A DNA stretch of 59,888 nt, counting the filler, from Basidiobolus ranarum (lineage: Eukaryota), in NCBI GenBank assembly GCA_040143965.1. It is 2 parts of 2 records of this genome, joined end to end, with 100 filler letters (N's around TTAATTAATTAA, not from the genome) between each part and the next. Parts side by side here need not be neighbours in the genome. Positions count along the whole stretch, not along the records: positions 1 to 29,933 come from JASJQH010006977.1; 1 more part is not named here. The stretch is one strand, 5' to 3'. Every line of letters begins with the position of its first letter. The first letter of the stretch is position 1. Shown in pieces: positions 1-59,888 of the stretch. A program made the position numbers and the translations under genes. The notes beneath the pieces were generated by a model that saw nothing but the letters and a program-made list of their open reading frames with translations, did not search any database and was not told the DNA's origin.

Positions 1-59
1 TCTATATCTATATAACAAGTATGTCTTATTACCCCCACTTATCTATTATATCTTATTAC

Positions 60-600
60 ACAAACTCCTGAATATCTCAAACAATTGATTTACTTTTCTA
101 CTATATAAGTCTCCATATACTCTTAAGAATAAAGTAACTAAAACACACTATCATAAGTTGCTTCTAATACTCAAAGTCTACCCCCATTGTGTCAAGATCC
201 TCCAACACTTTGCCTAAGCACCTATATAGTCATCTATAGCTTATTATTTAGTTATCTTATAAATGACTTAGATAATATCCATTATTCTCAATTGGAATTT
301 ACTTATAATATATTTACCAACTTAGAAGTTCTCAGATATATAGATTTTTCAAATGTGTGCTAGAAGCCCCACACTTTGCGCATATATTCCTGGGACCTTC
401 CCTAACACTTTCTACATGTTTGTTTGTTTATGGCTTGACAAGACTATAAACGTCAACTTTCTACTCAAAAAATCAATAAGTGAAAACCACCAATTCCTTT
501 AATTCTCCAAACCACTTCCAACAGGCTCTCAAATACTTTAACATAAATGCCATTTAAAGTTTTTCCAAAGTTTTGTTATAACTAACTTTCTTGAGTAGAT
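60..600 (-). mobile_element. Possible highly degenerate Ty1/copia gag (UBN2/Retrotran_gag_2-like) remnant
   Basis: AT-rich and nearly CpG-free. A minus-strand stop-interrupted translation gives IDDYIGCLGKVLEDLDTMGVDFEY*KQLMIV, resembling the copia gag motif 'I.DYI..L..L...L...GV'. Boundaries are approximate. Confidence 0.3.
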
Positions 601-1170
601 ACTTTGGCTTGGATGCTAGAAATAGTGGTTATGTAGTTGAGAAACATAAAGCATAATCTATTCAAGCTTAATATGAAATGAAATAACTGTTATCATCCCC
701 CAGCTTGTATTCTAAAAAGAATAGTTTGTTGGTTGTGTAAGTATTACCATGTGATAGTCAACTAATATTGTAAGATTAATGTGGGGTATTTATCTGTTAA
801 AAAAGTGTTGATATATACGAGTTGTATTGCCATGACTACAAATGAATGTCACACCAGAGAGCTAGACAAAAGGGCTACACACACATCCCATTCATTTAGT
901 AAAAAAAGGAAAATCATAAGATAGTTAAACTATCCAATCGGAAACAATTTCTTAATGAATAGACACTGTTTAATTAGCTGACTCAGTTCTAAGAATCGAA
1001 GAGATTTTGATATAGTAAGAGGCGGGAAGGGATGGGGAAAGGGAAGGGATGTAAAGAAAGTAGAAATACGAATACACTAGGGTTTCCAAATGAGAAAATC
1101 AACTACAGGAAAGCATGTACAAACTCATAGAATGTGTGAGAGATTCTGGTTTTGGAGGGAAAAGTAATAT

Positions 1171-1896
1171 CTAGACTGGGAGAGAAGAACTGGAGGCCCG
1201 ATCCACTATCTAAAATCATAATTAATTTAGAAATGGAATAATAATATTGATTGTAAATAAACTCTAAAAATTCATATTTTCGATGACTTTGACGTAGAAA
1301 CCATGAAAAGTATGCTACCTTGGAGATGAACGGTAAGTTAAACAAGCTGCCAATAATCGGTAATTTACGGAGGAAACTGAAGATAACTGGGAAGAAATCC
1401 CTAAATCCACCCAAACAAAAATATTGAATAGTAGTTCGTGTTGAAGAAACCTATGATAGACGTTACCCAAAAAGATTGATGAAGCCAAATAACTCTATAG
1501 CCATCCCTGTGATCGGCCATTTAATAAGCACTAAACAGATACCTCCCAAAAAGCATACAGTTCCGCGTATCTTGCTTTTTTGGGCAAAGAACCCTAAGGT
1601 CTTTTGTAGACCAATCAGTAGAGTAATACCTGCCAAGAAGAAGAGCTACAAAAAAGAGTAAAATACACGTGATGAATATATTGTCTAGTACAATAGTGAA
1701 TGTGTTGGTCTTACGTTTCCAATAGCCAACAAACCAGCGTCAAACAAAAGAATCATGCCAAGAAGCATGAAAAGACCACCAAAAGCGGTCAAACCAACTC
1801 CGATTTCTGTGTAAGCGAAATGCGGTTACTACAATTGCACAGAAAAGTTGAAATGAAATACAAATATAACTAACTTTGACTGTCAGACAACCACAT
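1171..1896 (-). CDS. GOT1: Golgi transport protein Got1 (Got1/Sft2 family), 5 exons
   Basis: Spliced translation: MWLSDSQK|IGVGLTAFGGLFMLLGMILLFDAGLLAIGN|LFFLAGITLLIGLQKTLGFFAQKSKIRGT...INLFG|DFFPVIFSFLRKLPIIGSLFNLPFISK|IVDRASSSSLPV*. All introns GT-AG. Confidence 0.93.
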
Positions 1897-2126
1897 GTTA
1901 ATTAAAGTAAAAGTAAAGAAAAAAGGCTGAGCAGGTAAGAAAAGCCTCCTTTAGATGAAAATGAGCTATATATGTCAACAAAAATGGTAAGCTTGGCCAT
2001 ATAATTTCGACCAATCATCTTTGATAAAATCACTTCATTACGGAATCACATTTGGGGTAGTATTGTCGAAGTAAACTAGCAAATTAGAATGGTTTGTTTA
2101 TTGGGTGATTAATGTGACAAGAGGAT

Positions 2127-3616
2127 CTACATGCCAACTGAGTAAATCTTTCGAAGTTGCTCAGTGCCAGTGCTCATCAGAGTCACCGGGCAGCATTTGT
2201 ACTCCTCGACATATTTGAAGATACAAGGATAGCAGAACACATATCCAGTTGGTAACATGGTTGGATTGGTTCTTTCACGTTGACAAAGGGGACATTGACT
2301 GCGATCCTCTGGAAGGGGTATTCCATTGGGGTCAGGCTATGAGATAGGTTTATGCATGAGAATGAGTTATAAGACAAAGCGTCAATGCCTATAGGCTTAC
2401 CTTTACAGGCTCTGGTGGAGGAGGAATTGGTTGTTGCACCTGAGTACGGCTGTATTCAGAAGAATACCACCATTCTAAGAATTTGAAGAAGAAAATAGAC
2501 ATTGGGAGGAGAACTTTGAGGAAATCAAATCCTCGCTCGATTCCAGTGAGTACCAAGCGTTTAAGAAGCTGGGTGCGCGACAGGCTACTCCAATTAACTC
2601 CGGGCCGGTTTTGATGCTGGTACATTTCTTTCTATTATCATACAAGGCCAACTGTTAGTGAAGCAGCATAATGAATATGTCTAGTACGCCCTTACATAAT
2701 CACTGATATCTAAGCGACGGACTTGCACCCCGATCAATCGTAACCACGGTGTATAAAATGCCGTACGGTCGTATAGATAGCCAATATTATATCCTAGCGC
2801 AGCCAAGTGGTAGGCGCAATTGATGAAGGGGTATATTGTCTTGAATAACTTCTTGATACGGGCCTTGAATTTCTCTTTACTTGAAAGTTGCTATCCACAT
2901 CAAGCAAAGCCATTATTGATTTATCAAATGTTGAACATGCAGATCGCTATATACATACTTCAGTCGGGCTTTGTGATCTACCAAGAGCAGAAAACTCGTC
3001 TCCAAATAAGAGAGCACCTGAGCCACCACTAACTTTCTCATATAAGCTGTCCAGCTTGCTTTTCAAATAAGGGAGGCCAATCTAAAGTAACTATGTAAGC
3101 TTATCGTCTTTACTCGTCAAACGGTAGGAGTGAACATACAGAAAAAAATAGTGAATTATAAATATCACGCTCGGTTAATTTATCAGATTCTTCAATCTTT
3201 TGTGTTCTCGTGCGTTTCAAGCCATAAAAATTCTCAGCAAAAGTTCCGCCTAGGAAGGAGTTAGTAAATCTGTATTAAGGTTACAGAGCATCATATATAG
3301 TATATTCTACTGACCATATCGTCTCAAGTAATGCCTTTCCACAAAAAACATCACAACATTGAATACTTCTTCAAATTTGTTGACTATTCGAAGAAGGTAT
3401 CGTGGATAACGCTGAGCGTAAACCTGTATTTTTAATAAGAAATTCAATATACTGAAAAGTACTTCAATTTCCAAAATAAACCTTTTATCCAATTACAGTT
3501 AATACGTAGCGAACCGCCGGTTGAAGCATATCACGCATTTTATCTTGAGCTACAAGCTCGAATAATGAGGGACGGTACATGTCCCTATTATCCCCTATAT
3601 TGCTCATGTATTCCAT
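2127..3616 (-). CDS. PEX12: Peroxin Pex12 (Pex2/Pex12 N-terminal domain plus C-terminal RING), multi-exon
   Basis: Starts MEYMSNIGDNRDMYRPSLFELVAQDKMRDMLQPAVRYVL. Internal motifs AQRYPRYLLRIVNKFEE, GGTFAENFYGLKR and LPMSIFFFKFLEWWYSS. RING CPLCQRERTNPTMLPTGYVFCYPCIFKYVEEYKCCPVT. Ends QLRKIYSVGM*. Confidence 0.93.
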
Positions 3617-3840
3617 TTTAGCAGTATTGTTTGAGTAATTAGTAGTGGAAGTATATTTCCAAGCTTAGAGGCTACACACCACACTCTAAACCAACCACCT
3701 GATTTGATTAGTCAGACTATTTCACTTTCAGCTGAAGCTCAACTGATGAGATTATCATTTACTAACTTTAACTCGTCTTGAGTAAATTTGCATTAAACAT
3801 GCTTAAATTAATGCGCAGTAATTTGAAGACCGAAAACCGA

Positions 3841-4546
3841 GTCACGTGGTACGGAAGTGATTTGGATATCTAGAGATCTACATTAGCGCGTGACTGATAG
3901 CATTAATGCGTGAATAGGGAACGGTGGATAACAACATATACGACACACTGCATTAACAGGAGTGATCCTGGATCGACAGAAGAGATTTGATGAAAGGCGG
4001 TGAATAGGGGTGAATAGCGGTGAATAGATCAGCTAGTGAATATGTACTAACCGATGTGAGTTATAATGCGTCATGGGTGGAATAATTTTCATCGACCGTA
4101 AGTCCACCATCACAGCGTCCATTTGGTGCATCTACCTGGTTGACACAGATCACATTGATACTTGGTTGATAAAGCTCCTGACATGTAAAATGAGCATGCT
4201 AGACATCTCGACCAATCCATTTAATCAACGATGGTTGTATCACTTATGAAGCGAAGATATCTATGACTCCCATATCTCAATTTAGTAATACCCTTATAGC
4301 TAAATGTGGAGAAATATTAATTCAACCGATGGCCATATTAGCCATGTTCATATTAGCGAAATCTGGTGAATACGCTTCTGAACTGGACGTGCCATATCGA
4401 TATTAACTCTCTGTAAGATGATCTTTAATTGGTTGAGCCAATGGGAGGTCGAGACATCGATGGTGCCTTATTTCACATGAATCTAGAGAACCAATTAGGG
4501 GCTTAGGAAATGAGCATTCCTTCATGAGTCATGATATCTATATAAG
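3841..4546 (+). promoter_or_regulatory. Divergent PEX12/MTHFR promoter with E-box, AP-1/Gcn4-type site, CCAAT boxes and TATA
   Basis: GTCACGTG 3841-3848; ATGCGTCAT 4066-4074; CCAAT at ~4438 and ~4491; TCATGAGTCATGA 4522-4534; TATATAAG 4539-4546, about 85 nt before the MTHFR ATG. Confidence 0.5.
3998..4027 (+). repeat. Tandem 10-bp repeat (C/G)GGTGAATAG x3
   Basis: cggtgaatag gggtgaatag cggtgaatag, with further GTGAATA copies at ~3910, ~4036 and ~4366. Confidence 0.85.
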
Positions 4547-4627
4547 CGCCACTCCGCCCTTAGCTAAGAACAACTTGGCTCGTTTGCACCCTATTTCGTT
4601 GAAGATTCCTGTTGAGCATTCCATACT

Positions 4628-6459
4628 ATGAAGGTGATTCAAAAAATTGAACAAGCTACCCTCGATAACCGGCCATTCTGGTCTTTCGAGTACTTCCCAC
4701 CCAAGACACAACAGGTAAGACCTTCTTCTGGTTTTCTCTAAAATCTCATCAGCATTAAACTTTTCTACCTACACAGGGTATCAACAATCTTTACGATCGT
4801 ATGGAACGTATGTATAACCTCGGGCCCACTTTTATTGATGTCACTTGGGGTGCAGGCGGATCCACATCTGACCTTACTCTTGAACTTTGTTCCACTGCCC
4901 AAGGCGTTTATGGTTTGGAAACTACCATGCATTTGACCTGTACTAACATGCCTAAAGAACAAATCGACTATGCTCTGGAAAAGGCCAAAGAGTATGGAAT
5001 TCAAAATATTTTGGCTTTAAGAGGAGATCCTCCTCGTGGTCAGGAAGTTTGGACTGCCTGTGAGTCTGGCTTCTCCAACGCCATTGACTTGGTTAAATAT
5101 ATTCGCCAACAATATGGTGACTACTTTTGTGTCTCCGTTGCTGGCTACCCAGAGGGTCACCTTGATGCCGCCAGTGTTCAAGAAGATCTTCAATTTCTCA
5201 AAGCCAAAGTGGATGCTGGCGCAGATTATATTGTCACCCAACTGTTTTACGATGTCGAGCTTTTCATTGATTGGGTAAAGAAGTGTCGTGACCTTGGCAT
5301 TACGTGTCCAATCTTACCAGGCATCCTTCCCATTCAAAATTTTAATGGTTTCAAGCGCATGACTACTCTATGCAAAACTTTTGTTCCACAAAGTATTCTA
5401 GATGCCTTGGAGCCTATAAAGGACGATGACCAAGCAGTCAAGGACTATGGTGTTCAACTGGCAGTTGATATGTGCCGGAGAATGCAGGAAGAGGGTATCT
5501 TAGGATTCCACTTCTATACTCTGAATTTGGAGAGATCTACTCGTCTAGTCCTTGAAGGATTAGATTTCGTCCCTGCCCAAGAGGATGTAAGACCTCTTCC
5601 TTGGTGCCCATCCCTTTCTAAGAAGCGTATGAATGAAACTGTTCGTCCTATTTTCTGGAGAAATCGTGTGAAGAGCTACATCACTCGTACTGAAAACTGG
5701 GATGAGTTTCCCAACGGAAGATGGGGAGATTCTCGATCACCTGCTTATGGTGATTTAGGTGTTCATGGGGTTTCGTTGAAACAATCAATGAAAGAAGCTA
5801 AGCAGCTATGGAAGGCTCCACAAAATCTTGAGGAAATCAGTCAGATATTCGCAGATTACTGCAGTGGCAAGACCGCAGCCCTTCCCTGGAGTGATCAGCC
5901 TTTGATGCCAGAATCCAATGCCATCACCGAGAAACTTGTGAATATCAATCGCATGGGTTATCTCACCATTAACAGTCAGCCTGCCGTGAACGGTGTGAAA
6001 TCGTCCCACAAAGTTCACGGATGGGGCCCTAAGAATGGTTATGTGTATCAAAAAGCTTATCTGGAATTCTTTGTTTCCCCTCAAGCTTTGGATAAACTTG
6101 TAGAGAAGATCAACCAAGATCCATACATTACTTACTATGCCATCAACAAACAAGGTGATTTGCATACTAACACTCAATCAGATGAACCCAACGCAGTTAC
6201 TTGGGGTATTTTCCCAGGTAAGCAAATTGTACAGCCTACCATTGTTGAAGCCTACAGCTTCACTGTTTGGAAGGACGAGGCCTTTGAACTATGGGCAGAG
6301 TGGGCGAAGGTGTACGAGCCTGAAGAGCCCACTCGAAAGTGTATTGAAGCCATCACCAACGATTGGTACCTCGTTAACGTAGTCCACAACGATTACCAGG
6401 ATTCAGATGCCATCTTCAAGATCTTTGGTGAGAGCAACGGAACTGAGTATATCCGCTAA
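4628..6459 (+). CDS. MET13: Methylenetetrahydrofolate reductase with C-terminal SAM-binding regulatory domain, 2 exons (intron 4715-4776)
   Basis: MKVIQKIEQATLDNRPFWSFEYFPPKTQQ|GINNLYDRMERM. Motifs FIDVTWGAGGS, MHLTCTN, ALRGDPPRG, VTQLFYD, HFYTLN and WDEFPNGRWGDSRSPAYG. Confidence 0.96.
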
Positions 6460-7363
6460 CTAACTACATGGTTTGTACATTGTCTATTTATGTTCTCAGT
6501 TCAATTCGTATCAACGGACACTCTTCTATCATCATTGCTTTCATGGACACTTTATTAAGCTAGTGATTACTATATTTACGGACATTTTTACCGATATTTT
6601 TACCATTTCTGACTCGAAATTTAATGCTGATGGACATTATTGAATAAATTTAGCTAGTATGATACGATGAACATTGCTTGAATTAAACAATATAATAACT
6701 ACTTACTCTACGATTAAACAACTAAATAAATCACATACATATATTAAACATCTTTCATTTACTCTTAGCTCAACGAATTAAGCCGAGTCTAGCTAGGTTT
6801 AATGAAGCAGATTAGGGAAGAAATAATAATGATAGAAGATCATATATACTTTCTCTATATAGATATGGAGATAAAATAACACATTCATTAACTGAAGCAG
6901 AGTACATGGCATCCTCACATACACAAAGAAGGCTACGTATTAAAGAAAGCCCTTTAATGGCTTAGGCTCTTCCCTGAATATCTAAAGTTTCACAAATCGT
7001 GGATTGATTTAGACGGATTTAGGGTGCATAGTCAATTTAACCATCAATTAAACATCCAATTTCAACTGCAAATTTAGTCGAAAAAAAATCCCCTCGAAAT
7101 TTGTAGAGGTATTTTTTTTCTTTTTTTCATGATAAACAAAGTGATTTGAGTGGTAGGCCTAGCTTTTTTTCGTAGAGCCTTGGAAATAATTGTTCTTTTT
7201 CCACGATAATATCGAAAATATCCAACCTTGTAGAAAGTTTCATTTGGGACTATTTCAAGTGTACTCTTTCTTTATTTCCCTTCCCTTTGACTATTAGACT
7301 TTAATATTTGGTTGTTATTTTTTTTGAGTGTAAAACACGTTAACATTTAAACAAGTGGAAAGC

Positions 7364-10239
7364 ATGAATAACGCCAATTTGGACGAACCCTACCCTCTTG
7401 CCCATTTCACTACAACCACCGCCGTCACTGACGGTGGTTTAGCTGTCTTCTGTTCTGGTGTGGATCCTATTCTTTCTTCTAACACAAGCGAATCAAACAC
7501 TATCAGTGATAGTGAAACTGTTGTTTTAACTGTACAAGGAGAAGGTATTCACAAATATAATGTAGGTGGCTCTCAATAGTTTCACTCTCCTTTATCCAAC
7601 CAAGGAACTTATCTGTTTATTTTCAGGCTGCTGATCAAAAATGTACAAGATCTTGGTCTACCCCTCCTGGTTTAATGTTCGCTTGCTCGGCTAAATCTAA
7701 AGGAAACTACATTTACGCCGTTATTGCTGGGGGATCAGATATCTCGGCCAAACTCGAAGGAAAGGTTGTTTGGCGTTGGGATGATAAGCCTCAAGACGAA
7801 CACGAACAAGGATTGTCTCGCAAATTAACCCATACTTTTGACCAAAAGATTTTCTCCCTAGAAACATCTCCTTTGCTTCCTTCACACATTATACTTGTAA
7901 ATACTGATGGTTCCGTAGCATTGGTAACTGACGACTTAAAGAAGACAGTTGAATTATTCCAAACTCAAAAAAGTATCGAAAGCAAATCCCTTTGGTCGAC
8001 TATTTTCGATTCTTCATCCAATTGGATTTCTCACTCTCTTTCCTCTATTACACAAACCATCTTATTGACGGTTTCTTCAAGTCCTTACGGTCATAACTTG
8101 AATGTATTCACTATCAGAGATGATTCACTTAGTATCGAATTATTCGGACAAACTGAAATTAAGACTGATGCTACCCCAGTCACCTTCAGTTTCGAAGGTT
8201 CCACCGGAAAATTCACTTGCTTATCAGCAGATGGTTCTTGGAAATTATTCAATCTTAGACTTGACAACAATAAGGTCACCCTTGTCGAAGCATTGACTCT
8301 TCCTTTGGAAGGATTTTCCACTGCCATTGAAAAGCCAAAGACCCCAAAGAAGGGAGGCAATAAGAATGGTTCAGTCAATCGATTCCCAATCGCCGTTACT
8401 GGTGTACAAGATAACTACCTCGCTTTGGTGGGTACCAGAAAGAATGCTAACACTAACAAGACTGAGAATATTATCACTTTGTGGGATGGCAAGTTTGGTA
8501 CTTTACAAAATGAACGAGTAATCGATCTTTCTGTGGGTGATCTCGGAATTGGTGAGAACGAAATCCCTAAGAATGCCGAAACTTCTTATCAAATCTCTGG
8601 TTTGGGCTCATCTCGTCTCATCATTTCTATGTCCCTTAGACTGGGTAAATTGGCAGTAAAGACTGTTGTTTATCTTTGTGATTTGTATTGTCCTCCTATC
8701 TCTCTTATGGCTGCTATGAACAGAATGAAGGAATCTACTAAATATCTCTCGCCTTTGGAAAATGACGGTGCCACCATTATTCAGACTAGAAATGGAATCG
8801 AAGGGGTTGGTAACGTCATGAACATCTTGAGAGAGAAATCTACCGATCAAATCAAGGCTTGGACTGACGCTTTCACTTCAGCACAACAGGCTGAAAGAGA
8901 ACTTCTCGATACATTGAAGGATCCCAAGATGAATTCCGAGGAATTCACTAAGGTATTCATGAAGCATGTTGCGAAGGAGGAGAAGAAGAGAGTGACTGCA
9001 CTCAAGAAACAATTCGCTCAAGAAGCTAAAGCTCAAGAAAATCCTACTCAATTGAAAAAGAATGAGGAGAGTAGCAGCGAAGAGTCGGAAACTGAAGAGG
9101 AAGATGAGCAATCCGAAACTGAGCAACTCGCCGAAGAAAGCGAAGAAGAAAAGAATGATGACGATGACGAAGATTCTAGCGATGATGATAATGAATCAAA
9201 CACCCTCAGCAAAGAGACTGGCAAGAAAGAGGTAGTCAAGTCTGAGGAGGAAAACAGTGAAGAAACCCAGGCTAAGACTGAGGAGGAGATACAGGCTCAG
9301 AAACTCCGTCAAAGACTTGCCTGGTTAGCCAATAAGATCAAGAGAAAGGCGGCTAGAAAGGCTGCCAAGCAAGCAGCTAGAATTGAAGAGGAGAGCAAAC
9401 TTCCAGAATTCTCACATAACTTCATTCTCGCGCTCTGTGAAAAATTCTTTGGTAGACTTCCAAATGGAAAGGCCGACAAACACTTCTTCCCTACTGAAGT
9501 TATTGAGTTCCTTATTCGTAATGAGTTGGTTTCATCCAGTTGTGTTGAAGGAGGTATTCTCGCCGCCCTCGTAGAGAGAAAGGCTTGGAGCCTTGTCGAG
9601 CTATCTCTTACTCATCTCCATGACATTCCTGAAGACGATTCAGTTGCTTTGATCAAAGATCAACTTCAAGAGATTCTTTCTTCCACTGAAGATGAGTCGG
9701 AAATCCCAGAAATTCCCCAAGACTCAAATGCTGCTCGCCTACTTTCTCTCGTCATCTCCGCCCCTCGCAATGATATCTTTATGCAAAACTCATTGAGAAA
9801 GCTTACAGTACAAGAGGTCGCTGCAGTCATGAAGGTTCTTTCTCAATGGATCGAAGCATGGAATCAAATTGGTGGATGTGCTACTCAACACAACAAGGCT
9901 TCCAAAACCAAGAGAAAGGAATTGAACCTGCCCCTTTACGATACTATCATAGATTATGCTAGCTTATTATTCGATTCTCACTTTACCACATTAATCCTTT
10001 CTCCCAGCCTTCATCCATTCATTGAAACCTTGACGGAATACATTGCCAATGAAATTCGCATCTCAGAGGAGATGGAAGCGATGCGTGGTCTCTTGTTTGA
10101 ATTCGACAAGAGATACAAGGAGTTGTTGATGCCCTTCTGGGAGAAACAAACACGTCGTGGAGGTAAAAGTAAGAAGAGAAGAAGCAAATGGGAGCCTGAT
10201 CAAGTATTGCCTTATGGTATTGAGGTGGTTCATTTGTAA
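7364..10239 (+). CDS. Utp8/NOL11-like SSU processome (t-UTP) protein, 2 exons (intron 7562-7626)
   Basis: Exon 1 ...VLTVQGEGIHKYN joins in frame to AADQKCTRSWSTPPGLMFAC. Beta-propeller-like N-terminus, acidic insert, and a C-terminal segment (ISAPRNDIFMQNSLRKL...IIDYASLLFDSHFTTLIL) resembling the NOL11/Utp8 C-terminus. Confidence 0.7.
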
Positions 10240-10722
10240 ACAACCATTACCATCCCCTATACTTTCTTTTAATCACCATCTCTCATCTTTCTCATTTATC
10301 TTCTCTCACTTGTTATGTATGATATAGATATTTCCCCCTTATTTCCCCTTTTAAAGAATTACTAAACACCTGAATTCCCTAACGTGTGTTCCGTACATAT
10401 TGCTGTGTTATTCCTGTGTTATTCTTAACGTGTGTACCATTTTGAACTGATGAATAGCAAGTTATGAGAGGAAAACAAGCCTACAGAAGTGAAATAATAG
10501 GATAGCCGATAATGAGATAATAGTGAGATCCAACCCAACCACATAATCGTTGCTGCGGGGAAATTAACCAACATTAGATAAAAAATTTATTGAAGAAAAT
10601 CCATGAAAATCTCCAAATGAATAATATCCAATGAATCCATTTGTTATAAAATAGAAGGGATAAGACAGGAGTTTCCAATAATTTCTTTCCCTTTATTTCC
10701 TCACATTAACTAGTAAAGCAAT

Positions 10723-11577
10723 ATGGGTGGAGACGGTGGTTCGATTCCTAGACGTATTGAATTGGTTCGTCAAAAGCAAAAAGCTGAACGTTTGGATGGT
10801 TCGTTGAAAACTGTAACCGAATGGTTTTACTGCGCTCTATCAAAGAAACCTTTAGAAACACCAGTGGTCAGCTGTATCTTGGGTAAACTTTATAATAAGG
10901 AGGCTATTCTTGAATATGTATTAGATCCAACTTCTTATGGTGATGCCGATAAGATCTGTCCCCATATCAAAAGTTTGAAGGACGTTACTACATTGAAACT
11001 GACACCTAACCCTACGTTAGAGGGTTCTCTAGCTAGTAATATCGCCCAGGCTGACCGTAACTTACCTTCCAGTTTTGTTTGTCCTGTTACTATGAAGGAA
11101 ATGAACGGAAAACACAAGTTTTGTTATCTGCTTACTTGTGGTTGTGTATTATCCGAACAGGCACTCAAAGAGGTTCCCACCTCAAACTGCCTCGTATGTA
11201 ATCAAGAGTATTCTAGCGAGGATGTCATAGTTCTAAATCCTAAAGGAGAGGACTTGGAGCGTCAAAACCTTTTATTGGAAACACGTAAAAAAATCAAAAA
11301 AGAGAAGAAAAAAGATAAAAAGAAGCGAGACACGACAGCGGAAAGTTCCAAACATGATACGAAAAAAGTGAAAAAGGTGAAGATCAATGCAACCTCAGCA
11401 CCTTCTTTTGCTCCCCCTGTTATGTCTGAAGCTAGTGCCATTCTAGAGAAGTATGCAGCACCAAAAGTACAACTATCGGATAACGTTCAATCCATATTCG
11501 CAAAGGATGAGGAGAAAAACAAAACTAAAGTGAATAATATGTTCTTCCATGGTACGTATACTCGTTACGCAGCCTAG
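10723..11577 (+). CDS. RTF2: Replication termination factor 2 (Rtf2 RING-like)
   Basis: MGGDGGSIPRRIELVR; CALSKKPL..PVVSCILGKLYNKEAILEYVL; HIKSLKDV; FVCPVTMKEMNGKHKFCYLLTCGCVLSE. Confidence 0.95.
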   Translation: MGGDGGSIPRRIELVRQKQKAERLDGSLKTVTEWFYCALSKKPLETPVVSCILGKLYNKEAILEYVLDPTSYGDADKICPHIKSLKDVTTLKLTPNPTLEGSLASNIAQADRNLPSSFVCPVTMKEMNGKHKFCYLLTCGCVLSEQALKEVPTSNCLVCNQEYSSEDVIVLNPKGEDLERQNLLLETRKKIKKEKKKDKKKRDTTAESSKHDTKKVKKVKINATSAPSFAPPVMSEASAILEKYAAPKVQLSDNVQSIFAKDEEKNKTKVNNMFFHGTYTRYAA

Positions 11578-12084
11578 GGAGTCAATTCGTAGCACTTTTC
11601 CTTATAATTGTTGACTTCACTTTTCTTTTGTATATGTATTCCCGTTTCATGTGTGTATAGTACTTACAAGTTTCAATAATAAATCTAGTGAAATCAATAA
11701 ATTGGTTTACCATGATAATATTATTACTATGTGATTCCAACATCGCCATTACCTGTGCTATTATCTGGGTTGATATCTGGTAGAGTTGTTGGGGGAATGG
11801 TTCACTCAACAAGCATAAAAATAGCAAAGGTTCATATGTATTCATTCAACATTTGGTATTTAGTTAAGAAATCATGATTATCACTAGCATTTAGTCAGAT
11901 TTCTGAACAAGAGATTTCCATGATTGTAAGCAATTGCATAAAAAGACAAAAAATCCAAAAGTAAGTGGGAAAGTGGGTTCGAGTCAAACTTTTGTATATT
12001 CGCGCTTGGTCGATTTTTTTAATAACAAAAGTAACCCCACTCTTTTGGTTTACTATTTTGAAACTCTAGTACGTCTACCACTCT

Positions 12085-15000
12085 ATGTTTACTCAATTGA
12101 ATTTCGTAAACATTGTGGTGTGTCGTCAGTGCCGACCTAGAGGAATCCTTTTTAGAGTGCGTCGTTATCCTCCCCCCTTTTCTCGTCGACGACTCGAAGT
12201 CCGTTTACTAGCTACACAGCCCAAGAAACAGGAAATATGTTCTTCCGTCGAATCACGAAAACTAGAAGGGCACTCCTTACAAAAGCCCACTTCTGCTCTT
12301 CTCAATGGTCCAAAACGTTCTCAATCCAGCTCTACTTACTTTCAAACCCACTTACATTCTGAAACCTGGCAAACTGCTTTCAAAACCCTTTTTTCTTTGG
12401 TTAATTCTCGGGAAGTGAAACCCCTTTCAAGTGAGCAATTTACTAACCTTTTGAGGGTTGTTAATAGTGAAAAACTCACTTTTGAGGCTGGTCGTATATT
12501 TGCAACAGAAGTTCAAGAATTCCTCGTAAACACTAAGCTAGCGTTGGATGGAACAGAAGAATTTACCACGTTGATAGAGTTTTATGGAAAAAACGGGCTG
12601 ATTGAGGAAGCAAAGGTGAGATTGCTTGAAATGGAGGAACAAGGTCTCAAACTAGATGCGGTCGAGTATAGGCAACTAATCGATTTATTCGGGAGAGAAG
12701 ACCCCAAAGAAGCATTCAGCCTTTACAAAACTATGTTAGGCCAAGGAATCCAACCTGATGCCTCGATATATCATATTTTATTAACACATTGTGTCAAGCA
12801 GAGAGATCCGCAATTATTGTCCGCCATTCATGCAGATATTTCACATCATCGCGTTCCCATCAATTTTGAAATCCGGAATCTCTTGATAACTGGTTATTGC
12901 AGAAATTCAGAGCTTGTGAAAGCGAGAGAGCTGTGTCAAGAGAAAGGAGCATCTTTAAGCGTCCAAAGTTACAATCTTTTAATGAGTTCCTTAGAGAATG
13001 CATCGTGTGATAAAGAGGCGCTTTCAATATTTGATCATATGGCTACGCATAATGTGACTCCGGACACTCAGACCTTGTCTATACTAACGAGTATCTTTGC
13101 CAAATTCCCGGTTTCTTCACAATTAGTTGAGTCCTACATGAATCAATCAAAGTCCTATGATAGTCGGTTGAAAACAAGTGCCTATAACTCCCTTTTAAAT
13201 GCTCACATCAAACAACCTGATATGGCACCAGCTCTAAAAATCTATGAAAGTATGGTTGCCCACGAGGTCCATCCACATCGTGGAAGTTGCCATCATCTCC
13301 TGAGTGCGCTTGTAAAAAGTTCGAAAATGAAGAATGCCGAGGCTTTAGTCACATCCATGATCTCTCGCGGCATAAAGCCAACCACTTTGACCTACAATAT
13401 TCTCATCAATGGGTGGGTAAAAAATTCCAATTTGAGCAAAGCAAGGGGGCTTTTTGAGACAATGTTGGAGCTTGGGTTGATGCCTACCGTCTCTACTTAC
13501 ACTATACTCTTGAATGGATACGCTAAAGCCGGGAACTCGGAGGAAATTTCCCATCTTTGTAATGACATGCAGAGGCGTGGCGTAGTGCCAGATGCCAAAT
13601 TCTTTACGTCACAGATTCATTCGTTCATCCAGTTTGGAGAGTGCGATCGAGGAATCCAAGCTTATCAAAAGATGCTCCAATCCAACATTCAACCTGATAT
13701 CGTAACCTATTCGACAGTCATTCAAGCTTACATGAGACAAACGAAGGTGGAGAAGGCAGTGGAGGTATACAAACAAATGGAAGCTCTGGGAATCCCACCA
13801 AATGCCGTGATATACACCAATATATTGCATGGTTACCTTCAGCGGTCGATGTTTCAGGATGCCTTACGAGTGTTCCATAAGATGCAAGAAAGAAACATCC
13901 GTCCAGATATCGTTGCTTATACAAGCATGATCAGTGGGCATCTTCAACAGTCAGACATCCCCGAGGCATTAGCACTCTACAAAAAAGCACTATCAGCAGG
14001 AGATAAACCAGATCTGGTGCTATACACTGCACTTATCCGTGGGCTCTCAGTCAAATCAGACACCAAGCAAATCCTGAACCTATTTAACTTAATGAAAGAG
14101 CAAGGGTTTGCCCCGGACTTGAAAGCATACAACACGTTGATCCATGCGTTGGTCCGAAGGAAAAACGTCCAAGGTGCTATGAAAATGCTCCTTGACATGG
14201 AGTCTCACAACATCAAACCAGATGTAACGACATTCAGTACGCTAATCCAAGGCTATGTGAAGGTCGGGGAGATTCACCAAGCTATGAAGCTATTTGATGA
14301 GATGTCGACGCGAGGCATTTCTCCTAATGTTTATACTTTCACCACACTGATCAATGGATTTGCCAAAAAGTCCGACATGAAAAATGTCTTCAAACTACTC
14401 CAAGAGATGCTGGACCAAGGCCTTTATCCTAACGAGGTTACTTACGTTGCGTTAATCCACGCCTGTACACTGCGCCTGGAAATGGTGCGTGCTATGGATC
14501 TTTATCAGAATATGCTTTTGCGTGACCTGAAGCCGAACATCCAAATTTATACATCGTTGATTCGAGGGTTTGCAAGAGTTCAAGACATGGAGACTGGAAC
14601 TCAGCTTTTAACCAAGATGTTTGCCTCTGGTTTAGAGCCTGATGTCAGAACATACTCGGTAGTTATTTCTGGATTCATGGCCCAAGGCAACACTGAGCGC
14701 GCTATGATAGTGTATCGTGATATGATTGAACGGAATGTAACGCCTGACTTAAGCCTCTACACTGTTCTCGTGGATGGCTATGCTAAGTTGTCCGAAATGG
14801 ATCAGGCAATGAGATATTTTGGTGAGATGAAATCCAAGGGGATTCAACCAGACGTCTGCCTGTATACCGCATTGATCAACGGCTACTCTCGAGATTCAGA
14901 TATGAGCAATGCTATGCGACTGTTTGATGAAATGTTAGCAGAGGATATTCTCCCAGACGTCAAAGTATACACCAGTCTGATCAGTGGCTATGCTAAGAAG

Positions 15001-15108
15001 GCGGATCTCCATGGAGCACGAAAGTTATTTGAAGATATGACAACACGAGGAATTCATCCGGATGGTTATTTGTACGATATCTTGAACTATGCACGAACGA
15101 AAACATAG
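12085..15108 (+). CDS. Pentatricopeptide repeat protein with ~24 P-type motifs, probably mitochondrial
   Basis: Intronless 1007-aa ORF with an Arg-rich, acid-poor N-terminus and tandem 35-aa motifs such as VTTFSTLIQGYVKVGEIHQAMKLFDEMSTRGISPN. Confidence 0.93.
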   Translation: MFTQLNFVNIVVCRQCRPRGILFRVRRYPPPFSRRRLEVRLLATQPKKQEICSSVESRKLEGHSLQKPTSALLNGPKRSQSSSTYFQTHLHSETWQTAFKTLFSLVNSREVKPLSSEQFTNLLRVVNSEKLTFEAGRIFATEVQEFLVNTKLALDGTEEFTTLIEFYGKNGLIEEAKVRLLEMEEQGLKLDAVEYRQLIDLFGREDPKEAFSLYKTMLGQGIQPDASIYHILLTHCVKQRDPQLLSAIHADISHHRVPINFEIRNLLITGYCRNSELVKARELCQEKGASLSVQSYNLLMSSLENASCDKEALSIFDHMATHNVTPDTQTLSILTSIFAKFPVSSQLVESYMNQSKSYDSRLKTSAYNSLLNAHIKQPDMAPALKIYESMVAHEVHPHRGSCHHLLSALVKSSKMKNAEALVTSMISRGIKPTTLTYNILINGWVKNSNLSKARGLFETMLELGLMPTVSTYTILLNGYAKAGNSEEISHLCNDMQRRGVVPDAKFFTSQIHSFIQFGECDRGIQAYQKMLQSNIQPDIVTYSTVIQAYMRQTKVEKAVEVYKQMEALGIPPNAVIYTNILHGYLQRSMFQDALRVFHKMQERNIRPDIVAYTSMISGHLQQSDIPEALALYKKALSAGDKPDLVLYTALIRGLSVKSDTKQILNLFNLMKEQGFAPDLKAYNTLIHALVRRKNVQGAMKMLLDMESHNIKPDVTTFSTLIQGYVKVGEIHQAMKLFDEMSTRGISPNVYTFTTLINGFAKKSDMKNVFKLLQEMLDQGLYPNEVTYVALIHACTLRLEMVRAMDLYQNMLLRDLKPNIQIYTSLIRGFARVQDMETGTQLLTKMFASGLEPDVRTYSVVISGFMAQGNTERAMIVYRDMIERNVTPDLSLYTVLVDGYAKLSEMDQAMRYFGEMKSKGIQPDVCLYTALINGYSRDSDMSNAMRLFDEMLAEDILPDVKVYTSLISGYAKKADLHGARKLFEDMTTRGIHPDGYLYDILNYARTKT

Positions 15109-16029
15109 TCTTGTTTGATTAGATTTCTGCCATTTCTACGACTTTGCCCTATTGCCCTCATACTCGCCCAAATGCCCAATGCCCAAATGGGGATATACCA
15201 ACCTCTCCCGGTTACACGCTCACATTTTCTTCGATATATTTATTTCTCACATTCCTCTCTTTATTTCCCTCAAGCATTCTCCTTCATGTTTATTTTTACC
15301 ACGCAAACAATGCATCTCATATCCATTCACAATTCCATCGACTCAGCGCCACGAAATACACCGCGACCCATCATGATTTTCACTTTGTATACACGTGACT
15401 ACATCCTCATTATAGACCAAAAAATCAACCTTCCCGTTACTAGATAAATAATATACACTTCTATATAATACAACCTTATAAGGCACATATAAACGTTGAC
15501 CTTCAACCAGGTAGCAATGATCTCTATTCAGTCACCCGTTCAACGGTGTCCGTGTGTTACTTGATGTGAGTGTATGTTACTCAATGCATTCTAGACTTGG
15601 CTCTATTGCTTATCTCAAACAAATATATGGAGAGCATGTGGGGAGGATTGAGGGAATAAATCATTGATTCTAGACTCCATCGTATCCCCATAAATTTATA
15701 ACCTGGGGTCGTAGCGGTAAATACCTCATTTCATCATGGGGGAAATTGGGGGGAGTATAGAATAAACTATCCAATTCTCCAAATATCCATGAATTCTCGA
15801 ATGAAGATCGAATCCTGGGATGTCCATAAGAAATATTGGGATTTGAAAGAAAAGAGATAGTGTTAAGTATTTGGAAATTTCACTGAAAATTCACCACCAC
15901 TTTAATAAAAGAAAAGGTGTAGTGCTATTTCATTCAGTAGAATAATATTACCTTATAAAATTTCCCCTCTTAAGGTGATAATTCTCTACAGAATATACAA
16001 ATATTTTACCACCTTTCTTTAACCCTTCC

Positions 16030-17250
16030 ATGAGCTTCGTTGGAGTTCACTTGAGAACTTTGGTCTTATCCCAAAGTAGACACCATTTGCGAGCAATCAA
16101 AATACCTAGACCTTTACTGACGAAAACCCCGATATTTCGGAGATATCGTTTCACCAATGTACAAACAATACCTTCAACCCTCGAACGTACTTCTCCTTTG
16201 GAAGTAGACCGAGAAAAAAACCACTTGGATGAAAGTATAAAATTGATGGATTATGAAGGAGCTTGGAACATTTACACTCGTTTAGTTGAAACTCGAGAAC
16301 CTCATAATGTACCGTTGGAAAGTGTGGTGAATTTAATCCGGTTAATACTCGACCATAAAACCGATAACTTGAGAAGATTGAAACAACTCAGTCAATTGAT
16401 AGAATATTTGGAAACTACTGGAAACACTTTACCTACTCCTAAAGATTACACTTTGGTAATGAAATATTTCGGTAAGCATGGACATAGGTTTACCGATAAT
16501 AAGGAACTAACTGGATTGGTGTTGAAACAAATGTTGTCTTTATATCAAGAAATGGCGGAAAAATCTATCCCTATAGATAATACAATATTCGGTGCTTTGA
16601 TAAAGGGCTTAAGTAAGAATTCAAAATTGAATGAAGCTTTTCAGTTGTATGAGGATATGTTGAGTTTGAATTTAACTCCAACTGTATCTACTTATAACAC
16701 ATTGCTAAGTATCTATACGAAGACTGGCAAAATCCCCCAGGCCCTTGAGATGTACGAACAGATGAAGAGTAAACAGTTGGTGGCTGACACAGTAACATAC
16801 ACAACGCTGATTAATGGACTCTTGAAGTGTAATGAGCATCGTAAAGCCATGGAGATATACCAAGAGATGACTGACAGCAAGATCCGTTTGAACGTGATCA
16901 CATACACAACACTTATCGATGGTCACGTTAAACAGGGCAACATCCCAGAGGCCATGAAGATATACTCCGATATGGTTGCAAATGAGGTAGCCCCTACTGT
17001 AGTGACATACAATGTTCTGATCAATGGCCATATGAGAAATGGCAACTTGAATGGTGCTATGGAACTGTACCAGGACATGCTGGCCCACTCAATTTCTCCA
17101 ACGGTTGTCACTTTTAACACACTGATAGAGGGATACGTAAGAATCAGAGATGTCCAAGCTGTTACCAAGCTCTATCGTGACATGTTGTTCCTCAAGATCC
17201 AACCGACCGAGATCACCAGAAGAACCATAGCTAAGCTTGAGCGTCAATAG
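16030..17250 (+). CDS. Pentatricopeptide repeat protein with ~6-7 motifs, probably mitochondrial
   Basis: Intronless 406-aa ORF with a presequence-like N-terminus and motifs such as VVTYNVLINGHMRNGNLNGAMELYQDMLAHSISPT. Confidence 0.92.
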   Translation: MSFVGVHLRTLVLSQSRHHLRAIKIPRPLLTKTPIFRRYRFTNVQTIPSTLERTSPLEVDREKNHLDESIKLMDYEGAWNIYTRLVETREPHNVPLESVVNLIRLILDHKTDNLRRLKQLSQLIEYLETTGNTLPTPKDYTLVMKYFGKHGHRFTDNKELTGLVLKQMLSLYQEMAEKSIPIDNTIFGALIKGLSKNSKLNEAFQLYEDMLSLNLTPTVSTYNTLLSIYTKTGKIPQALEMYEQMKSKQLVADTVTYTTLINGLLKCNEHRKAMEIYQEMTDSKIRLNVITYTTLIDGHVKQGNIPEAMKIYSDMVANEVAPTVVTYNVLINGHMRNGNLNGAMELYQDMLAHSISPTVVTFNTLIEGYVRIRDVQAVTKLYRDMLFLKIQPTEITRRTIAKLERQ

Positions 17251-17835
17251 TAACCGTACACAGATATACAACCAGCGCGAATGGATCTAGAATATCTTGT
17301 TCAGTTATCTATCTCTTTAATACTATAAGCATTTTCTAGAATATGTACTTCTAGAATATACTACCCAATGTACAGAACAATAAAAACATTCATTCTATTA
17401 TATCTCTAGCGGCTGTTCGAGGCCCGCTCTATAATCTTTGCAGTAGATCTTTTGATGTACCATGACCGCATGTTTACTTCATCTAGTGGGACACAGGGTT
17501 CAGAATGATCAGACTGAGGAACAATCAGCATTACTTGCCAGCCCCTTTTCAACGCTTACCCATTTCAAGGAGAATCCGGTTAGTGATTGGACCTTCAACG
17601 TGGGGGAGCAAAGCACTACATACATTTTAAAGTGTTAAAGGATTGTAGCATATACTATACCCGCGGCATCCAGTACCAGCGATGATAACCAATGTAAACT
17701 CCTTTTTAGAGGGCGATGATCCTCTCATCCCCAATCAGCCAATCAATGCACAATCTACCGATTCGAGTCCTACTATTTAAGAAAAGAAAAGAAGTCAAGT
17801 AATTTCCAGATTCATTTTACCGCATCGTTTTAGCA

Positions 17836-18336
17836 ATGTTCACCAAGAGTCCCATATATCATACAGCTGTGGAGTCAAACGCCTCAACCCCTTCGAATGC
17901 TTACGAAATCGGGGAAAGCATTCGTGCCATGGATAACAAGTACAATACAAGCTTTCAATTGTGGATAAGAAACCCTTCAAATGCCCAATGCATTGGGTCA
18001 AGACTTCGTAGATTAGGTGAGGAGTGCGCTGTCGAGCAACTTGCTCTAGCCATGAGATGGACAGCTGAAGGCTGGAGTGAGAAATCTTGTCGAGTGTTGT
18101 TTCAACATGTAACTTATCGTTGGCCAGAAACTAGAAAGAAGTCATTGATTGACGAACTGTTAAAGCCTGCCTTGACGAAATCTCACCAACTTCCACCACT
18201 AAGAAACCCTCGATACACCAGGAGACATACTCCTTACTCACCGACAGAGAGAAAAAGGTCTATCTCTTGCTCAAACCAGGAACATATTGTTGTCTCTAGT
18301 CAGCTGAACACCAACAACCACTCGAATCAACATTAA
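17836..18336 (+). CDS. Hypothetical protein (Trp-rich helical domain plus basic disordered tail)
   Basis: 166-aa ATG ORF preceded by two CCAAT boxes (~17731, ~17739) and a TATTTAAG element (~17774). No family recognised. Confidence 0.6.
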   Translation: MFTKSPIYHTAVESNASTPSNAYEIGESIRAMDNKYNTSFQLWIRNPSNAQCIGSRLRRLGEECAVEQLALAMRWTAEGWSEKSCRVLFQHVTYRWPETRKKSLIDELLKPALTKSHQLPPLRNPRYTRRHTPYSPTERKRSISCSNQEHIVVSSQLNTNNHSNQH

Positions 18337-19319
18337 TCTAATTAGACACTTTGTCCACCATGTAATCATTTCTACTGTATATTATTTCCAGATTCACCTG
18401 TCTCTATAGATTCAATCTATTGTCTTCATAAAACTGTGTATCATATTCCCTAAATATTAGAATTAAATATCCATAACTTCAATGCCAAATACCGTTTCAG
18501 TAATGTAAATATTGCATTAAATATTACATTTAATATCACATTAAATATCATTGCCGTCTCAATAATAATAAGTAAATAACATCGTCTCAGTGATGTAGCT
18601 CCTTGCCCATAGCTATCTACGTACAGGTCCATGTGCATCTAATTAGAGTAATCTGATTTCCAATCATCTGAGAGAAACCAGTTAGGTCAACCGTTCATGA
18701 TAAAGGAGACTCTAGAAACTTCATATGGAAGCTGATCACCCAAGAAACATTATTGAGAAGATCTATCAGTGTCACATGCATATATCTCAAGCGGTTTCGT
18801 CTTTCGGCTTTCATACCAATGATTGTCTTTAGCCTGCATTGTGTTGACATGGATATACGACATGCGATACCAAACCAAATGGTCTACTTTTCTTGTCATA
18901 CAATTATGCATATCGACTCTCTTCACTGTTTATCGTTAATTTCAAGCAGAATCTATTCAAGTTGACTAAATCGTGAGGCTTGTTACATCTCACTATCTCT
19001 ACATCGAAGTAAACGTAGAAAGGCTAAGCCACAATGTTAGCATGAATAAGAACACAAAACAAACCTTCCAAAAGAATCATCGGGAAATACACAAATAGCC
19101 ATCGGAAAAACTTGGCTATTGTTGCATCAACCCTCGTCAACCAATAATCCAGATAATATTTATGTACTACTATATATCTATATGGACAAGATAATATAGC
19201 CTTGCTGTAATGGGATGAAATATATTCTAATATGTTCGTTAGTCGGCACTATCTGTCACTATTATTTCGTCTTGCTTTCTTGTAATTTTTGTCTGAACGT
19301 GTCGTAAAGTTCGCGAATA

Positions 19320-21242
19320 ATGGTTGTAAAAGTTGAGGTTGGAACTTATATAAAATCCCAAGGAATCCTACGGAAAGTTGTACTCGTTATCATCGGACTT
19401 CCCTTGGCTCTACTACTTGTCTTTCAGATCGTATTGGTTGGCTCCTTTATGGTCCCAGTGTTGATTCCATTCATTAGTAAAGCAACTTCTCTTCCTTTTA
19501 TCCAAGAGGAATCCTTTAAGCTTGATTCAAACTAACGAGTTTCCTTTTTAGTTCTATCTTATTTATCGGTTTGGCTGGTATATTATAAATATGGTAGGTT
19601 TTTAAAACTAGATCTATCAAGACTAAAACTAAAGAACAGAAAACTCCTACTCTCCTCTATCTCACACTCCGTTTCTTAGCTCAAAATACTCCAAGGCTGA
19701 AACTTCCTTATAATCCAATCCGCATATATAAAATTATTTATGTCTTTGTCGAGTGTGTTGATGAATTACTGACTGGCCCGTTCCTTCCTACTTTTTGGCA
19801 ATGGCTACGAGTGAAAATATTTGAACCCAGTTTGCCTTCACAATCCTTGAAGTAAGCTAAAGTCTCTCGAACCTTTCCTACCTAAAGTTACTGAGGTTTA
19901 ACTCTTAAACTTAGAAAAAATATCGTCTATAGTGAAAACCAACCAAACCGTAAACTAGATATTTATCTCCCTTCCTTGAATACCCAAAAACTCAACTCAA
20001 AGAGTCATTCCGCGACGGTAGAGCCCTCCGAAACTGCTCCTAGCCCAGTTATAGTGGTGGCATGCGGTGGTACCTGGAATAAAGGTTGGGACATCGCGTG
20101 GTAGCTGATTGTGAAGTGAACAGATACTAACCTCCAAGTAGCAGGTAGTAGGGATGTATATTCACCAATGGCACAAACTCTACGGAAACTTGGATATCTA
20201 ATAGTACTAGTGGAGTGTGACCGGTATTCAGATGTAAGATGTGTTTCATAGAAACGTCTATTCCCAATATTTACTCATAAAATGCTGTTGTTAGACTAAG
20301 ATTGGCGACATGATAGCGGCGATGCAGCAGGCAGTGACCTGGATCTTCTCTCATATTAGGTTCGTTGAACATTTGATGTTAAATTGCAGATGTACTGACA
20401 CTTCTTGTATTGAATGAAGGGAGTATGGCGGCGATATAAATCAAATCTATCTCATGGGCCATGGTGCTGGTGCACACCTGGCGTCGTTGGCCATTATTCA
20501 TGACGCATTATCGTCACTTGATCTTTTACCTGAGAGCGGCCTAGCGTCTAATCGTATCAAGATTCCCACATGGCGTCTCAACAAAGCGCCCAAAGTGAGA
20601 GGACTGATATTGTAAGTGCTCTCCTTCTAGTTCCATCGCTTGATCTTATGCTGATTCCATTGAAAGGTTCTCCGGTATTTTTGACACTATAGCTCAATAC
20701 GATCATGAGAAGCATCGAGGAATTGAGGAGATATCTGGATTATCAAGAGTCATGGGTAAGCAGTCAGTGGTGATATCCCAATAAATCTCCTCTCTTAACT
20801 CTTGTCTATAAGGTCTTTCCGGCTCACCGAGTGGACTGACTTCCCCTTCAGCACTACTACTGCATGTGTTGAAATGCAGAAATCAAGATACCTTACGCTC
20901 GATACTCCCATCGAAAATGCTCATTGTTCATGGAGACAAGGTACTTTCACTCCAGGTGAAGCGTATAGCTCTGCCACTAACACTCTCACTTAGGACAATA
21001 TCGCACCACTTCACACTGCCCGCTCCTTCTTCAATCAGCTATGCAAGGTTGGGATATCGGACGTGAAGCTAAAGATCTACTCTAATATGAAACATATTAA
21101 TCCGGCCATTGGTACGCTTTCAATGAGTTCAATATAATCAATCAATATTAATAGATGGCATATTATGATAGGCTTCCTCGCGCAGACAACACCGTTTTGT
21201 GTATCACTACTGAACGATGTAGAAAGTTTCGTACAGTCTTGA
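19320..21242 (+). CDS. Isoprenylcysteine methylesterase (ICME)-like alpha/beta hydrolase, ~11 exons, nucleophile motif GHGAG
   Basis: Spliced by eye in one continuous frame: N-terminal TM segment; NIVYSENQPNRKLDIYLP; PVIVVACGGTWNKGS; EYGGDINQIYLMGHGAGAHLA; FSGIFD..AQYDHEKHRGIEEISGLSRVMG; LIVHGDKDNIAP; YSNMKH; stop TGA 21240-21242. Confidence 0.85.
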
Positions 21243-21699
21243 CCAGATAAATAAGGGTAAGGTTTGGGTGGATTTAATAGATCAGTTTTGAATGAAAGTT
21301 ACCGTAAACCATAAACCATAACCCATCCTTGTAATTAAGAGATTTGATCTTAGCTGAATTCCCTAATATATTCGTTAATATTCGTTAATAATATAAAAAT
21401 TCCACTGTTTAACTGACATCCGTTGAAAACGTAATATTGTAAGATTCCAAATGTAAGATGTTAGATACTTGTTGATTGAACCAATAGTTTACAAGATAAA
21501 TCAGGATTCCCATCTATGATAAATACTTGGTCATATGTTGACAACGGGCTTAGAATTCAGGGGGCAGGGTCATCAAGAGAATCTAGAAAAAATCCAGGAA
21601 TTTTTTTGAATTCTCATTGCTCGTGGATATCCAATTTCATTTATTTACTGAATTAACTGATAATTTTCCCGCTTTATCTTGCTCTTTCCTTGGTTGAAG

Positions 21700-23500
21700 A
21701 TGGCTCAAGAAATTACTAAAGGTGCTGAAAACCTTTCTATTCAGGAAGGTGAGTAATGGTTTCTTCACCTGACTGAATGATCACTTGCCGTACTCTTCGG
21801 ATATTAACCTGTCTTTGATTTTTCTGTTTATTCATTTAGCAACTGTCGTTTTTGTGGACGAAGTTAACGGTTCCGATGAGACCGGAAACGGTTCTCAAGA
21901 GGCCCCTTTCCAAACTCCCGTCGTTGCCCTTCAAAAAGGTGGTGATAACGCTACCGTCAAGGTTCAAAAGACTTCAGAGGAAGGATATAAAGATATCTCC
22001 GGTGCTGCTTTGAAAAAAGCTAAGAAGAAGGTCGAAGAACTCCAAAGAAAAGCCAAGAAGGCTGATGAACAACAAAAATCTGAAGCTGATAAGGTCGCCG
22101 CTCGTGCCGCTGAGGAAGCCAAGAGAATCGAAGAGTCTAAGCAAATCGTTCTTACTCAAGATCCTTCCCTTCCGGAAGCTGAAAAGATCAAAATTCGTAA
22201 TAGTGTGGAATCTCGTGGTAAACGCGTTAAGGTTTCCGGTTGGGTTCATCGTATGAGAACCCAAGGTAAGGATATGAGATTCATTATCCTTAGAGATGGT
22301 ACTGGTTACTTGCAAGTTGTCATGACTGGCAAACTTTGCCATACTTTCGATGCTCTCACCTTAACTATGGAGTCCACCGTCGTCGTCTATGGTATCATCA
22401 ATGAATTGCCCGAAGGTAAAACCGCCCCTGATCATCACGAACTTGTTGCTGATTACTGGGAACTTATTCACAAGGCCCCCGGAGGTGATGAAGCTTTCGG
22501 TAACAAATTGAATGAAGAATCTGATCCTTCCATTCTTTTCGATCAACGCCATCTTGTCATTCGTGGTGAGACTGCTTCCTCTGTATTGCGTGCTCGTTCA
22601 TGTGTTCAAAAGGCATTCCGTGATCATTTCCACTCCCGTGGTTACAATGAGGTTGTTCCCCCATGCATGGTTCAAACACAAGTTGAGGGTGGCAGTACTC
22701 TTTTCGAATTCAACTATTATGGTGAATCCGCATACTTGACTCAATCTTCCCAGCTTTACTTGGAAACTTGCTTGCCCGCTCTTGGAGATGTTTACTGCAT
22801 GTCCGAATCATTCCGTGCTGAGAAATCCCATACCAGAAGACATTTGTCTGAATACACCCATCTTGAAGCTGAAATGGCTTTCATTGATTTCGAAGATTTA
22901 CTCAACAGAATTGAAGATCTTGTATGCGATACCATCGATCGTGTCCTTGCCGATCCTGTTGCTTCTGAATTAGTCAAATCACTTAACCCCGATTTCCAGC
23001 CCCCTCAACGTCCTTTCCTTCGTATGGACTACACTGAGGCCATTGAGTGGCTCCGTGAGAACAACGTCCGTAAGGAAGACGGCACCACCTATGAATTCGG
23101 AGATGATATCCCCGAAGCCCCTGAACGTCAAATGACTGACAAGATTGGTCGCCCTATTCTTCTTCGTAGATTCCCCGTTGAAATCAAGAGTTTCTACATG
23201 AAGAAGGACAAGATTGACCCCCGTGTCACCGAAAGTGTTGATTTATTGATGCCAGGAGTTGGTGAGATTGTTGGTGGAAGTATGCGTATTTCTGATTTGG
23301 ATGAATTACTCGCCGGTTATAAGCGTGAGGGTATTGATCCTACCCCATACTACTGGTTCAGTGATCAACGTAAGTATGGTTCTTGTGAACACGGTGGTTA
23401 TGGCCTTGGTGTCGAACGTTTCCTCGCTTGGATCCTTAACCGTTACACTGTTCGTGAAGTCTGTCTCTACCCTAGATTCACCGGACGTTGCAGACCATAA
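21700..23500 (+). CDS. DED81: Cytoplasmic asparaginyl-tRNA synthetase, 2 exons (intron 21749-21839)
   Basis: Eukaryotic N-terminal extension VFVDEVNGSDETGNGS; OB-fold RVKVSGWVHRMR; motif 2 FRAEKSHTRRHLSEYTHLEAE; motif 3 HGGYGLGVERFLAW; ends YPRFTGRCRP. Confidence 0.97.
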
Positions 23501-23969
23501 AGTGATCGAATTGAGTCGGAAATGAGTCGATAAATTATTTACCCTTATTTGCCCTTATTGGCCATTTTTTTTCAATCGATTAATAAAATCCCTCTTTCTC
23601 GAATGTAATTAACGTAAAAATGGCCAAGATCATCATTCTCGAAACTTCCATCTATTGTTCAGTATGACTCATTGTGAGTCATGATGAGCGAGCGATACCA
23701 AGATTTATCACATCTGTACTATTACTGACCTAATCTTGCCAGGAATTTAATCAACATTAAGTTCATTTGCTAAACCTAGCCCCAACTTGATTAATTTAAC
23801 TAAAATACTAACTTTTATGCTATTACTAAGCTAATAGGATAAGAAATGATTTTAATTTAGGATTCAATTATAATTTATTGTGCAATCTCATAAATTCAAT
23901 GTCACAAAAAAAGTCAACTTAATTCTTGTGTACATGGACATAAATTGCTAACTATGGACATTCAGATAC

Positions 23970-24416
23970 TTATAAATTGCAAACAGTGTAGTTACCCTCA
24001 AGGTCAGCGCTCAATTTAAACAAAGGAGTTTGGGAAAAGCAGTTGCTATCTTCACCAGGAGTACTAGCATACACCCCAAGATAATAAACATCATCTCTTT
24101 GCAGACAAAGTGGTACGGAGAGATCAAATGAGAGTTGACCATCGGTGGCATTGGCACCTGGGAAACTCATATATTGTGCGTGAAGAAATTCATTGCTTTT
24201 GGCACTGAAAAGTCCTACTTCTCTGATGTATTCGACTTTGGAGTTTTGAGTACTCCAAGTCAAAGTTACGTTATCATTGGGTGCAAATGTGGTGAGTTGT
24301 TCGGAATTCTTTTCAAGGGCAAACAACATCCAGTCACCACATTCGCTGGCAGGGAGAGGGGTAGCGGAGACCTGGGCAGCTAAGGCAGCCAAAACGCATG
24401 CAAAGAAAGATTTCAT
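23970..24416 (-). CDS. Small secreted protein with beta-sandwich-like (Kre9/Ser-Thr-GPI-family-like) domain
   Basis: Signal peptide MKSFFACVLAALAAQVSA, pattern 'FAPNDNVTLTW...LSFDLSVP...YYLGVY...FSQTPLFKL', four Cys in the mature part, TATA upstream (~24480). Confidence 0.75.
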   Translation of the reverse strand: MKSFFACVLAALAAQVSATPLPASECGDWMLFALEKNSEQLTTFAPNDNVTLTWSTQNSKVEYIREVGLFSAKSNEFLHAQYMSFPGANATDGQLSFDLSVPLCLQRDDVYYLGVYASTPGEDSNCFSQTPLFKLSADLEGNYTVCNL

Positions 24417-24805
24417 CTTGTGGATTTGTAAAGAAAATGAGGTACTGACGATAGGAATTTAGTAACGAATGAATGACTTATATATACTCACTCACCGGAG
24501 TTGTTACTTCCGTACTCAAAAGGTTTTCCATTCCATAGGACCCATAAAGAAACAAGCATAATTACCGTTCTTTCTAATTCAATTGACAAAATACTCCTAT
24601 TTACCATGTTTTCTAATTTAGTTAACCAAATATTTCAGTTATTTATAGCTCAGAGTGAAGATATACTTCATTCAGACAAGGCTGTGGAAAGTTCCACTGA
24701 CAACGAAGATATGTGGTGGAGATTTTTTCATTCTACAAGTTATGCTCAGCACCTAGCATACAGTGTAAAGTGCATGGATCAAATTTAGGAATTGGAGCTA
24801 AGTGA

Positions 24806-24862
24806 CCCTGTCAGTGTGGCCCTGTCAAACAGCTTAAAATGATTGTAGCCCTGTCAAACAGC
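24806..24862 (+). repeat. Direct repeat GCCCTGTCAAACAGC x2 plus a partial CCCTGTCA
   Basis: Exact 15-mers at 24819-24833 and 24848-24862, partial copy at 24806-24813. Confidence 0.8.
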
Positions 24863-25765
24863 CATCGATCAGTGATCATATACCTAACCCTAAATCGGGC
24901 TATCAGCACTTACATATATGGCAAGTCTAAGGGGTCTATATTGGTACAAATCAAGTAACGGGAGCATTGGCATAAATGTAAATACTGGATGTGAATACTG
25001 AATTTGAATACTAGATGCGAGTATGGATGTAAATACCATGATTCTCTACTTTTGATAAGGTTGAATGCGACATATATTCTGCTCTCTAACTATATTGCAC
25101 ATTTTTGCGAGTTATTCAAGTGGTTGTCTCATTGTAGTGTTCTTATCTGATGGCATGAGTTAAATTACGTCATGAATTCGAAATTTCAAATGGAATTCTG
25201 TTCACAATCGTGGTTGTAATCGTGATAGTAGGCTATTTATAAACCATGGGCAATATCAGGCTTATTTAGTTAGTTAAATAGTTAATCTAGGTTCCTGTCA
25301 CTTTACCATATATATACATATTCAATAGTAATAAAAAACCATCGCTACCCTGTTTAATTACTGAATGAGTCTAGACAAATACCAGCAGGACATTAAATCA
25401 TGGCTAGTAGATATGAAGTAGACTACACGTGACTCTGAAGCTTTTTTAGTAATTGTTCTCAAGTGACATTACAATTTGAGCTACAATCCATATATGTATG
25501 AAGGGCTACTATCTCCTGTATATTTATAGATCATTGTATTGGCTGATATACATTCACAAGTTCATTATTCTACGGCATATTAGTTTAGTACCATTGGTTA
25601 TCACACATGGTAATCGCATAAATGTTAACTAAATGTTGCCTGAATCTTTTACCTACACACAGGTGCTGAATGTCCACTGATTGATCAGTTAAGCAATCGT
25701 GTTAAAAGGTGTTTACTTAATAGTTTTCAATTCGGAATAAGTATAGGGTAAGTAGAGAAAACTAT

Positions 25766-26785
25766 TCAGTTACAAGTAGTAGGTTTAGGCTTAGGAATAC
25801 ACTTCTTGGTTTTGGGTACGCACTTCATAGGTTTGGAAGTTGAAGTTGGAAGATCGATGGTGGTTAAGCCAGATTCTGATTTTGAGCTATCCCTGGATAT
25901 TGCTGTGGGAGCAACGGCCGAAGTTAAGTTATTGCTGGTTGTTGGTGTGGGAGCAGCGGCTGAAGTTGAGCTATTGCTAGTTGTTGAGGGCGGAGTAGTG
26001 GAAGTTAAACTATTGCTGGCGATTGTAGAGGGTGCAGGATGGGAAGTTGGTGCTGTAACCGTTACAGTTGATATAGATACGCTGACAGAGACATAACTCG
26101 AAGGTGTATAGGTCAAAGAGTCTGTCCCAATTCTAGTAGATTTCATAGCATTAACGCTTCGGGTAATACGAGTAGGACCTAGTGTTTCTATAACAGTAAC
26201 AGGGTTGTGGTAAAGAGTCATTAAAGTACCATCCTCTGTAGCAGTGACTGGATTGCGATCACCAACCATGTAGGTGAGCGTAGGCCCCGGGATTGTATTA
26301 ATTATTCGTCGAGGATCAAAGCTTTCAATAACTGTATATATGTAGGAATTCCCGAAAGTAGGACCGGTAGCAGTGTACAAGTCTGGAATCTCACCACTCT
26401 TTAGATTATGAGTCCTTGTTTGTTGAAGTATAGTGTCAGTTGCGGTTGAAAACCAAAGAGATCTAGTAATAGTTTTCCGCGGAATAGATTGTACAATTGT
26501 CATATCTGGCTTCACTCGGGTCATAGTGGACCCAGAGATGGTTCGGGTGACAGATTGTTTGCCAATCTTGTCGGTGTATGTTGCATCAGGTATAGTGTTA
26601 GTATCAATTTGTCCTAAGATTGTATCACTTTGTGTGTGAGCCTGGATAGTTGCAGTCAAAAGCTCAGGAATAACGTCCAGAGTCAAAACTTGGAAGGGGT
26701 ACTCCACAGTTACAGTAGATTGTCCACGGATTGAAGTGCTAAAGGCTAACAGGAATAGAACACACTTTTGGAGTCTGAAGGGCAT
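25766..26785 (-). CDS. Secreted Thr-rich mucin/adhesin-like protein
   Basis: Probable start MPFRLQKCVLFLLAFSTSIRG (signal peptide). Thr/Ile/Val-rich internal repeats, a Ser/Thr/Pro stalk and a Cys/Lys/Pro tail (KPMKCVPKTKKCIPKPKPTTCN). Confidence 0.75.
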   Translation of the reverse strand: MPFRLQKCVLFLLAFSTSIRGQSTVTVEYPFQVLTLDVIPELLTATIQAHTQSDTILGQIDTNTIPDATYTDKIGKQSVTRTISGSTMTRVKPDMTIVQSIPRKTITRSLWFSTATDTILQQTRTHNLKSGEIPDLYTATGPTFGNSYIYTVIESFDPRRIINTIPGPTLTYMVGDRNPVTATEDGTLMTLYHNPVTVIETLGPTRITRSVNAMKSTRIGTDSLTYTPSSYVSVSVSISTVTVTAPTSHPAPSTIASNSLTSTTPPSTTSNSSTSAAAPTPTTSNNLTSAVAPTAISRDSSKSESGLTTIDLPTSTSKPMKCVPKTKKCIPKPKPTTCN

Positions 26786-27721
26786 TCTGTTAGGTCTTGG
26801 AGAAGTGCTGAATATGCTTGTTACAGAGAGGATTATGGACCGTTTTATGGATTCTTCCCTTCGATCAAGTCTATCTATTTTTATTAACAAAAAGGTCATT
26901 CTACTTTACCAAAGACGATCTAGGTATAATTGAGAACATATATTGAAAACAGGGATGTCTTTCTTTGTTTGTCAAAGTGCAAGAAAGTTGATGTTGTTAT
27001 TGAACGCTGTCTATTTTTCATCATTAGATCTCCACAAAAAAAGCAGTTTTGGGAACTTGCTTCATTAAAACCCAATCAGCAACAAATCTGTTTGGACTAG
27101 CTAGTGTTCAGATATTGCCTCAAGTATTTGGAGTTCTGCAAATATAATGAATGTAGAATAGTATCGCATGGCATGGTAAAACCAAACCAATCGGTGGCGG
27201 TGTTTCACTTATAAATAAACGTGAATTACATTTGGCTTTTCCGAGTGGATATAGTCAAATTCAAGCGGATCCATATCTCGAAACCCGTCCAATTGAGATT
27301 TTGTCGTGGTTCGTTGTAGAGCGGTATAGTATTGAGAAACGGTACTGTATGCATTTGAGGAAATTTGGCAATTATTAGAAACAGTACTAAAAATTAGCAA
27401 AACACCACAAATCGCGTATTTGTAAATCATATGTAAAGAATCACCAGCTTATGCCTAGTATAGAAACTAGTGGGGAGCACTCGTAGCGACTCCAATAATT
27501 CGTCCGATAGCACTTAGCGATAATACTGTATGTAAGTATCTCGCCAACCACTGCTAAGAGTTAGGATCCTATACGCGACGACAAAAAACCTGAGAAAATA
27601 TTGCTACAATTGTAAAAACCTGAAACCATGCGCACAAATAGCCTACAAAGGCCTCTGTTTGCGTTTACATCCATGAGTCAACTTGTAAACGAAATATTGT
27701 ACAAATATTAACGAATCAAGC

Positions 27722-27769
27722 GGTGAGAGATGAGAGGTGAGAGATGAGAGATGAGAGGTGAGAGATGAG
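27722..27769 (+). repeat. 7-bp minisatellite (GAGAGAT/GAGAGGT)n
   Basis: ggtgagagatgagaggtgagagatgagagatgagaggtgagagatgag. Confidence 0.85.
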
Positions 27770-28892
27770 TTAGAGTTCAACTGATTGCAACAGAAATTGT
27801 AATATCAGGTTCAGAGCTGACAGTTGCAAATTAAACAGCAACCACATGGGTACGCTTTCAGAAATGTTAACAGATGTTGTTGAGACATAGAGGGATGGAT
27901 CTGTTTAATTCATAAACTTAACCTCTGTCCAGTAGTAACGGTTCACTGTTATCTCATCCGTTCACCATATAACCCAATCTCATATTAGCTCTCGTAGTCT
28001 TAATACTATTTGATAATGAACTGGTTATGCCGACACGGCAAATGCTTGGCAAAGTGGCGCGACTTTACTGCAAACATCGTAGAAACCCGAAAATCATAGT
28101 AGGCTACGTATCTATTTTTATGGCAAACTTAACTAAGGTAATTTGTTAAGTTTCCAGTACCGTAAATACTATTTGTAAGATAACTTTGTGAAGGAGGAAA
28201 CAAAAAAGACAGTGCATACACATTTATCCGTACATAGTCTTCGGTGAGACTAAAATTAACTCGATCAGATTATTTCACTCTTATATCTTTACCAATGGCA
28301 AGTAGATTAGAGTTAGGAGAGCCCAAATGCTTATATTATTAGTGAAGGTCGAGGCTAACTGTCCACATTGCTAATTCTTGGTGTTACTCGTCTTGCGAGG
28401 AATTCAAGCAATCCGCATCAATTTCTCACAAAATTGATTAAACGGAGACAAATTATTAACTATCAATTTCAAATTGAACCACACACATACTTATTATTAG
28501 AGCGTTGTCCATTCTGGGTTAGACTCGATCGCGATCCTCTCTTATCAGTTGTAATTTCAATTCCTAATTTTCGATTGGCCAATCCTAAATGGTTTAATCC
28601 ATATATTAGAATCCTATATTCCTGAACATCTGCGGAATATCTAGTCATTTCATTTCAAATCCAATGCAACTTCCAGGAACTTCAAAGCTTCATAACGATA
28701 GTCCTTACCATATATATAAACACTCAAAACAGTGGTAATAACTATGCTCTTATATATATAACAAATCAGTGACGTCTTTATGGATGTTGATTAAAAAATC
28801 ACAATATACAAACGAGTTCGGTTCCGACTATTCGGTCAAGGTCAGGGTTGTTATTTGTAGCATTTACAATACTTGATTAGTGTTCTGATTTA

Positions 28893-28943
28893 GATTTCCA
28901 ATGTATATCTGTGTGATTTCCAATGTATATCTATGTGTGATTT
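28893..28943 (+). repeat. 22-24-bp tandem duplication downstream of the Fanzor relic
   Basis: gatttccaatgtatatctgtgt / gatttccaatgtatatctatgtgt / gattt. Confidence 0.85.
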
Positions 28944-29024
28944 AGACAGTGTTTTAGTCTGAAATGAGATGAATTAAAAAAATCAATGGGACAATCACAA
29001 AAAATTGGTTTCTTGTAAATTAGT

Positions 29025-29933
29025 TTCTTTGGCTGTCATTTTTCTCATTCTGACTCCTCTATTGGGCTCATGATACTTTACATTTCCAGTCAACCAGTTA
29101 CCAAGTATTAATATAGTATCATTCCCAAACTTCTCTCGAAGATTCTTGCCAAGCCATTTGTCTGATTGTTGTTGGTTAATGAAACTTGAGAGCTTCATTT
29201 TTCTAAAAGGTAACAAACCGCTGGTACGCCAGTCTTCTCCTGCAGGGTGATCTTCATTTGAGTAATATGCTCTCAAGACTGGAGTAGTTTTGACTTTTCT
29301 TGAAGATATTTGACAAACATGTCTTTTTTTGGCATTTGAAGATTTCAAATGTGATAGGGAAAGCTCTGTTGCGATGACTTGGTCTGTCTTTAAGTTCTCT
29401 CTGAGCTTCCTGAATTTTCTGTATTTGTTTCAACCACTTTTTGGTTGCTTGTATATCAGTAAACCATTTTGTTCTCAGCAGTACTTTCTTTGTGCATACA
29501 GTACAGCAAATCACAATGCCCAGGATCCATTAGCACACATTTGCCAACATTGGCCTTCAACTCTTCTCTTCCCAACTTCTCCACTTACTGAAGCCTCTCT
29601 TTTGAAGCAAGAGACTTTGACTTTGTACCACTGCCACCACTACCCTTCTTCTTCATGTAGCTTCATTGCCTTTGATGTGACATTAATAACAGTTCCCCAT
29701 ACTGCTTCTTTGTCCAAATGGCTGGTGATAGAATTCTCCAAAATTTGAGTATTTATCAGTTGTCCTGTAGGATGGTATGAAGCCCCTTCTTGACAGAGAG
29801 CAGTTGAATAGTTTGTTTTGGAGAGCTTTGCACATGCTTGACAGTCTGGCATACACCTTTATATGCTTCTAAGGGTTGCTTTTGCAGTTGTAATAGATAT
29901 TGAAATTATTTAGGGAGAAATATTGGTCTGGCC
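29025..29933 (-). pseudogene. Degenerate Fanzor1 (eukaryotic TnpB-like RuvC nuclease) gene fragment of a DNA transposon
   Basis: Stitched minus-strand translation: IYYNCKSNP*KHIKVYARLSSMCKAL..LFNCSLSRRGFIPSY / LDKEAVWGTVINVTSKAMK / *VEKLGREELKANVGKCVLMDPGHCDLLYCMHKESTAENKMVY*YTSNQK / RKFRKLRENLK / LPFRKMKLSSFINQQQSDKWLGKNLREKFGNDTILILGNWLTGNVKYHEPNRGVRMRKM. This contains RuvC-I (DPG) and the GNW..G...HEP..G..MR block typical of fungal Fanzor1. Several stops and frameshifts; the 5' part is cut by the contig end. Confidence 0.85.
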
Positions 29934-30033
29934 NNNNNNNNNNNNNNNNNNNNNNNNNNNNNNNNNNNNNNNNNNNNTTAATTAATTAANNNNNNNNNNN
30001 NNNNNNNNNNNNNNNNNNNNNNNNNNNNNNNNN
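29934..30033. other. Artificial contig-joining linker (N44-TTAATTAATTAA-N44)
   Basis: 100-nt spacer with a six-frame-stop palindrome at 29978-29989. Confidence 0.95.
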
Positions 30034-31648
30034 AATATTAGGTATGAATTAAGATGCGCTGGTTGAATTCGAGTTCCCAAAAGTTAGAATCTGGTAGTAT
30101 CATAGCACAAGACCTTGTTTCATTATAATAGAGATAACATACCTGTATTCTAGATTTGAAGCATAAGTACCATTGTGGTGAACTCAGATGTGTTGGTTTA
30201 CATCACACCTAACCAGTCAAATCGAAATTCCTTTAATCTTGGCAATTATACAAAAAACCCACTCGCTGGGCCTCTAATCAAGCTAATCTAACAGTATTTA
30301 AGTATATAACTTGTGAGTGGCATGGGTTAGGTTGGTTTTATTGATCTTCTCTGTTGATCGTTTGTATCTGCACTTGTTACAATGGTTTTTTTCAAAACTA
30401 ATCCGAAGAGAAATATTTACGTCCAGTGAGTTGCAATCCCACAATTAAATATCATCGCAATCTAGGTTCAAAATCAAGGGATCATTCTCACTAGAAAATC
30501 AATTCTCAGTAGGAAACTTTTACCTGTTATTTTATAATAACAATTAGTTTTCAACATGATGTAATCAGGGCGACATTACTCACTTGTGATTAAATCCCCC
30601 AGGTGAGCTCGGATTGCAACCCGGGTAGTTCACCGTTTACTGACTTGAGAAATCACAATCTACCATTTATCAAACATGTGAACATAACCAATATTAATTC
30701 CAAATAGAATACAATCGTTGTGTAGCCTATTCATTGTAGAATAGCACGATGTTAACCAATTTTGAATGAAGAAACGGCAACTGGAATGTAGTGTTGTTCG
30801 ATATAAGTTAACTCTACTGTCTTGTTTCACTAATATAACTGGAAGTGTAGAGAGGATATAATCCTTTCTCCAATGGATATATATTCTACTATGTTTCGTT
30901 CTTAGATTATTACTTTATTGATATAAGTCATTTCCTTCGGTTTCTTTTGGCAAGAGCCTTGGACCGATCACCAAACATGGCTCAGAATGCAGTACTTGTT
31001 TCCAATCAGAAAGATAGGTACTTGAAGTTACAAATCCTCAATCTTTCAGACCTCGATTCAAGTTCGATGGTCTTAGGCGTAGGTCAACTGCCATCATGGT
31101 TGATTGATCGAATCCGATCTCGACAGAAATCTACCATGATGATTACATCAGTTAGGGACATCATATTGAGCTAACGCTCCTGATGAGAAAAACTGGGAAA
31201 TTAGATAGTTAATCTGAGTTTGATTTTACCGTTCGAAACAATATTTGGTCCTTAGATAAAAATTAGAAGTTGTTTGCAGGTTTAAAAATCAGTTGGAGTG
31301 CAATATTTGCTAATCATAAAGTTGAACATATATTACTTTGGATTCATCACCGTGTTTGAAGAGTATCTTAATCAAGTACAGTAACAAGTTATTTCTCTAT
31401 CTAATTTATAAAAGCATCACAGATATTCTCTTTTCTAGTTAGTAGCTCATTTACGATTTAACGAATGAAACATTAAGTCATGTTGGTATTACCTGGTGAC
31501 TCATGTAGTACATGACTGTTTAGTGCTTAGGGTGATGATGAATATCCAAATGAATTCCAGCACCAGGGTTTTATGATAAAACGCCGCAATTCACGTTAGA
31601 GTATGCTTTAACATTTTAGGTTAATTCTGCTAGAGTGTGAAGTTCAAC

Positions 31649-32287
31649 ATGCCTAATGCTCCTTTTGACTACAACCTTCCATATACCACCCTCAATCTTC
31701 GTGAAGCTCCACACCTGTATCACATTGGTATAGGTGAGCAGGGAGTTCTTTTAGTTGAACCCTACAAATCTGAACTACTCCCTTTATGGCGTTTTCGTAC
31801 ACCTGACATTGCACGTGAATCCTCTCAAAGTCTACAAGCTAAATTTGAAGAATATAAAAAAGTTGGGGACTTCATTGGAATGGATATGGCTCGTAAGTTC
31901 ATTCAAATGGGTGTTACCAGATCAAGACGATATGCGAATCACAAAGGAGGTAGAAAATACAGAAAAGCTAAAGAGGGTGAGGTTATTATGGGAAAGGGGA
32001 AGAGAGCTAAAGAAGGGAAAATTGAACTTCCGAGAGATACAGAAGATCCGGTGAAAGCTGAATCAGCCAGAATCTTCGGCGAAGTTTTAAAACTGGTGAA
32101 AGACGATAAAACCTACCAAGAGTTAACGAAGAAACACAGAGACATGTATGAGACTGGACCAGGAGTGGAAGATTCAAGCACCAAACAGGAGAATGGCGTA
32201 AAAAAGCGAAAAGTAGCTCAAAAGGCTGTATTTAAACAGTCAAATGCTAAAGTACCTCTAAGGAGAAGCCCCCGAGGAAAGAGATAG
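31649..32287 (+). CDS. DUF4385 family protein, intronless
   Basis: GEQGVLLVEPYKSELLPLWRFRTP...GDFIGMDMARKFIQMGVTRSRRYANHKGGRKY...KAESARIF. ATG at 31649. Confidence 0.88.
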   Translation: MPNAPFDYNLPYTTLNLREAPHLYHIGIGEQGVLLVEPYKSELLPLWRFRTPDIARESSQSLQAKFEEYKKVGDFIGMDMARKFIQMGVTRSRRYANHKGGRKYRKAKEGEVIMGKGKRAKEGKIELPRDTEDPVKAESARIFGEVLKLVKDDKTYQELTKKHRDMYETGPGVEDSSTKQENGVKKRKVAQKAVFKQSNAKVPLRRSPRGKR

Positions 32288-32589
32288 TAATAGAAGTTTC
32301 CATTTCCAAATGGTCAAAACATCACAACATTGGCTTTGTGTATAGAATGCATATGTATAAACTATTCTTAGAAAAAGCAACCTCTATTTAGTATTGACTA
32401 TATATAATAGTGGCACGATCAACGATAACACCTGATAACACCTATAAAGGAATATCTTGGAAAAATATTTTCCTTCCCTAATGCGTCAATAGGATTTCAG
32501 CTTAGCTATATATATAAACACCAGGCCGGGATAACTTAGTTTACTTCTTGTATAATATCTACTCTGTATCCAAGCTTATCATACCAACC

Positions 32590-33362
32590 ATGCGCCTCTT
32601 CTCTTTGACTATTTTAATATGTGTATCTTCAATCTTGGGACAAAATGGTATGTACAAATAGTAAAGACTTGGCGTAATCTATCTATACATTTATTAAGCC
32701 TAGCTCTTTTAGCCTCTAACAATTCAACCTTAACTTCTACGATTGGCAATGATACTTCATCGACTCAAAGTACTAGTTCAAATAGCACAAACTCGACGAT
32801 CTCCAGCCCAAATAGTACCAACTCAACTAATACTGGCTCAAATAACACCAATTCAACTGACAATAGCTCAAATAACAGCACGGCCGATATACCTGCAAAC
32901 TATCCCAGTGGACGATTGGACTTGATTAAGCCAGCGAACGAGTATAATAGTCTTGTTTTGTTCGGCATCGGTAGCAACGTTTCGTTTGCGTGGAAGTATG
33001 GCACATACTTGCGCATACTGCCCGAATATTTAATCTTTGATATTAAGGTCCCTGGTGATCAAAGCTACTATACTATTGGTAGTAATATTACGAACACAAC
33101 AGAATGGGTTTGGGATACGAGCTCCTTCAATCAAACTAAGTTAACTCAAGGTAAAGGTTACACGTTGTTCATTTCCAATCAAAATGGCCCAACAGCTTCT
33201 CCAGAACCCGGTCAGTTGGCGCCATTCTCGTTGTCTTTTAACATGTACAACCCTGTCAACGGCCCCATATGCGCGACATGTTTGTCATCAGCAATATCCC
33301 ACCACGTCAACCACATTGCTTTAGGTCTTGCTATGCTAGTAATGCAAATGTTGCTCTACTAA
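32590..33362 (+). CDS. Secreted/cell-surface protein, DUF7137 (S. pombe SPBC1E8.05)-like, 2 exons
   Basis: Exon 1 signal peptide MRLFSLTILICVSSILGQN then a gtatgt donor. N/S/T-rich stalk; IGSNVSFAWKY, WVWDT, YTLFI, PGQLAPF, FNMYNP, CATC motifs; hydrophobic C-terminus (TM or GPI signal). TATATATAAA upstream. Confidence 0.8.
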
Positions 33363-33430
33363 TCGTAGATATTCAATTCAAATAAAAGTGCGTTTATTAG
33401 TATACATATTACTATATATATGAACATAAC

Positions 33431-35719
33431 TCAAGACCCAACTGATGTTACTATGACTGAATCCTTACTAAATTCGGCGCATGGTGGGCTCAGTAATTCT
33501 TTCTTGAGTGCTTTACGAGAGCGGAATTTTTTGCCGTTAGTTTTGTTTACCAATCTATACAAACTGAAGAAAGCCAGAGAGATACATGCTACCCACAGAA
33601 CGAGCAACATGAGGATATTGCCTGCGATTGAGAATCCCCCATCCAACGAAAGAGCCTGTAGTTGCTGTTGACCAACAGATTGGCCGTGAATTACCAACCC
33701 ATCGAACTGATTCTTGGTTAGCGCAGCAAAAGAGTACTTGATAGGAGATATCCACTGAATCCAAGCAAAATAAGCGGGTGCTGATTTGTTGTTCACCAAC
33801 AGACCACCAAACATCATCAACGGCAATACTATGGCTGGAGTAATCGCTAGAGCTATCTGAAGTCTTTTGAATAATGAGCCCAAAAGGATACCTAGAGCCG
33901 CACCGCATAGAGCAACCAATATATTGACTATAACGTAAATGAAGAATTTACCCGCGTCAGCTTGGAACCCAATCATCCAGTAGGTAATGGAAGAAAATAT
34001 GATTGGCATGATAATATTGATTGGAAGCTCTACGATGATTTTCGAAAAGAAATAAGCGCTCAAGCCATAGTATCCACCACCATGCTCTCGTAAAAATACA
34101 TTTCTCTCGTCAGAAAAAACCGAGATGGTTGGCATAGCAGTGGAGAATAATTGATTCGTCCCAGCAAGAAACAGGGATCCCGCCATATCCTGCAACTGTG
34201 CCGATACCGAGTCTTTATTAGGGATCCTCAAGTAAATCAACCCCACTAAGAGAGCAAAGAAGATAGTTTGAAAGAGCTTGGCTCTGAGAATCAACTTGTT
34301 ACGCAGGGCATTTCTACCTGCACGCTTGAGTAGATATCGGAACTGCGTTGTAAAACTACTACGATATTTGAACATTTTGGAGGTAATGGGAACTAAAAGT
34401 GGTTGATTTGTGGCCTCTTCAACCTCCTCAGCTAACGAGGAAGTCTTCCATGCATGAAGCACGCTTTCCAAGCGAGAAGCCTCCCCCTTCTCAGCTATTT
34501 CCCTTGCCTCAGCACTCTCATTAGCTTCGGGGTCAAACCGAAAGAGTACGTTCATGAAAATAAAATCGGCTGGATTGGTGTACAACGGACATGAGTACCC
34601 AATAGAGCCATAATATTCAACGGCTTTATTGGTTTCCCCAGAAAAAGTAATCTAAACAAACATCATTAATGAAATCCAACGAAAGCTTCATGTGTTCTGC
34701 TATACCTGGCCATCCTTTACGATCATCACGTCGTCAAACATGTGGAAGATTTCCGAGGAGGGTTGATGCATTACTGCAACTACCGTGCGCCCGCTCTTTG
34801 CTAATACCTTCAACGTATGTACTACCATGATAGCAGTATAGGCATCCTAAGACAAATTTCAGAACTAGGCCTGACAACTAGGAAGCACGAGAAAACCTAC
34901 CAATCCTGAAGTGGGCTCATCCAAGAACAGAATGGATGGATCAGTGACCATTTCCATAGCAATAGCAACACGCTTTCTCTCTCCGCCTTACCAAGTATTG
35001 GTGAGTTAGAAATTAGAAATATACAAGAGATTGAAGCATCACTGGTTACCTGAGACGCCCGTCCTGGTAGCGGTACCAATGATGGTATCGACAGCATTTT
35101 CGAGTTGAAGTAGTGATAGAACCTCGTCTAATTTATCATTTGCGGACGCATCGTCCATGTTCGGTATTCGGAGTTTAATGGACATGAGGATAGCCTCACG
35201 TACGGTCATTGTACCCAGAATCAAGTCATCTTGGAACACGAAGCCCGAAACCAATCGTATGGCTGAGCCGCTGACCTTTCTGCCGTTTGCGTAAAGTTTT
35301 CCACCTACTTTTCCACTTGAAGTAGCGCCAGCCTGATAATCTGGGTAAATGTGACTGAATAGTCCTACATATACGAATAGATATACTCACCAATACGTTG
35401 AGCAGACTGGTTTTTCCAGAGCCACTTGGTCTAATTGAGAAAGTAAACGCGAATATCATGAACAACATGCAAGTAAAACGAAACATTCAATATGATCACC
35501 ATACCCCAAGATAGCGGTCAAACGACCAGGTTGAAAGGTGGCAGTCAATCCCTTCAGAATGAGTTTCTCTTTGGTGGGATTTTTGGCAAATAAAGATTTC
35601 TTTTTGTCGCCTGATGGGATTTGAACAGAGTAAGTGAGATCTTTAAAGGTGATTTGTATGGGCTCAGCGAGAGTCTTCTTAGTCATTGCAATCGCACATT
35701 CTTCCTGAGCTTTCTCCAT
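33431..35719 (-). CDS. ABCG (White-like) half-size ABC transporter, 7 exons
   Basis: Walker [18 protein letters not shown]-loop GFVFQDD; signature [15 protein letters not shown]; Walker [17 protein letters not shown]-terminal six-helix TMD ([21 protein letters not shown]). Confidence 0.95.
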
Positions 35720-35986
35720 TAGAGAGAGTGATAGGAAATGAGAAGTTAGTTACAGAGGAATGGTGTATAATATTCAATGTGGGGGAGTGTGGAGGGAGTT
35801 CCTTTTTATAAGTTCCGCGTGAGTAAGGACCCAATAAGGGATTTCTTTTCGCTCATCTCTGCCATCATGATTTCGGTAGTACATGCTCTATTTGTATATG
35901 TCAATGTCTTACCTCAAGCTCAATGTAGATTCGAACTTTTCGGATAAAAGGCCATTCTTTCTGTATAACCACAAAGTAACCTCTGA

Positions 35987-36076
35987 TTAGGGTTAGGGTT
36001 AAGTCTGATTGAATTTACACTCTAGACCATTAGGGTTAAGTCTGATTGAATTTACACTCTAGACCATTAGGGTTAG
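35987..36076 (+). repeat. 37-bp tandem repeat headed by telomeric TTAGGG
   Basis: TTAGGG at 35987, then unit TTAGGGTTAAGTCTGATTGAATTTACACTCTAGACCA at 35993-36029 and 36030-36066 (identical), then TTAGGGTTAG at 36067. Confidence 0.9.
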
Positions 36077-36704
36077 TATTCCTGCTGTTATTGTGCATCT
36101 GCTTTCTCGATCATCACCTCACTTGATATATTTCCGTTTGGCGATTTCTGCGCCACCGAGTACATAGATGGGAAAGTAAGTTAATCTTAATCGTGACTCG
36201 TTAAATTCTTAGCAATCAAGGCTATTTATATTCCTCTCAACGTGTTGACTTATTTATATTTACCATTGCATAGACTCTTTGCTAATCAAGTAGATTTCCT
36301 TTTTGAATGTAATTCTTTGCAGGATGACCAATATGTTCAAATACGGATTCAGCCTCTTTTATTAGCTCCTTAAATTTTGAGCAATCCTGATACTGTTTAA
36401 TCCATTTCAACCTGTAAGTCTTCCCTTTTCTCCCCTCAGAGTAAAATCCTTAGTTGGTGCGGTGTCACCGTTATTCTTTATGACTATAATTGACAACAAA
36501 CACTCCGACTTGTACTGAATTACTCGTTTTTCACCAACTTCAACCACTCTCATTTGACATACTATTAATCTAAACCCTGCTACTTCAAGAGTCTATCTAT
36601 TCAACTATCTTTAATTAAGTGATTGTATATCGTATTTCTCTACATATCGACTTTATTCGCCAACTCAACTTCTACCTGCAACTCCTTATCTGGATTCGAC
36701 CAGA

Positions 36705-38411
36705 ATGGCTCACCATTATCGTTCTGGGGGCTCTCTTCCATCCTACCCTTCGCCAACAGTTGTAGGGGTGCATTTTAGAGTGGGAAAGAAAATTGGTGAA
36801 GGCAGCTTTGGTGTTATCTATGAGGGTACGTTTTCTTTGATCTCTACTTTCAGTATATGTATCCAGCGTTGTTTTGGTTGAACTTGTTTTAAAAGTCTTT
36901 TTTTAAATAGGGGTGAACCTCATCAATAATCAACCTATCGCCATTAAATTTGTATCTTTTTTGACGGTTTAATAGTTTACTGTATATAGTTTATTTGAAA
37001 TGCATGTCATCTATTCCTTAATTCAAACAACCCACTGTAAGGAACCACGTAAAACGGACGCTCCACAACTTCGTGATGAATTTCGAACCTATAAAATCCT
37101 GGCGGGAACTCGTAAGTTCATTTTTGATTGTTTAGAAGACTAAATACACATAACTTATCACAGTCACCCTAAATCATATGTTAATAGCGGGAATTCCTTC
37201 AGTACATTACTTTGGGCAAGAGGGAATGCACAACGTTCTCGTAATAGATCTCTTGGGACATAGCTTGGAAGATCTATTTGATATCTGTCGAAGAAAATTT
37301 AGTGTCAAAACTGTCGCAATTCTTGCGAAGCAGATGGTATGCCATCTCCCTATGATATGAGTATTCTATTGGAAACTTACTAGATACATGATGTAGATCA
37401 CTCGAGTTCAAGCTGTCCATGATCATAATCTCATCTACCGTGATATTAAACCTGACAACTTTCTTGTTGGTAGACCACACACGAAATATGCTAATTTTGT
37501 ATATATGGTTGATTTCGGTATGGCCAAAATATATCGTGACCCCAAAACTATGCAACATATACCGTACAGAGAGAAGAAAAGTCTGAGTGGAACTGCTCGG
37601 TACATGAGCGTGAATACACACTTAGGACGAGGTTAATATTGAACTCAGTGGATGTGCATTCTCGAATACTAATCTCTGATAATCTTTACAGAACAATCAC
37701 GGCGAGATGATTTAGAGTCGCTTGGGCATGTTTTCATGTACTTTCTTCGTGGGTCACTTCCTTGGCAAGGCCTTAAAGCGGCTACCAATAAACAAAAATA
37801 CGAAAAGATTGGGGAGAAGAAGCAAACTACACCAGTAAAAGAACTTTGTGAAGGGTTTCCTGGTTCGTTGATTTTATGAATACTGATTGGTGATTTCCCC
37901 CACAAATCTAACATTCTCTATAGAGGAATTTGGTACTTACCTAACCTACGCTCGTAAGCTTGGATTTGAGGAAACTCCAGATTATGATTACCTGCGTGGC
38001 TTGTTTGATCATGTTCTCCAAAACATCGGGGATCAAAACGATGATACGTGCGATTGGATGTTAGTAGATAATCGAGGCCGACTTGAGAGCCATGAACAAA
38101 AATTACGTCCAACAGATGTGACTCGACTTAACACTGCTAGAGGTACTACATCTCAACGGCAGAGCGATCGCTATTGGCAAGGGAACCTTGAAGCGTCTCG
38201 TACTTCACACCAGCACAGCTCCTCGCACCCTAGTCGCACTAGAGTCAACCCTTCGGCCAATCAACAATATATTCACGCCAATCACAAGTATTCTGGCAGA
38301 GTGGAGAGTGGCCATCCTCGTATGCAAAGCACAGTTCCCCCTTTAACGAACAAAAAAGGATTCTGGGAGAAGATTGGGGAACTTTTATTGTGTAGATCTT
38401 GTACTAGCTAG
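36705..38411 (+). CDS. Casein kinase I (Yck/CK1-gamma type, C-terminal Cys for palmitoylation), 7 exons
   Basis: [83 protein letters not shown]; ends LLCRSCTS. Confidence 0.96.
36952..37041 (+). other. Candidate U12-type (minor spliceosome) GT-AG intron in CK1
   Basis: 5'SS GTATCTTTT; branch site TTCCTTAAT 37014-37022; no polypyrimidine tract. Removal restores AIKF|EP. Confidence 0.7.
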
Positions 38412-38891
38412 GTTGATTTTTTAAGTTTATTTGTGGTCCACTTTCACTTCTTACAATAATTCATTCATTTTCATTGGATCAATTGACCATTTTATGACTT
38501 TGTGAACTCCCTTTCTCTCTCTCCAACCATAAACTACTACCACCGGTTTCCCTATTCTTCGTTTAAATACTCCCTTATTTTATATAATACTTCCCTCACT
38601 CCTATATGTAGCATGTATACATACAATGAATTTGATATATATATTAGAAGTAACGTATCTACTCTTCACATGTCAAGTATGAGTCTTTGAATAAATAGCA
38701 ATGATCAAGCCATATCTCCTCAGGAAGGGTGACAGTGTAAGTGTGAGTGTAAGTGTAAGAGGGGATGCTTACAATAATATAAGATGAAAGAAAAGAAAAT
38801 CCATCGAATTTCTTCAATCCATCCCAAAATAGATGGGATATCCATCTTTTCCCAACTCATATCGAGTGAACGTAGTTGTAGTGTTGAATCC

Positions 38892-40309
<1,418 letters not shown>

Positions 40310-40517
40310 ATTTCAATATCGGTATTTCCCTCACTTTTGCATGCATGGCATGGAAATGATGCATGGATAGGATTGTATGAGTGGTTCTTACTTCATTCAT
40401 TGATTTATGGTCTATACTTTACAAAAGTAAATAGAAGATAGGGGGTTTTTTTCAATGGAATGTTGATATTTTAGTGGTGGAAATAATAATTAACTAAATA
40501 CATAGAGATACATGTTT

Positions 40518-41978
40518 CTATACTTTAGCTAATCCTACTAACCAAAGAAACCCAACGACCCAGCAGGTCAAAGCTGGTGCTGCTAGAACGTAAGCGTAGA
40601 GTAACAATTGAGCGGTTTGATCCTCCAGGTATCCCTCCGTTTGGCATATATTTATCAAATTAATGGCAGTAGGGCTACTTCCTAGTATCATCATTGTTAG
40701 AAGGAACAATGGATCTTCACCTAAACTGAACAGGCGTCGAGTAGCCATCACTATACCGGCCGCTACTAATGGCATCATCAAGAGTCGCACTGCCAATACA
40801 TACATAATAGATCTTTTTATCTTTTGTCCTTTTCCGAACAATCCATTCAGCTGTGCTCCCAAGCAGAGCAATATTAGCGGTATAGAAGAATTACCAGTGG
40901 CGTCAAGTGCACGAGTTAACGGTCTTAATATGGGATTCTCTCCAAATAACGCCTCTCTTACTGGATTGATTAATCCCACGATCAACCCTACGAAGGTAGC
41001 AATGAGTGGTGGATTTAATCTTTTGTTTATGGCGCCCAGGATCTTCTTGAATTTATCCCAACTAGATTTTTGTTGCGACTCCAAAACGGCGACTGAATCA
41101 AGTTCTAACTGATCGGTATCATGTTTACCAGCCAATTCTACTACTGTCACATCCGAATCCAACTCTTTAGTAGAATAACGAAACGTTGATTGTACGGTTT
41201 TTTCTTCAGTTGCAGTGTCAGATATCTCAACAACTTTCACAATTTCTGGCTCTTCTTTCAACTCTTTAGGTTTCTTCAACAGTTTTATACCATAACTGAA
41301 TCGAAGGAAGTTCCCCAAGATAGCAAACACGACGATATAAGAGATCCCTCTGAGTGAAGAAAGTGTGAATTTCTAAAAATCAGAAATGAATATTCTCCTC
41401 TTTCTTACCTAGCCTCGATTTGTTGAGATGTTTCATTACCATGCCACTGGAGTAGAACGGCAGCTGAACTTCCGGCTAGACTTTGAATCAACGGAATAGG
41501 AAGACTGTTTGTATTTGGAAACATAGTAGCAGCTTGAGAAAAGTTCCTTTCTTCCTTACTAAACTTGAAGATGAAAGAGGAAATATAGGTGATAACTACG
41601 GTAGCTATCGTGAACACAAGAGAATAGACTGGGATGGGCCAATACTCCACCAATATAGATGGTGATATACTAGAAGCCACATTCACAAATAGTAAGCATG
41701 GAGTTAAAAAATTCAAATTTAATGCTGAGAGAAACTACAAATGCAACCGAAAGATTAGAGATAAATTCATGGTTTAGTATGAGTGTTATTCTGGTTGAAC
41801 CTTTTGATATGAAGGAGTTAACCATCCGTGCCTGCACAATAAAACTCCCGCTCCACAAGTGATAGCGATTTGTATGATGGCCTGTGGTAAAGCAATCAGT
41901 GAAATGGGACTTAAAGAAAGTCCATGTGATTAAAGCATCTACCTCGCTACTGGCTCTCACAAGTTTAAGCACATCCAT
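40518..41978 (-). CDS. Auxin efflux carrier (AEC/Mem_trans, PILS/ECM3-like) membrane transporter, 4 exons
   Basis: MDVLKLVRASSE|AIIQIAITCGAGVLL; LNLNFLTPCLLFVNV; FPNTNSLPIPLIQSL; R|GISYIVVFAILGNFLRFSYG; NPPLIA; SIPLILLCLGAQL; SPTAINL. Confidence 0.9.
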
Positions 41979-44900
41979 GGACTGGTATCTCAATGATAAA
42001 AAGAAAGATTAACCTTGTGAGAGAGATAATGTTTAAGCTTTGGGAATACCTTAGACGGCCGTTGTGTGCTTTTATTTATACGCTTCTGAGGTAGCGGGTG
42101 GGTTTTCATGCAATGCTGTATGAGATCTCAAATCAAATAGTCCTAAAGAATTGTATCAGGCAGGAAGCTGCAGTTGAAATTCCTCATCCATATGATGTCC
42201 AAGAAACCGGGTGAGAAGCCCCGTACCCTGATTGCCATGGGGATTTACCACTTCACCAATCTGTGCATTCAATAAAGAGAGGTTTGTATTACATCATTGG
42301 TAGTGGAACCTAAGAGTGAGAAAGGATCTTCTGCTCATTTCATTGTCTATAGGCAAAAGGAGTTGAACGGAGTCTCGTCTTGCTGATGTTGGTCTTTGAT
42401 CAAGAGCCCTGGAGCTATCGGAGGTGAGTTAATCCGAAGGAACATTTCAATGACCCTTTATTTTGGTACATGGAATTCTATCGCCACTTGATGGAGTGAA
42501 TTCACCAACGTATACCACTCTGCAGTTGGACACATGTTGTAATGTCTGGGAAGGAGGATTGTTTGTATCAGTTATTTTCCTAGCGAATACCCAGTAAATC
42601 CACTTATTTATCGTTAGTTGTATATTAGGATATACTCTGAGCCCTCAATCAATACCTCGTAGATATACAATTCGGAAGTTTCATCTGAATGTGGGTATCC
42701 AAAACACAAAAAGTCGTTCACCAGACTCTAGAGTATTGAGCTTTCCGGCTAATAATGTTTCCTTTATGATCTTGAGCTGCATCATAATACCCAACATCCC
42801 TTGGAATAAAGGAGCAATGAAATGTACATGCTACGATAACTCGAGAATCACAAAACTGCCCAATATATCCATACCATATGCCTATATTGTGGTTTGCAAG
42901 TGTCAAGCGTATGGGTGGTATAGACCCCAGTAGCCATGCAGCAGATTACTTTTTATCGGGGATTAGGTGAAGATCATAACAAATTCATTGTCCCTCATTT
43001 TGACTCTTGTCATCATCGCTGCTAGTCCTGCTTCTCATGTGCTTAGCCTATGTCACTTCATTTTTGGCAAGAAAATCAAACATTGAGTCGAGTTGAAGCA
43101 ATGTACGGTGTTCACCTATACATAGCATTTCATTTGTTTCATGGAAGGGGTAGATTTGGGTCTTGCAGACATGTAGAAAATGCCCACTGCCGTAACCTTA
43201 TGTACGCTTATCACAATTATCTGCGATGATACGAAACACAAGCACAAACACGAGCATCTTAATCGGAGATATTGATAATAAAGAGGAATCAGTCAGGATT
43301 AGGCGAGAAGATAGCAATAAATGAATGTGTAGTGATTAGATAATGCAGACTATTTATTACCATGAATGATTTACTGTTAGCAAGCAACGTGGGAGGATCT
43401 TGCCACACTCGTCTGGTACGATTCAAGTATTCTAGTCTGCTTGTTGGTGACTTTATGGCTCTCCTATTTTACGCTCCCCTACCTGAATTATTGACTTCGT
43501 CTAGATTTCATGGGTCTTTTCACTTATTAACAAAATTAGGACTGCTCTTGTGAAAACTCTAGAAACAAACAATATTCACGATCAGAACTGTTAGGATAAT
43601 ACATATAGAATTTGCAACAAAAAAGAGGGGTGAAATTAGCTAAACCTGACTATCTTTTGAGTTTAGAACTAGTTACGATTGTTATAAATGATTTGCATTG
43701 CAATGTATGAGAAAGTCATCATCAGGAATTGCACACATTAATAGCCCGCTCTAGAGCCTACAACCTGGTTACCATGGATTATTGGTTCGAGAACCTACTC
43801 GATCCTTGATTTGGAGAACGGAAGATTAACTGCCATAACATTTGAAGCGAAATCTCACCATACCGAATTTAGTTCCGATTAATCGATTATCGGGAACCCA
43901 ATTAGTATTCGTATTATATCATCGAAGAGCCCACTCAAATGCGTTAAATGATGTGAATACCCCAGCCAACTTAACTCATGCCAAATCTAAAATTGGCTTG
44001 ATTCAACCATGACCAGTGACTGCTTTGAAACATGGCTGAATCCAAAGAATGGTGAAGTGGATAAGTGGATCATTCCGGATATTGTGTGCAGGAACATATA
44101 TATATACGTTAGTAGCCAATGAATATATGCACCAAGCCACTCTAAACAGATAGATTATATGCGTAAATCAAATTACTAATGTTCTCTATATATGCTAACT
44201 CTACGAAGCCAAGAGAACTGGCTAGGCTTATTTTCACTAAACCGAGAAGTATTAACTTAACAAGTCCTTCACAATATATATAAATACAATCTGACACCCA
44301 TATATATGCAACCCGAGCCCTATGTATATGCCTTTCAACACCCATATACAACAATGTGGGGCTGGAGGAATGGTGTGTTGATTTTTAGCGAACCCTGCGA
44401 CGGATTGGTGATTGGCCAAGTGCTACATTGGTGATAGAAATTTGGAGAACCTGTTCCCAAATTGAGATAATTTGACTGAGACACTGTATATGATCGATAT
44501 TTGTAGAAAGATAACGAGGTGATTTGATTTAATAGAAAAAAAATGAACTTAAATTAACATGTCGCGTAAAAGTTATAATTGTATTAAGTTTTTCCTTAAA
44601 CTTTTGCCGTCTTATTATTTCTTCCTTTCTCTCCCCCACCCCCACCAATCGTGGGTGAATCAAATGAAATGAATATAAAATCAAAAAATCTCGGTAAGTT
44701 TCCTGTTCGATTTTTGTTGTGCCCCTTACATCCGTATCTTTATATCTCCTTCAGTTGGTCAGACAACTTCACTCCTTTTTTATTTTTAATATATATTCGG
44801 TCCGCTTCATTATTTTATTACTACTACTTTCTTTACATTTTGCTTTCATGAATAGTAGTGTTTCTCAAAGTATACTCTAGTTTTTTTTTGTAAAGAGGTA

Positions 44901-45247
44901 TCCCCTTTTATTCGCATCAACTTGATATCCATTGAAAGCCCAGTATTCATATTAATTCAGCTAATCTTCGCAAAGCCGTGAGCTTTTGGGACTAATAGTA
45001 CCCTTCTCAATTGCTACTGGACTTCATTTTTTGTTTTAATTCCTTTTCTTATCTTTAATATAATTTCTATTACTTTCCCGCTTCCTTATTTTCACTCTTT
45101 ACGTCAATTCTATACCCTAGTTGAGTTCCTATTTGGTGCTAGTAACGACAAATAAGCTGAACAAAAAAACTTCCGTAGTTCTTTTATTATCGGAGACTCG
45201 AAACATCAAATATCACAAAAAACCTCTTACCCAAAAAAATATATAAC

Positions 45248-47379
45248 ATGGCTGGCCCAACTAGTGAAGTTAATTCTCAATTCTCCAGGAATCGTGAGAG
45301 AGAACCTGTATCTGTAAGTGGTTGAAAAGTAGGGGAAAATACGCTTGATTTTTGCTAACGTATTGAGTATTTTAGCGGCTTCGAGCGTCAATTCAACGAC
45401 AAGGTCATAGGCTAAGTTTATTTGTCAACAAGCCGCTTACGCGGGAGCACTCCTTCAAAGTAGACCATTTTAATATGAATGTATTATTGTTAATTCTATG
45501 ACTGACTATCTTTCGTTTTACATACAGTCTACGAACCCCCCCTCTTCTACGGGTTATTACTCGAAACAAATAGGTGACTTATTGATGGCAGATGATTTCA
45601 AACTTCTAGTCGCCATATGTCAAACACCCATTGGAGGTGATTCAGCTGCACACTTTGCTAAATCAATAATTTCTTGGTTAAAGCAAGAAGACTCGAGCTG
45701 GCTTGAGCTTTTTCTTAAGCGTATCCTAAAGCAAAAAATGACGGAAAACTGTAAGGAAACACATACAATTATGTATATCCATGTGAATGGTTTCTAAATT
45801 TTCTATTTGTTTTTATAGATGCCAAAGGATTTGATGCCAGTGATACATTACGGGAAAATTGTATGACCACAAAGTTGATGAACTCATTTCTGTGGTACGA
45901 GGGGCAGGATTATTTAGTAGATTCGTTACATCGCACGATATTGTCAATCCATTCCTTCGCATTGAACTGTGAAATAGATGGATTTCGCCTAGGCAGAGAG
46001 TACTCTTCAGAAGAAATCGAAGAGCACAAGGACTACCTGGAAAAGGCGTGTGTTATGCTACTAGCCTCTATGGTTGGAAACCAACATAAAATGCCTGCTT
46101 CATTTCGTCGTCTATGCCATTTCATGAAGACCGAGATTGAAAATACTTGGGGTCCAATGGCAGCCAAACCCAGAACAGAATCAGATGAGCTGAAATCCAA
46201 TCGTACGTCCATAGCAATGGGGAACTACTGGAAAAGGCTATCTAGTGAAATAGCTACCTCCATCTCGAAAACCGGTAATTATATGATGTATCCTTCGAAA
46301 GGAGATGAGTTGGACCAAAAGCGTCCAAGATCAGAAATATATTACTCGACCGGTAAAGAGAACAAATTCTCCAGAAATTCTGGATCTTGGAAACAGGATG
46401 CAATGATGTCTGCCTCCGAGAAAGCGGTTGGTAGCCTCTTATTCCTGCGATTCTTCATACCAGGTAAGAAACCATGTGTAGTATTGTGATTTGGCAGTAT
46501 CAAATAAGATTCACTTACCCATGTCTCTATAGCAATTATATCCCCCGATCATTATAGTTTGGTTAATGAAAGTGTCACGCCGGAAGAGCGTCGAGGATTT
46601 CTACTGTGTGCCAAGGTTCTTACCGGAATGTGCAACAATGTGGACTTTGGAAAGAAAGAGGCATATATTCGAATTATGAACCCATTTATCCATGAGTATC
46701 GTGCGATGATAAAGTCCTTTGTGAAGTTTGCATCCGCCAGCTCGTTGGTTTGTATTTTCTATATATCAATGACCCCATCCTCTTGTGGTATCCTAATGGC
46801 TTTCCTTTCTCTATTAGGGAGGTAATCGGAAACGGCCTGATCTGGAAGAAATCCAAGGAGCTAGCAATCCAGGCCTTTCAAAAATTGGTGCTAGTGAAGA
46901 AATGATCGATTTCCTATCCTCAAACATGTCAAAAATTGAAAAAGATCTACAAGCGGCAGCGCAACTCTTCTGCACAAATGAGGCTAATGTATGTTTTAGG
47001 ATTTGCATTATTGTTCCAAGGCTGTTAATAACGTAATGACATTATAATGTAGCATATTTTGAGTACTTTGGCTTCTTTGAAGATGCTTGTAGCCGAGAGT
47101 GTGAGGGAGCGTCAGAGTGAACAGGCGGCCAAACAACCTGCTTCTCAGCCTAGCTCTATGTACCGACTGATTCGTAAATTTGGATTTTTTCAATCGAAAC
47201 CCAAGACTGAAGAACTAAGCAAAGGTAAGCCTAGAGAATATACTCACCCACCCTCCACCCTCCTTGCTGACTGTTTTTTGCTCGTTGTAGACAATCGAAT
47301 TGATGAATATGTAGCACCTAAAATAACCCAGCGTGCTTCACCTTCAATCGCCAGTCAACGGTACACGAGTTGGACTTAA
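45248..47379 (+). CDS. Ras GTPase-activating protein (RasGAP domain), ~8 exons
   Basis: Arginine-finger segment DTLRENCMTTKLM; EID; LLFLRFFIP|AIISPD (FLR motif); RRGFLLCAKVLTGMCNNVDFGKKEAYIRIMNPFI. Confidence 0.85.
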
Positions 47380-48169
47380 CCACTTGTCAACTCACTTTTA
47401 CCATCTCATGATTCTCACCTTGATCCATAAGAACAGTTTTTAGCCAATCGTTACATTGATAAATCACCCAATTATCACACTTTCATTGATTTTCTTTTGG
47501 AGTTATTATTGATGTCTCTAAACCCACTTGCCCCTTGATGTTTACTTGATTGTTTGGTGACACGAGACAACGCAAGTAATTATCGAATCAAAGTTCAATA
47601 ATAAGAGCATTCTTGTAGTTTAGCAAGTTATGTAAAATTGCTGTTTAACCTTCTATGGCGTTCCCTTCCCTAATCAGAAGATTAATATTACCAAAACGAA
47701 TCCACTGGCAAACACACTAACCCTGGGTAAGTATCTATTGAAATGAATGTAGTGGAATCCAATGGATAATTACTATTGTGAATAAATTGCATAGCTCTAA
47801 CTAACCTTGTCAGGTTAATCGGTTTCTTTCAATTAATCGCTTGGAACAATACACTTTGATGTCCTAAGGGTACCATTCGAGGTCAATAGCATCTTCAAAG
47901 AGCGGGGGTTTGAACAGTGAGACTTGATCACAGTTGGAGCCAAGCTAATGCCAAAAAAAGAGAAGTGTTAATGGCTGTATTACAATATTACTGGAGATTT
48001 TTCAATCTTTTCAGATCAGAGTCATTGATTGGATGAAATGGTAGATTGATTTGACAATTTGGGTGAGGAAAGTTTACTGAAAAGTAATGGAACTTTACAA
48101 TTCGCTTTTCTTTCCTTTATTTTCTGGCTTTTGGCTGTACCTCCCCTTTTTCCTCAAATAACAGATTGT

Positions 48170-48329
48170 GTAAGTAGATTTATTCCTAGCTATCCATATT
48201 TCGTATGCATCCATTCATCGTAGTGGGATTCACTATTTCTCGAGGATGAAGATCTCTTTTATGAGTTCAATAATGTAAACGATGCCGTAGTTGCTTGATC
48301 TCAGTTTAGCTGATATTTTTTGTTTATAG
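48170..48329 (+). other. 5'-UTR (leader) intron of RPS2, preceded by a pyrimidine-rich TOP-like start
   Basis: GTAAGT donor 48170, branch-like GCTGAT ~48309, TAG acceptor 48329 four nt before the ATG, ctccccttttt tract at ~48141. Confidence 0.7.
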
Positions 48330-48333
48330 CAAA

Positions 48334-49252
48334 ATGGCTGATACTACAGCACCAACTGAAAGTCGCGGTGGTAATGCTTCATCAGTTCATGTTATCATTT
48401 AGTGTCGGTTGATTGATCCTGTTTGTTGTTACATTAGGACGCGGTGGTTTTGGACGTGGTCGTGGCGGCAGAGGCGGCCGTGGTGGACGTGGTCGCAGAG
48501 GTGGTCGTAACGATGAAGAGAAGCAATGGTAGAATCATCAATTCTCCAATAAGTTACCACTGTACATTCACTAATGGATCTTCTTTAGGGTTCCTGTAAC
48601 CAAGCTTGGTCGTCTCGTTAAGGATGGCAAGATCAAGTCCATGGAGCAAATCTATTTGTTCTCTCTTCCTGTCAAGGAGTTCCAAATCATCGACTATTTC
48701 CTTCCCAGCTTGAAGGATGAAGTTGTCAAGATTATGCCAGTTCAAAAGCAAACCACTGCTGGTCAGAGAACCCGTTTCAAGGCTTTCGTTCTTATCGGTG
48801 ACTCTGATGGCCATGTCGGTCTTGGTGTCAAGTGCGCCAAGGAAGTTGCCACCGCTATTCGTGGTGCCATCATCCTTGCTAAGCTCAGCATCATCCCCGT
48901 TCGTAGAGGTTATTGGGGATCCTCCCTCGGTGCTCCCCACACTGTCCCAGCCAAGGTCACCGGTAAGTGTGGTTCCACTGTCACTCGTTTGGTCCCTGCC
49001 CCTCGTGGTACTGGTATCGTTGCCGCTCCTACTCCCAAGAAGCTTTTGCAACTTGCTGGTATTACCGATTGTTACACCACTGCCCGTGGTTCTACTCGTA
49101 CCTTGGGTAACTTTGTCAAGGCTACTTTCGCAGCTATTGGTCATACCTACACTTTCTTAACCCCCGATTTGTGGGCTGAGACTCAATTCTCAGTTGGTCC
49201 TTTCCAAGAGTACTCCGACTACTTGTCCAAGACTCAAAAGAACAAGATCTAA
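48334..49252 (+). CDS. RPS2: 40S ribosomal protein S2 (uS5), 3 coding exons
   Basis: RGG-rich N-terminus; [43 protein letters not shown]; strong codon bias. Confidence 0.97.
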
Positions 49253-49799
49253 ATGAGTGTTCTTTGTTCTTGTTCCCACCCATTTATCCATAAAACATAC
49301 TTCATTGTGAGCGAGTTAGTTAGCCCAATTGATCATGTGTTTACTTACCCTTGTGCTGTATTCTAATTCTCGGTCCTTCGTTCCGAAAAAAAGACTAATA
49401 AAAGTGCTAAAATCACTACCTGATCAAGATTTTTAGTAGAGAGGTGTAGTGTGAGCAGAGCAGAGATCTGTTAGAAAGAGTGCCGGATTTTGACGGAGTT
49501 TCCAGTGAAATGGGTATAATTTTGGTTGATTCCTCTTCATTAGTTACGATTTTAATAAAATATCCATCCCCTTCCATTCCTATTTATATGCTAGTGTAAT
49601 TACTCCAAGGTTCCCCTTTCTTTATCACGTGACGAGACAGGATCACCATTGCATGAACAAAAGTAAAAGAACCCAGTCTCTCCCAAAAATCATATCATTG
49701 AGGACACCGAGTAAATACCAGGATATAAGAAAATCCATCGTAACATAGACCAACTCGAGGCGAAAAGCAGTATCTACCAACACAACATAGACCTTCAAT

Positions 49800-50696
49800 A
49801 TGGAGTCAGGATTTACACTTAAAAAGTCGTTTATTTCAGAGGAGAGTGTAGAAGAGATTAAGCGTAAAAAGCAAGAAGAGTGGGAAAAAGCGTATGAGAA
49901 TGCGGAAATAAGTACAGTATTTATTTCATTTCAAAGAGCAAGAAATTTCTTGAAATTCCAAGATTATTTATAAAGTATTATTATTCATGGGGTTTCTTTT
50001 TTTTCTGTTATTGTAGAACCACCAGTGGAAGAATATGATGCACGTCCACTTTATCAACGTTTAGCTGAACAAAGAATAATAAAAGAGGAAGCCATTTTGG
50101 AAGCAGCTAAATTTAGTGAGTTTATTTTCTTTTAAAGGGAATTTTTCTTTCCGTTTTGTTGTATTCATAAGGAACTAAATATCAAATGTATATTTAGGTA
50201 ACTTGATCCATCGAATTGACGATGATGAGTTTGATTTTTTAAAAACTTTGGATGATGAAGAACGTAAAAAGAAGATTGATCTACTTAAACAAGAACGAGA
50301 TGAGTTAGAGAAATATCGAAAGTAAGTGAATTTCAGTTTAGGTTCTTTTTGAAAAAGAGAGAAGTATTGATTTTAGAACAAAATATTTATAGAGCTGTTA
50401 AAGAAGCTTCTCAAAGTACTGTAGCCGAACCCAATACGACTATTGTATCAAAGGTTAATTTGGATTCAAAACCACGTAAAAGAGATTTACAAAGAGATAT
50501 ACTTCAAAGTGCTATTAAGAAACGACGTGATTCTGGAGGGGAAAGTCAATCTTCAAGTAAAAAACAAATGACTAGATCTGATACTACCACCGTTAGTCTT
50601 CCAAAAACTACAAAATCAAATCCCTCATCAGAACAAATTACCACTACAAATCCTCTTCTAGGACTGGTTGATTATTCAGACGAAGAGAGTGAATAG
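49800..50696 (+). CDS. FAM192A/PSME3IP1/NIP30 (Fyv6-like) protein, 4 exons
   Basis: FISEESVEEIKRKKQEEWEK; EEYDARPLYQRLAEQR; F|SNLIHRIDDDEFDFL; C-terminal GLVDYSDEESE. Confidence 0.88.
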
Positions 50697-50784
50697 AGAT
50701 ATGTAGGATGAATAACAATAGAATAAAGGATATATATATATATATAGCAAGTGTTTAATTTGTTCTGCAAAATGGAATGGTTTC

Positions 50785-51794
50785 TCAATAGAAAGCTATA
50801 GTATGAAGAATATGAAGTGGACTTTTGGTACTAAATGACAATAGAATATTTTCCATTTCTTCTTCGAAATCTTTGGCTTGATCGATCTGAAAAGTGATAA
50901 ATGAATGGGAAGAGTTAACGAGAGACCAGATGTCATAATAAAATATTGGATGAATTTACCATAGTAGCCAGTTGTAAAATCCATCTACCACCGATAGCTG
51001 CATCTTCATGATTATCCTTGATTTCTACATTCACTACATGAACAGGGAAACTATATTTCCCTCCACGAACGGCAAGTTCTTGAAAGTATTTACAAGTTAG
51101 TACCAAAGAACGAGGGAAAGATAAATTTATTAAAAGTTAAAGAACCACCTTCACATACTGCATCGTAGCATCTTTCTTCGCAAGTGAATATCACGTCAAA
51201 AGTTTCCTTAGAATCCTGAAAACGTTCTGGTGCTCGTTTAATCTTACGGTTACGATCAAGCATATTTAATAAACCGTTTTGAGTATATCTAAAAGAAGGA
51301 AAGAGGGAAGGAAATATGGTGGGATTTATTAAAAGGTTGACTGAATAAACTAACTAAAACTTCCATTATTTCATAGAAGTGAATGGATGGAACCTACAAG
51401 TTGAAATCTTTCCCTTTTAGTTCGTTATAAATCGTATCATACGGCGTACCAAATTGATAAATATTAGGTTTATCTATAGCTGAACCGGGAAGTCTTACTG
51501 CACTTCCAGTCCCATACGAGGAAATGTTGAAGCCTTTCTTCCTGAAAGTAAAAAAGAAAAGGGGGAAATGTTCCCCCAAAATAACCTCCATTAACTTTCT
51601 TTTCATCACTTTAAGTACATTTTATGTCTTATATGGTTGAAAGAGAAGACTAACTAACTCGAGTGAATAGCCGTAACTCATCAAATGCAACAAACAAAAA
51701 ACTCTCACTGTTGGATCACTACTTACTGAAGTACATGGTGGGCTTCCATGCTACGGTTTTGATTACTAGCACATATGACAGCAAACTTGGCCAT
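50785..51794 (-). CDS. SSU72: RNA polymerase II CTD phosphatase Ssu72, 5 exons
   Basis: [19 protein letters not shown] (CX5R); [53 protein letters not shown]; ends LHTIAFY*. Confidence 0.95.
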
Positions 51795-52025
51795 ATTGGA
51801 GAAACAGTCAAAGATGAATACGTGAGTAGAATGAATTTTTATAATCAGATTTCGATTTTTTCCTTATTGATTTTGACCAATGAATCAGGTTTATTTCTCT
51901 TTAGATGAAGTACAAATATTGAATTTGACGAGATGTGGATAAGAGATATGCAAAGATGTTCAAAATAACCGAAACAAGACCTTGGAAATCTATAAATATG
52001 ATGTGATGCAAATGTGTGAATCTAT

Positions 52026-55000
52026 TTAATGTCCCCTAAGTGAGGTCTTGGAGATCATCTTGCGTTGAGATTTCTTCTTGGTTTTCTTGGGTGCAGGGGA
52101 GTCATCGTTAATGTAATGCACTAAATCCTCAATGGGGAGATGTCCTCTGGAGCCAGCAACTGCTTGGTCCAATGGGTGACTTTGAAGAGCACTAGTTTCG
52201 GTGACTTCCTCGCGAAGTTGTTGCATGGCAAAGTGCTTCTCGTGAAGTTTCAATTTAGCCATATAGACAGCATTGGCGGTTAAGTCTTGAAGCCATTGCG
52301 AACTTTCCATGGTCTTGGGGTCTTCGGGGCCAAGGTTTTGATGGAAGACCTTGAATGCGGTCTTCTCAATGGACAAAGCGGTCTTGAAATCACCGGTAAG
52401 AGCATATGCTTTGGCAAGAGAGTGGTTGCTACCAGCAGTGAGGACATGATCCTCTCCTAAGATACTTTGATGGGTATCTCTGGCGCGTTCAAAGAAGACT
52501 TTACTTAATTCAAAGTCACGAAGAGTCTGTAACATCACCGCAATATTGTTATCGGTTGTAGTGGAGTCAGGATGACCAGGACCATAGATGATATCCCAGA
52601 AGTTAAGAGCATGCTTGATATATTTGAGGGCCAATTTGGTGTTTCCATTGGCGTGTTCGAATAACGCAAGATTCAAGTAATTATGAATGGTATCAGGGTT
52701 ATCAAGACCACATGTTCTTTCCGAAACAATCACTGCCTTTCTCTGGAAGTCAATGGCAGATTCTTCATCTCCAGCATGGTGATAAATCATAGCTAGAGCG
52801 GCATAACATCTACCGGTTTCTGGGTGAAGGAAGCCATAAGATTGCTCATGAAGTGCCAATGATTCCTGGAGTAGTTCAAGTCCAAGCTCGCGCTGGCCTT
52901 GAGCCAAGCTGATTTTACCTGCTTCAAATGCTTCTTCAGCAAAGATACATTTAGGAGTGGCTTCCTTGGCAATGGGAACAATGTTAATAATGTCCTCGGG
53001 AATGAAAGTGGTGGAGATCACAGGCTTGCCCTTAGACAGCTTGGGTTGAGATTGTTCCATAGCTTCAAAGTGATAATCCTTGGCATGTACTTGGATACCA
53101 ACTCTTTGGCAAATCTCGCGTAGAAGGGGAAGCTTCTTAATTTTAGATTGCAAGTAACCCTCGGCAAGCTTATATCTGAATCGTAAGACAATTTCATCAT
53201 AAATCTTAGTCTTCAACTCAGCAGGAGTAAGTGAGGCGTAGGCGAAATCAGTCTTGGTTGAGGGGGTTGGGTTGGGGTTATGGGCAACACCAAGAAGACA
53301 ATTGAAGAAATGGGAGATGCAATCAGCAACATAGATTTGAGGTAGTTCTCGCAAGTAATTACGAAGAATACGCTTGGAGGCACGAATGATCATCTCTTGC
53401 ACAGTTAGATCAGTAATTTGAACTAGGCGAGCATTATCAATGGATCCAGCCAAAGTGGCAATTCTACCCAGATATCTCATGTTGATACCACGCTTATGCA
53501 TGATATTGGTAAGCGCGTTACCATCAATGGGAGAAACCAGGTAGGTGCTCAAATCGATGACTAGATTGGGGACGACGATTGTTTGTAAGAATTTAGAAGC
53601 TTCTCTAACAGCAGCCTCTTGTTCAACCAGCTTAGGATCCTTTTCGCCATTCTCACCTGTCACAGTCTTAATATCAGTGAAGGCATCAGGGTTGAAAGCA
53701 AGCTTGAAGTTGGCTACATCTTCAGCGGTAACTTCATAATCAGTCTCGGCACTTGGTTCATCAACGGCCACATCAGATTGCTCAGAGGCCTTAGTTTCAT
53801 CATTAACAGCCTTCTCAGCTTGTCCCTCTTCTGAATCTGTGGACTTTTGCTTTTGAGCAGCTTCCATCTTTTCTTTAATATATTGTCTAAATCTATGTTC
53901 CCAATATAAGTCAACAAGCTCTGGTCTCAACAAGGTCATCTTATGAGGGTAAGCTGGTAAGTCTTCCTCTTGTTTGGGAGAGCAACATTCCTGTTGTTGG
54001 AACTCGATATCGACAGGATTGATTCTGTATAAATCAAGAAGGTATCTACGACCATCATCTCCTAAAAGACCCTTGGTTTCAAGAGAAGTGAACAAGTCCT
54101 TTTTCTCACCCTTCTCATTCAAAACAGTATGTTCATCAATGTGAAGGGCTTTAGCAAGTTGACCGACCAATTCATGGAATTTCTCCTCGGCTGCTACGGT
54201 AACACCATTGTCAACGGATCCGTAGATGATAGAGTTATCATCTTGTCTTCTAAAGATTCCAGAAACAATGCTCTGTGCCACGATACGAATACCCTTATAA
54301 TCAACAACGGCACTTCCCAAAGAATGGAGATTTTCAACATCAACACCATTTAAAGCGCGGGCACCTTCGATATCCTTACCAGCGGCAACGTGAGCTGCTT
54401 CATCACCACCTAATTTCTCGAAAGCTCCACGACCATCGAACCCTTTACTGAAGAAGATATTGTTGTGGATATACATATGAGATTCTGAGGGGTCCAATGG
54501 ATTTACTGGGACAACGTTTCCGTCCACAATGGAAATGGCCCCTTTAATGGCGGCCTCGGCAAAGTCAGAGTTTACTTTATTCAAGAGTCGGTCACGGAAG
54601 ACACGTTCTTGCAAATTAGTACGAGGAAGCTCACGATGGGATTGAATCTCCTCATTCCAATCACGGAAAGAATCGGCAGCATCGGTACCAAAGTTAAGAT
54701 ATGGCTCAGCAATACGGCAAAGATCACTGGTATGAGCAGTAGGCTTAACACACCAAGGATGTGAAGTAATCGACGAAGGAACAGGAAGGATCTCGAGGAC
54801 TTGATGACGAGTAATGAACTCTTGAAGTTCTTTGAACTTTTGAGTGAATAAAGGTGACAACTTTTGTAGTAAGGTAATCAATGAATGGCTCTCAAATGAT
54901 TTGGCGCCAACACGTGGATTAGGATCAAAAGATTGAACTGTGGATTTGCTGACATAGAACCCTGAAACTGAAGAAGTAATATTGACCACTTCATTCTCAA

Positions 55001-55975
55001 GCGTAGTAACAGTCAAGTACATGAGATCTCCCTTCATTTTGCGATAATGAGGCACTGGGTTCCATCCTGAGAAGGAGAGATTCTTTAAACAGCGAATGGG
55101 TGATCTTTGGAAGTCAGCAGGGAAAAATTGAGAGAGTGGGAATCGAGAATTCATTGGATACTTAGAGAAAACATGCTCTACTGGAGTTTGCTCCTTAGGG
55201 TCCGCAACTTCTTTTTCATTTTCTTCTTTAACATCTGAAGAATCAATCGAGCTCGTGTTAATAGTGCTAAGCGATAAGGATAAAATGTGATGCAACTTAA
55301 GTTATTACCAAGATCATCACCGGAGATAGCGGTAAAGAGAGGTATAGCCGAGTCAACACCAACGGCAAAAGCGTTGGATTTGATAGGGCCAGCCAAAAGA
55401 TCCTTGAGTCTGATAAGGTGAATACGAGCCTCCTGCTCAGTATATACATCTATGAGGAACTAGTTGAGTATCAAAGTAACAAAACGAAGCAAAGGAAAGG
55501 ATTGGAAACATTTATACCTTCCACTAGGGTAAGCTGGCTCTCAGGGCTAAGTCCTTCTACTTCGGCCAAAGTGACAAAGTCGTTGAGCTTTTGCCCTTCA
55601 AGAGATAAATAGAAGCAAGAGTATATGCAGGTTTCAGGTGATTCTACCAAAGCTTGACGAACATCGCGAATGGTTTCTTGTGGATTAACCTGGAGTTGAC
55701 AAGGATAAATGTTCAACGAGTTGAAAGGAAAGAGTAAAAAAGCAAAAACTGTATACTTACAAGAACTTGTGTTTGACTTCCACCGGGAAGAATAACATTG
55801 AGTTCAAAAGAATCATCGACTACCTCATCTAAAAAAGTTGGCCTTATTAATTGTAAGATAGATTTGGTGAATGTTTAGTGTACAAACCAGTGTTTTGTTC
55901 AACAGTAGTCTCTTCCGCTTCAACAGTGGCGGCTACAAGTTCCGGTTGAGTGTTAGTATCTTCAGCTTGCACCAT
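52026..55975 (-). CDS. CLU1: Clustered mitochondria protein Clu1/CLUH, 5 exons
   Basis: CLU_N (QETIRDVRQAL...YTEQEARIHLIRLKDLL); SGWNPVPHYRKMKGDLMYL; RDWNEEIQ; VDYKGIRIVAQSIV; GDDGRRYLLDL; HKRGINMRYLG; C-terminal TPRs. Confidence 0.96.
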
Positions 55976-56797
55976 GGTTTCTGAGAATATTGGGGGTGAA
56001 GTTCAAGAAGAAGAATAGACTGACTAAAGAAATACAGCTAACTATAGGTTTGTAAATTTATATGATGGCCAGGCAAAAATCACAAGCTTGCTTCGGAACA
56101 AATACAGAATAAATCAAGTCGAAAGTGAACAAATTCCATTCCAATCAAATTTTTTAGGGCGGCCACTTTAAAAGCCACTCTGATGAATATATACAATGTT
56201 TTGAATAGATGATACTTTATTACCCCAAGAATCCATTTCTAAACCTATTGACCAATAATCTTTCTCTATCACCGAATTCGGTGATCATATATCCCTAACC
56301 CCTAAGCAATATATACTTGTCGCAACATGAGAGAGCCCTCTGTGATTTGCCTGAACAATGGTGAGAAGATATGATAGCCATAGTAAAAATCACCATTGAA
56401 ATAAGTTTATTGCTAGCATTAGTGTCATGGAGCTGACTAAATCTTCTTTTCCTCAGCTCTACTAATGTAGCAATAAAGATTGCTGTCTCATCATTTAAAA
56501 TCAAGTGTAGTCTTTCAGGATGAGAAGCAATATGTTGATAGTGGATTGAATTAGAAAACATATTGACTGCAAGTAACTATGACATAATATGGTTTTCAAG
56601 CAGTAGAAGGCAGATCTAAATGGTTTCTGAGAATATAGAATCAAGAGTTTGAAATGGTAGTCAATGAATAATATCCCGAAGACTAGGTACACTCCCACTC
56701 ATCACTTTTTTTGAGGTGCCAATATATCTGCATTCATTGCATGATTCAACTTCACGTTTAAAGAATAACCTCAGAGATATTCCCTTGAACAAACGAA

Positions 56798-56893
56798 TTA
56801 TCTTAACTGATCACATAACCTTCCTTATATCTATGGAGTATATATTTATCTTAGCTGATCACATAACCTTCCTTATATCTATGGAGTATATAT
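56798..56893 (+). repeat. 48-bp tandem duplication
   Basis: ttatctta(a/g)ctgatcacataaccttccttatatctatggagtatatat x2, one mismatch. Confidence 0.9.
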
Positions 56894-57184
56894 AATAGTT
56901 TCACTACTGAAAACTTTACTATATCAAAATGCTAATGATTTGCTAGACTCTAATGAGTATTGTAATAATTTAATACAGCGTAAGAACTGATCATCAAAGT
57001 TACATCGCGTCTCCATTGGTGGCTGATAGTGTTCGTAGTTGCCTTAACTTTCTCGCTACCCTATACCTAACCACCATGAGATACGGACAATCAAAGTTAA
57101 ATGAAAACCGAAATGTACTAAGCTTGTTTCTGATTAACGAGCAACTAATCCAAATTTTCGGAGTTTTTTATCCAAGATATCTTA

Positions 57185-57260
57185 AACTCATACCACAATC
57201 AACATGGATAAAATCAACGCTCACTTCGAAAATGTTACTTATTTATCAAGAAGCTGATAA
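57185..57260 (+). pseudogene. Decayed 5' fragment of a CsbD-like gene
   Basis: caatcaacATGGATAAAATCAACGCTCAC (MDKINAH; ATG 57204) matches the leader and start of the intact copies, then degenerates. Confidence 0.6.
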
Positions 57261-57441
57261 TGATACTTGAATCGAACTTTATAGCCGGCCTAAGTGCACA
57301 ACTAGATACATACGTGGTTTAGGGAAGGCTTGTTTTACATGAAAATGATTTTAAAAGAGTATATCTAAGCATTGAATATGATTTAGAGATGGTTTATTTT
57401 ACATAGCTTAGAAATAGTACATTAAAAGACTGCTGCTCATT

Positions 57442-57732
57442 CTAGTTGGAGTTAGCATCCATACGAGCATCTCCCTTGGTGGCTCCAACCTTGCCTTCAG
57501 CTTGCATTTGTTCGTTACCAATGGCCGAGCCAACGGTATCTTTAACATTGCCCTTCAGCTTTTCACCAGCACCTTGAGCATATCCTTGGGCCTGGGCAAC
57601 CTTATACTCGGCATCAGCCTGAGCTTGTTTGGCTGCTCCTTCGGCTTGCATTTGTTCATTACCGAGAACACTTCCAGCGGTTTCTTGGACGTAACCAGTA
57701 GCGTATTTGACGTTAGCATTGACTTTATCCAT
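57442..57732 (-). CDS. CsbD-like / Hmp1-like stress protein, copy A
   Basis: 96 aa with two internal GNEQMQAEG repeats; TATA upstream. Confidence 0.88.
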   Translation of the reverse strand: MDKVNANVKYATGYVQETAGSVLGNEQMQAEGAAKQAQADAEYKVAQAQGYAQGAGEKLKGNVKDTVGSAIGNEQMQAEGKVGATKGDARMDANSN

Positions 57733-58410
57733 ATTGAGTTGATTGCAGTTCGAGTGAAAGTTAATTGTGCATTCAACTAAGAAGCCTACCTATTTTTATA
57801 ATGTTAATCAAAAAATCTCAGTGAGACAAAATAAATACTAATAGTAGATTCACCAAGCAAACACGTAATTTGACGTTTTCATTTTTGTTACTGACGTTAG
57901 TATTGCATCCCAACCATAACATTGGTAAATAAATCTTTTTTCAGATGAATACATCGTTATGACCTCACAAATCGAGTCTTCCAACTTATAGACATTTAGG
58001 AATAACTAATGGACAATGATCACAAAGCAAGTATCCAATATCGGGAATTTTCGCCTAATGAATTTAATACGTTCGCTATTATAAATGAAATTGGGATTAA
58101 ATATTTTCAATCCAAACTTAAGCAGTCAATGTACACATGGATATTAATTCCAACTAGAACGCCTATTTGCTTTCAAGTGCAACGTTTCGAGAGCATGTAG
58201 ATGTAAAATAAATTACCTTATATAATATCGTCTTTTTAAAAAATTAATGCATACGTACACAACTAGTAAGATTAGATAATCTCCAAGTATATTATTTGTA
58301 AGTTAAATTATTCACCATTCTTTGAGGCAACATTGTATATCTTTTTATTTTACATATAATTAATGTGGTAGTGGATGCAGTAGTGGATGCATTCTAACAT
58401 AGAGCTCTGT

Positions 58411-58701
58411 TTAGTTGGAATTGGCATTCATACGAGCATCTCCTTTGGTGGCTCCAACCTTGCCTTCAGCTTGCATCTGCTCGTTGCCAATGGCTGAGCC
58501 AACGGTGTCCTTGACATTGCCCTTCAGTTTCTCACCAGCACCTTGAGCATATCCTTGAGCTTGAGCAGCCTTGTATTCGGCATCAGCTTGAGCTTGTTTG
58601 GCTGCTCCTTCAGCCTGCATTTGTTCGTTTCCGAGGACACTTCCAGCGGTTTCTTGAACGTAACCAGTAGCGTATTTGACGTTAGCGTTGACTTTATCCA
58701 T
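58411..58701 (-). CDS. CsbD-like / Hmp1-like stress protein, copy B
   Basis: 96 aa; differs from copy C by one residue (D to N near the C-terminus). Confidence 0.88.
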   Translation of the reverse strand: MDKVNANVKYATGYVQETAGSVLGNEQMQAEGAAKQAQADAEYKAAQAQGYAQGAGEKLKGNVKDTVGSAIGNEQMQAEGKVGATKGDARMNANSN

Positions 58702-59110
58702 GTTGAGTTGATGGTAGTGTGAGTTTGAGATATTTTGACTGAATTCTCGAAATCCACTTCAATTTATACTGAGATCAGTCAGTAAATTTGTACCAGTTTC
58801 ATTACATCAATAATTTCTAATATTGGATAATATATTTAAGGTCATTGTCATTCAATTCTCCATATCATAAGTGTATTTTTCTGATGTCATAATTATGTAT
58901 TTGTCCCGAAGTGGATATCAAACCACAAGTTAGTAACGTCAAAGAAGTCCCATAAATGAAAATGGGAGTTTGTTAATCTATTGTTAGCAAGAACTTCGTC
59001 ATCTTGAAACTCCGAGATCACTATTTGTTAACCAAAACAATATAAAAGAAGGAGCAGTTCTTACTTGTATATACAAACAAACTTTTCATTCGAACCACAA
59101 TCAACCCAAC

Positions 59111-59401
59111 ATGGATAAAGTCAACGCTAACGTCAAATACGCTACTGGTTACGTTCAAGAAACCGCTGGAAGCGTTCTTGGTAACGAACAAATGCAGGCC
59201 GAAGGAGCAGCCAAACAAGCTCAAGCTGATGCCGAATACAAGGCCGCTCAAGCTCAAGGATATGCTCAAGGTGCTGGCGAGAAACTGAAGGGCAATGTCA
59301 AGGACACCGTTGGCTCAGCCATTGGTAACGAACAAATGCAAGCTGAAGGCAAGGTTGGAGCCACCAAGGGAGATGCTCGCATGGATGCTAACTCCAACTA
59401 G
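59111..59401 (+). CDS. CsbD-like / Hmp1-like stress protein, copy C
   Basis: 96 aa; TATAAAA at ~59041; head-to-head with copy B. Confidence 0.88.
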   Translation: MDKVNANVKYATGYVQETAGSVLGNEQMQAEGAAKQAQADAEYKAAQAQGYAQGAGEKLKGNVKDTVGSAIGNEQMQAEGKVGATKGDARMDANSN

Positions 59402-59659
59402 AATGAGCAGCAGCCTTTTGATGTACTATTTCAAAATCATGTATAATAAACTATCCCTAAATCATATCTGCACATATTACGTTGCTAAATGTTAATATGA
59501 GTGCTAACTCGAGTTAGGGTAATCTCTAATTCTTAGTTTACTTCATTTACATACTCAGGTAAAATACGATAATTAATGGTATAAGAGTTTTACTATCTGT
59601 ACATTGTTGTAATTTCTGCAACTATATACTCTACTACGAAATCAAATAAAGCACTAATT

Positions 59660-59846
59660 ACGCTCAAGATATAGTTAGCAACCTAATCAATGAGCAAATG
59701 AAAGCTGAAGGTGCCACTAAACGAATCCAAGCAGATACCGAGTATAATACGGACCTGACTAAACGAAATGCTCAAAATCTGAGCGAAGGATAATACGGGA
59801 AATGTCAAAGGCACCACCGGATCAGCCATTAGTAACAATTAAATGC
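59660..59846 (+). pseudogene. Decayed CsbD-like copy
   Basis: NEQMKAEGATKRIQADTEYN... then ggaaatgtcaaaggcaccaccggatcagccattagtaac; aligns to the intact copies with a stop and a frameshift. Confidence 0.75.
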
Positions 59847-59888
59847 GTACAAAATAATCTTGTCACGCCATATGGAATGGAGATAGTA

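Follow-up and report, generated by a model that had tools for sequence, protein, structure and literature searches.

Here we describe the remnant of a Fanzor1 gene at the end of a Basidiobolus ranarum contig. The window, by which we mean the whole stretch of DNA analysed, comprises 59,888 nt and joins two parts of assembly GCA_040143965.1, the first of which (positions 1 to 29,933, from JASJQH010006977.1) carries the fossil. Taken as the ORF remnant together with the 3' terminus, the dead copy extends over 28947-29928 on the minus strand. The features of the locus are as follows:

21860-23497, plus strand: asparaginyl-tRNA synthetase (AsnRS) gene, by protein identity.
28945-28946, minus strand: dinucleotide TC where the Rhizopus element ROr-3 has its TA target-site duplication, by sequence; the 5' end lies off the contig.
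28947-28992, minus strand: tip of the 3' terminal inverted repeat, by blastn to reference loci L001 and L002 and by alignment A2.
28993-29024, minus strand: junction of 32 nt without recognisable homology, by blastn, alignment A2 and the CDS map of L001.
29025-29928, minus strand: Fanzor1 ORF remnant, by tblastn, frameshift-aware alignment, frame pieces and DNA identity to L001.
29525-29527, minus strand: RuvC-I Asp codon, GAT, in ..VLMDPG.., aligned to the D of ..VLIDPGRRD.. in the Rhizopus arrhizus protein P0002.
29640-29643, minus strand: site of a 79-nt deletion (36 + 43 nt), by DNA alignment to L001 and protein alignment.
29934-30033, no strand: artificial spacer, consisting of an N run, the linker TTAATTAATTAA and a second N run; the linker occurs once in the window.

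The contig end that an earlier, sequence-only reading had placed beside the fossil is real: the letters at 29934-30033 are the N run around the linker, the AsnRS protein described below is recorded from a contig measuring exactly 29933 bp, and the DNA past this spacer is not a genomic neighbour of the fossil. On the other side, the AsnRS gene lies on the same contig, 5.5 kb away, and its product is 100% identical to the Basidiobolus ranarum protein, 93% to that of B. meristosporus and 67.5% to that of Rhizopus arrhizus, so the host lineage of the contig is Basidiobolus. No repeat was found when the 2-kb flank of the fossil was compared by blastn with the rest of the window, and the window holds no second copy of the element. 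Searches for direct, inverted and tandem repeats in 26900-29933 revealed no element structure. A 22-nt duplication adjoins the element end.

All of the peptide blocks that had been quoted from a broken minus-strand frame were recovered at 29025-29928. The first reads ..IYYNCKSNP*KHIKVYARLSSMCKALQNKLFNCSLSRRGFIPSY.., the second ..GKCVLMDPGHCDLLYCMH.. and the third ..FRKMKLSSFINQQQSD..LREKFG..ILGNW..GNVKYHEP.RG..MRKMTAKE. In a frameshift-aware, protein-guided alignment the fossil corresponds to residues 111-439 of P0002, a 577-aa R. arrhizus protein and the closest full-length relative, with 214 of 302 aligned residues identical (71%); this is roughly residues 254-582 of the 720-aa ROr-3 protein. 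Using the 144-aa frame of the fossil as query, 24 of 179 candidate proteins were matched at E <= 0.001, the best at 3e-47. In tblastn, each of the seven relatives queried (of the 24) matched the fossil site alone within the window, with E down to 4e-73. The homology is far beyond chance.

The assignment to Fanzor1, also made in the sequence-only reading, is right, as established by matches to solved chains: the 144-aa frame matches the Parasitella parasitica Fanzor1 (PpFz1, chain 9cf0) at E 1.2e-15, and P0002 matches 9cf0 at 1.6e-140 and the Spizellomyces punctatus Fanzor1 (SpuFz1, 8gkh) at 3e-50. A Pfam search with the three largest frames returned no match beyond a chance BrxA at E 0.12, and the same search with six full-length relatives gave only a sub-threshold match to the Cas12f1-like TNB domain, in P0019; the label PF26935 (DUF8286) was taken from the precomputed annotation of the relatives and was not reported by our Pfam search. 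The family profile matched 3591 representative proteins at E <= 0.001. Early-diverging fungi commonly carry Fanzor1 elements and the remains of such elements, and the fossil by itself is ordinary.

The copy is dead, as had been claimed, through stops, frameshifts and deletions. The frameshift-aware alignment places three in-frame stops (29871-29869, 29587-29585 and 29458-29456) and at least five frame changes (near 29757, 29657, 29422, 29324 and 29287). The frame had been described as broken into three ORFs; broken it is, but into six pieces, because the 144-aa ORF contains a compensated frameshift pair. On its 5' side the ORF is cut by the contig end. Near 29640-29643, deletions of 36 and 43 nt have removed about 27 residues, the ..FRGTIYTDGVGVSVLKQSYDT.. 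segment, which is invariant in the relatives (columns G213-Q227 of alignment A1); this is the 'TDG' segment whose apparent absence had been noticed from the sequence. The homology stops at 29025, directly after ..MTAKE and ahead of the RuvC-II Glu, so that both this residue and the [TS][TS] segment (..LLDEFRTSS..) are absent from the fossil, and tblastn of residues 440-577 of P0002 across the window at E <= 10 returned chance matches only. The RuvC-I Asp, which corresponds to the first D of the Fanzor/TnpB motif D..[TS][TS]..C4..RD given in Bao & Jurka (2013, PMC3627910), alone remains of the three catalytic positions. Mismatches to L001 amount to 16.1, 15.5 and 26.0% at the three codon positions (p 0.0013), a pattern indicating that part of the divergence arose under selection and a large part was neutral.

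That the C-terminal part is lost after MTAKE had been recognised correctly, together with the RuvC-II, zinc finger and RuvC-III regions; the loss is, however, an internal deletion and not an end truncation, as the tip of the 3' repeat follows at 28992-28947. This tip is identical to L001 4533-4578 at 36 of 46 nt and ends ..AAAACACTG, like the printed ROr-3 consensus. By blastn it matches L001 4542-4595, L002 906-943 and, inverted, the 5' repeat at L001 1769-1724, and in alignment A2 the similarity between the reference loci L001 and L002 ceases exactly where it ends. What survives of the 3' inverted repeat is therefore its terminal 46 nt, including CACTG, and the element ends at 28947; deletion has removed the rest of this repeat, and the contig stops before the 5' repeat is reached. 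Thus the search for element ends suggested by the earlier reading produced a 3' end with an inverted-repeat tip, flanked by TC where TA was expected. In blastn the alignments of the three reference loci each break off at window position 29025, and the internal deletion amounts to 647 bp, equivalent to L001 3886-4532. It took with it the RuvC-II Glu, the CxxC zinc finger (the C4 finger of the TNB domain), the RuvC-III RD/ND, the stop codon, an intron and most of the 3' non-coding region.

The 3' non-coding region is where Fanzor ωRNAs lie in characterised loci. The fossil has lost the stretch between the end of the ORF and the inverted repeat, and the structured 3' ωRNA that the sequence-only reading had proposed to look for was not found. 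Folding of the last 79 nt of the fossil gave z -0.28, no better than shuffles, and the same terminal stretch showed no structure signal across L001, L002 and the fossil (z -0.19 to -0.29). Rfam returned a single match in 26900-29933, at E 0.6 and far below the gathering score, which we regard as chance, and none in L001. The PpFz1 guide RNA scaffold is very short, and the 46-nt terminal stretch was considered as a surviving counterpart; we rejected this candidate, as nothing supports it.

On sequence comparison, the fossil is a copy of the ROr-3 type, and the family has been in print since 2013. ROr-3 was named in that year as a Fanzor1-encoding element of Rhizopus oryzae RA 99-880, with a length of 2862 bp, 133-bp terminal inverted repeats (CAGTG...CACTG) and a TA target-site duplication (Bao & Jurka 2013, Mob DNA 4:12, PMC3627910). 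L001 is 2856 bp long, with 135-nt inverted repeats and TA on both sides, and a comparison by eye finds P0002 and L001 in agreement with the printed consensus ends and protein segments; L001 was equated with ROr-3 on the basis of its length, inverted-repeat length, TA flanks and this by-eye match. Over 890 aligned nt the fossil is 80.8% identical in DNA to L001 2880-3885, and over a shared 247 nt it is 84-85% identical to L001, L002 and L003. The value of 80.8% lies just above the usual family threshold of at least about 80% DNA identity and is borderline. Like the fossil, ROr-3 has a 3' terminus ..TTAGA(T/C)TAAAACACTG, a Fanzor1 frame that points to the 3' inverted repeat, and the same protein, of which P0002 is, by eye, an N-terminally shortened model. 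The fossil differs from ROr-3 in several respects: it has Basidiobolus instead of Rhizopus as host; only about 950 of the 2862 bp are present, with the 5' 1.2 kb past the contig end and the 647 bp deleted internally; its reading frame is disrupted, none of the CpGs remains and TC is found in place of TA; and 81% identity is at the edge of the usual same-family range. The only unusual point is the presence of a Rhizopus-type copy in a Basidiobolus contig.

Analysis of dinucleotides revealed how the copy has decayed. The CpG observed/expected ratio is 0.11 in the fossil; its 2-kb flank stands at 0.92, the remainder of the contig at 0.72 and the Rhizopus-type copy at 0.78. None of the 25 CpGs of the reference is kept in the fossil, 19 of them now being CpA or TpG, whereas its other dinucleotides are 50-85% kept. 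Among 293 windows of 600 nt scored across the window, the fossil is the most CpG-poor; other CpG-poor stretches, at 1-1000 and 56000-57000, contain no transposon-like frame by eye. We infer that the fossil decayed in place, probably while methylated. An element stripped of all its CpGs beside an undepleted flank may serve, on a small scale, as a natural record of repeat-targeted cytosine methylation, or of a related mutational defence, in this lineage.

The kinship of the element was compared with that of its host using AsnRS as the single host gene. Relative to R. arrhizus, AsnRS is 91% identical in R. microsporus, 84-86% in four other Mucorales genera and 67.5% in Basidiobolus, whereas the Fanzor segment is 71% identical in R. 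microsporus, 57-64% in the four other genera and 68.6-71% in the Basidiobolus fossil; for Syncephalis and Coemansia, both Zoopagomycota, the figure is no more than 44%. By this one-gene measure the element is more similar than the host relationship suggests, since the Fanzor identity of the fossil is reached within Mucorales at an AsnRS identity of 91%, and the DNA of what is a pseudogene is still 81% identical. Furthermore, the fossil groups with its nearest relative P0349, a 195-aa protein 77% identical to it, and both a quick tree of 67 rows (SH-aLRT 98) and a careful tree of 37 rows (support 100/98) join this pair to the R. arrhizus/delemar clade as its sister. P0349 is also the sole hint of the multicopy family that the sequence-only reading had supposed from the contig break. 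The lineages that branch off next, R. microsporus, Gilbertella, Helicostylum, Pilaira and Thamnidium, all belong to the Mucorales. A tree constrained to unite the 26 rows of the Mucorales ingroup and to leave out the fossil pair is worse by 29.3 lnL (p-AU 0.020, for a group chosen after the tree had been seen). The phylogeny is thus incongruent with the host tree, and it places the fossil inside the Mucorales crown of its family; the careful tree places it no finer, the order of R. microsporus being unsettled.

The most likely explanation for a Basidiobolus contig that holds so close a relative of Rhizopus copies is horizontal transfer. We consider it likely, with good though not full confidence, that the fossil is a dead, internally deleted ROr-3-type copy which passed from a Rhizopus-like member of the Mucorales to the Basidiobolus lineage and then decayed in place. 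Transfer of Fanzor among eukaryotes was deemed likely, with viruses and fungi as possible vectors, by Saito et al. (2023, PMC10432273), and the Fanzor1 elements of Mucorales were speculated to take part in fungus-to-fungus gene transfer (Xu et al. 2024, PMC11423790). Genes shared with Mucoromycota and bacterial gene acquisitions are known for Basidiobolus, according to PMC10079182.

The strongest competitor, which we nevertheless judge improbable, is an assembly artefact in which the last 1-3 kb would be contaminating Mucorales DNA, carrying a degenerate ROr-3-like copy, misjoined to Basidiobolus sequence. With its single copy at the extreme end of a short contig, beside the spacer, the fossil lies just where assembly errors and collapsed repeats concentrate; the relatives of the fossil are all Mucorales, no second Basidiobolus copy has been shown, and the G+C of 0.38 fits either genome. 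Among the 120 proteins listed of 241 family matches, none bears the name Basidiobolus, nor does the name appear in the accessible part of the supplementary data of Saito et al. (2023, PMC10432273), so there is no independent sign of the family in that genus. Yet Basidiobolus genes, 2 kb of unique flank and the element tip follow one another on an unbroken contig, and no repeat is present that could mediate a false join. The fossil also differs from the three Rhizopus-type reference copies at about 15-19% of DNA positions and is therefore not one of those sequenced copies. Moreover, it has lost 25 of 25 CpGs, as against an observed/expected ratio of 0.78 in the Rhizopus-type copy, and Mucoromycota were reported (PMC11258239) to have generally low 5mC.

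A real transfer with another course, in which the forebear of R. arrhizus/delemar received the element from the Basidiobolus lineage, or both took it up from some donor or vector outside the sampling, appears to us very improbable. In its favour, the fossil and P0349 stand beside the R. arrhizus/delemar clade and are not nested within it, and viruses and fungi are the possible Fanzor vectors named by Saito et al. (2023, PMC10432273); but the next branches out are all Mucorales, which makes Mucorales the home of the family, and a scan of viral contigs with two patterns matched 32 stretches, of which none was confirmed as a relative. Vertical inheritance of an ancient, unusually conserved Fanzor1 family from the ancestor of Basidiobolus and Mucorales, to which the presence of DUF8286 (PF26935) Fanzor1 proteins in both Mucoromycota and Zoopagomycota (Coemansia, Syncephalis) might point, is scarcely credible, since a pseudogene with 16% change at codon positions 1 and 2 cannot stay 81% DNA-identical over a split with AsnRS at 67.5%, the sampled Zoopagomycota copies are 44% identical, and the trees and AU test put the fossil inside the Mucorales crown.

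Under transfer from Mucorales to Basidiobolus, the history of the element can be outlined as follows. An intact ROr-3 encodes no transposase and only the Fanzor1 protein, a putative ωRNA-guided RuvC nuclease of the TnpB lineage. By analogy with SpuFz1 and PpFz1, RNA made beside the gene would load the nuclease, and DNA matching the guide would be cut; the TA duplication suggests that the element was moved in trans by a Tc1/mariner-type transposase. The transposon would then have passed from a Rhizopus-like member of the Mucorales into the Basidiobolus lineage, where the copy would have decayed; every CpG of the reference has mutated in it, mostly to TpG or CpA. What remains is the REC/WED part and the RuvC-I strand, with which neither cutting nor movement is possible.

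The host is what lends the locus some value: a Rhizopus-type element found in Basidiobolus makes a specific candidate case of transposon movement from one fungal phylum to another. Going further, we offer as a speculation, for which we would claim only a modest chance, that the ROr-3-type element crossed to Basidiobolus, which belongs to another phylum, multiplied there and was silenced by CpG-directed mutation, so that less decayed or even intact copies with a guide RNA may persist. Multiplication in Basidiobolus would explain both the assembly break inside the element and the existence of P0349. If true, this would be the first documented movement of an RNA-guided-nuclease transposon between fungal phyla, as far as the literature we searched is concerned. 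The fossil itself has no value for genome editing, as its nuclease and guide RNA are gone.

Comparison with characterised Fanzor1 systems sets the fossil in context. PpFz1 (PDB 9cf0-9cf3; Xu et al. 2024, Cell, PMC11423790), a Mucorales Fanzor1 from Parasitella parasitica, is a clear homologue of P0002 and of the fossil, with REC, WED and RuvC in the order found in the fossil family. Unlike the fossil copy, it is active, and its residues 986-1092, about 100 in number, are without counterpart in P0002 or the fossil, in which about 12 residues join ..YYSNED.. to ..LLPFRKMK... SpuFz1 (PDB 8gkh; Saito et al. 2023, Nature, PMC10432273) belongs to the same protein family, and its 'ghost' ωRNA loci resemble the fossil in being genomic remnants derived from a Fanzor element. 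In those ghost loci, as described in the same paper, the ωRNA and inverted repeats are kept and the protein gene is lost; the fossil is the reverse, with part of the gene kept and the stretch between the end of the ORF and the inverted repeat deleted.

What the fossil, a dead Fanzor1 element copy at 28947-29928 on the minus strand, adds beyond the known Fanzor family is its placement in a Basidiobolus contig. This makes it a candidate case of a transposon having passed from one fungal phylum to another, a reading that is probably right and reasonably well supported, though unconfirmed. As a Fanzor it is ordinary, a new and wrecked member of the family described in 2013.

Both the observation and the interpretation of the sequence-only reading hold. 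The peptide blocks that it quoted were all recovered from pieces of a broken minus-strand reading frame at 29025-29928, and tblastn matched this site and no other place in the window with seven of seven queries, drawn from the 24 proteins found at E <= 0.001 among 179 candidates with the fossil's 144-aa frame. All 21 of these 24 with an organism name are Mucorales (Rhizopus 9, Pilaira 7, Helicostylum 4, Thamnidium 1). At E <= 10, the best relative, P0002 (577 aa, Rhizopus arrhizus), gave only chance matches elsewhere in the window (E 0.42 or worse). The proposed Fanzor1 identity is borne out by the 144-aa frame itself, which matches the Parasitella parasitica Fanzor1 chain 9cf0 at E 1.2e-15, and by P0002, which matches 9cf0 at E 1.6e-140 and the Spizellomyces punctatus Fanzor1 chain 8gkh at E 3e-50. 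The family is large, since a profile from 13 relatives matched 3591 representative proteins at E <= 0.001, with 2170 remaining at 1e-10 and 649 at 1e-30. Its N-terminal part is DUF8286 (PF26935) in Pfam; local Pfam scans of the fossil frames and relatives gave nothing usable. Two Rhizopus gene models are probably fusions over element borders: P0005 joins the Fanzor C-terminal third to about 370 unrelated residues without a Pfam match, and P0148 carries Ribosomal_S24e (PF01282) alongside DUF8286.

That the copy is dead, as had been proposed, follows from its stops, frame changes and deletions, with the nuclease centre and guide RNA gone. Frame-change-tolerant, protein-guided alignment paired P0002 residues 111-439 with the fossil (214 of 302 aligned residues identical) and placed these lesions, to which the junction found by DNA comparison is added:

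29871-29869, minus strand: in-frame stop
29587-29585, minus strand: in-frame stop
29458-29456, minus strand: in-frame stop
near 29757, 29657, 29422, 29324 and 29287, minus strand: five frame changes, the last two a compensating pair concealed within the 144-aa ORF
28993-29024, minus strand: 32-nt junction left at the internal deletion

The 'TDG' segment (..FRGTIYTDGVGVSV..), invariant in relatives, is lacking as suspected, 36 and 43 nt being absent near 29640-29643 in the DNA alignment. Protein homology ends at 29025, directly after ..MRKMTAKE and nine residues short of the RuvC-II glutamate; RuvC-II, the zinc finger and RuvC-III are thus missing, as had been noted. From the full motif set of P0002 (..IDPGRRD.., ..LLDEFRTSSLCPSC.., ..LLRCKNQQC.., ..LWNRDMAA..), the first Asp (codon 29527-29525) is the sole part left.

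The element can be placed among known transposons through ROr-3 of Rhizopus oryzae, which, in supplementary file 1 of Bao & Jurka 2013 (PMC3627910), is a 2862-bp element of 16 copies with 133-bp terminal inverted repeats, a TA target-site duplication and a two-exon Fanzor protein of 720 aa; no transposase is listed there. The consensus in print runs from CAGTGTTTTAATCTAAAATG.. to ..CATTTTAGATTAAAACACTG, and the protein in print, compared by eye, contains P0002 with hardly a letter changed from its residue ~143 on. Scanning metagenome contigs yielded six loci, among them L001, whose product equals P0002 except for two residues (aa 73 and 446). L001 served as the ROr-3 stand-in for computed comparisons, and the printed consensus was compared by eye alone.

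L001 1723-4578: element, TA on both sides
L001 1721-1855 and 4446-4580: inverted-repeat arms, 135 nt, 89% complementary
L001 2569-4038 and 4098-4358: coding sequence, with a 59-nt intron between

By blastn, window 29898-29025 corresponds to L001 2923-3885 at 77-80% identity, and L002 and L003 match the fossil at 84-85%; each of the three alignments stops at 29025. Homology resumes at 28992-28947 (L001 4533-4578, 36/46 nt identical), a block that also matches the L001 5' repeat in inverted orientation. This stop and resumption indicate that a single internal deletion removed the equivalent of L001 3886-4532 (647 bp), taking with it the gene's C-terminal third, stop codon and intron as well as most of the 3' non-coding sequence. 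L001 and L002 are identical up to the point matching 28947 and diverge from one another directly after it, which places the true element end there; the fossil terminus, ..CTAAAACACTG, is like the printed ROr-3 end. The 3' terminus is retained, with TC next to it in place of the expected TA, and the element's 5' 1.2 kb lies past the contig end. In the characterised Fanzor1 loci described by Saito et al. 2023, the interval from the ORF end to the right-end repeat carries the ωRNA; that interval is deleted in the fossil. The last 79 nt of L001, L002 and the fossil folded no better than shuffles, and Rfam found nothing in the fossil region or L001. A few bases outside the 3' terminus, a 22-nt unit (GATTTCCAATGTATATCTGTGT) is tandemly duplicated at 28893-28943, with no match in the reference loci.

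The case for transfer starts from the host contig. As had been noticed, the fossil sits at a contig end: 29934-30033 consists of N runs around a TTAATTAATTAA linker, found once in the window and with stops in all six frames, so that the window comprises at least two concatenated contigs and features on either side are not genomic neighbours. On the fossil's own contig lie:

21860-23497: asparaginyl-tRNA synthetase (AsnRS) ORF, 100% identical to a protein named Basidiobolus ranarum by NCBI, 93% to B. meristosporus and 67.5% to Rhizopus arrhizus
27724-27769: (TGAGAGA)n microsatellite of 6.6 copies, in the flanking DNA that separates the fossil from the last Basidiobolus gene

Identity of AsnRS to that of R. 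arrhizus, and of the best Fanzor segment to P0002
R. microsporus: AsnRS 91%, Fanzor segment 71%
Gilbertella: AsnRS 86%, Fanzor segment 62%
Helicostylum: AsnRS 85%, Fanzor segment 64%
Thamnidium: AsnRS 85%, Fanzor segment 57%
Parasitella: AsnRS 84%
Syncephalis: AsnRS 67%, Fanzor segment 44%
Coemansia: AsnRS 62%, Fanzor segment 44%
Basidiobolus (fossil): AsnRS 67.5%, Fanzor segment 68.6% (71% by frame-change-tolerant alignment)

This contrast between host gene and element, together with DNA identity to L001 of 80.8% over 890 nt, argues for horizontal transfer. Over a common 247 nt, identity is 84-85% between the fossil and L001-L003 and 91-93.5% among those three loci. Mismatches to L001 fall at 16.1, 15.5 and 26.0% by codon position (chi-square p 0.0013), with 116 transitions and 55 transversions, a pattern that points to selection-constrained divergence mixed with neutral decay. 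Basidiobolus is the earliest Zoopagomycota branch and has genes in common with Mucoromycota, according to Wang et al. 2023 (PMC10079182).

The nearest relative is P0349 (195 aa), 77% identical to the fossil over 141 residues (P0002, 73%); it keeps the TDG segment and has subfamily-specific stretches in common with the fossil, e.g. ..GSSGTKSKSLASKE.. and ..YYSNEDHPAGED.., and is a fragmentary gene model whose N-terminal 34 residues are unrelated. A quick tree of 67 rows (64 of 122 labelled family proteins, those whose BLASTP alignment to the read-through spans 270 columns or more, plus the fossil, P0349 and P0270) grouped the fossil with P0349 (SH-aLRT 99) and gave this pair six R. arrhizus/delemar rows (96) as its sister group, with 98 on the joint branch. 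In the careful tree of 37 rows, which left out 26 rows of more distant clades, P0270, P0182, P0177 and P0018, the pair was supported at 100/97, the Rhizopus clade at 96/96 and the two joined at 100/98; the order relative to R. microsporus, Gilbertella and Helicostylum was without resolution. Constraining 26 Mucorales ingroup rows, a group picked post hoc from the tree, together without the fossil pair cost 29.3 log-likelihood units (p-AU 0.020).

The transfer reading is weakened by there being a single copy in the window, at a contig end. Among the 241 family matches, the 120 that were listed include no protein named Basidiobolus; in the searchable text of nine supplementary files to Saito et al. 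2023 (a picture-only PDF apart), 'Rhizopus' occurs 30 times and 'Basidiobolus' 0; and a literature search found nothing pairing 'Fanzor' with 'Basidiobolus'. A chimeric contig end is improbable. The CpG-specific decay is a second, small point of interest. The fossil's observed/expected CpG ratio, 0.11, compares with 0.92 for the adjoining 2 kb of flank, 0.72 and 0.71 for what remains of the two contigs, and 0.78 for the element at L001. None of the 25 L001 CpGs in the aligned part is kept (12 CpA, 7 TpG, 6 other), compared with 50-85% of all other dinucleotides, and, of 293 segments of 600 nt scored across the window, the fossil is the most CpG-poor. Such loss is the signature of methylated-CpG deamination, or of a similar process directed at repeats, that affected the element and spared the flank. 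It speaks for ageing of the copy in its present place and against a recent confusion with DNA of Rhizopus, whose ROr-3 copy is undepleted. 5mC is described as generally low in Mucoromycota, Phycomyces excepted (PMC11258239), and B. meristosporus as encoding a CDCA7-family protein (bioRxiv 10.1101/2023.01.30.526367).

The next most CpG-poor stretches, 1-1000 (the opposite end of the fossil's contig) and 56000-57000 (observed/expected 0.14-0.35, G+C 0.30-0.35), showed no transposon-like frame by eye and may be old repeats or mere AT-rich spacers. On the second contig a DUF4385-like ORF (31634-32287), an ABCG-type transporter of several exons (33431-35749) and a casein-kinase-like C-terminus (37887-38411) look, by eye, like ordinary fungal genes. 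Upstream of the ROr-3 copy in L001, perfect 43-nt inverted repeats (975-1017 and 1192-1234), together with a third arm related to them (908-940), could make 908-1234 a small MITE-like element. Finally, the 3' part of ROr-1 as printed in PMC3627910, read by eye, holds a stretch much like the Parasitella parasitica ωRNA printed in PMC10432273 (file 5, rows 13-14), ..CCACCAA(A/G)GTTATCGCTTTGGTCA(A/T)TTAAT(G/A)CAGGTA.., just past the ORF and ~170 nt inward of the element terminus; the guide RNA of these Mucorales elements may therefore end within the transposon, short of the tip.
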